Notes under the pieces: model-generated
What the model saw: only the letters and a program-made list of their open reading frames with translations
Database searches by the model: none
What the model was told of the DNA's origin: nothing
Shown: positions 1-30,376 of the stretch, piece after piece
Position numbering within the stretch: the first letter of the stretch is position 1
Layout: every line of letters starts with the position of its first letter
Program-made: the position numbers and the translations under genes
Virus record (IMG/VR): IMGVR_UViG_2684622740_000002
Location: 1-30,376 of that record
DNA from: a virus
DNA length: 30,376 nucleotides
Strand: one strand, 5' to 3'

Positions 1-143
1 TACCAAGACACCTGAAAAAAATATACAAGACAGAACAAGGAATAACAACCTATTTAGATCTTCAAAGAATAAAATGGGAGCAAGAAAGAGGAAAAATTAT
101 CTCAACCATGAAGTTTTTGACATAGCCAGAAAAAGATAATAGT

Positions 144-1496
144 GTGCTTAAAACTATTAAATCATACTTAGATTTTAATGTTGATGAGCTGTTCGGTTAT
201 TCTGATGAGGTTAGCAACACATTAAAAACACAAGTATTCACTGCATCAACTACAACTTTACAAAGAGTAGATAATAACATAACAAAAATAATAAACAAAG
301 GATACACAGAAGGACTAGGAAATCGTGAAATAGCACAAAACCTCAAAAAAGAATTCACAGGACTTAAAACATGGGAAGCTGAAAGAATAGCAGTAACAGA
401 AGTGAACAGTGCACAAAGCCTAGGAGCCTATGAACAATACTTCGAAGACGATATAAAATACCACCAATGGAGCACATGCGAAGACAGCAGAGTAAGACAA
501 ACACACGCACTACTTGATGGTGAAATAGTAGAAGTAGGAACAAGGTTTAATAATGGTTTACTATATCCTGGAGATAAAACAGGAGAAATGAAAGAATGGG
601 TCTGGTGTAGATGTGTCACACTGCCTTATATAATGCCTTATGGGTACATGACCCCAGTAGGAAAAGAGAGATTCTATGAATCAGATATCATAAGTATTAA
701 TTCAAAAAATATAAACAAACCTACTAATAAAGTTCCTGAATTTGATATTAATCGTTTAAATAAAAATGAGCAAGAATTCTACAAAATAAGTAAATCCAAC
801 AATAATAAAAAAATGATTAAAGAGTTAGAATCAATAGCTAAAAATAAAAAAATTATTGTAGAAGAAAACATTGGGGATATTGAAGTAAATATGAAATATG
901 GACTTAAACCCACTAAACTCAAATCATACAATTATATGGGTAAAACTCCTGAGGAAAATATCCGCATATTAGTTGAAGCTGATCTGGGTGAAGCCAAGAT
1001 AATTAAAGAATCTTATGATAAATTACCTTCAGTATTAAAAAAGAATTTAGATGAAGTAGTGCATCTTAATCAACATGCAATAAAAAGAATAGGTAATAAT
1101 CATGAAGTTGTTGAAGGATATGTAAGCAAACGCATAACTTCAGAAGGAATTAAAAGAATGTATATTATGAAAAATAGTAATATTAAATCTACATTATACC
1201 ATGAATTAGGGCATTTAATTGATCTTCAAAAAACAAAATATGGAGTAGATTATGTTTTATCTACAAATAGCAAATATATAAAAAGTGCTGAAAAGGATTA
1301 TAATGCTCTAAAAACAAAAGGATTATCTGGAGAGTATAGGTGGCCTTCTGAATATGCATTAGATAGTTATGAGAATTATGGCAATTATGCTGAAGATTTA
1401 GCCGAAAGTATGAGATTATATCTTAATAGAGATAAGAAGTTCATACTTAATTTCCCAAATAGGGTTAAAATTATTAAGAAAATATTAAATAGTTAA
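144..1496 (+). CDS. MuF / SPP1 gp7-like minor head protein with C-terminal zincin metallopeptidase (anthrax lethal factor-like) domain; true 5' end probably upstream of an in-frame TAG at 123-125
   Basis: WEAERIAVTEV, WSTCEDSRVRQTHALLDGE and LLYPGD...CRC are MuF motifs. The C-terminus has HELGH, PSEYA, AEDLAES and FPNRVKII, typical of ATLF-like zincins. Confidence 0.85.
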   Translation: MLKTIKSYLDFNVDELFGYSDEVSNTLKTQVFTASTTTLQRVDNNITKIINKGYTEGLGNREIAQNLKKEFTGLKTWEAERIAVTEVNSAQSLGAYEQYFEDDIKYHQWSTCEDSRVRQTHALLDGEIVEVGTRFNNGLLYPGDKTGEMKEWVWCRCVTLPYIMPYGYMTPVGKERFYESDIISINSKNINKPTNKVPEFDINRLNKNEQEFYKISKSNNNKKMIKELESIAKNKKIIVEENIGDIEVNMKYGLKPTKLKSYNYMGKTPEENIRILVEADLGEAKIIKESYDKLPSVLKKNLDEVVHLNQHAIKRIGNNHEVVEGYVSKRITSEGIKRMYIMKNSNIKSTLYHELGHLIDLQKTKYGVDYVLSTNSKYIKSAEKDYNALKTKGLSGEYRWPSEYALDSYENYGNYAEDLAESMRLYLNRDKKFILNFPNRVKIIKKILNS

Positions 1497-1524
1497 ATTC
1501 ATCAAATAATATATTGGTGATAAA

Positions 1525-1797
1525 ATGACACTTGGATTCTATGGAGATTATAATGAAGAGACTATCGAGTTACCTAATGGATGGAGTGTATTAATAGAAC
1601 ATGGTAGCAACTATCCTGAGGAGTTTTATAAGGGGGAAACTAGATTGAAAGCTCCAGATAGAAGAATAACTCTATATGATGAAAATAAAAAAGTTATTGG
1701 AGTTAAAATTGAAGAGAATCCTAATCTTTTAAGTAGATTAAATCCTGAGGCTAATAAAGGTCGTTTTGTAGATAATGATGAGGACATTCTTCTATAA
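1525..1797 (+). CDS. Small acidic hypothetical protein; candidate immunity/partner of the MuF peptidase
   Basis: GGTGAT RBS 4 nt before ATG; 90 aa; directly follows the MuF-toxin-like gene. The immunity role is inferred from position only. Confidence 0.6.
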   Translation: MTLGFYGDYNEETIELPNGWSVLIEHGSNYPEEFYKGETRLKAPDRRITLYDENKKVIGVKIEENPNLLSRLNPEANKGRFVDNDEDILL

Positions 1798-1799
1798 TT

Positions 1800-1855
1800 T
1801 AAAGATAATTATGTTTTCACTATTTTATAATTTTTTATTATAATATTTTTTTTAG
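1800..1855 (+). terminator. Probable T-rich archaeal terminator
   Basis: Several oligo-T runs immediately after the 1797 stop. Confidence 0.4.
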
Positions 1856-2045
1856 CCAATAGCTATTTATGCTAGTTGTTAGCTATTGTCGTGACCATTT
1901 AATTTTAAATGTTTATATATTATTAATTTCACATTATATAGCTGAATAAAGAAAATTAAAGCTTAATTAAAAAGATAACGAAATATTTAAAACCATAATA
2001 TTAAATTGTCATTACACTATTTTATTTTTTTTATTAATATTACTT

Positions 2046-2071
2046 CCCCAAATGGGGTAGCGATAGCTCTA
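2046..2071 (+). promoter_or_regulatory. Conserved leader motif copy 1 (CCCCAAATGGGG-TAGCGATAGCTCT)
   Basis: Matches the motif at 3260-3285 and 22853-22878; lies just upstream of an RBS (GAGGTG) and the ATG at 2095. Confidence 0.6.
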
Positions 2072-2094
2072 TTCAATGATTAAGAGGTGTTATT

Positions 2095-2463
2095 ATGCTT
2101 AAACGTATGAAAGAAAAGGAAAGAAAACATGCTGAAGGTAAAATATGTGGTTGTGGTTATGCTCCACATGGACAAATAGATTATTATGAAGATGGAACTT
2201 ATAAAGTTTATCATGTTAATAATGAAGGAGAATTAGTTGAAGTAAAACGATCTATAGAATCAATTTTACATGCAATCTATTCTCCTTCTAAAAAAGAAAC
2301 AATAAATCGATTGAGTGATCACATTCATCTAGATGTAAAACCTACTATTAGAAAACCTGTTAGAGCAAATCCAAATAATAGAGGAAAACTTCTATATGAA
2401 AGTAAAGATAATCCTTTAATGTTTAATTTCAAGAATAAAGTTAGAAAAATATTAAAGAGATGA
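2095..2463 (+). CDS. Hypothetical basic protein (122 aa)
   Basis: GAGGTG RBS, ATG start; no family recognised. Confidence 0.65.
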   Translation: MLKRMKEKERKHAEGKICGCGYAPHGQIDYYEDGTYKVYHVNNEGELVEVKRSIESILHAIYSPSKKETINRLSDHIHLDVKPTIRKPVRANPNNRGKLLYESKDNPLMFNFKNKVRKILKR

Positions 2464-2469
2464 TTCTGA

Positions 2470-2946
2470 ATGAATACTACTAATAATGATTTTTTATTTG
2501 ATTTAATTAAATACAAGTATAATGAAGAAAATCAAAGAAACTTTGAAATCGACACTAAAAATAACAGCATGATTGCTTTTCTAGGAGTTATGTTAACTGT
2601 TCAAACTACATTTGGATCTTTCATTGAAAACATGACTTTATTATCTAAATTGGTTTTTATTTTATCATTAGTTTTTTATCTTTCTGCTTTAATTCTTTTA
2701 ATTCATTCTTATTATTTTAAAACTTTTAAAACTGTTCCTAACGCTAATATTCTTGAAAGTTATTATAATACTTTTAAAAATAAAGATGTCATTTTAAATG
2801 AGTTGTTTGGTGATTTTAAAAGAGCTATTGATTTTAATAGAGAAGTTATTAAAGTGAAAGTTAAGTTTTCTAAATTGGGTTTTTACTTGTTGATTTTTGG
2901 GGGATTGTTAGCAGTGATATTTGTAGTAACTTATTTAATATTGTAA
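2470..2946 (+). CDS. Three-TM membrane protein, loosely resembling Pycsar PycTM-like effectors (moron gene)
   Basis: Hydrophobic segments MIAFLGVMLTVQ, LVFILSLVFYLSALILLIH and LGFYLLIFGGLLAVIFVVTYLIL; IDTKNNSMIAFLGV resembles the D-x-K-x3-(L/I)-(A/G)-F-x-G pattern. Confidence 0.6.
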   Translation: MNTTNNDFLFDLIKYKYNEENQRNFEIDTKNNSMIAFLGVMLTVQTTFGSFIENMTLLSKLVFILSLVFYLSALILLIHSYYFKTFKTVPNANILESYYNTFKNKDVILNELFGDFKRAIDFNREVIKVKVKFSKLGFYLLIFGGLLAVIFVVTYLIL

Positions 2947-2998
2947 TTTATACTGCTTAACAATCCTCCCAAATTTTATTTAAATGATTTTTTTATTA

Positions 2999-3082
2999 TC
3001 ATTTTTCATCAGATTTTTCTGAGTATTCATCACGATCAGGAATATTATCATTCCTATCTTTATCATCAGTTAAATCAATCAA
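2999..3082 (-). CDS. Unannotated 27-aa acidic micropeptide (MIDLTDDKDRNDNIPDRDEYSEKSDEK)
   Basis: Perfect GGAGGTGAT RBS 5 nt before TTG on the minus strand; open frame with GAT/GAA-rich codons; below the ORF track length cutoff. Confidence 0.55.
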   Translation of the reverse strand: MIDLTDDKDRNDNIPDRDEYSEKSDEK

Positions 3083-3259
3083 TTATAATCACCTCCAATA
3101 ATTGTATTTAATTCTTTTAATAATTTCAATTTATATATTACAGTATTACTTTTTAGTATTACAATAGCTATTTTTCACGAAAAACACCATAGTTTTATTG
3201 AAATAGTAATACTTTTCACTAATATTTATAAAAATTATATTTTTTTAATCATTCAAAAT

Positions 3260-3285
3260 GCTCCCTGTGGGCTAGCGATAGCTAT
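3260..3285 (+). promoter_or_regulatory. Conserved leader motif copy 2 (GCTCCCTGTGGGC-TAGCGATAGCTAT), with TTTATAAA TATA-like box at 3225-3232
   Basis: Motif shared with 2046-2071 and 22853-22878; precedes the first gene of the head-tail operon. Confidence 0.65.
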
Positions 3286-3318
3286 AATTAAAGAAATAGC
3301 TAGGAGATGTAAAATACC

Positions 3319-4572
3319 ATGACCAAATCAAAAATAGTATACAAAAACAATAAACAAAAACTAATCACAGCACCAGTACTCATACCAGACTACGCTGACT
3401 GTGACGCACCAAGAGGAGAGAAAAAACTAACCATAGAAGAAATACAAGACTTCTCCCACAAATACATGGAAAAATACAGAATAAGTGACAAACAACACGA
3501 CTACTTCCAAACCAAAAAAGAAGTAGCTATTCCAGTAGAATCATGGACACTAAAAAGTGACACAGAAATGGACAATGGAGAAACCTACCCCAAAGGAACC
3601 TGATTTGTCACAATGAAAGTCCATGATGATGACACATGGAATAAAATAGAAAATGAAGAATACACTGGATTAAGTGTTACTGTGACTCCTGAAAATGTGG
3701 CTGATGCATTAGTAGCTGGTAAAAGTAGAACACTAATTAAAGATGTTCCCAATCCAGTTGCAGCCACAATAGCTTTTGTTGATAAACCATGTGTTCATAA
3801 GGCCACTTTTTGCAGTGTTAAATCAATTAATTCAAATGAATCTTATGAAAGTAAACACAAACTCTTAAATAATGCATTAAGGAATTTATACCGTGACAAG
3901 GACGTTTATGCTCACATTCTTCTTACATTTGATACTAAAATAATTGCTTATATGGAATGGCAACAATCAGAATCCCATTTTGAAATTCCATACTCCATAA
4001 ATGTTAATGGAGAAGTTGAATTTGGAGAACCACTTGAAGTTCAACAAGAATATGTGGCTAAAAAAATGTTAGAAAAAAGTGAAAAAGACACAGCTATTAA
4101 AGCAGGTAGAAGCATAAGCGATTCCACATACACAAAAATAAAGAAAGCATGGGATTCACTGGGAAACCTGATAAATAAAGCTGAAAATGAAAGAACTGAA
4201 AATGTGATTAAAGGTGATAAAATGACAGACAATAATGAAAAAGAATATGTTACTAAATCTGATTTAGAAAATCTTAAAACTGAAATATTAACAGCTGTTA
4301 AGTCAGCACAAAATAATGAATCTACTTCAAATAAAGAAGAAGATGAACTAACAAAATTGAAAAAAGAAAATGCTGATTTAAAAAAGAAACTTGAAAGTTC
4401 AAATAAATCAGATGAAACTAAAAATGAAGAAACCGACCCTGAAGAAATCAAAGGAGCATCAAAATCAATACCCAACCATGAAACCAACGATCAAATAAGT
4501 AAAAAAAGCACCAAAGCAACAGTATTAGAAGCAATGGGCAGAAATAGCAGCGGACTAACAATAAAAAAATAG
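3319..4572 (+). pseudogene. Prohead protease (XkdF-like serine protease) fused to a scaffold region, interrupted by an in-frame TGA at 3601-3603
   Basis: ORFs 3319-3603 and 3613-4572 are in the same frame and read YPKGT*FVTMKV, where XkdF-type proteases have KGTW...KV. DKQHD lies in the first part and YTGLSV in the second. Confidence 0.8.
4222..4572 (+). CDS. Probable nested in-frame scaffolding protein (116 aa) from an internal start
   Basis: AAAGGTGAT RBS 3 nt before an in-frame ATG (MTDNNEKE...); charged coiled-coil-like sequence immediately before the MCP gene. Confidence 0.5.
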   Translation: MTDNNEKEYVTKSDLENLKTEILTAVKSAQNNESTSNKEEDELTKLKKENADLKKKLESSNKSDETKNEETDPEEIKGASKSIPNHETNDQISKKSTKATVLEAMGRNSSGLTIKK

Positions 4573-4594
4573 TACTAAATGGAGGATTAAGAAA

Positions 4595-5647
4595 ATGGAT
4601 AATAACGATATACTAAACGAATTAGGAAACCAAGGAGCAGCATTTAAAGAATTAACCAATATTAAAGATGGGAAAGCAATACTTTCACCAGCACACCTGG
4701 GAAAATTCTTAATGTACGCATCACTTGATCAAACAATACTAAACTCAGCAGCATTTGAACTAATGCCTGCACCAGAGAAAAATTTAAACCGTGCAGGAAT
4801 TGTAGGGAGAGTTTTAAGTAATGGTTATGATGAAGAAGGTAAAACCCGTGAATTAACAGAAGACGAGAAAAAAGGCTTAAGTTTTGGAGCTAACACTTTA
4901 ATAGCTAAAAAACTTAAAGCATGTGCTAAAATAGAAGACGATGATATTGAAGACAATATCACAGGAGAAGCATTAACCAACACATTACTACAAGAAATGG
5001 GTAGAGCTATTGGTGAAAACCTTGAATTATTCGCAGTATTTGGAGACACCACAATAAATAAAGCTGATGATCCTTTACTTTGTATAACTGATGGTTGGTT
5101 GAAATTAGCAGAACATCAAATAGCTGCAGAGGATGATTTCACATTAGATAATGCTTCTCAAATTGAAAATATTTTTGATGCAGGTATTCGTAAATTATCT
5201 CCAAGATTCAGAAAAAGGGATAAATTAATATTCTATGTTCCTTTCGAAGTTGAAGATGCATACCGTGATGTTCTTAAATCACGTAGCACAGGTTTAGGTG
5301 ATGCAACACAAATAGGGTTTGCAGAATTAAAATACAAAGGAATAACCATTAAAAATGCAAACACCTTGGATGACCCAGAAGCTAGAGAATTAATAGGTGC
5401 AGGAAAAGTATTATTAACCCAACCAGAGAATTTAGCCTGGGGTATTAGATCCAACCTCAGTATTGAACCAGAAAGAAAAGCTGGAATGGAAAGAACTGAT
5501 TACTGGTTCAGAATAAGGGGAGATGCTGATCATTACTTCCGAGATGGAGCAGTAGTAACAACAATACCTAATGATATTCTTGATTCCTTAAATGGAATAG
5601 ATACTGAGGATACTGGGGATGGTGGTGAACAATCACCCATTGGCTAA
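4595..5647 (+). CDS. Major capsid protein (HK97 fold)
   Basis: 350 aa, GGAGG RBS, follows protease/scaffold; GRAIGENLELFAVFGD, DGWLKLA and FYVPFEVEDAYRD are characteristic of methanogen/Firmicutes phage MCPs. Confidence 0.88.
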   Translation: MDNNDILNELGNQGAAFKELTNIKDGKAILSPAHLGKFLMYASLDQTILNSAAFELMPAPEKNLNRAGIVGRVLSNGYDEEGKTRELTEDEKKGLSFGANTLIAKKLKACAKIEDDDIEDNITGEALTNTLLQEMGRAIGENLELFAVFGDTTINKADDPLLCITDGWLKLAEHQIAAEDDFTLDNASQIENIFDAGIRKLSPRFRKRDKLIFYVPFEVEDAYRDVLKSRSTGLGDATQIGFAELKYKGITIKNANTLDDPEARELIGAGKVLLTQPENLAWGIRSNLSIEPERKAGMERTDYWFRIRGDADHYFRDGAVVTTIPNDILDSLNGIDTEDTGDGGEQSPIG

Positions 5648-5885
5648 TGTATCTGTTAATGTGAAAGATCAGGATGAAGCTAATCTTCAAGGAGTTTTTG
5701 TTGAGATAGTTGGAACAGAAATTACATGTACAACTGGTTCTGGTGGAGGATGTACTTTACAAGAAGTACCATTAGGAAATATCAGTTATACTGCAGTTAA
5801 AGATGGATATGTTACAGGTAATGGGACTTTTACAGTTACTTCTAATTCTGGAACATTAGAAATAACATTAACTGAAGAAGAATAG
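5619..5885 (+). CDS. Ig-like / carboxypeptidase-regulatory-like beta-sandwich domain; probably a +1 frameshift extension of the capsid protein
   Basis: Overlaps the MCP 3' end in the +1 frame; beta-strand pattern VSVNVKD..LQGVFVEI..CTTG..GGCTL..VP.G...YTAVKDGYVT..GTFTV. Confidence 0.7.
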   Translation: MVVNNHPLANVSVNVKDQDEANLQGVFVEIVGTEITCTTGSGGGCTLQEVPLGNISYTAVKDGYVTGNGTFTVTSNSGTLEITLTEEE

Positions 5886-5906
5886 CTATTTTAAATAAAA
5901 TAATCA

Positions 5907-6359
5907 TTGATGGAGGTGAATATAATTCCTGAAGAAACTGAAGAAATCATGTACTGCACACCAGAAAAAGTCATAACTTTAACTGGAGTACAACCACGCC
6001 ACTATAACTATGATACTGAAAATGAAGAAGAAAACGAAACAAAACTCAATGAATTACTCAATGATTACATAATAACTGCTAGTGAAATGATCAACGAATA
6101 CACCAACAACAATTTCATAGAAAATATTCCTCACACTATAAGCTTTGTTTGCTCATTAATTGTCAGTAACATAATAACTAGAAATACTGTAAGACGTGAC
6201 ATTCCTTTTCGTCAAAAAGATAACTGGGATCAGGAATTAGTTCAAGTTGAATTATTCACCGATGAAATCAAAGAATTACTTGAACCATTCATAGTATCTG
6301 ATGAAGAGGAAGTGGCCACTAATGATATTACTTTTTTTGCAATAACTGGGGAGAATTAA
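5907..6359 (+). CDS. Head-tail connector/adaptor (gp6/gp15-like); start uncertain (ATA/ATT at 5922/5925 or ATG at 5949)
   Basis: Position after MCP; YCTPEKV..LTG, LNELLNDYIITASEMINEYTN and LFTDEIKELLEPF fit this family. Confidence 0.75.
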   Translation: MMEVNIIPEETEEIMYCTPEKVITLTGVQPRHYNYDTENEEENETKLNELLNDYIITASEMINEYTNNNFIENIPHTISFVCSLIVSNIITRNTVRRDIPFRQKDNWDQELVQVELFTDEIKELLEPFIVSDEEEVATNDITFFAITGEN

Positions 6360-6360
6360 G

Positions 6361-6798
6361 ATGTCCTATACCATAACAATCACTGTTAATAATAAAAATA
6401 TTAAAAGACTCTCAAAATTCCCAAGAAGAATAACAAGAAGAGTTATAACATTATCTAAGAATGAGTTAATTCGTAATCTTAAAAAAGCAACACCAAGAGA
6501 CACTGGAAGAGCTAGAGGGTCTTGGCATGCAGATCGTAGTAGTCATGATCATGTTAAAGTTTCATCATCAGTACATTACATGAAATACTTGGATAAAGGA
6601 ACAGGAATCTATGGACCAAAACATAGACCTATCACAATTAAAGGAAATCCCTGGTTATATTGGAAAGGTGCAAAATATCCTGTTAAACAAGTAACTGTTA
6701 AAGGGATTAAACCTTACAATATTGTAGTTAACTCAATAAAAGCAACAGAATCAAGAATAATAGAATTTGGAAACATGGCCATTAGTGAAGTGAAATAA
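6361..6798 (+). CDS. HK97 gp10-like neck/tail component
   Basis: TPRDTGRARGSW and YMKYLDKGTG motifs. Confidence 0.8.
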   Translation: MSYTITITVNNKNIKRLSKFPRRITRRVITLSKNELIRNLKKATPRDTGRARGSWHADRSSHDHVKVSSSVHYMKYLDKGTGIYGPKHRPITIKGNPWLYWKGAKYPVKQVTVKGIKPYNIVVNSIKATESRIIEFGNMAISEVK

Positions 6799-6799
6799 T

Positions 6800-7324
6800 A
6801 TGATTACTAACCCAGATATTGCACTTGAAAAAATTCAAAACTATCTTGAAAATGAAAGAAAAAATACAGAAGGATTATTATCAGATGTTAAAGCTATTTA
6901 TCAAGGAGAAGATATTGATCATCAACCAAAAATCCCCTATTTATGGTTACTTGAGGAAATAATTGAACAAGACACGGAAATGACTACATTTGATGAAGAA
7001 TGGTACAGTTTATCTCTTATAATCTGTGCTGTTTGTTACAATCCACAAGATCTAACAAAATCATACAAAGAAAGTAAAAATTTGGCTGTTCGTGCAGGTC
7101 AAGCATTAGAGAAACAATTCACTAGTGATAATGATTCTTATTTTGAAAGTATTGAATTCATTAATTTTTCACCATCAGGAGTTCATATTGAAGGGGCTAG
7201 TGATAGAGTGCATCAATCAAGTGTTAGTTACACTTGTTTGTTTAAAGAGAAAACTAATAATGAAAATAGTACTAGATTTGAACGTTCTAGAATTAGTGGA
7301 GATATTAGGCGGTTTAAAGAATGA
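6800..7324 (+). CDS. Tail terminator/completion protein
   Basis: Position between the gp10-like and sheath genes; acidic 174 aa with PYLWLLEE strand pattern. Confidence 0.65.
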   Translation: MITNPDIALEKIQNYLENERKNTEGLLSDVKAIYQGEDIDHQPKIPYLWLLEEIIEQDTEMTTFDEEWYSLSLIICAVCYNPQDLTKSYKESKNLAVRAGQALEKQFTSDNDSYFESIEFINFSPSGVHIEGASDRVHQSSVSYTCLFKEKTNNENSTRFERSRISGDIRRFKE

Positions 7325-7710
7325 GTAGAAGAAGGAATAATAATACTAATAATGAATCTAAGGATATTAATCTTTTAGATTCTGAAAAAGAGAATAAAGA
7401 TACTAAGGTTAATCAGAATTCAGAAGCTGAAAAAGAGAATAAACTAACATCAAATTCTGAAGATAATAACTTAAACAAAAATCATGAAGGATCTAATAAT
7501 AATACTAATACTAATAATGAATCTAAGGATAAAAAACCCAAAAATAACAAAACAGACACAATAAATCCAAATACATGGAAAATAATAAAAAACATCCCAG
7601 AACATCTATATGAAGTATTCACACAACAATTAAAAGAAAATAAAGAATACACAAGCAAAGAACTAGATGAAAATTACAAAGAATTCTTAAATAAAAAAAT
7701 AACAAAATAA
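7321..7710 (+). CDS. Asn/Lys/Glu-rich low-complexity protein with a C-terminus resembling small pre-sheath phage proteins
   Basis: NNNTNNESKD occurs in two near-identical copies (7336-7366, 7495-7531); C-terminal KEYTSKELDENYKEFLNKKI. Confidence 0.6.
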   Translation: MSRRRNNNTNNESKDINLLDSEKENKDTKVNQNSEAEKENKLTSNSEDNNLNKNHEGSNNNTNTNNESKDKKPKNNKTDTINPNTWKIIKNIPEHLYEVFTQQLKENKEYTSKELDENYKEFLNKKITK

Positions 7711-7726
7711 AGGAGACTAGATATTT

Positions 7727-9121
7727 ATGGGAATTTTAAGACCAAATGTCACAGCAGAAACAGTTGAAACTGATGTATCATACCCAATCGGAACAGCAGG
7801 AACTGTGGCAATAATTGGAAACTTCGAAAAAGCAGAACATGGAGTAATCTATGATTTCTTCGGAGTAAGACAAGCACTAAGAGCACTAGGTGAAAACGAG
7901 AATTATAGTGGAACTGAATGCATAAAACAAGTATTCAAATCAGATCAAGAGAATGATAGTAATGGAGCAAACCATATAATGGTTTATCAATTAGGAACTA
8001 GACAAAAAGCAAACTTAACACTAAATAATATTATAACATTAGAAGCAGATAAAGGAGGAAAATATGGTAATAATTTCACAATCACAGTAATTCCTCATCA
8101 AATTGAAGAGGTAACTCTTAATTATGACATAATAATTAAGTACAATAATGAAATAATCGACCATATAAAGAAAATACAACTAAACGATATTGTAAACCGT
8201 ATCAATCTACAAACTCCTGGAATAAACGCTCAATTACTCTCACCCGAAGTACCTGAAACTGAAGAACCTCAGAATGAAACAGAATTAACATTAACAGAAG
8301 ACCAACCATTCACAGGAGGAGAAGAATCAGAAAACTTCACAATTGAAGACATTAATAAAGCATTGTTTGATCTTAAAGGTGAAAAATTCGATTATTTCAT
8401 CAGCACTGAAATATTAGACATGGAAACAATTTATCCAATCATAAGCAAATGGACTGATATAAAATTCAAAAATGATAAACCAACAACAGCAGTACTACCA
8501 TTAACATCCGAAACTAGAGCAGGAAATATAGCTATTACTAATATAGCAAATAGTAAAAACATTATTTATTTATCACAAACATTCAATAATTACTCTCTAG
8601 CACCATCTGTTGCCAGATGGGTTGGATTTATCGCAGGATTACCAGTTAATGTCAGCGGAACAAATAAAATAGTGGGTGACATTGAAACAATCTACCCTCT
8701 CTATAATGATGATGATGGAGATGAACTTATAGAAGCAGGAATAACCATTTTTGAACAGAAAAATCGTCAAAACAATAAATATGGATGTGTTTCAAGTGTA
8801 ACTTGTGAAAAAGAAACATACTCCAATGGAGATTTAAAAATATACTCTGAACAATACATAACAAACATATTACACTATTTAACATATTACTTTGACTTAT
8901 CAGATTGGCTAGGAAACACATTAATATTAGCTGATTTAACCTCAGCAAATGGACAATTATTAAACAGAGCAGACGCATTACTGTCTGCCAAGATAGTTAC
9001 AAATGTTGATGTTAATGCAACTCCAGATGAGGATGATCCTTTTATGTTGAATGTAGATTTCGATGCTAAAGTACCTCGTATTGTTAAAGGAATAAGAAAA
9101 AGAATAAAAGTAGCATTATAG
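7727..9121 (+). CDS. Contractile tail sheath protein (XkdK-like)
   Basis: 464 aa; N-terminal RPNVTAETVET..GTVAIIG, LEADKGGKYGNNFTITV, QPFTGGE; C-terminal VDFDAKVPRIVKGIRKRIKV. Confidence 0.88.
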   Translation: MGILRPNVTAETVETDVSYPIGTAGTVAIIGNFEKAEHGVIYDFFGVRQALRALGENENYSGTECIKQVFKSDQENDSNGANHIMVYQLGTRQKANLTLNNIITLEADKGGKYGNNFTITVIPHQIEEVTLNYDIIIKYNNEIIDHIKKIQLNDIVNRINLQTPGINAQLLSPEVPETEEPQNETELTLTEDQPFTGGEESENFTIEDINKALFDLKGEKFDYFISTEILDMETIYPIISKWTDIKFKNDKPTTAVLPLTSETRAGNIAITNIANSKNIIYLSQTFNNYSLAPSVARWVGFIAGLPVNVSGTNKIVGDIETIYPLYNDDDGDELIEAGITIFEQKNRQNNKYGCVSSVTCEKETYSNGDLKIYSEQYITNILHYLTYYFDLSDWLGNTLILADLTSANGQLLNRADALLSAKIVTNVDVNATPDEDDPFMLNVDFDAKVPRIVKGIRKRIKVAL

Positions 9122-9143
9122 TTAAAATAGAGGTTTGATAGTT

Positions 9144-9518
9144 ATGGTAGAATATATTAAAATGAAAATAGATGATGTTCCTGTTGCACAAGGAGTGGAC
9201 ATGGACTATGATGATAGTCCAGAAAATGAAGAAATCGTCTGCTTTGATGAAAATGTTAATATTGATAGTTCATCCAAAATAGAAGTTAATTTCACCAGGA
9301 TCTCATATAACAGTGAAACTTATAAAGGTTTAAGAAAAGCTATTATGAAAATGAATGATAAAAAAGATGGCGGAACAATTATAATTGAAGATGAAGATGA
9401 AGTAATCACATTCATTGGTTGTAAAAGAGGAAAGTATAGTGTTAAATATTCTGCTAAACGTAAGAAAGAAATCAGTGGATCGTTCAATGCTAAACGCATT
9501 GAGTTTAAAGATAAATAA
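9144..9518 (+). CDS. Tail tube protein
   Basis: Follows the sheath gene; GAGG RBS before ATG 9144 (track start 9135); size and beta-rich pattern fit. Confidence 0.75.
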   Translation: MVEYIKMKIDDVPVAQGVDMDYDDSPENEEIVCFDENVNIDSSSKIEVNFTRISYNSETYKGLRKAIMKMNDKKDGGTIIIEDEDEVITFIGCKRGKYSVKYSAKRKKEISGSFNAKRIEFKDK

Positions 9519-9524
9519 TTCAAT

Positions 9525-9575
9525 AACATTATTATTACTTTTTATTATTTTATTTTTATTAAATTATTATTATTA
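9525..9575 (+). terminator. Probable T-rich terminator after the tube gene
   Basis: TTATTATTACTTTTATTATTTTATTTTTATT run in the intergenic gap. Confidence 0.4.
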
Positions 9576-9594
9576 AAAATTGGAAGGATAAATC

Positions 9595-10077
9595 ATGGCT
9601 CTTAAAATATCAACATTAATTAAACAAGGCAAAAAAGACAAACTAATACTCAAAATAGACTCATTAAATGACACTATCGAAGCATCACCACTATCAAGAA
9701 GACAATGGGGAGAAGTTGAAGATATTGAATCACAAGCAATGGGTGAAGTTGAAAACATACAAACAGAAATAGCTGATAAAAAAGGATTCAGAAGCAAATC
9801 CAAAAAAGATAAAAAATTAGAAATGGCTCAAGAACTAAGAATGAAAATGAGCATATCAGAACAAATAGTAAGTTCAAGAGAAGCTCAAACAAGAGCAATA
9901 TACTTATCACTATCACCTCATGACTCATCACTCGAAGAAGACCAAATACAAGATTTACTTAATAAAGAACAGTTTGATGAAATATATGATAAAATACTCG
10001 ATATAAGTGGAATAGTTCAAGATGAAGAAGAAGCTAATGAACTAGGTGAAGATTTAAAAAGATTTCCTAAAGACTGA
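9595..10077 (+). CDS. Tail assembly chaperone (G-like)
   Basis: Position between tube and tape measure; charged helical 160 aa protein. Confidence 0.75.
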   Translation: MALKISTLIKQGKKDKLILKIDSLNDTIEASPLSRRQWGEVEDIESQAMGEVENIQTEIADKKGFRSKSKKDKKLEMAQELRMKMSISEQIVSSREAQTRAIYLSLSPHDSSLEEDQIQDLLNKEQFDEIYDKILDISGIVQDEEEANELGEDLKRFPKD

Positions 10078-10252
10078 TGAATCAAAAGAATTAGCTTGGT
10101 TATGTAGTAAATATGGTGGAAACTACAAACTAGCAGAAGATCCTTTTGATTTAACAATTATTCAATGGTTATGGCAATTTAATTCATCAATATTGCTACA
10201 TAATGAATTAAATAATGTAAAAACTGAAGATTTAGATGATGAAGAAGATTAA
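10058..10252 (+). CDS. Startless ORF in the +1 frame (KDFLKTDESKELAWLCSKYGG...LDDEED); probable T-part of a GT chaperone made by frameshift
   Basis: 64 sense codons filling the gap before the TMP gene, overlapping the chaperone end, with no ATG/GTG in frame. Confidence 0.6.
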   Translation, partial: KDFLKTDESKELAWLCSKYGGNYKLAEDPFDLTIIQWLWQFNSSILLHNELNNVKTEDLDDEED

Positions 10253-10277
10253 TTAATTTTTAAGAAACGTGATTTAA

Positions 10278-13200
10278 ATGGCTATTTCAAACAATATGAT
10301 CGAAATCATCATAAAAGCCATTGATAAAGCTTCAGAGGTAGCTGAAAACATAAGCGATAACTTTAAAAAATCAGGAGATGTCGCGAAAAAATCATTTGAA
10401 GATGCTAATAAATCTATTAAAAACACAGGAGATGTTGCACAAAAATCATTTGATAATGCAAATAAATCCATTAAAGGCACATCAGACACTATTAAGCAAA
10501 CAGGAATAGATAGTCGTAGTACATTCATGCAAATACAGTATGGTGCGAACAGTAGTTTAAGTAATGTTAATCGTAACTTAAGTAGTGTTAAATCAACAGG
10601 TAATAGTACATGGTCTAGTATTAAATCAAGTGCAGGTAGTGCATGGTCAAATATTAAATCAGGTGCTTCTAGTATGGCATCTAGTATTTCACAATCATTC
10701 AGTAGTATGAAATCAAATGCATCAGGGTTCATGGATAGTCTTGATGGTGTTCAAGGATTAATGGCTGGAGCATTAGGTGGTATGGGAGTAAATGCAGTTT
10801 CTGATATAGTTGTAAATACTAGTGCTAAAGCAGAAACTAACAAAATACTTCTTAAAAATATGACTTCAACATCTGCAGGAGCAGAAAAATTATACAATAC
10901 TATTGATAATGCTACTAACAAAACATTAGTATCAATGCAACAAGTAATACCTGCAATAAATGCATTTAAAGCATCAACTGGTGCTAATGAAAAAACATTA
11001 AATACTGTAAGTCCTAAAGTTGCTCAATTTGGATCATATGTTTATGCATTAACAGGTTCTGCTGCACAAGCAGAAGGAGCCATGTTCGATTTAAGTAAAG
11101 GTATAAAAGGAGCATATGCTTCACTTGATCAATATGGAATCACTGAAGCATCATTAATGAAAACAGGACTATGGAGTGGTAAGGAAGACGATGTTGAAGG
11201 ATACATGAATGCAGTTAATAAAGTAACTGGTTCAACAGATGAATTAATGGGAACTTTCACAGGATTGCAAGCCACAATGACTAAAATGTTCTCTATTGCA
11301 GGTAAAAAAATAGGGCAATATGTGCTGCCTGTTTTAAAAACTATGATTGAAGGATTCATGGCTCTTGATAAAACATTAGGTGGTAATTTAACACTTGGAT
11401 TATTGGTTGCTGTTGGAGCATTAGGATTATTATTAACTGCAGGAGTTGCAGTTAATACTCTATGGCCAATATTAACAAGTGGTGCAGGACTATTTGGAAA
11501 AACTCTTACAGGATTGAAAGGGATAATTAGAAGCACTGCTGTGGAAACTGAAATATTAAATGAAGCAATGGGAAAAGCAGGAGAAGCACTTCCAGATGGA
11601 AATGGAAAAGATAAAGGTGGTAAAGCTCCTAAAGGTAAAGGTAAGATTCCTAAATTAGATGCTGTTAGTTTTAAAGATACTATTAAAGGAGATCTTAAAA
11701 ACATTGGTCGTGGAACAGTTGCAGCTGCTGCAGGAATAGCTGCAGGAATGGCATTAGCAACAGAAGCATTAATACTTATGCAAGGACCAATGTGGGCTCT
11801 TGGAGAACTAGGTAATTCATATAATAAAAATAAAACTAATATCTTAGCTGGTGCTGAAGCATTTAAAACCGTTGGAATTGTACTAGCCCTAATATTGCCT
11901 CCGATCATCGCGTTCGCATATATTATGGGTACTGCAGGTGGAGGATCATTTCAAACATTAGCAATGGGTTCACTTGCAGCTGCTGCAGGAATAGCTATTG
12001 GTATAGCATTAGCAACAGAAGCAATATATTTATTAAAAGTGCCATTATGGGCAATTGGAGAGCTTGGAAGTGATTTCAATAAAAATAAAACTAATGTTGA
12101 AGCAGGATTGAAAGTTTTCAAATTAGTTAGTGATACTCTTATTCAAGCAGCACCATTTATAATAATATTCGCTGCTGCAGTAGCATTATTTGGAACTGTG
12201 CCTGTTGCAGGTTTAATGGCTGCTGCAGGAATAGTTATCACTATAGGTCTTGCAACAGAAGCAATAATATTACTTGAAGAACCACTTAATAAAATAAGTG
12301 ATCTTGGAGAGAAATTCAGTGATTTAGGTAAGGTTAAACAAGGTGCAGAAACTATTAAACAAGCAGCTATTGCACTTACTTCATTATCTGAAGCTTTAAA
12401 CAGTGCTAATAATGCTGCAAAAAATAAAATATCATTAAGTGTTATAAATGAGCTTGCAGGATGGTTTGGAGGCTTCACAGCAGGAGGTGGAGTGTTCTCA
12501 TCACTCACCAAAGGAATAAAGGATCTAGATGTTTTCATTGATAAATTAAATAGTATCAACATCCCAACAGTCCCTACTGAGATAACTAATAAACTTAAGA
12601 GTTTAGCTGAAACCATTAAAGCAGTCAGCAGCATTTTCAACTCAATGAAAACAGCCATTGGTGATGGAGGAGATACTGGTTTTGAGAACTGGAAATTTAA
12701 CCTATTTAATGGAAATGGTTCAGAAATAGCTGAAAACTTATCTAAATTAATAGATGACTCTGTAAATTTAGTTAAAAAAATACAAGAAAAAGCAGAAAGA
12801 ATCCCCGCAATACCAAAAGGAATTAGTGACAAATTAAAAAGCATGGCTGAGATAGTTAAAAGTATCTCTGAGATAATGAAAACAATGAAAACAGCCATAG
12901 ATTCTGGAGCTGATTTAACTTATAGTAATAGAGTATCTAATGGTAGAACAGGATACTTAGATAATATTGTTAAACAAATTGATGGCATAATAATCATGAC
13001 AAACACTCTTAAAACTAAAATGGCGCGTGTTGATCAAAAAGGAATAAGTGGAATAGGCACTAAATTCAGATTATTAACCAATGAACTAAATTACTTCTTA
13101 AATGATATTATAAAAGGAAATGAGAGTTTTAAAAAGATCCTGAATCTTAAATCTGGTGAAAATCTTGAAAAAGCAACACCACAAATAAATAAAACAGTGG

Positions 13201-14447
13201 ATGGAATAATCACATTTATCAATGCAACTAAACCTAAAATGGAAAGAGTTAATGCTGATAGTATAAGTGGAATAGGTGAAAAATGGAGATTATTATCTAG
13301 TGAGTTTGGATATTTCATAAATGATGCTGTTTCAATAAGTCAAAAAATGGCAGGATTAGCTAAAATCAAGGTGGAATATGTTGCATTCTCACAGCTAGAA
13401 AACACTATATCTAATGTTATCTCATCAATTGGAAGATTGAAAACATTAATTCCTGAAGATTTAGATGTGGCTGGTTTAGGTGAGAGATGGAGAGCTTTAT
13501 CTAGTGAATTTGGATACTTTTTAAATGATTATATCAGAATTAATCAAAGTTTTGCTAATATGCCTGAAGATCCAATACCTCCAGAAAAATTCACTAATAT
13601 GGAAAATGCTATTAAAACTATTATTACTAGTCTTAAAAATATTCAATCAGCTGTTGGAACTGATGAAGGAAGTAATTTAGATGCTGAAGGATTATCTTCA
13701 GCTATCACTACTGTTACAAGCACAATAACACAAATCAATAGTGTTCTTAGTGCAGCATCAGGAGTTCAACCAGCAGCACAAAACCTTGGAAGTAAAATAA
13801 CAACAGGTATCAAATTAGGTGCTGTAAATGTAGGATCAGCTACAGTCACTATTATAGGTACAGCTATAAGTGCTATTCAGAATCGTTATGCTACTTTTCA
13901 AAGTGCAGGTACTACTGCAGCACAAAAATTTGTAGCAGGACTAAGAACTGGTTTAGCACCAGCATCACAGACAATGGTAACAGAAATAGCTCAAATAATA
14001 TCAGCTATACAATCACGTTATACTACAGCATATAGTGCAGGTTACACATTAGGTCAGAACTTCGCAAAAGGTTATAAATCAGGAGCTGATGTTAACAGTC
14101 CAGGTTTAGCTGCCCGTACAACAGCAGAAGAGATAGGATACATATTATCAGCTATTACTGCTGGTTTCACACCAGCATATCGTGCAGGAGCAACACTTGG
14201 AGGGAATTTCGCAAGTGGTTATGGTACACCTGTATTACCTTCAATAGGAAATGTTTTTGAAGATTCAGAATTAAATTTAAATTCATTACTAAAACTACTT
14301 AAAACTAATAATAAGGATACTAAAACTGTTAAAAATAATATCCAAGTATATATTAAAATTGATAGAGTATCCAATGAAGAAGACATACAAGAACTAGAAT
14401 ATCGCTTAGAAGCAGTTATTGACAATATACTTAAACGAAAAAAATAA
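10278..14447 (+). CDS. Tape measure protein
   Basis: 1389 aa, Ala/Gly/Ser-rich; N-terminal IEIIIKAIDKAS; internal repeats (AAAAGIA..LATEA x3, W/FR.LS.E..YF x3); hydrophobic middle. Confidence 0.92.
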   Translation: MAISNNMIEIIIKAIDKASEVAENISDNFKKSGDVAKKSFEDANKSIKNTGDVAQKSFDNANKSIKGTSDTIKQTGIDSRSTFMQIQYGANSSLSNVNRNLSSVKSTGNSTWSSIKSSAGSAWSNIKSGASSMASSISQSFSSMKSNASGFMDSLDGVQGLMAGALGGMGVNAVSDIVVNTSAKAETNKILLKNMTSTSAGAEKLYNTIDNATNKTLVSMQQVIPAINAFKASTGANEKTLNTVSPKVAQFGSYVYALTGSAAQAEGAMFDLSKGIKGAYASLDQYGITEASLMKTGLWSGKEDDVEGYMNAVNKVTGSTDELMGTFTGLQATMTKMFSIAGKKIGQYVLPVLKTMIEGFMALDKTLGGNLTLGLLVAVGALGLLLTAGVAVNTLWPILTSGAGLFGKTLTGLKGIIRSTAVETEILNEAMGKAGEALPDGNGKDKGGKAPKGKGKIPKLDAVSFKDTIKGDLKNIGRGTVAAAAGIAAGMALATEALILMQGPMWALGELGNSYNKNKTNILAGAEAFKTVGIVLALILPPIIAFAYIMGTAGGGSFQTLAMGSLAAAAGIAIGIALATEAIYLLKVPLWAIGELGSDFNKNKTNVEAGLKVFKLVSDTLIQAAPFIIIFAAAVALFGTVPVAGLMAAAGIVITIGLATEAIILLEEPLNKISDLGEKFSDLGKVKQGAETIKQAAIALTSLSEALNSANNAAKNKISLSVINELAGWFGGFTAGGGVFSSLTKGIKDLDVFIDKLNSINIPTVPTEITNKLKSLAETIKAVSSIFNSMKTAIGDGGDTGFENWKFNLFNGNGSEIAENLSKLIDDSVNLVKKIQEKAERIPAIPKGISDKLKSMAEIVKSISEIMKTMKTAIDSGADLTYSNRVSNGRTGYLDNIVKQIDGIIIMTNTLKTKMARVDQKGISGIGTKFRLLTNELNYFLNDIIKGNESFKKILNLKSGENLEKATPQINKTVDGIITFINATKPKMERVNADSISGIGEKWRLLSSEFGYFINDAVSISQKMAGLAKIKVEYVAFSQLENTISNVISSIGRLKTLIPEDLDVAGLGERWRALSSEFGYFLNDYIRINQSFANMPEDPIPPEKFTNMENAIKTIITSLKNIQSAVGTDEGSNLDAEGLSSAITTVTSTITQINSVLSAASGVQPAAQNLGSKITTGIKLGAVNVGSATVTIIGTAISAIQNRYATFQSAGTTAAQKFVAGLRTGLAPASQTMVTEIAQIISAIQSRYTTAYSAGYTLGQNFAKGYKSGADVNSPGLAARTTAEEIGYILSAITAGFTPAYRAGATLGGNFASGYGTPVLPSIGNVFEDSELNLNSLLKLLKTNNKDTKTVKNNIQVYIKIDRVSNEEDIQELEYRLEAVIDNILKRKK

Positions 14448-15295
14448 TGGTGTTTATTATGGATAACGAGCCATCATATTATAAAATCTGCCCTAAAACA
14501 AAAGCAGTTCAATCTATTGATCTTAATGTCAAAGTAGGATCATCATACGATCCTCAATTAAATAATGAAACTATTGATTTTGATGGAGTTATTGGAAGTC
14601 AAACAGTATACCAAGGAGCAGGAGGAGGAGAACTTAAAATAACTCCTGTTTTTGAGTTAAACAAAAAAGATCATGTTAAAAATATTAAAAAACTAGAAAA
14701 ATGGTATATGAAAGGAACAGAATTAACTTTAACATATGCTACAGGTAAAATACACTCTGGTCTAATGATGGGTGGTAATTATATAATAACTGATGTTAAT
14801 GTTAAAGAAAATAATAAACAAATTTATGAAGTTGATTTAACTCTACAAAAACAGATAACCTATCCCGTATTATCTAAACATTTCACGAACTGGAAACCAA
14901 AAAAGAAAAAGAAACCATTAAAAGGAGCTAATAAAACCCCAAAATCAAGTAACTACAATAAATTAAAAAAATGCATACCCTTGTACAAAGATCATGCAGG
15001 AAAAAACAAAAGCACATCATGCGACTTAATATTCCAAAAGATATTAAGATCATATGGGTTCTATATTAAATACAAAAATAAAAACCTCAAATTAGATGGA
15101 TATTATGGAATATACACTCAAGATGCTTGTATAAAATTCCAAAAAAAATATAAAATTCCTGTCACAGGTAAATGTGATAAAAACACTCTTAAAAAGATAG
15201 GTGCTTTAATGATTAAAAGTCAAAGCTCTAAAAGTTCCAACTTACTTAAGAATACACCAAAATTACCAGATTATATTAAAAATATAATAAATTAA
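14447..15295 (+). CDS. Post-TMP tail-tube initiator/hub (XkdP-like position) with a C-terminal PG_binding_1 cell-wall-binding domain
   Basis: TAATG stop-start coupling with TMP; LDGYYGIYTQDACIKFQKKYKIPVTGKCDKNT is a PG_binding_1 signature. Confidence 0.72.
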   Translation: MVFIMDNEPSYYKICPKTKAVQSIDLNVKVGSSYDPQLNNETIDFDGVIGSQTVYQGAGGGELKITPVFELNKKDHVKNIKKLEKWYMKGTELTLTYATGKIHSGLMMGGNYIITDVNVKENNKQIYEVDLTLQKQITYPVLSKHFTNWKPKKKKKPLKGANKTPKSSNYNKLKKCIPLYKDHAGKNKSTSCDLIFQKILRSYGFYIKYKNKNLKLDGYYGIYTQDACIKFQKKYKIPVTGKCDKNTLKKIGALMIKSQSSKSSNLLKNTPKLPDYIKNIIN

Positions 15296-15320
15296 ATTTC
15301 AATTAACGGGATGGTATAAA

Positions 15321-16988
15321 ATGCCAAAATTGTACATAGGAACAACATCTGCAAAATCAATACCAATGAGTAGTGATTGGACATACAAACAACATGCTTA
15401 CAATGCAGACATACTAACTTTTAAGAGTCATATTTCATTGAAACAAGGAAATGATATAAGATTAACAGGTAATTTCAGACCATTTGGTGGGCAAGTAACA
15501 GATAAAAATGATAATAATGGTATTTATTCTTATGAAGTTATTGATTACACAAAGTTATTATTTGGAAAAGTTAATCAAAGCTTCACAAAGAAAAAAGGAC
15601 ATCAAATATTAAAAACAATACTTAAATCAAGAAATCTTAGAACTGGAGGGGTGCGTAAATCAACAAGAATACATAAAAATCTTGTTTTTAAAAACATTCA
15701 AGCAATAGATGTTTGTCATCAATTAGCCACTCTTGAAAAAGACAATTATCAGTTTTATGTTAATCATAATGGAATTGGAGTGTTTAAAAAAAGTAAACAG
15801 TCATATAATGGTTTTGTATTTAAAAAAGGAACATATTCCAACTCATCAATTCATGAAACCACATCAAACATAATAACTGGTGTTAAAGTTTATGGTAACG
15901 AAGAAAGTAAAACATTACTTTACAGCTACCAAAATAAGAAATTATCTGCTCAATTTGGTGTTATCACTGAATTGATAATGGATGATAAAATAAACACAAA
16001 AGCAAAAGCAAAAATCGCAGCTAAAAAATTATTCAAAACTAAAGGCAGAGCAACACTGGAAGGCACAATAAAAATACCAAACATCCCTGATTATAAAGAT
16101 ATTAGGGCTGACCAATACTGTGTTTTTCAAGATACTCATGGCAAATACCATTCATTTTGGATTGAAGAAATCATCACAACAAGTGCATCTCATCAATTAA
16201 AATTAATGAGTAGTAAAACACTAGCTCCTGATAATTGGACATACACACCACCTTCACCAAAAACTGGTAAAAAAGAATGTAATACTAATTCCAATAACTC
16301 AAAAGCAGTTACACCTCCTAAAAAAGTTGTGGGGTCTTGTGGAAAGTGTGGATACACACCAATGGCTAAGAATAGCTTTGTTAACTATTGTCCATTATGT
16401 GGTAAAAAAGGAAAACTGAAATTTAATTATGGGCACACAGGGAAAACAAAATACAAATATATTAATCAAGGAAAAGACTATGCACAATTCACATGCGATA
16501 ATAACAATGGTGGATGTGGGGCCGACTACTGTTCAAAATGTGGTAAAGAGAAATTAAACTCATCAAAGACTTATTTAAAAAAAGCAGGTGAAAATAGTGC
16601 AAACAGTTGTAAAGCCACAGGAAACTACAACACTAACACCATAAAAGGTATGGCTAAAACATTGTATGATCAAGGTGGAGCAAAAGCAATATTCAATTAT
16701 GTAGATGGTTTCAAATGGAAGTATGAGCTGGGGGATCAACAGTCTGATGAGCAAGTATTCAAACGAAAAGTAGCAAATTGCTATGATCAATCACAATTAC
16801 TCGTTACAATGCTAAAAGCAGTAAATGTACCTGCAAGATTAAGTAATGGTACAAGCTGCGGAATATATCCTCATAACAATGTTATTGCTAAAGTCAATGG
16901 TAGAACTATTGTTATGGATCCTACATGTTCACATCCTGGAAATGCTAGAAGAGGAGCATGGGTTCAAAGAATAAGAAGATATGCATAA
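15321..16988 (+). CDS. Baseplate hub (gpD/XkdQ-like) fused to a Cys-rich domain and a C-terminal transglutaminase-like (PeiW/PeiP-type) protease domain
   Basis: N-terminal hub-like region (IITGVKVYG, FGVITELIMD); CxxC x3 plus extra Cys; putative triad in NCYDQS, PHNNV and MDPT. Confidence 0.75.
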   Translation: MPKLYIGTTSAKSIPMSSDWTYKQHAYNADILTFKSHISLKQGNDIRLTGNFRPFGGQVTDKNDNNGIYSYEVIDYTKLLFGKVNQSFTKKKGHQILKTILKSRNLRTGGVRKSTRIHKNLVFKNIQAIDVCHQLATLEKDNYQFYVNHNGIGVFKKSKQSYNGFVFKKGTYSNSSIHETTSNIITGVKVYGNEESKTLLYSYQNKKLSAQFGVITELIMDDKINTKAKAKIAAKKLFKTKGRATLEGTIKIPNIPDYKDIRADQYCVFQDTHGKYHSFWIEEIITTSASHQLKLMSSKTLAPDNWTYTPPSPKTGKKECNTNSNNSKAVTPPKKVVGSCGKCGYTPMAKNSFVNYCPLCGKKGKLKFNYGHTGKTKYKYINQGKDYAQFTCDNNNGGCGADYCSKCGKEKLNSSKTYLKKAGENSANSCKATGNYNTNTIKGMAKTLYDQGGAKAIFNYVDGFKWKYELGDQQSDEQVFKRKVANCYDQSQLLVTMLKAVNVPARLSNGTSCGIYPHNNVIAKVNGRTIVMDPTCSHPGNARRGAWVQRIRRYA

Positions 16989-17004
16989 ACAATGGAGTTA
17001 TAAC

Positions 17005-17256
17005 ATGGCTCTTGATCAAAAAATAGCAGAATTAGTAGAAAATGATTTTAATTATATAGAACCTTGTTTGGAATGTAAAGTATCTAGAAATTCAGTGAAC
17101 AATATTTGGGTTGAAGTATTAAATATATCAAAGGAGTTAAACCTGGATGATGTTATGATACTTGATCATGTTGAAATAAATCTTGGAGATACTGTGTTAG
17201 TTGCTTTTGTTAATGGAAATATTAAAAAACCAGTTATAATAGGGAGGATTAAATAA
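17005..17256 (+). CDS. Baseplate spike/OB-fold protein (gpV/XkdR-like)
   Basis: GDTVLVAFVNGNIKKPVIIGRI motif; GGAG RBS before ATG 17005 (track start 16981). Confidence 0.75.
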   Translation: MALDQKIAELVENDFNYIEPCLECKVSRNSVNNIWVEVLNISKELNLDDVMILDHVEINLGDTVLVAFVNGNIKKPVIIGRIK

Positions 17257-17658
17257 ATGGTTGATTTTGGTTGTGATTTTCATCGAGATTTTGAGTTGAT
17301 AGATGATAAAGGTAATTTTCGCAAGGTTTCGGGAGTTGATAATGCTAAACAAGCTATTATTAATCGTTTATTAACCATTCCTGGAGATTTGGATAATTTA
17401 GGTTATGATGACTATGGCAACAAATCTTATTATTATTTAGGTCTTACTGATTATGACTATGCTGAATCACTTATAAAAAAAGCTACAGAAGAAGCATTAC
17501 TTAAAGAACCTGTTGTTGCTGAAATAATTGATATTAATGTAGAATACGATAATACTAATTGTATTGTAGATATTGATGTTAGATTAGTAAGTGATGATGA
17601 TGAAGACACAAATGAAAATATCACTATTGATTTAAATAATGTAGAAGAGGTGCTTTAA
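17257..17658 (+). CDS. Baseplate wedge gp25/gpW-like (XkdS/DUF2634-like)
   Basis: VSGVDNAKQAIINRLLT..G, YG, and EALLKEPVVAEI motifs. Confidence 0.82.
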   Translation: MVDFGCDFHRDFELIDDKGNFRKVSGVDNAKQAIINRLLTIPGDLDNLGYDDYGNKSYYYLGLTDYDYAESLIKKATEEALLKEPVVAEIIDINVEYDNTNCIVDIDVRLVSDDDEDTNENITIDLNNVEEVL

Positions 17659-18786
17659 ATGGCAGAAGAAGATTATGATTTTGATGAAGAAACTGAAGAT
17701 TCATTGAAAATGTTCACAGGATCAGTTATAGATATACAATATCTTGTAGATAACATGTTTTTAGATTATAAATCAAAATTTGAAAATCAAGAATCTCCAA
17801 TAAGTTACCTTGATGAGGGAGGAGATGCTAGAAATTTATTTGAAACAATATCATTACCCTTATTCGAAATATTCTGGCTAATAAATGAATCAGTATTAAT
17901 GAAATACATACCTTATGCAAGTGGAGATTTTTTAGACATTTTAGGACACAACAATCCTAGAAATCCTGGAAAAAATAGTACAGGTCAATTACAATTTAGT
18001 TTACCACATGATGTACTGAAAGATTATGACATAACTATCCCTGCATATAGTGTATATTTAACAGAAGATGATCTGGGATTAGAATATGAAACAATAGAAG
18101 AAGCTATCTTACCTGCAGGTGAAAATAGTATTCTTGTTCCTGCAAGAAGTGTGTTTGGAGGTAGTGAATATAATATAGACTCTAATCTTGTCACAATATT
18201 TGAAGAAAGCATAGATGATTTACTTGTTACAAATCCTGTACCTTTTATTGGTGGGACTGATGATGAAGATGATGAGTACTACAGAGCAAGACTACTTTAT
18301 GAGCAGTCTGAGCATGATTTTGGAAGTGTAGGATGGTATAAAAGAATAGCAGTTAAAATACCTGGAGTTCATGATGTGAAAGTAATAAACTGTTTAAAGG
18401 GAGATTATACAATTGGCATAATAGTAAACCCTCCCACAGCAGAAATTGTTCAAAATGTAACAAATTTCTTCAATACAGCAGATACTACTCCTGCAGGAAT
18501 AAACGCTTATATTTATGGTGCTGAAACATTCCCTGTTGATATTATCATTCAAGATTTAGTTTTCACTAATGAAGTTAACCCTGCCGATGTAGTGGAAGAA
18601 ATACAAAATCAAATAAACAAATACTTTAATAACTTGAATATCAGTGAAACAATTTACAGAAACAGTATCTTAAGTATACTTTCAAATATTAATGGATTAA
18701 TTGACTATACTTTAATATCTCCATCAGTAAATATTGATGCTGAAGAAAATCAAGTTTTAATACAAGGTGAAACAATTATTAACTAA
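17659..18786 (+). CDS. Baseplate J-like protein
   Basis: YASGDFLDILG, VTNPVPFIGGTDDEDDEYYRARLL and GSVGWYK..A..IPGV motifs. Confidence 0.92.
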   Translation: MAEEDYDFDEETEDSLKMFTGSVIDIQYLVDNMFLDYKSKFENQESPISYLDEGGDARNLFETISLPLFEIFWLINESVLMKYIPYASGDFLDILGHNNPRNPGKNSTGQLQFSLPHDVLKDYDITIPAYSVYLTEDDLGLEYETIEEAILPAGENSILVPARSVFGGSEYNIDSNLVTIFEESIDDLLVTNPVPFIGGTDDEDDEYYRARLLYEQSEHDFGSVGWYKRIAVKIPGVHDVKVINCLKGDYTIGIIVNPPTAEIVQNVTNFFNTADTTPAGINAYIYGAETFPVDIIIQDLVFTNEVNPADVVEEIQNQINKYFNNLNISETIYRNSILSILSNINGLIDYTLISPSVNIDAEENQVLIQGETIIN

Positions 18787-18809
18787 AATTATGCTGGAGG
18801 AATGGTGTT

Positions 18810-19439
18810 GTGAGTGACAGAGGACAGTACATTATAAACAATTTAAGAAGCAATCAAACAATACAAAGACCTGATAACCCAATGCACCAATTACTTGACT
18901 TTGGACTGGGTTCTTACTTAGATCATATTGTAGAAATTATAGAAACCATAAATACAAAAATAATAAGTATATCTAACAATATTCCTGACGATGACACAAC
19001 AGAATGGGAAGAAAAAATAACTGCAGGCTTATTAAAGTTAGAAGGTGATCAAATAGGAGTATATCGAGATGAAGATGAATCCAATAATGATTATCGTAAT
19101 CGTTTACTTGTGTCAATTGAAGGAAACAGTAGTTTAAGAAGTATTATGAATATGATAGCTACTTTGCTAAACATTCCACTTGATAGCTTCACAGTGGCCA
19201 CTACAAGTGAACATACGGATTATCTTGAATTTGATGATACAATAACAAATATGCTAGATAATACAACAACAGATGTGCTTGTTTCATTAATAACTGCAAA
19301 AGACCCAAGACCAACAATAACAATAACATTGCCTGAAGAGTCAAATATTCAATTAGTATATGATGTTATTAGTAATAAATTATTTGCAGGTATAATATTA
19401 ATCGTTACCGATGGAACAAACACAATACCTAACGAATAG
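18810..19439 (+). CDS. Baseplate wedge gpI/XkdU-like protein
   Basis: Follows baseplate J; LLKLEGDQIGVYRDEDESNNDYRNRLL motif; GGAGG RBS before GTG. Confidence 0.72.
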   Translation: MSDRGQYIINNLRSNQTIQRPDNPMHQLLDFGLGSYLDHIVEIIETINTKIISISNNIPDDDTTEWEEKITAGLLKLEGDQIGVYRDEDESNNDYRNRLLVSIEGNSSLRSIMNMIATLLNIPLDSFTVATTSEHTDYLEFDDTITNMLDNTTTDVLVSLITAKDPRPTITITLPEESNIQLVYDVISNKLFAGIILIVTDGTNTIPNE

Positions 19440-19455
19440 GCAGGAGAAGATTATA

Positions 19456-19668
19456 ATGATTGATAGAGATGAGTTATTAATCAGTGTACTGTCAGATATT
19501 GATGATAGTTTACATAACCTGTACGATTTTGAAAGGATAATTCAAGCAGCATCACAAAATGAAGATGGAGACATAGTAGTAATAAGTAATGATTTTAGAT
19601 TAGTTTATGATAGTGAAACATACACATTACTACAAGCAAATGATAACTCACAAAAGAAAAGGAAGTGA
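19456..19668 (+). CDS. Hypothetical tail-associated protein (70 aa)
   Basis: AGGAG RBS before ATG 19456 (track start 19411 overlaps the upstream gene). Confidence 0.6.
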   Translation: MIDRDELLISVLSDIDDSLHNLYDFERIIQAASQNEDGDIVVISNDFRLVYDSETYTLLQANDNSQKKRK

Positions 19669-19675
19669 TTAACTA

Positions 19676-22369
19676 ATGGTTAAACTTAGAAAAAATCCAT
19701 TAAAATGGTTTTTTAAAGAAAAAACAGAATTCCCACTAGAATGGTTTCATGGAATAACCTCCTATATCGAATTTGGATCAGCACAAGGAACTGTTTCAAT
19801 ACCCAACGATTATGACGATTACAAATTTCCATCAACCAATGATGAATTAGAAGTTAAACGTAGCCTGATTGCATTAACAGGAACTTTCATAAACAATCAG
19901 GACAACATAACTATAGATAGTACAGGTTTTGTTAAATTAAAATTCTATTTAAACATAGCTCCATTCAAAAATTTTAATAATTTAAAAATATCTCTTAACA
20001 ATAATGCTGATTTAAGAGTAGTTATAACAAATTTTAAAGGAGATATTCTATACAATCAAACAATAACGGCAACTAACAATGAAGTCCTATTTGATTTATC
20101 ACAAATAGTAATAGGATTAGAGGAATTATATTTTGACATAAATACAAATACAGATAACACAATAATTACAAATATTGATTTGAATTATGATCTCACTCCA
20201 TTTAACATTACAAGTATTTTTAAAGATTTAATCACAAATAATAGTTTAAATAATACAATTGCAACGCTTATTCCCTATAGTGAAAAAGGAACTCCTAATG
20301 GTATTGCTGAATTAGATGAATCAGGAAAACTAATTTCATCACAATTGCCATCATCTGTGGATAATATTAAAGAATTCCCAACCCTAAATGATTTTCCAGC
20401 AATAGGTGAAGAACAAACCATCTATGTGGCTTTAGACACAAACAAAACATACAGATGGTCAGGATCAGAATACGTAGTAATTGGGTCAGATTTGGCCCTT
20501 GGTGAAACACCACAGACTGCGTATCGTGGTGATCGTGGAAAAATAGCTTATGATCACACAAGCAATAAAGGTAATCCTCACAGTGTAACAAAGGCTCAAA
20601 TAGGTTTAGGTAATGTTGATAATACGAGTGATGCTAATAAACCAGTTTCAACTGCAACAGCAACTGCTTTGAATGCTAAGGCTAACACTGTTGATGTTGT
20701 TCCAATAACTCGTAAAGTAGCTAATAAAGCATTAAATGCTGATATTACTCTTGCTAAAGGTGATGTTGGACTAGGTAATGTTGATAATACTAGTGATGCT
20801 AATAAACCAGTTTCAACTGCAACAGCAACTGCTTTGAATGCTAAGGCTAACACTGTTGATGTTGTTCCAATAACTCGTAAAGTAGCTAATAAAGCATTAA
20901 ATGCTGATATTACTCTTGCTAAAGGTGATGTTGGACTAGGTAATGTTGATAATACTAGTGATGCTAATAAACCAGTTTCAACTGCAACAGCAACTGCATT
21001 AAATAATAAATTAAACCTATCAGGAGGAACCATGTCTGGAGCATTAGACATGGGAGGACAAAACATAACTAATATTAATAACTTAAATATACAAGACCCA
21101 GGTTTTGGAGAAGGATTAACAATAAATGGCGGTAATTTATGGAGAATATCAGAATCATCAAATAATTTAGATAATACTTCAGGAAATCTTCAACTCACTA
21201 AAGGAACAACAAGAATAGGAACATTCAACACGAATGGTCAATTAGAATTACCAGTTGCTAGTGGAACAGCACCATTACTCATTAATTCTACCACTATGGT
21301 TCAGAATTTATTTGCAAGATATGCAAAAGAATTATCACTTACTAATATAGCTGAATCAACAGATATGAATACTTTACAAGCACCTGGATGGTACAGGTGC
21401 GGTGCTAATGCTACTGTTGCAACATTAACTAACTCCCCAACAACTAACGCTTTTTTCATGGAAGTAACACAGCACGCAGGAGTAAATCAAAGATTAATCG
21501 AATATCTTGCAAATAATACTTTTAAAATGTGGACAAGGAATTATTATTCCAGTTCATGGGGTCCATGGGTTCAAATGGCTACAACAACAAATGTAGCGAA
21601 TCTAACTGACACACAAACAATAGCAGGACAGAAAACGTTTAGTAATGATATTTATCATAATGCAAATATAGTTTTAGCTAATAATAAATATTTATATTCT
21701 AAAAATACAGGCGGTACAAATTACAATATTCTTGGAATAAATGCAAGTGATCAAACACAAATAGGAAATGCTAATTTTTTAAATTTATTTGCTGGAAGTT
21801 CAAACAATTTCAATGGAAAAGGAATCAATAATGTAGCTAGTTTAGAAACAAGACAAATAGAACTAAAAGGAATGGGAACAAGCGCTACAAATGGAGGATT
21901 TATTGATTTTCATTACGCTGACAGCACATCAGATTTCACTAGTAGAATTATAGAGGACGCTAGTGGACAATTATCAATCCAAGGAGTTTTAAGATTAGGA
22001 AATAATAATCTTAATGCTAATAGTAAGAAAATAATTAATTTACCAACTCCAACGTCTGGAACTGATGCCGCAAACAAGGATTATATAGATAATAAAATTC
22101 AGCAAGGAGGATACACTCTTCCAAGTGGAAGTGCATCATGGACAAATTGTTCAGGAGGAAATGGGGTTTACGCAACATTCACTGTAACATTCCCAAAAGC
22201 ATTTTCAAGCACCCCCAGAGTGGTTGCAATGCTAGCTAAACCTGCTGTTTGTTATGCGTGGAATTTTAGCATTAATACTATAAGTACTACTGGTTTTACT
22301 TGTACATATGTTGAGTTGAGCAATTCAAGTAGTTACTATCCAAATGTTCAATGGATAGCATACTCATGA
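19676..22369 (+). CDS. Tail fibre / receptor-binding protein (mosaic: repeats, pyocin-knob-like domain, gp53/H-lectin-like C-terminus)
   Basis: GLGNVDNTSDANKPVST repeats; TDMNTLQAPGWY...WTRNYYSSSWGPW knob; GGFIDFHY..TSRII; TVTFPKAFSSTPRVVA. Confidence 0.88.
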   Translation: MVKLRKNPLKWFFKEKTEFPLEWFHGITSYIEFGSAQGTVSIPNDYDDYKFPSTNDELEVKRSLIALTGTFINNQDNITIDSTGFVKLKFYLNIAPFKNFNNLKISLNNNADLRVVITNFKGDILYNQTITATNNEVLFDLSQIVIGLEELYFDINTNTDNTIITNIDLNYDLTPFNITSIFKDLITNNSLNNTIATLIPYSEKGTPNGIAELDESGKLISSQLPSSVDNIKEFPTLNDFPAIGEEQTIYVALDTNKTYRWSGSEYVVIGSDLALGETPQTAYRGDRGKIAYDHTSNKGNPHSVTKAQIGLGNVDNTSDANKPVSTATATALNAKANTVDVVPITRKVANKALNADITLAKGDVGLGNVDNTSDANKPVSTATATALNAKANTVDVVPITRKVANKALNADITLAKGDVGLGNVDNTSDANKPVSTATATALNNKLNLSGGTMSGALDMGGQNITNINNLNIQDPGFGEGLTINGGNLWRISESSNNLDNTSGNLQLTKGTTRIGTFNTNGQLELPVASGTAPLLINSTTMVQNLFARYAKELSLTNIAESTDMNTLQAPGWYRCGANATVATLTNSPTTNAFFMEVTQHAGVNQRLIEYLANNTFKMWTRNYYSSSWGPWVQMATTTNVANLTDTQTIAGQKTFSNDIYHNANIVLANNKYLYSKNTGGTNYNILGINASDQTQIGNANFLNLFAGSSNNFNGKGINNVASLETRQIELKGMGTSATNGGFIDFHYADSTSDFTSRIIEDASGQLSIQGVLRLGNNNLNANSKKIINLPTPTSGTDAANKDYIDNKIQQGGYTLPSGSASWTNCSGGNGVYATFTVTFPKAFSSTPRVVAMLAKPAVCYAWNFSINTISTTGFTCTYVELSNSSSYYPNVQWIAYS
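20603..21004 (+). repeat. 165-bp (55-aa) tandem repeat, ~2.4 near-identical copies, inside the tail fibre
   Basis: Unit starts at 20603, 20768 and 20933, with near-identical DNA. Confidence 0.95.
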
Positions 22370-22377
22370 GGTTTAAA

Positions 22378-22809
22378 ATGATTTTAACATTTAATTCAAT
22401 TAATTTTAAAGCAAATAATATTTTCATAGTTCTATTAAATAAAGACGATGAATTATATTATACTAGTTTTAAAGTTGATGAAGACAATAAAATGATTGAA
22501 AAAGATGAATATACTGTTACTAATAATATAGATACATTTAGCATAAGTTCTGATGAATTTAAAGAACTTGTTCAAGAAGAAAAAATAAATGAAATTATAA
22601 ATGAAAATATTAGTGAAATAGAGAAATTTCATAAAATTAATAAACTAATTGAGCTTAAAAAAGAATTAAGTGATACTGATTATATCGTGACAAAAGCTCA
22701 AGAATTCACTATTCTTGGTGAAGAGGTTCCAATAGACTTACTAAATAAAATTGAAGAACGTAAAAATATTAGAGTTCAAATTAATGAGTTAGAAACAGAA
22801 ATTGAATAA
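22378..22809 (+). CDS. Tail fibre assembly/chaperone-like protein
   Basis: ELKKELSDTDYIVTKAQE...ERKNIRVQINELE motif typical of post-fibre genes; GAGGT RBS before ATG 22378. Confidence 0.68.
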   Translation: MILTFNSINFKANNIFIVLLNKDDELYYTSFKVDEDNKMIEKDEYTVTNNIDTFSISSDEFKELVQEEKINEIINENISEIEKFHKINKLIELKKELSDTDYIVTKAQEFTILGEEVPIDLLNKIEERKNIRVQINELETEIE

Positions 22810-22852
22810 TTATTTTTTATATTAAATTACTACTTTTTAAGCATTACAAAAT

Positions 22853-22878
22853 GCCTATAATGGGCTAGCGAACGCTAT
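22853..22878 (+). promoter_or_regulatory. Conserved leader motif copy 3 (GCCTATAATGGGC-TAGCGAACGCTAT) ahead of the endolysin
   Basis: Shares CAAAATGC and TGGGCTAGCGA..GCTAT with 3254-3285; TTTATATT TATA-like box around 22817-22824. Confidence 0.65.
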
Positions 22879-22898
22879 CAAATAAGGAGAAAACAAAA

Positions 22899-23642
22899 AT
22901 GGATTGTAAAACCACAAATCTAAAAAAAGGAAGCAAAGGAACCGCAGTAGGAGAACTACAAAAATACTTAAAAGCATGTAAATTCTACAAAAGAGAAATA
23001 GACAATAAATATGGAGATTTCACAGTAGCAGCAGTTAAATTACTACAACATGCTCAAGGAAATAGTGAAGATGGAGTATTTGGCCCTAAAACTTGTGCTA
23101 AATCAGATTTAAACATGCTATCAACTGGAACTAGCACTAGTCAATCTATTAAGACTGTTAATGTAAAAGAATTACTTGTTTACTTCAAAAAGCAGCCAGA
23201 CATAGTTACCTGTGGTCCAACAAGTCTTTCAATGGCTTTTAGTTATTATGATGTTAATATAAGTATTGAATCACTTAGAAAATTATGTAATACCAATAGT
23301 AATGGCACAACTCCTGCAAATCTTATAAATGGTGCGAATAAGGTTAATTCTAAGTTTGTTCTTGTTGAAGAAGATTACAGTAATTTTAATCAAATCATTA
23401 AGCATATTGATAATAAGAATCCTTTAATTATTCAACTTCAAACAACTAAAAATCTTGGTTATCTTGGTTCTTATGGGCATTATGTTGCTTGTACTGGTTA
23501 TAATAAATCTGCTAAGCTTGTTAAAATAGCTGATCCTTCAAGGACTATTAAATGGGTTTCTTTAAGTGTTATTGTGGAGGCCATTAATAAGCGTTTGAGT
23601 TTAGGGAGTATTAAGCCTATTAAGGTTCTTAAAAAGAAATGA
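22899..23642 (+). CDS. Endolysin: PG_binding_1 domain plus peptidase C39-like catalytic domain (PeiR-type pseudomurein endoisopeptidase candidate)
   Basis: LKKGSKGTAVGELQKYL...DGVFGPKT; Q..VTCGPTSLSM (Cys), GHYV (His), IADPS (Asp). Confidence 0.85.
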   Translation: MDCKTTNLKKGSKGTAVGELQKYLKACKFYKREIDNKYGDFTVAAVKLLQHAQGNSEDGVFGPKTCAKSDLNMLSTGTSTSQSIKTVNVKELLVYFKKQPDIVTCGPTSLSMAFSYYDVNISIESLRKLCNTNSNGTTPANLINGANKVNSKFVLVEEDYSNFNQIIKHIDNKNPLIIQLQTTKNLGYLGSYGHYVACTGYNKSAKLVKIADPSRTIKWVSLSVIVEAINKRLSLGSIKPIKVLKKK

Positions 23643-23687
23643 TGAAAGTATATTTTTTTTAATTATATTTTTTTAATATTTTAGAAA

Positions 23688-23730
23688 GGAAACCTTTATA
23701 TACTACCTTAACCATAATATAATATAGAAC
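23688..23730 (+). promoter_or_regulatory. Archaeal promoter of peptide cassette 1 (BRE-TATA GGAAACCTTTATATACT)
   Basis: Canonical BRE/TATA; nearly identical to 24411-24453. Confidence 0.75.
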
Positions 23731-23750
23731 TTGTAAGGAGGTGAAAATAA

Positions 23751-23837
23751 ATGAAAATAGACTATAATAAGATTAATATTATTATAGGTGTTCTATCTTT
23801 AATCATTTCGATTATAGGACTCATACGAACACTGTAA
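23751..23837 (+). CDS. 28-aa single-TM peptide A1 (MKIDYNKINIIIGVLSLIISIIGLIRTL); candidate type I toxin
   Basis: Perfect AAGGAGGTGA RBS, own promoter, hydrophobic helix, followed by a hairpin. Confidence 0.75.
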   Translation: MKIDYNKINIIIGVLSLIISIIGLIRTL

Positions 23838-23845
23838 TAATAAAA

Positions 23846-23868
23846 ATGAGGGGTTAAAAACCTCTCAT
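23846..23868. other. Stem-loop ATGAGGGGTT-AAA-AACCTCTCAT after peptide A1
   Basis: 10-bp stem with one G-U pair. Confidence 0.8.
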
Positions 23869-23887
23869 ATAATCTTAAATTATAGTT

Positions 23888-23926
23888 ACTATTTAATTAT
23901 GTTACTTAAATATTATAAAAGTTTCT
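23888..23926 (-). promoter_or_regulatory. Convergent antisense promoter 1 (AGAAACTTTTATAATA on the minus strand)
   Basis: Purine-rich BRE plus TATA, followed about 12 nt later by ATAATT, the same spacing as the sense promoters; conserved in cassette 2. Confidence 0.6.
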
Positions 23927-23966
23927 AAAAAAATCATGAATTAAGAATTCAAAAAAGGTGATAATT

Positions 23967-24059
23967 ATGAGTATTGATCAAATGATTTGGATAATATTAA
24001 TAGTATTATTCTCAATTAAGATAATAATTTCAATCAAACAAATTAAAAGCAAAAACTAA
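23967..24059 (+). CDS. 30-aa single-TM peptide B1 (MSIDQMIWIILIVLFSIKIIISIKQIKSKN)
   Basis: AAGGTGAT RBS, hydrophobic core and basic tail. Confidence 0.65.
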   Translation: MSIDQMIWIILIVLFSIKIIISIKQIKSKN

Positions 24060-24068
24060 AAACTTAAA

Positions 24069-24089
24069 AACCTCTCAATTTGAGAGGTT
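24069..24089. other. Perfect inverted repeat AACCTCTCAA-T-TTGAGAGGTT after peptide B1
   Basis: 10-bp arms; shares TTAAAAACCTCTCA (24064-24077) with 23854-23867. Confidence 0.8.
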
Positions 24090-24115
24090 AAAATTATATT
24101 AAAAAAGGTGAAAAA

Positions 24116-24370
24116 ATGAAAACAAGCCAATACCCAAATGTTTATTATAATAAAAATACAGGAAAATGGACAGCCGAATTAAAAAGAAAAGGAAAAACAA
24201 TATTAAATGAATCCTTTGATAATGAGTATGATGCACATTTAGCAGTTGAAGAGAAAATGAAACTTGAAAATATAATGATAAAAACTGTTAAGCCTGTGGG
24301 TGGTACTGCTCATGTGTTAGTTCCTAGGAAATGGATAGGTAGGGAGGTGCAGATTATTTTATTGGATTAA
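24116..24370 (+). CDS. AP2-like DNA-binding domain fused to a DUF2080-like domain
   Basis: YPNVYYNKNTGKWTAEL...FDNEYDAHLA (AP2-like); KTVKPVGGTAHVLVPRKWIGREVQII (DUF2080/AbrB-like). Confidence 0.7.
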   Translation: MKTSQYPNVYYNKNTGKWTAELKRKGKTILNESFDNEYDAHLAVEEKMKLENIMIKTVKPVGGTAHVLVPRKWIGREVQIILLD

Positions 24371-24410
24371 TAGTTTTTTATATTTTTTTAATAATTATGA
24401 GTACAAAAAA

Positions 24411-24453
24411 GAAAACCTTTATATACTATAGAGTACAATATAATAATATAGAA
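24411..24453 (+). promoter_or_regulatory. Archaeal promoter of peptide cassette 2 (GAAAACCTTTATATACT)
   Basis: Canonical BRE/TATA plus ATAATATAGAA, as in cassette 1. Confidence 0.75.
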
Positions 24454-24472
24454 ATACAGGAGGTGAGATAAA

Positions 24473-24562
24473 ATGAGAAAAGCAGAAAAAATAAATTTAA
24501 TAATTGAGCTTGTGGGACTACTGATCATTGCAGCTCAACTATTAATTATGTTAAGTAAATAG
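24473..24562 (+). CDS. 29-aa single-TM peptide A2 (MRKAEKINLIIELVGLLIIAAQLLIMLSK); candidate type I toxin
   Basis: AGGAGGTGA RBS, own promoter, KIN-I-II pattern shared with A1, followed by a hairpin. Confidence 0.75.
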   Translation: MRKAEKINLIIELVGLLIIAAQLLIMLSK

Positions 24563-24586
24563 GGGGAAACCCCTAATACTTAACAT
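24548..24586. other. Extended stem-loop ATGTTAAGTA..TAGGGG-GAAA-CCCCTA..TACTTAACAT overlapping the A2 stop codon
   Basis: 6-bp inner stem with a GAAA tetraloop plus a 10-bp outer stem. Confidence 0.8.
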
Positions 24587-24620
24587 ATAATTATGTAACA
24601 TCTACTATTTATAAATTTCT
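24584..24620 (-). promoter_or_regulatory. Convergent antisense promoter 2 (AGAAATTTATAAATA on the minus strand)
   Basis: Same layout as 23888-23926, including GT(A/T)ACATAATTA. Confidence 0.6.
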
Positions 24621-24632
24621 AAAGGAGAGGAT

Positions 24633-24722
24633 ATTATTATAAAAATATTACTTATTACAATATTTATAATAACTATACTAAAAATTATACTAATCTTTTA
24701 TAAAGATAAAAAAAACATATAA
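24633..24722 (+). CDS. Possible 29-codon TM peptide B2 (IIIKILLITIFIITILKIILIFYKDKKNI) with a non-canonical ATT start
   Basis: AAAGGAGAGG RBS, open hydrophobic frame with a basic tail, positionally equivalent to B1; no ATG, so it may be degenerate. Confidence 0.4.
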   Translation: MIIKILLITIFIITILKIILIFYKDKKNI

Positions 24723-24762
24723 TATTAAATTACTTTTTAATTATTAAAATGGGTGATTAAAT

Positions 24763-25134
24763 ATGAGTATTAGAGTAAGCGAAAAAACAAGACAACAACT
24801 AGAAACACTAAAATATGAACTAAACTTATCAAATTACGATGAAGTAATAAAACTAGCAATTAAAAACATACCCCATATAGTTAAAACAGAAGTTAAACCA
24901 CCAGTATTTGTATTAAACTCAATCACCAAAAATAAAGAATTTGAAAAAAGAGTATACTGGGATGATCTTGAAAAAGCAAAAACTGGAGATATATTTAAGT
25001 ATGGATCAGATGATGTTTTTATTAGTGAGGAGTTCGCAACAGTATTATTTAAAGATGAAAATGGTGTTTTTATCCGTTTAACAAAAAAAGATACCTATGA
25101 TACATATGAAGATGTAATTTATTACTCTTTATGA
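24763..25134 (+). CDS. Ribbon-helix-helix (CopG/antitoxin-like) N-terminal domain protein
   Basis: MSIRVSEKTRQQLETLKYELNLSNYDEVIKLAI; GGGTGAT RBS. Confidence 0.7.
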   Translation: MSIRVSEKTRQQLETLKYELNLSNYDEVIKLAIKNIPHIVKTEVKPPVFVLNSITKNKEFEKRVYWDDLEKAKTGDIFKYGSDDVFISEEFATVLFKDENGVFIRLTKKDTYDTYEDVIYYSL

Positions 25135-25380
25135 ATTATTTTATTATTTTTCATTTCTTTTTAATGAATATTTTAAAATATTAATTTATTTCATTTTCTG
25201 TTTTAATAACTATTAGTGCAAAACTTTAATAACTAATTATTAACTAATTATTAAAATAGAGCTAAAAAGTAAAGATATTTATAGAAATTCCTACAATATA
25301 TAATTACTATTACATAAAATTCTATAAATTGTACAAGTTTAGTTGGTTTTATTAAATCATTATGGAGATATGGAGATAAG

Positions 25381-26544
25381 ATGAAATTTGCTCATTTAGC
25401 TGACACTCACTTAGGATACAGACAATATGGTCTTTTTGAAAGAGAAGAAGATTTTTATCATGTTTTTCAGGAGATAATTGACAATATAATTGAAGAAAGA
25501 GTAGATTTTGTAATCCATAGTGGAGATCTTTTTGAAATTTCAAAACCTTCTCCCAATGCTTTACTTGTATTTCAAGAGGCATTAATGAAATTAAATGATG
25601 CTAATATACCTATTTATGGAATACCTGGAAATCATGATATTATTATGAGGAAAAATGCATTGCCTCCTCAAATATTATTTAGAAAATTAGGACTAAAACT
25701 AATTAGCCATAACAACCCTTTTTATATCCAGGATAATGTGTTTATTGGAGGAACCCCATATCATTCTAAGGCACACCATGATAAACTGGTTGACAAGCTT
25801 CAATTTGTATCTAAACAAAGTGCAGAACATGATAAAAGGATATTAGTTATACATCAAGGGATTGATAAATATTTACCCTTTGAATATGAGCTTGAAATGG
25901 CAGAGATTCCAACTAATTTTAACTATTATGCTTGTGGGCATGTTCATAATAGGATAAATGATGAATTTGGTGAGGGTAAATTAACTTATCCAGGGTCAAC
26001 TGAAATATGGAAATCAAATGAGGTTTCTGATTATAAAAAGAAAGGAAAAGGATTTTTTTTAGTAGATATTGGTGGAGATATTCCTGAAGTAGAGCCTATT
26101 AATGTAGATATGATGCGAGAGTTCATAGTTAAAGATATAGATTATAGAAAAATAGATGAAGAGTTTTTATCTCTTGAAAAAGATGTAGAAGTTTTAAAAA
26201 ATAAGCCTGTGTTGAATATTACAATATCTGGAGAGAATATTAATAGAACGGATGTTTATGAGAAAATTAATGAAATTTTTTCTAAAATAGCTTTAACTAT
26301 ACGTCCTAATTTCAGAAATATTATAAAAAATGAACATACAGATGTTATAATTTCAAATGATACTTTAGATGCTAAAAGTATTATTGTGAATGAACTTAAA
26401 CATTATGATAATGAAGATATAACTAATTTAGCTATTGATCTTTTAAATGAACTTCCAAAGGAAGATATGGGAAATTCCAAGATTATAACCGAAAAATTTT
26501 TCAATGACTATTTTGATAGAGAAATAAAATGGGATGACATATAA
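25381..26544 (+). CDS. mre11: DNA double-strand break repair nuclease Mre11
   Basis: AHLADTHLG, IHSGDLFE, GIPGNHD, IHQG and YACGHVH metallophosphoesterase motifs; adjacent to rad50. Confidence 0.96.
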   Translation: MKFAHLADTHLGYRQYGLFEREEDFYHVFQEIIDNIIEERVDFVIHSGDLFEISKPSPNALLVFQEALMKLNDANIPIYGIPGNHDIIMRKNALPPQILFRKLGLKLISHNNPFYIQDNVFIGGTPYHSKAHHDKLVDKLQFVSKQSAEHDKRILVIHQGIDKYLPFEYELEMAEIPTNFNYYACGHVHNRINDEFGEGKLTYPGSTEIWKSNEVSDYKKKGKGFFLVDIGGDIPEVEPINVDMMREFIVKDIDYRKIDEEFLSLEKDVEVLKNKPVLNITISGENINRTDVYEKINEIFSKIALTIRPNFRNIIKNEHTDVIISNDTLDAKSIIVNELKHYDNEDITNLAIDLLNELPKEDMGNSKIITEKFFNDYFDREIKWDDI

Positions 26545-26587
26545 CAGTTTTACTATAATTTAAAACTAAATTAAAACTAGTGATAAT

Positions 26588-29431
26588 ATGATATTAACAA
26601 AACTTCAATTAAAAAATTTTAAGTCTCATTTAAATACTAGGATTAATTTTAATCAAGGAGTAAGTATAATTGTTGGTGAAAATGGAGCTGGAAAATCAAG
26701 TATTTTAGAAGCTATTAGCTTTGCATTATTTAAACAGTACTCTGGGAATATTAATAATTTAATTAAAATAGATAAAAAAAATCATGCTAATATTACTATG
26801 TCTGTAACCTTAGAATTTATTTCAGATGGAAATACTTATAAAGTAGTGAGAGAAAGAAACCAAACATCTTCAAAAGCAAGTTTGTATTTCCAATTCCAAC
26901 CAAGAAACAATGATTCTTTAAATAATAATTCTAAATCAAATAATAGTTCAAGTTTAAATAATAATTCTAAATCAAATAATAGTTCAAGTTTAAATAATAA
27001 TTCAGATAATTCAACCACGTTTACACGACTTTGTACTGGAGATAAACAGGTTAATAATGAAATACAGTCTATTCTTAATATGGATGCAGACTTATTTTTA
27101 AATGCTATTTATATTAGACAAGGAGAAATAGCTGATTTAGTTAGTAAAACTTCAGCTGAAAAGAAAAAGTTAATAGGGAAATTACTTGGAATAGAATCTC
27201 TCGAAAAGGCTTGGAAAAATAGTTTAGATTTAATGAAAGAATATGAACTTAAAAAATCAGAGTTAAAAGGTAAAATAAGTCAAAATTCTAAATTAAAGGA
27301 AGATTTAGATATTAAAATGAAAAAACTCCAAGAATTAAACTCTAATGGAGATAAATATCTTAAAGAATTAGAGTCTATTCAAAAAATTAAAAATGATAAA
27401 TTTAAAGAAAAAACTGAAATCGAAATTAAAAAAAGTAAGTTTGAAAATTTAAATAACAACTTAAATAATGAAACAGAAAACGTAAAACAGCTTAAAAAAG
27501 ACAATGAAACATTTAATACTCAACTTTTAGATTTAAAGAAAACAGAACATGAAATAACTATTTTAGAAAGGAAAATTGAAAAACTCCCAGCTATGTTAGA
27601 TTTTGCAGAAGCTGTAAATAATATTAAAATACTAAAAAATGAAGAACAAAGATTAAAAGAACATTTACAAAACATTGAAAATAATAAAAAAATATTAGAA
27701 TATAATGAATTAGAACATAAAGAACATATTCAACTAAAAGAAGATATTCAGCAAATTAAAATAGAATTAACTCAAATTGAAAATAATCTGAAACACTTAA
27801 AAGAAGGTGAAAAAAGACAAAAAGAGCTTGAAGAAGAAATAAACAAGGACAAACTCAATATTCATAATTTCACTGAAAAAATTAAAACATATCTATCTAT
27901 TGATGATGATAACTTTCAAGCTATTACTGATAAAATTGAAAAAACTAAAACAAATTTGAATACAGGACTTAAAAAGTTCAATGAAGATATTTCATTAAAA
28001 CTACAGGAAGTATCTTCATTAAAAGAGAAAATCAACTCTTCTAAAAAAAGCTTATCCCAGCTTAAAATTGTGGATGGAAAATGTCCCATTTGTAATAGTG
28101 ACATTGATGATGATCAAAAACATAAATTAAGCTATGACTATTTAGATATAATTGATACAAGTACAGGTTTAATTGAAAAGAAAGAAGAGCTTATTGAAAG
28201 ATTAAATCAAGAAAAAAATAAAATTGAAAGTAATACTCTGAAATTACAAAAAATCGAAAATGAGATTTCAGCTTATAAAACAATTAATGAAGGACTTAAA
28301 GTTAAGGTTCAAAAGTTTAAAGTTCTATCCTCTCAATTAACTGATAATAATGAATACCATAAAAAAATGGATAGTTTGAAAAAAATCTTAAAAAACAAAA
28401 CAGAAAGGATTGAAAAGACAAATAAAAGCTTTGAAAGCTTTGAAAAAGCAAAAACAGCTTTAGATTTTTTGAAACAACCTGAATCTGTTACAATTAAACT
28501 TGATGAGATTACTGAAAAAATTGATAATGAGGTTTTGAAGCTTAAAAAAGTAATGGATATGGATAAAACAATTTCTACAGATATTGGTGAAAATGATCTT
28601 AAAAATAGGATTGATAAGCTTAAAAAAGCAGACGAATTATATAATCAATTAAAAGGTTCAATTCAACAAAAAAATATTCTAGTTTCTCAAATTCAAGCTA
28701 AAGAAGAGATTATTAAAATTAAAGAAGAAAAAATTGAAAAGATTCACAACGAACTTAAACTCTTTGAATTTAGTGAAGAAAAATACAATAAATTGAGCAT
28801 TGAATTTAAAGAAACTGAAGATAGAATAACTGAGCTAAATAAGAATATTAGTGAAATTAAAGGATCTGCTCGAGAAATAATTAATTTAATTGATGGACTT
28901 AATAAAAAAATTAGTGATAACTTAGATACTGAAAATGAATTAAATGATATTAATGATTATTTAGATTTACTTAAAGAGATAAGGGAATTGTATAGTAAAG
29001 ATAAGATTCAGAAAGATTTAAGAAATAAATCAAGACCACTTATCCAAAAACACACTGTAGAATTCTTTGAAAAATTCAATTTTAATTATTCTGATTTACA
29101 GTTGGATGAAGATTATAATATTAGTGTTTATGGTCCAGATGGAGAAACAAACTTAGTAATGGTTAGTGGTGGTGAAAAAATAGCTATTGCTTTAGCATTA
29201 CGTCTTGGAATAACACAATCATTGTCAGAAGGAAATCTTGAAACGATAATGTTAGATGAGCCTACAATACACTTAGATAGCTACAGACGTTCAGAGTTAA
29301 TAGATATTTTAAGGAAAATGTCTCTATTACCTCAAATGATTATTGTAACACATGATAGTGAACTTGAAAATGCTGCAGACAATATAATTAAGATAGAAAA
29401 AGATCAAGGAGTATCTAAAGTAAGTAGTTAA
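26588..29431 (+). CDS. rad50: DNA double-strand break repair ATPase Rad50
   Basis: Walker A GENGAGKSS, zinc hook CPIC, signature SGGEK, MLDEPT and IVTHD; long coiled coils. Confidence 0.97.
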   Translation: MILTKLQLKNFKSHLNTRINFNQGVSIIVGENGAGKSSILEAISFALFKQYSGNINNLIKIDKKNHANITMSVTLEFISDGNTYKVVRERNQTSSKASLYFQFQPRNNDSLNNNSKSNNSSSLNNNSKSNNSSSLNNNSDNSTTFTRLCTGDKQVNNEIQSILNMDADLFLNAIYIRQGEIADLVSKTSAEKKKLIGKLLGIESLEKAWKNSLDLMKEYELKKSELKGKISQNSKLKEDLDIKMKKLQELNSNGDKYLKELESIQKIKNDKFKEKTEIEIKKSKFENLNNNLNNETENVKQLKKDNETFNTQLLDLKKTEHEITILERKIEKLPAMLDFAEAVNNIKILKNEEQRLKEHLQNIENNKKILEYNELEHKEHIQLKEDIQQIKIELTQIENNLKHLKEGEKRQKELEEEINKDKLNIHNFTEKIKTYLSIDDDNFQAITDKIEKTKTNLNTGLKKFNEDISLKLQEVSSLKEKINSSKKSLSQLKIVDGKCPICNSDIDDDQKHKLSYDYLDIIDTSTGLIEKKEELIERLNQEKNKIESNTLKLQKIENEISAYKTINEGLKVKVQKFKVLSSQLTDNNEYHKKMDSLKKILKNKTERIEKTNKSFESFEKAKTALDFLKQPESVTIKLDEITEKIDNEVLKLKKVMDMDKTISTDIGENDLKNRIDKLKKADELYNQLKGSIQQKNILVSQIQAKEEIIKIKEEKIEKIHNELKLFEFSEEKYNKLSIEFKETEDRITELNKNISEIKGSAREIINLIDGLNKKISDNLDTENELNDINDYLDLLKEIRELYSKDKIQKDLRNKSRPLIQKHTVEFFEKFNFNYSDLQLDEDYNISVYGPDGETNLVMVSGGEKIAIALALRLGITQSLSEGNLETIMLDEPTIHLDSYRRSELIDILRKMSLLPQMIIVTHDSELENAADNIIKIEKDQGVSKVSS
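26917..27003 (+). repeat. 36-bp (12-aa, LNNNSKSNNSSS) tandem repeat, ~2.4 copies, inside rad50
   Basis: Unit TTTAAATAATAATTCTAAATCAAATAATAGTTCAAG starts at 26917, 26953 and 26989 (partial). Confidence 0.93.
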
Positions 29432-29510
29432 GTTTATTGATTATTAATTTATTTTATTAAATTATTTTATTAATTTATTTTATTAATTTTTTTAGTATAA
29501 AATGTTCTAC

Positions 29511-29918
29511 TTAAACAAAATCATCATATATTCCTAAAACCACATCTTTTATAGTGTTTACAATACAATTTGCATTCCATCCTACAATAGCACTGGCTAC
29601 TTTTTCAACATCTTCAGGAACTTCCTCAACCCCATAAGGTCTTACAAGAATAATTGGTTTTTCATATGTTATAGCAGATTCGATTAAAGCATCTATCTTC
29701 TCTTTATTCTTTTCATATAATCCTGCAAGTAAAATAATTGCGTCAATTTTGTTAAAAAAAGATTCATTCAGATGTAATGATCCTGCGAAAGATTCTTTCC
29801 ATAAAAAATCTTTTTTTGAAAATAATTTATCATGAAATTCATTATATTCGTTATTTTGATCATGTCCATTACTTATTAATAAATTATAAATCTTATTATC
29901 ATTTTCTTCTTCAAACAT
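29511..29918 (-). CDS. MTH538-like TIR/flavodoxin-fold protein (DUF1863)
   Basis: DAIILLAGLY, KPIILVRPYGVEEVP and IVGWNANCI match MTH538; GGAGG RBS before ATG 29918 (track start 29939). Confidence 0.85.
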   Translation of the reverse strand: MFEEENDNKIYNLLISNGHDQNNEYNEFHDKLFSKKDFLWKESFAGSLHLNESFFNKIDAIILLAGLYEKNKEKIDALIESAITYEKPIILVRPYGVEEVPEDVEKVASAIVGWNANCIVNTIKDVVLGIYDDFV

Positions 29919-29978
29919 AACTGTACCTCCACTAACCAATACTTCTTAATTAATGATTATTTTAAATATTATTTGTAT

Positions 29979-29992
29979 TATATATAAATGTA
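29979..29992 (-). promoter_or_regulatory. Probable TATA box (TTTATATA) of the MTH538-like gene
   Basis: Minus-strand TTTATATA about 60 nt upstream of the ATG. Confidence 0.45.
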
Positions 29993-30149
29993 CTAATAAC
30001 AATATAGATTTTACATTTTTTTATGATCCTAAAGTCATGAAAATTAATTTCTGAATAAAATTAATATAATAAATAACATATATAATTCATTAAATAATTC
30101 AATAAAATAATTATTATATTTAGTAATATATTTAAAATACTATTACTAC

Positions 30150-30376
30150 ATTTACTAAACATTATGACAAATAAAATTATTACAATATTTACTAAACATT
30201 ATGACAAATAAAATTATTACAATATTTACTAAACATTATGACAAATAAAATTATTACAATATTTACTAAACATTATGACAAATAAGATTATTACAATATT
30301 TACTAAACATTATGACAAATAAGATTATTACAATATTTACTAAACATTATGACAAATAAGATTATTACAATATTTA
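30150..30376. repeat. 37-bp non-coding tandem repeat, at least 6 copies, running off the window end
   Basis: Unit ATTTACTAAACATTATGACAAATAA(A/G)ATTATTACAAT starts at 30150, 30187, 30224, 30261, 30298, 30335 and 30372; no spacers. Confidence 0.95.

Follow-up and report, generated by a model that had tools for sequence, protein, structure and literature searches.

The window, which is the whole stretch of 30,376 nucleotides that was analysed, belongs to the genome of a member of the Methanobacteriaceae, the family that includes Methanobrevibacter arboriphilus, and represents a myovirus-like (pro)virus. It makes up the entire contig C16 of a 2.6-Mb host MAG (93% complete, 295 contigs) and has a GC content of 29%. 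The structural module encodes a Mu-F-like head protein, an XkdF-type protease-scaffold protein and a capsid protein, together with connector, HK97 gp10-like, tail sheath, tape measure and baseplate-like proteins. The capsid gene (4595-5647, plus strand, frame 0) lies between the protease-scaffold gene and the head-tail connector gene and encodes 350 aa matching phrog_1623 (virion structural protein, E 8e-62). A Pfam search with the window protein itself gave no match; its homologues are annotated at their sources as HK97-family or phage major capsid proteins, and one of them, P0015, carries PF05065 and is called an HK97-family capsid protein. Judged from the family match and the position in the head module, the window protein is classed as an HK97-fold major capsid protein. 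Its C-terminus is an acidic, Gly-rich linker ending in ...DTEDTGDGGEQSPIG before the TAA stop.

The XkdF-type prohead protease-scaffold gene (3319-4572) carries an in-frame TGA at 3601-3603 (...TYPKGT-TGA-FVTMKVHDDDTW), at a position occupied by Trp in four relatives (L001, L003, L006 and L036) whose genes are intact and encode 433-462 aa. The TGA is a nonsense mutation (TGG to TGA), a site of leaky readthrough or a variant in the sequence, and it suggests that this copy of the virus may be defective or decaying. Towards the contig end (25381-29431), a calcineurin-like phosphoesterase gene and a gene for a 947-aa SbcC/Rad50-like AAA ATPase form an SbcCD-like pair, which may originate from the host or be carried by the virus for nuclease or defence functions.

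The 3' end of the capsid gene reads GGT GGT GAA CAA TCA CCC ATT GGC TAA, with the frame-0 stop at 5645-5647, two codons after CCC. On the same plus strand a second ORF extends from stop to stop at 5601-5885 (TAG at 5883-5885) and shares 47 nt with the end of the capsid gene. Its frame is +1, since (5619-4595) mod 3 = 1, and the -1 frame across the capsid stop is open for 11 codons only. The first-pass annotation had proposed a +1 shift at TCA CCC A (5633-5639, plus strand), and its coordinates and sequences for the capsid end, the open +1 frame and the slip site are all correct. The P-site codon CCC (5636-5638) would re-pair to CCA (5637-5639) and TTG at 5640 would be read next. With CCCA (5636-5639) read as one four-base step, we reproduced the proposed product, ...GEQSP-LANVSVNVKDQ..., of 429 aa as against 350 aa, for which the conceptual junction peptide is ...GGEQSPLANVSVNVK or ...GGEQSPLANVSVNVKDQDE. 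An alternative +1 site within the overlap, GGG_G at 5615-5618, was rejected as a feature peculiar to the window that is not conserved. Among 1249 host ORFs of at least 200 codons, five contain an in-frame CCC among the final four codons, and in 48 the +1 frame stays open beyond the stop for 75 codons or more; the two properties coincide in the window capsid gene only (1/1249), which indicates that the combination is more than chance.

The segment that follows the join (5640-5882, plus strand, 81 aa) was characterised with Pfam, AlphaFold2 and Foldseek as a transthyretin-like (CarboxypepD_reg, "Ig-like") beta-sandwich. It matches Pfam CarboxypepD_reg (PF13620) with an E-value of 8e-7 and a score of 29.7 bits, under the curated cut-off of 32.3 bits, and AlphaFold2, given a small alignment, yielded a seven-strand beta-sandwich with a mean pLDDT of 95. 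The first strand begins at residue 2 past the join, in agreement with the earlier claim that the slip joins the capsid protein to the domain exactly at this strand. The domain had also been described as Ig-like, and here the beta-sandwich is borne out while the subtype is not: Foldseek matches with TM 0.83-0.87 to the transthyretin-like domains of carboxypeptidases N and D make it strictly transthyretin-like, and Ig-like only in the loose sense used for phages. Its nearest relatives are mostly repeats within proteins of 1000-3400 aa, together with some small ORFs. No stand-alone close relative of the window's domain ORF was found, and the small domain proteins (alignment A1) are too variable to serve as a locus query. 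The window's domain subtype also occurs in P0091 (518 aa, structural-looking and without a PHROG match), fused in frame via a GGGGPSPIG linker whose SPIG is the same as that at the frame-0 end of the window capsid protein, and this suggests that linker and domain move as a cassette.

Within the window, CCC accounts for 21 of the 249 Pro codons (8%), about half of the 21 being followed by A, and about ten other genes contain an in-frame CCC_A. CCC_A alone therefore cannot shift efficiently, and the shift proposed here is probably inefficient. The codon after CCC at the junction, ATT, is a common sense codon and neither a stop nor a rare codon. A conserved downstream hairpin was looked for and not found, and folding of the 60-90 nt 3' of the window site gave no stable structure (z +1.3, +0.3). 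Upstream, the Gly-Gly-Glu linker contains a Shine-Dalgarno-like run, GGTGGTGA (5621-5628, plus strand), 7 nt before CCC, which is a possible stimulator of the slip. The run recurs at equal spacing to CCC in the related loci L003 and L006, and also in L035 and L036 where the domain is fused in frame, and it is absent from the more distant junctions L047 and L291.

The closest capsid homologues form one clade of eight proteins, with 67-74% identity, in two forms. In P0002, P0005 (L035), P0006 (L001 and L007, the M. arboriphilus type according to its source name) and P0008 (L036), capsid protein and domain are fused in frame and total 423-428 aa. The window, P0003 (L003-L005, from three samples), P0004 (L006) and P0007, for which the layout is known from coordinates only, show the +1 layout with capsid proteins of 338-350 aa. 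The frame-0 junction reads TCA CCC AGC GGA GGC TAA in L003 and TCT CCC TGA in L006, and products joined at CCC amount to 429 aa for the window, 424 aa for L003 and 427 aa for L006, as against 423-428 aa for the fused proteins. Joined at CCC, the L003 product aligns without gaps to fused P0002 (DQSP|AEANISIIPVLVTDG versus DQSP-VDENIATIPVIVTDG). In a tree of the capsid core the window branches first and the fused and frameshifted forms are interspersed, with frameshifted P0007 sister to fused P0008 (support 100/99), which implies at least two changes of state, or three if the best tree is taken. The domain is missing from more distant capsid homologues. P0010, P0011 and P0040, with Pro- or Gly-rich tails, were considered as further cases and rejected for want of a downstream domain ORF. 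When viral, metagenome and genome contigs were searched with protein and alignment queries for more clade members, L001/L048 alone was returned. It lies on contig JARKQC010000016.1, labelled "MAG: Bacteroidota bacterium", and its fusion is 98% identical to that of the Methanobacteriaceae reference G129. This contig probably represents a methanogen virus that was mis-binned. In the related virus group with capsid P0010 (L037-L039), a gene matching Pfam ADPrib_exo_Tox lies upstream of the head module at 19-762.

Simple in-frame fusions in homologues had been regarded in the first-pass annotation as a sign of an indel at this locus. Such fusions are present in the four close homologues, and the +1 overlap is kept in the three others; a mixture of fused and frameshifted forms has been described among the Ig-like domains of phages (PMC5009743) and in MSTV1-like viruses (PMC11375127) as well, and recoding is therefore not refuted by it. 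The fusions also lend some substance to the reading that the window is a decaying provirus in which a recent indel near 5643-5645 broke an ancestral fusion, leaving the domain lost or made in traces. Frame 0 ends in SPIG-stop where fused L036 reads SPIGK and P0091 reads SPIGR, which hints at an indel near 5645; the neighbouring protease gene has the TGA at a conserved Trp; and there is no close relative of the window's domain subtype to show long persistence in the +1 state. We nevertheless consider decay unlikely. The break in the linker, in the +1 direction and two codons past a rare CCC, reproduces the layout of nine other loci, described below, and some of these, as in the +1-layout relatives of the clade, have intact protease genes. 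The domain ORF remains open for 81 codons in DNA of 29% GC and is predicted to fold with pLDDT 95 and, even after an indel, the upstream CCC_A could still pass some ribosomes to the domain frame.

Two of the three fused close relatives, L035 and L036, contain TCA CCC A, and their in-frame fusions (L035 at 1500-1560, L036 at 3480-3540) retain GGT GGT ... TCA CCC ATA G. Since they keep both CCC and GGTGGTGA, neither feature marks the frameshifted form within the window's capsid family. A +1 slip at this CCC would lead at once to TAG and hence to a capsid protein that lacks the domain. TCA CCC A in these fusions either survives as a relic or has been put to a second use.

The stronger comparison comes from ten junctions read as DNA (the window, L003, L006, L044, L047, L284, L285, L287, L291 and L330). 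Every one of them has the domain ORF in the +1 frame, with no -1 case, and an in-frame CCC separated from the stop by 0-3 codons. The upstream genes are phrog_1623-type capsid genes, capsid genes of the Pfam SU10_MCP family and a tail-tube-like gene, and at least three domain subtypes are involved. A query with the L006 domain ORF retrieved L044-L047, where the upstream capsid gene belongs to the unrelated SU10_MCP family, ends TCT CCC TGA and is followed by a +1 domain ORF beginning (P)EGQG; one domain subtype thus occurs with a TCT CCC TGA GGG junction on two unrelated capsid families, and the conceptual junction peptide at the CCC_TGA loci is ...SPEGQG.... A search for the SU10-type capsid in 314 genomes of the family yielded four more +1 junctions: L284 (TCA CCC TAA, then two domains), L285 and L287 (both TCT CCC TGA) and L291 (ATC CCC AGC AAT TAA, with the window's domain subtype). 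In L330 the tail-tube-like gene ends ACT CCC AGT AAC TGA and is followed in the +1 frame by P0140, a small ORF of the window's domain subtype. The loci are not all independent, in that L285 and L287 are related to one another, as are L044 and L047, and L006 has the junction-plus-domain cassette in common with them; the pattern of CCC and +1 nevertheless extends over three types of upstream gene and no fewer than three domain subtypes.

Conservation of a CCC-A site with a +1 overlap had been suggested as a check on the reading, and CCC and the +1 frame do recur at all ten junctions, CCC_A being found at four and CCC followed directly by a stop at six. The sequences after CCC are TGA (five junctions), TAA (one), AGY (three) and ATT (the window). 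The six junctions with the stop adjoining CCC are all at related loci and exclude the window, which, with L003, L291 and L330, has two to three sense codons between CCC and the stop. As controls, five in-frame SU10-type fusions lack any in-frame CCC in the gene, and a terminal CCC is absent from capsid genes that lack the domain; the presence of CCC separates fused from +1 forms cleanly in the SU10-type family only. Matches to a TCTCCCTGAGGGNCAGGG pattern in three sequence collections were discarded as chance occurrences in GC-rich taxa, none of them with a domain ORF. The comparative evidence as a whole supports the original proposal of a +1 recoding event in an archaeal virus, equivalent to those of phages.

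The same junctions bear on whether the domain ORF is a gene of its own. The first-pass annotation had allowed for independent initiation at ATG 5619, and this codon (5619-5621, plus strand) is indeed in the +1 frame with GAGG (5606-5609) nine bases upstream; initiation there, or at GTG 5622 or 5625, perhaps translationally coupled, would give a free decoration protein of 88 aa. Gene callers annotate such ORFs separately (e.g., P0044-P0047), and GTG codons, arising from frame-0 GGT GGT, are present in most of the +1 ORFs. Across the loci, however, neither a start codon nor a ribosome-binding site is conserved. At most loci other than the window these GTG codons are the only candidate starts and lack a ribosome-binding site, L003, L006 and L285 having GTG only and no Shine-Dalgarno-like sequence, and the +1 ORF of L291 contains no ATG, GTG or TTG. 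In the fused relatives the domain is held by a covalent linker alone, such that a free 81-aa domain would be without an anchor, and the stand-alone relatives P0131, P0155 and P0169 carry an extra N-terminal domain. Two separate genes would, moreover, leave both the constant CCC at the join and the constant +1 frame unexplained, and we regard this arrangement as quite improbable. An assembly or sequencing error, or slippage of RNA polymerase, in a gene that is really in frame appears very improbable indeed: the window is one contig of a 295-contig MAG and one extra base would account for the change of frame, but the layout recurs in independent assemblies, different samples and reference genomes. 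Transcriptional slippage was rejected because the run comprises three C residues only, far below known slippage sites.

We consider it probable that the window's virus makes a second, longer capsid protein by a +1 slip of a minority of ribosomes at CCC, although the window's copy is the weakest case and less certain than the family-wide pattern. The slippage itself, its frequency, the tRNA re-pairing and the adhesive role are what we infer in the following scheme. Most ribosomes would terminate at TAA 5645 and yield the 350-aa capsid protein, while a minority, with peptidyl-tRNA-Pro on the rare CCC at 5636-5638, would move ahead by one base; there tRNA-Pro(UGG) would exchange wobble pairing on CCC for perfect pairing on the overlapping CCA. 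On resuming at TTG 5640, these ribosomes would complete the 429-aa capsid protein with a C-terminal transthyretin-like surface domain. Capsids would then carry the domain in sub-stoichiometric amounts, and its probable role would be a weak attachment to glycans or cell surfaces. Among the tRNAs found in the host MAG (G000) and in the complete relative G129, tRNA-Pro has the UGG anticodon only, whereas other four-codon boxes have both GNN and UNN tRNAs. If no other tRNA-Pro exists, reading of CCC depends on wobble, and full pairing is restored by a +1 move onto CCA. Re-pairing to CCA fits the four CCC_A sites, and the classical slow-termination model fits the six sites with CCC directly before the stop.

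The closest parallels are found in bacteriophages. In Bacillus phage SPP1 the tail tube protein is made as gp17.1 and gp17.1*, with a +1 shift at CCC_UAA placing an Ig-like domain on a fraction of the subunits. CCC beside a stop, the +1 direction and a C-terminal domain are common to that system and the present loci, L284 having TCA CCC TAA; SPP1 differs in its bacterial host and in that the gene is for the tail tube, where the window's is for the capsid. Shifts in the +1 direction at CCC were also cited as precedent in the first-pass annotation for Listeria phages, and the literature agrees: PSA, A118 and A500 use +1 frameshifts, at CCC_UGA in tsh and at ACA_CCC_(UCC_GAA) in PSA cps (PMC5009743). 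They resemble the present viruses in their low-GC host, the rare CCC codon and a P-site +1 slip that occurs late in a capsid or tail-tube gene and adds a C-terminal extension; the window's relatives use CCC_TGA exactly, and the L330 junction is on a tail-tube-like gene. Unlike the Listeria phages, the window's virus has an archaeal host and a proposed CCC_AUU site with the stop two codons on and no downstream hairpin found.

Among archaeal viruses, the MSTV1-like viruses ("Usuviridae") of Methanobrevibacter smithii were predicted in 2024 to add an Ig-like domain to the capsid protein by a -1 frameshift at a slippery site "A AAG GAA", and one of ten relatives is an in-frame fusion (PMC11375127). 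Host family, a recoded Ig-like domain on a fraction of capsid subunits and a prediction made from sequence are common to both cases, but the shift is -1 there and +1 at CCC in the window, where the A AAG GAA motif is absent from 5580-5650; the tail sheath gene also places the window's virus in a group other than the MSTV1-like viruses. More generally, promiscuous Ig-like domains move among phage structural genes in or out of frame, the out-of-frame copies being expressed via frameshifting, according to Fraser et al. 2006 as reviewed in PMC5009743. The occurrence of the same domain subtype on unrelated structural genes agrees with this; the phage cases are a mix of +1 and -1, whereas the out-of-frame cases here are all +1 at CCC.

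The addition of a surface domain by a +1 shift is thus known from bacterial phages and almost undocumented in archaeal viruses, the general idea being not new; the literature searched contained no account of a +1 shift at CCC in an archaeal virus. To our knowledge, there is also almost no experimental record of programmed +1 frameshifting in archaea. A conserved and simple CCC site on abundant virion proteins of methanogen viruses from gut, rumen and reactors would provide a tractable natural test case, in particular for reading-frame maintenance on archaeal ribosomes with regard to a single tRNA-Pro, m1G37 and aIF5A. The finding bears as well on the decoration of capsids with adhesion-type domains in methanogen viruses, which has been proposed as an adaptation to the gut habitat (PMC11375127). 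For annotation, capsid and tail-tube genes should be extended to include the small "hypothetical" ORFs that follow them.

A more speculative extension, which we hold to be rather doubtful, is that a single tRNA-Pro(UGG), which the Methanobacteriaceae may have, makes every CCC_A and CCC_stop a low-level +1 site which the viruses use as a two-way switch. The +1 layouts would add the domain to a minority of capsid proteins and the in-frame TCA CCC ATA G fusions (L035 and L036) would drop it from a minority, the opposite ratios being toggled by a one-base indel in the linker, with a second +1 use in the chaperone gene at 9595-10077. This last ORF occupies the tail-assembly-chaperone position upstream of the tape measure gene, and a 64-codon ORF (10058-10252) overlaps it by 20 nt in the +1 frame, not -1, making it a second candidate +1 recoding site, with TTT_C (10063-10066) or AAA_A (10057-10060) as candidate slips. 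A +1 tail chaperone frameshift has been suggested for the haloarchaeal virus HSTV-2 (PMC5009743), which the arrangement in the window would parallel.

Follow-up and report, generated by a model that had tools for sequence, protein, structure and literature searches.

Tandem copies of a conserved provirus module of Methanobacteriaceae combine a hypervariable membrane peptide, a double stem-loop and a candidate antisense promoter

The virus sequence analysed here (the window, which is the whole stretch of 30,376 nucleotides of IMG/VR record IMGVR_UViG_2684622740_000002) carries, directly downstream of its endolysin gene, two consecutive cassettes in which one and the same layout seems to be repeated. 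A sequence-only reading of this DNA had proposed them as candidate archaeal type I toxin-antitoxin (TA)-like systems, in which an antisense RNA would silence a small membrane toxin. Two questions are thus raised by the locus: whether the repeated layout represents a genuine unit, and whether an antisense RNA controls it. As regards the first, all the elements proposed were found in place by sequence, open reading frames, repeats and Pfam matches (Table 1), and the tandem cassettes are copies of one conserved and previously undescribed accessory viral module, whose reality we regard as nearly certain. Its order is a strong promoter, a GGAGGTGA ribosome-binding site (SD), a hypervariable transmembrane (TM) peptide of 25-30 aa (A), a GC hairpin at the A stop codon or just 3' of it, an AT-rich spacer whose TATA belongs to a back-facing BRE/TATA-like element, a second peptide (B) and an RHH-type protein.

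Table 1. Positions in the window of the two cassettes, their parts and the gene upstream of them.
Feature	Position	Strand	Basis and remarks
Endolysin (PG_binding_1 + Peptidase_C39)	22899..23642	+	Pfam and PHROG matches
Cassette 1	23688-24370		
Main promoter 1	23688..23702 (BRE 23688-23694, TATA 23695-23702)	+	Sequence; 95% identical over 21 nt to promoter of cassette 2
GGAGGTGA ribosome-binding site of A1	23737..23744	+	Sequence
A1, 28-aa single-TM peptide, ATG start	23751..23837	+	ORF; hydropathy 2.69
Hairpin 1, 10 bp, one G.U in plus sense	23846..23868	.	Plus -11.3, minus -7.4 kcal/mol
Back-facing BRE/TATA-like element 1	23913..23926 (TATA 23913-23920, BRE 23921-23926)	-	Strict pattern match
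B1, 30-aa TM peptide, basic tail; SD AAGGTGA at 23955-23961	23967..24059	+	ORF, hydropathy
Hairpin 3, upstream of AP2 gene	24069..24089	.	14-nt exact repeat in common with hairpin 1
AP2-DUF2080 DNA-binding protein, 84 aa	24116..24370	+	Pfam DUF2080 25.4 bits; PHROG match
Cassette 2	24411-25134		
Main promoter 2	24411..24425 (BRE 24411-24417, TATA 24418-24425)	+	Sequence; 95% match to promoter 1
GGAGGTGA ribosome-binding site of A2	24459..24466	+	Predicted 90% unpaired
A2, 29-aa TM peptide, ATG start	24473..24562	+	ORF
Hairpin 2, core 24560-24575 over TAG stop; 39-nt extended stem, 10-bp outer stem	24548..24586	.	-20.1 plus, -19.3 minus kcal/mol
Antisense RNA of cassette 2 (predicted)	24480..24590	-	Fold -38.3 kcal/mol, z -8.41, 0/200 shuffles as good
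Back-facing BRE/TATA-like element 2	24608..24621 (palindromic TATA 24608-24615, BRE 24616-24621)	-	Sequence, pattern match
B2, 28-aa TM peptide, basic tail, ATT start; SD GGAGAGGA at 24623-24630	24636..24722	+	No canonical start in frame
123-aa regulator, RHH N-terminus + beta-rich C-terminal domain	24763..25134	+	Alignments, AF2 model, RHH matches; homologue of MSTV1 ORF5, ORF53

The repetition had been described as the same layout filled with unrelated coding sequences. Both cassettes are real, with near-identical promoters and the perfect ribosome-binding site in each, but their likeness partly reflects a tandem duplication plus the insertion of the AP2-DUF2080 gene, and only A1 and A2 are unrelated, whereas B1 and B2 form one loose family. 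Cassette 2 carries every element of the module; cassette 1 has all but the RHH gene, in whose place AP2-DUF2080 is found. This fusion is confined to this genome, where it exists in two copies, and a counterpart of hairpin 3 also flanks the second of them on contig C141. AP2-DUF2080 is thus probably a mobile insertion in place of the usual RHH gene. Cassette 1 is a rearranged copy; AP2-DUF2080 as a conserved third gene was rejected, since the fusion occurs in this genome alone. Both third proteins do answer the description of small DNA-binding proteins, one by its DUF2080 domain and the other by its RHH N-terminus.

The evidence for the latter comes from several directions. The N-terminus of the 123-aa protein matches NikR (E 0.015), with VAPB_antitox reached at 6e-5 in two members of the family; VIA aligned residues 1-43 with MazE9-N, NikR and ParD2 at Z 5-6; and the AF2 model has a pLDDT of 89.7. 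The third protein therefore has the RHH fold. Its C-terminal domain gave no Foldseek match at E<=0.001, and the VIA rows cover mainly residues 1-43. No adjacent type II toxin family (PIN, RelE, MazF and the like) is found in the operon; the only partners of this regulator are the TM peptides A and B.

Single-protein and word-index searches with the 123-aa protein returned only itself, whereas an exhaustive HMMER search detected 13 relatives, to which metagenome and genome scans added two more loci. RHH homologues, and with them the module, were detected in 27 of 301 genomes of the Methanobacteriaceae (6 of 27 genera); about 25 related genomes, that of MSTV1 among them, carry the module. The full succession, from promoter and SD through A, hairpin and spacer to B and the RHH gene, is found twice in the Methanobrevibacter smithii virus MSTV1, and in vir080, IMG/VR contigs and Logan/GenBank contigs. 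Among the 301 genomes of the family, a combined pattern of promoter, UTR and SD matches module loci only, with 0 control matches. A whole-region DNA search of 60 relatives yielded AT-rich noise and generic strong promoters only, so similarity in the main promoter alone is not specific to the module. The promoter/UTR of cassette 2 is 78.5% identical to that of MSTV1, with which the window also shares the homologous regulator (24-31% identity of the 123-aa protein to MSTV1 ORF5 and ORF53, in the same two-domain layout) and the position after a lysin gene. In MSTV1 these two ORFs are annotated as 'putative DNA-binding protein' or 'VapB-like antitoxin' (PMC11375127; PP537965.1) and treated as stand-alone genes, whereas A, B, the hairpins and the back-facing element lie unannotated in the gaps at 2773-3497 (725 nt) and 37891-38361 (471 nt) of PP537965.1. 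[quoted passage not shown]

As proposed, A1, A2, B1 and B2 are peptides of 28-30 aa with strong membrane segments: their best 17-aa hydropathy is 2.69-3.13, and a value of at least 2.5 is reached by only 5.9% of random ORFs of 25-35 codons in this genome. The B2 frame contains no ATG, GTG or TTG and opens after a TAA at 24612, so the peptide has to start at the ATT of position 24636; its homologues in L054, L070, L071 and L107 have ATG at the same codon. Similar exchanges affect A, where ATT is the start in ~14 of 20 genes, and ATG and ATT replace each other at the homologous codon between L046 and L052 and between A2 of the window and its relatives in L070, L071, L075 and L107, all of which begin with ATT. 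In all of about 20 modules, AT-rich as their DNA is, the A frame is uninterrupted and lies at a constant distance from the SD. The A genes thereby provide ~14 independent examples in which ATT is kept as the initiation codon, at constant SD spacing, in an archaeon. Moreover, nine family pairs differ at 83, 39 and 85 first, second and third codon positions, so that the second changes half as often as the others, and amino-acid similarity persists across diverged DNA with the hydrophobic core always present. A and B have been selected as hydrophobic peptides, and the pattern of substitutions suggests that A is translated. None of these peptides matches a PHROG or Pfam family.

The RNA of the A region is equally unusual, since its structure goes far beyond chance. 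A terminal hairpin occurs in all modules with differing stem sequences, an internal inverted repeat lies within every A ORF, and on both strands the region is far more stably folded than its shuffled versions (z -3 to -8.6). In A2 the internal repeat pairs 24497-24510 with 24532-24545, and in A1 the internal stem spans ~23777-23842 (sense fold z -5.8). The proposed stem-loop after each A is present, but that of A2 overlaps the stop codon, and a third hairpin precedes the AP2 gene. For five A2-family loci aligned with MAFFT, RNAalifold recovered both hairpins, with a covariation term that is positive because the stems stand in different registers. Selection acts at the same time on the hydrophobic peptide and on the double stem-loop RNA that these short coding sequences specify. 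Strand assignment by fold-energy asymmetry or by G.U/A.C counts showed no consistent bias (9 versus 9 lineages), and since, over the lineages, the stems contain G.U and A.C mismatches in about equal number, the structure is not assignable to the antisense strand.

The second question turns on the spacer between hairpin and B. The 48-nt blocks that follow the hairpins (23882-23929 and 24576-24623) are 71% identical, and their minus strand reads AGAAAC-TTTTATAAT in cassette 1 and AGAAA-TTTATAAAT in cassette 2. In the spacer, the pattern RAAA-N0-2-TTTAWAW is found in minus orientation in 15 of 18 modules and in plus orientation in 2 of them, while the antisense strand of 1109 ordinary 3' flanks has it in 3.6% of cases; the strict AGAAA-N0-2-TTTAWAW occurs on that strand in only 0.3% of the same flanks, taken as 100 nt. 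In L066, L070, L071, L075, L107, L051 and L053 the minus strand also contains the asymmetric TTTATATA form. The element is thus orientation-specific and, like the hairpin, kept in homologous loci, although a BRE-like run is absent in the right copy of MSTV1 and in L067. The conserved minus-strand promoter put forward earlier is borne out to this extent, but rigid weight matrices do not single out the minus elements of the window: in two tests with matrices derived from the main promoters of the modules they did not rise above background (fractions 0.007 and 0.03-0.10), and in the one with fixed BRE+TATA spacing they either came out at ~0.007 or lost to unrelated sites. Loose TATA motifs, in a model derived from this genome, are not enriched by position upstream of crude gene calls, so that a TATA match alone is uninformative here. 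The post-TATA motif of the main promoter, GTACAATATAAT, was tried as a feature common to the minus elements and rejected as no better than chance (median background fraction 0.24).

What could such an element serve? As the strong SD of B sits only 6-20 nt after the TATA, the element cannot drive an SD-led mRNA of B. Measured by eye, its distance to the hairpin base is 21-32 nt in most modules and ~40 nt in cassette 1 of the window and in L070, which roughly fits a transcript that would begin 23 nt downstream, near the hairpin base. Antisense starts are predicted near 23890 for cassette 1 and near 24585 for cassette 2, and the RNA predicted for the latter (24590 to 24480) would form two clean stem-loops followed by a U-tract.

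We propose, at a probability of about 0.48, that the module is an antisense-controlled accessory operon of tailed Methanobacteriaceae proviruses (MSTV1-like viruses and relatives), a figure that includes a type I TA as a sub-case. A near-consensus promoter and a perfect SD would drive the tiny, fast-evolving membrane peptide A, from a coding RNA with one stem-loop within the ORF and another over the stop codon, and sense transcription would run on into B and the RHH-type repressor, which, judging by its fold, probably autoregulates the unit. The BRE/TATA just upstream of the SD of B faces back and most likely fires a short cis-antisense RNA, which would begin at the base of the terminal hairpin, cross A and limit it through pairing and/or transcriptional collision. 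Expressed from the prophage, the module would provide a lysogenic-conversion ('moron'-like) function, for instance exclusion of related viruses or addiction, and would stand outside the virion and the lysis programme. The module thus offers a concrete, conserved candidate for antisense-RNA control in Archaea.

A well-known precedent is the immI region of phage P22, where, alongside arc (which encodes an RHH repressor) and ant, an operon-internal promoter gives rise to the short antisense RNA sar. Both are accessory operons of temperate viruses with an RHH regulator and a short antisense RNA (predicted here) from an internal promoter that faces the main one; in the archaeal module the regulated gene encodes a membrane peptide and not an antirepressor, the gene order is different, and the knowledge comes from sequence. 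As for prophage morons, HK97 gp15 and T4 Imm are small inner-membrane exclusion proteins. Such genes form self-contained units of promoter, gene and hairpin where the late region ends, encode small TM products, evolve fast and are expressed from the prophage, all of which they have in common with the module, whose peptides are much smaller and which adds a dedicated RHH regulator and a strongly structured coding RNA, with a putative role in exclusion.

The same layout might also be read as a plain sense operon, which is possible though doubtful. The stem-loops would then be features of the mRNA (stability, ribosome pausing, partial termination) that leave A more abundant than B and the regulator, the peptides would be prophage membrane factors, for example for superinfection exclusion, and the back-facing TATA would be a by-product of an AT/T-rich terminator or a protein-binding site. 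Plus-strand T5-T8 tracts do come after the hairpin in 12 of 18 modules, and in those of Methanobrevibacter (g5) they surround the TATA-like palindrome, so that in this group the element may belong to a sense terminator. The window subfamily, however, keeps the element with no T5 tract between A and B, and its A-run is therefore not merely the reverse of a terminator; nor would a simple terminator explain the orientation of the pattern, its rate far above that of ordinary 3' flanks, or the inverted repeat conserved within every A ORF. Strand asymmetries point both ways: a large G.U-type asymmetry toward the plus strand in L028, L038- and cassette 1 of the window suits a sense operon, whereas in the lineage of L046, L052, L049 and L044 the minus strand folds 5-12 kcal/mol better. 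The weight matrices lend the minus element no support, ribosomes would open a hairpin that overlaps the stop codon of A, and the strong promoter and open SD suggest that A is simply made abundantly.

A true type I TA, in which A or B would be a membrane toxin, a convergent antisense RNA sharing the hairpin its antitoxin, and the RHH protein an added transcriptional layer, is unlikely; being a special case of the antisense-controlled operon, its probability is contained in the one given above. Well-studied systems of this kind are par of the Enterococcus plasmid pAD1, with the Fst toxin and RNA I / RNA II, and TxpA/RatA and BsrG/SR4 of Bacillus subtilis prophages. The module resembles them in its small single-TM peptide gene with a convergent promoter downstream, in its prophage location and in two RNAs (predicted here) that overlap at a common stem-loop flanked by A- and T-runs; the A5 before hairpin 1, for instance, becomes, in minus-strand reading, a T5 that follows the hairpin. 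It differs in its archaeal host, in BRE/TATA promoters, in a predicted antisense RNA and hypothetical toxicity, and in an operon where the peptide gene comes first, followed by those of a second peptide and of an RHH regulator. Neither the peptides nor the RNA show similarity to described type I toxins or antitoxin-RNA families in Pfam, PHROG or Rfam (for the module RNA, Rfam gave nothing at E<=1).

Many type I toxin mRNAs are kept translationally silent, for example by a sequestered SD, which is typical if not strictly defining. Owing to its strong promoter and an SD predicted to be open, A2 differs from them; the probability of an unpaired SD is 0.90 in A2 and 0.82-0.86 in L071/L075, and 0.26 in A1. 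Weak ATT starts in most relatives could limit translation in place of SD sequestration and would hold a harmful peptide low. The type I TA reading is favoured by the oriented minus-strand element with its well-folding predicted antisense RNA, by small single-TM peptides with basic tails, by the highly structured RNA of A and its fast evolution, and by the location of the module at prophage ends, in MSTV1 beside another TA locus. Against it stands a variant (L054 = L106 = L108) in which A and the hairpin are deleted while the TATA-like element, B and the RHH gene are kept; the peptide-plus-regulator tier, first seen as an extra to the classical layout, is in fact the conserved core of the module. 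The earlier remark that no experimentally characterised archaeal type I TA is known agrees with a 2026 preprint, according to which none has yet been found in Archaea. If this reading were true, the module would be the first one, par/Fst-like, with a hypervariable membrane toxin whose translation begins at a weak ATT codon, and viruses of gut and rumen methanogens, MSTV1 included, would have it in one or two copies.

An improbable role is that of a lysis-timing cassette, with A and B as holin/antiholin-type proteins for the adjacent endolysin. It would account for the position of the module, which in three viruses comes directly after a lysin gene, of C39 type in the window, Pei at the right copy of MSTV1 and Pei-like in L107 (30% identity, E 2e-18), thus of two types in all. 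Two TM segments are present in long-form B, and no holin is known for these viruses (0 mentions). The module of vir080 and the left copy of MSTV1 are not beside a lysin gene, and the latter lies in the lysogeny-control region next to a repressor gene. The regulator of this left copy (ORF5) is expressed in lysogens at 2.7 RPM while the lysis genes are silent at <0.5 RPKM (PMC11375127). Moreover, the module has its own strong promoter, A and short-form B are only 26-30 aa long, and neither peptide matches a holin family.

Finally, a structured small RNA with two stem-loops in which the A frame is incidental is very improbable: strong fold z-scores in every lineage regardless of peptide family and mostly non-canonical 'start codons' would suit it, whereas a perfect SD at fixed spacing, frames open throughout, a constrained second codon position and a constant hydrophobic core would not.

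The window is in full one contig (G000:C16, 30.4 kb) of a Methanobacteriaceae assembly measuring 2.6 Mb. On its + strand a tailed provirus has its genes for head, tail and lysis, as far as an endolysin. With this lysin on one side and Mre11/Rad50-type host genes on the other, the two tandem cassettes lie at the right end of the provirus. An AT-rich gap of 246 nt separates the RHH gene from the Mre11-type host gene and is presumably the site of the provirus-host junction, and the left end of the provirus falls outside the contig. All the elements described in the sequence-only reading were found in both cassettes, including main promoters that have in common a 21-nt block (95% identity), GGAGGTGA located 6 nt ahead of the gene for the first short membrane peptide (A1, A2), a GC-rich hairpin 3′ of this gene, and 48 post-hairpin nt with 71% identity between cassettes, which on the minus strand read AGAAAC-TTTTATAAT and AGAAA-TTTATAAAT. 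Two of these elements had to be amended: the gene for the second peptide of cassette 2 (B2, with a basic tail) is present but offers no canonical start codon, leaving ATT as the necessary one, and the A2 stem-loop, also present, overlaps the A2 stop and extends into a stem of 39 nt (-20.1 kcal/mol). An additional third hairpin precedes the AP2-DUF2080 gene.

Coordinates of the features of the two cassettes, and of related features in other loci (L numbers denote comparison loci)
Feature	Position or locus	Strand	Remark
Endolysin	22899-23642	+	PG_binding_1 + Peptidase_C39
Cassette 1	23688-24370
14-nt exact repeat	23854-23867 = 24064-24077		hairpin 1 3′ arm; hairpin 3 5′ side
20-nt similarity	23893-23912 and 24542-24561		cassette 1 spacer; A2 last codons
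Hairpin 3	24069-24089
AP2-DUF2080 gene	24116-24370		24069-24370 with hairpin
Second AP2-DUF2080 copy	G000:C141 (L002 728-1046)
Cassette 2	24411-25134
Predicted antisense RNA, cassette 2	~24585 to 24485	-
ATT start of B2	24636
RHH gene	24763-25134		123 aa
Gap to host gene	25135-25380
Mre11/Rad50-type host genes	from 25381
MSTV1 module copy	PP537965.1 2826-3189	-
MSTV1 module copy	PP537965.1 37955-38317	+
ATT-start A genes	L028, L029, L038, L040, L041, L044, L047		ORF reading
ATT-start A genes, continued	L051, L052, L067, L070, L071, L075, L107		ORF reading

The same layout recurs outside the window. A profile search with the 123-aa RHH protein revealed its family in 27 of 301 Methanobacteriaceae genomes (6 of 27 genera), and inspection of the 600 nt upstream of each match showed the same cassette order in nearly all cases. 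The two-cassette observation holds and extends to the level of the family. Among phage records, blastn matches to the A2 promoter/UTR were found in the Methanobrevibacter smithii virus MSTV1 and in vir080. In MSTV1 the match lies within 471 nt free of annotated genes that separate the Pei lysin from the final gene ('putative DNA-binding protein'). This gap comprises, in this order, a promoter and GGAGGTG, a hydrophobic ORF of 26 aa whose stop is covered by a GC hairpin, an AT-rich spacer and a two-TM ORF of 48-50 aa, and is followed by a 113-aa protein that aligns over its full length with the 123-aa protein of the window (24-31% identity); the equivalent part of vir080 is alike. A second copy in MSTV1 is inverted and sits in a gap with ORF5 on one side and ORF6, the putative repressor, on the other. 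Both copies lie close to the genome ends, with the A and B genes annotated in neither, and two inverted copies likewise occur in genomes G126 and G170 and in the IMG/VR contig L038. Exhaustive HMMER searches with contig look-ups and scans gave L070, L071/72/74, L075 and L107 as the nearest relatives of cassette 2. The promoter core by itself is a generic strong promoter, and the joint TATA-UTR-GGAGGTG pattern yielded 14 matches in the 301 genomes, exclusively at module loci and none in controls. The L107 contig (JAISGP010000144.1), placed in a Lachnospiraceae MAG bin, has a complete A2-type module behind a gene for a Pei-like pseudomurein endoisopeptidase; most likely it comes from a methanogen virus and was binned wrongly. 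A natural deletion variant was also observed in Methanobrevibacter sp. Th196P3bin91 (L054 = L106 = L108; ~1000-1200 of L106), where A and its hairpin are gone, the promoter is retained with a decayed SD, B and RHH are intact, and what is left of an A2-type ORF, 8 codons, continues directly into the spacer TATA.

Judged from their sequences, A and B are genuine peptide genes. Every module keeps an ORF of 25-32 codons starting 5-9 nt past the SD, amino-acid similarity outlasts DNA divergence within the peptide families, and differences at codon positions 1/2/3 (83/39/85, summed over nine pairs) follow the signature expected for hydrophobic-residue selection. Moreover, the hydropathy of A1, A2, B1 and B2 is in all cases above a level met by 5.9% of random short ORFs. 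Relatives of A2 were found in L070, L071, L075 and L107, and those of B2 in these four loci and L054; across lineages A is hypervariable, with the B and RHH genes remaining similar. Neither A, B nor the region gave matches to known protein or RNA families. In about 14 of 20 distinct A genes ATT is the sole possible start, invariably as GGAGGTGA-N5-ATTGA, and to our knowledge a conserved ATT start has no archaeal precedent. The out-of-frame TTG overlapping this ATT opens a reading frame that is shut within 2-9 codons. A GTG within the SD was excluded as in-frame start in two loci, by an intervening TAA (L075) or because it is out of frame (L052). Homologous start codons differ between relatives: the ATG of the L046 A gene is ATT in L052, that of window A2 is ATT in all four A2 relatives, and the ATT of window B2 is ATG in L054. 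Such ATT starts would dampen translation in most relatives.

All modules have a terminal hairpin, whose stem sequence differs between them and which usually takes in the last codons of A; inside every A ORF there is also an inverted repeat (7-15 bp or more). In each module, the stretch running from codon 4 to the end of the hairpin folds on both strands far better than its dinucleotide shuffles (z from -2.8 to -8.6 on the plus strand and from -1.5 to -8.4 on the minus strand), with sense and antisense z of -5.8 and -3.8 for cassette 1 and of -5.5 and -8.4 for cassette 2. Wobble pairs favour the plus strand in MSTV1-right, L038- and window cassette 1, and the minus strand by 5-12 kcal/mol in L046/L052/L049/L044; G.T and A.C stem mismatches are roughly equal in number, and across module lineages strand-specific wobble pairs gave no call on the functional strand of the stems.

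The minus-strand promoter-like element proposed to point back over the hairpin proved to be conserved in homologous modules. The motif RAAA-N0-2-TTTAWAW is present in the hairpin-B spacer on the minus strand of 15 of 18 modules (13 of 16 once two near-identical pairs are dropped) and on the plus strand of 2, compared with an antisense background of 3.6% in 1109 ordinary 100-nt 3′ flanks of the window genome. The AGAAA form found in both window cassettes has a background of 0.3% in these flanks, and an asymmetric TTTATATA form is read on the minus strand in several lineages. Loose TATA motifs occur everywhere in the window genome, rigid PWMs did not single out the window minus-strand elements, and the A-run is absent from MSTV1-right and L067. 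Since the element is only 6-20 nt upstream of the conserved SD of B, it is impossible for an SD-led B mRNA to arise from it. Its distance to the hairpin base, read by eye, is 21-32 nt in most modules and ~40 nt in window cassette 1 and L070, so that a predicted transcript starting ~23 nt downstream would have its 5′ end at the hairpin or slightly ahead of it. In cassette 2 this predicted antisense RNA shows two clean stem-loops and then a U-rich tail, and in cassette 1 a T5 follows the hairpin on the minus strand. Modules of the Methanobrevibacter genus g5 carry a palindromic ATTTAAAT set within plus-strand T5-T8 tracts, which could be a sense terminator; the window subfamily is devoid of such tracts.

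The module is most likely an operon expressed from the prophage, with an RHH regulator and two membrane peptides; the odds that A is controlled in cis by an antisense RNA from the back-facing predicted promoter are about even. Control of lysis is a fair rival, as the module comes immediately after the lysin gene in three viruses, which between them have two types of lysin, but the second MSTV1 copy adjoins a repressor gene, and its RHH gene (ORF5) is reported to be expressed in lysogens while the lysis genes are silent (PMC11375127), in a paper with no mention of a holin or of the A/B peptides. A strict type I toxin-antitoxin, as a sub-case of antisense control, seems rather unlikely. According to a 2026 preprint Archaea are so far without any known type I system; M. 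mazei does have pairs of small proteins and antisense RNAs. The predicted 90% unpaired A2 SD together with a near-consensus A2 promoter suggest that A is probably produced in large amounts, more in keeping with a tolerated membrane factor than with a potent toxin.

Concerning the third gene, the model of the 123-aa protein (pLDDT 89.7) shows an RHH domain at residues 1-43 (Z 5-6 to MazE9-N, NikR and ParD2), also supported by sequence; a fold search with its beta-rich C-terminal domain recovered nothing recognisable. In cassette 1 the place of RHH is taken by an AP2-DUF2080 protein, a fusion that among the 301 family genomes exists solely in the window genome, as two copies, each with a near-identical hairpin in front, AACCTCTCAAT(T)TGAGAGGT. 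The copy on contig C141 adjoins a truncated RHH gene, which argues that AP2-DUF2080 and its hairpin probably form a small element of mobile or homing type. From this arrangement and the confinement of the fusion to one genome, cassette 1 is read as a module in which a mobile AP2 gene took the place of the RHH gene, and the tandem cassettes would represent a duplication with later rearrangement. An AP2-like reading frame was also observed in L071, on the opposite strand and immediately upstream of the module. Within cassette 1, hairpins 1 and 3 have in common the exact repeat TTAAAAACCTCTCA, which may be a recombination trace between hairpins, and the cassette 1 spacer is 90% identical over 20 nt to the last codons of A2, a similarity pointing to the remains of the end of an A2-type gene.
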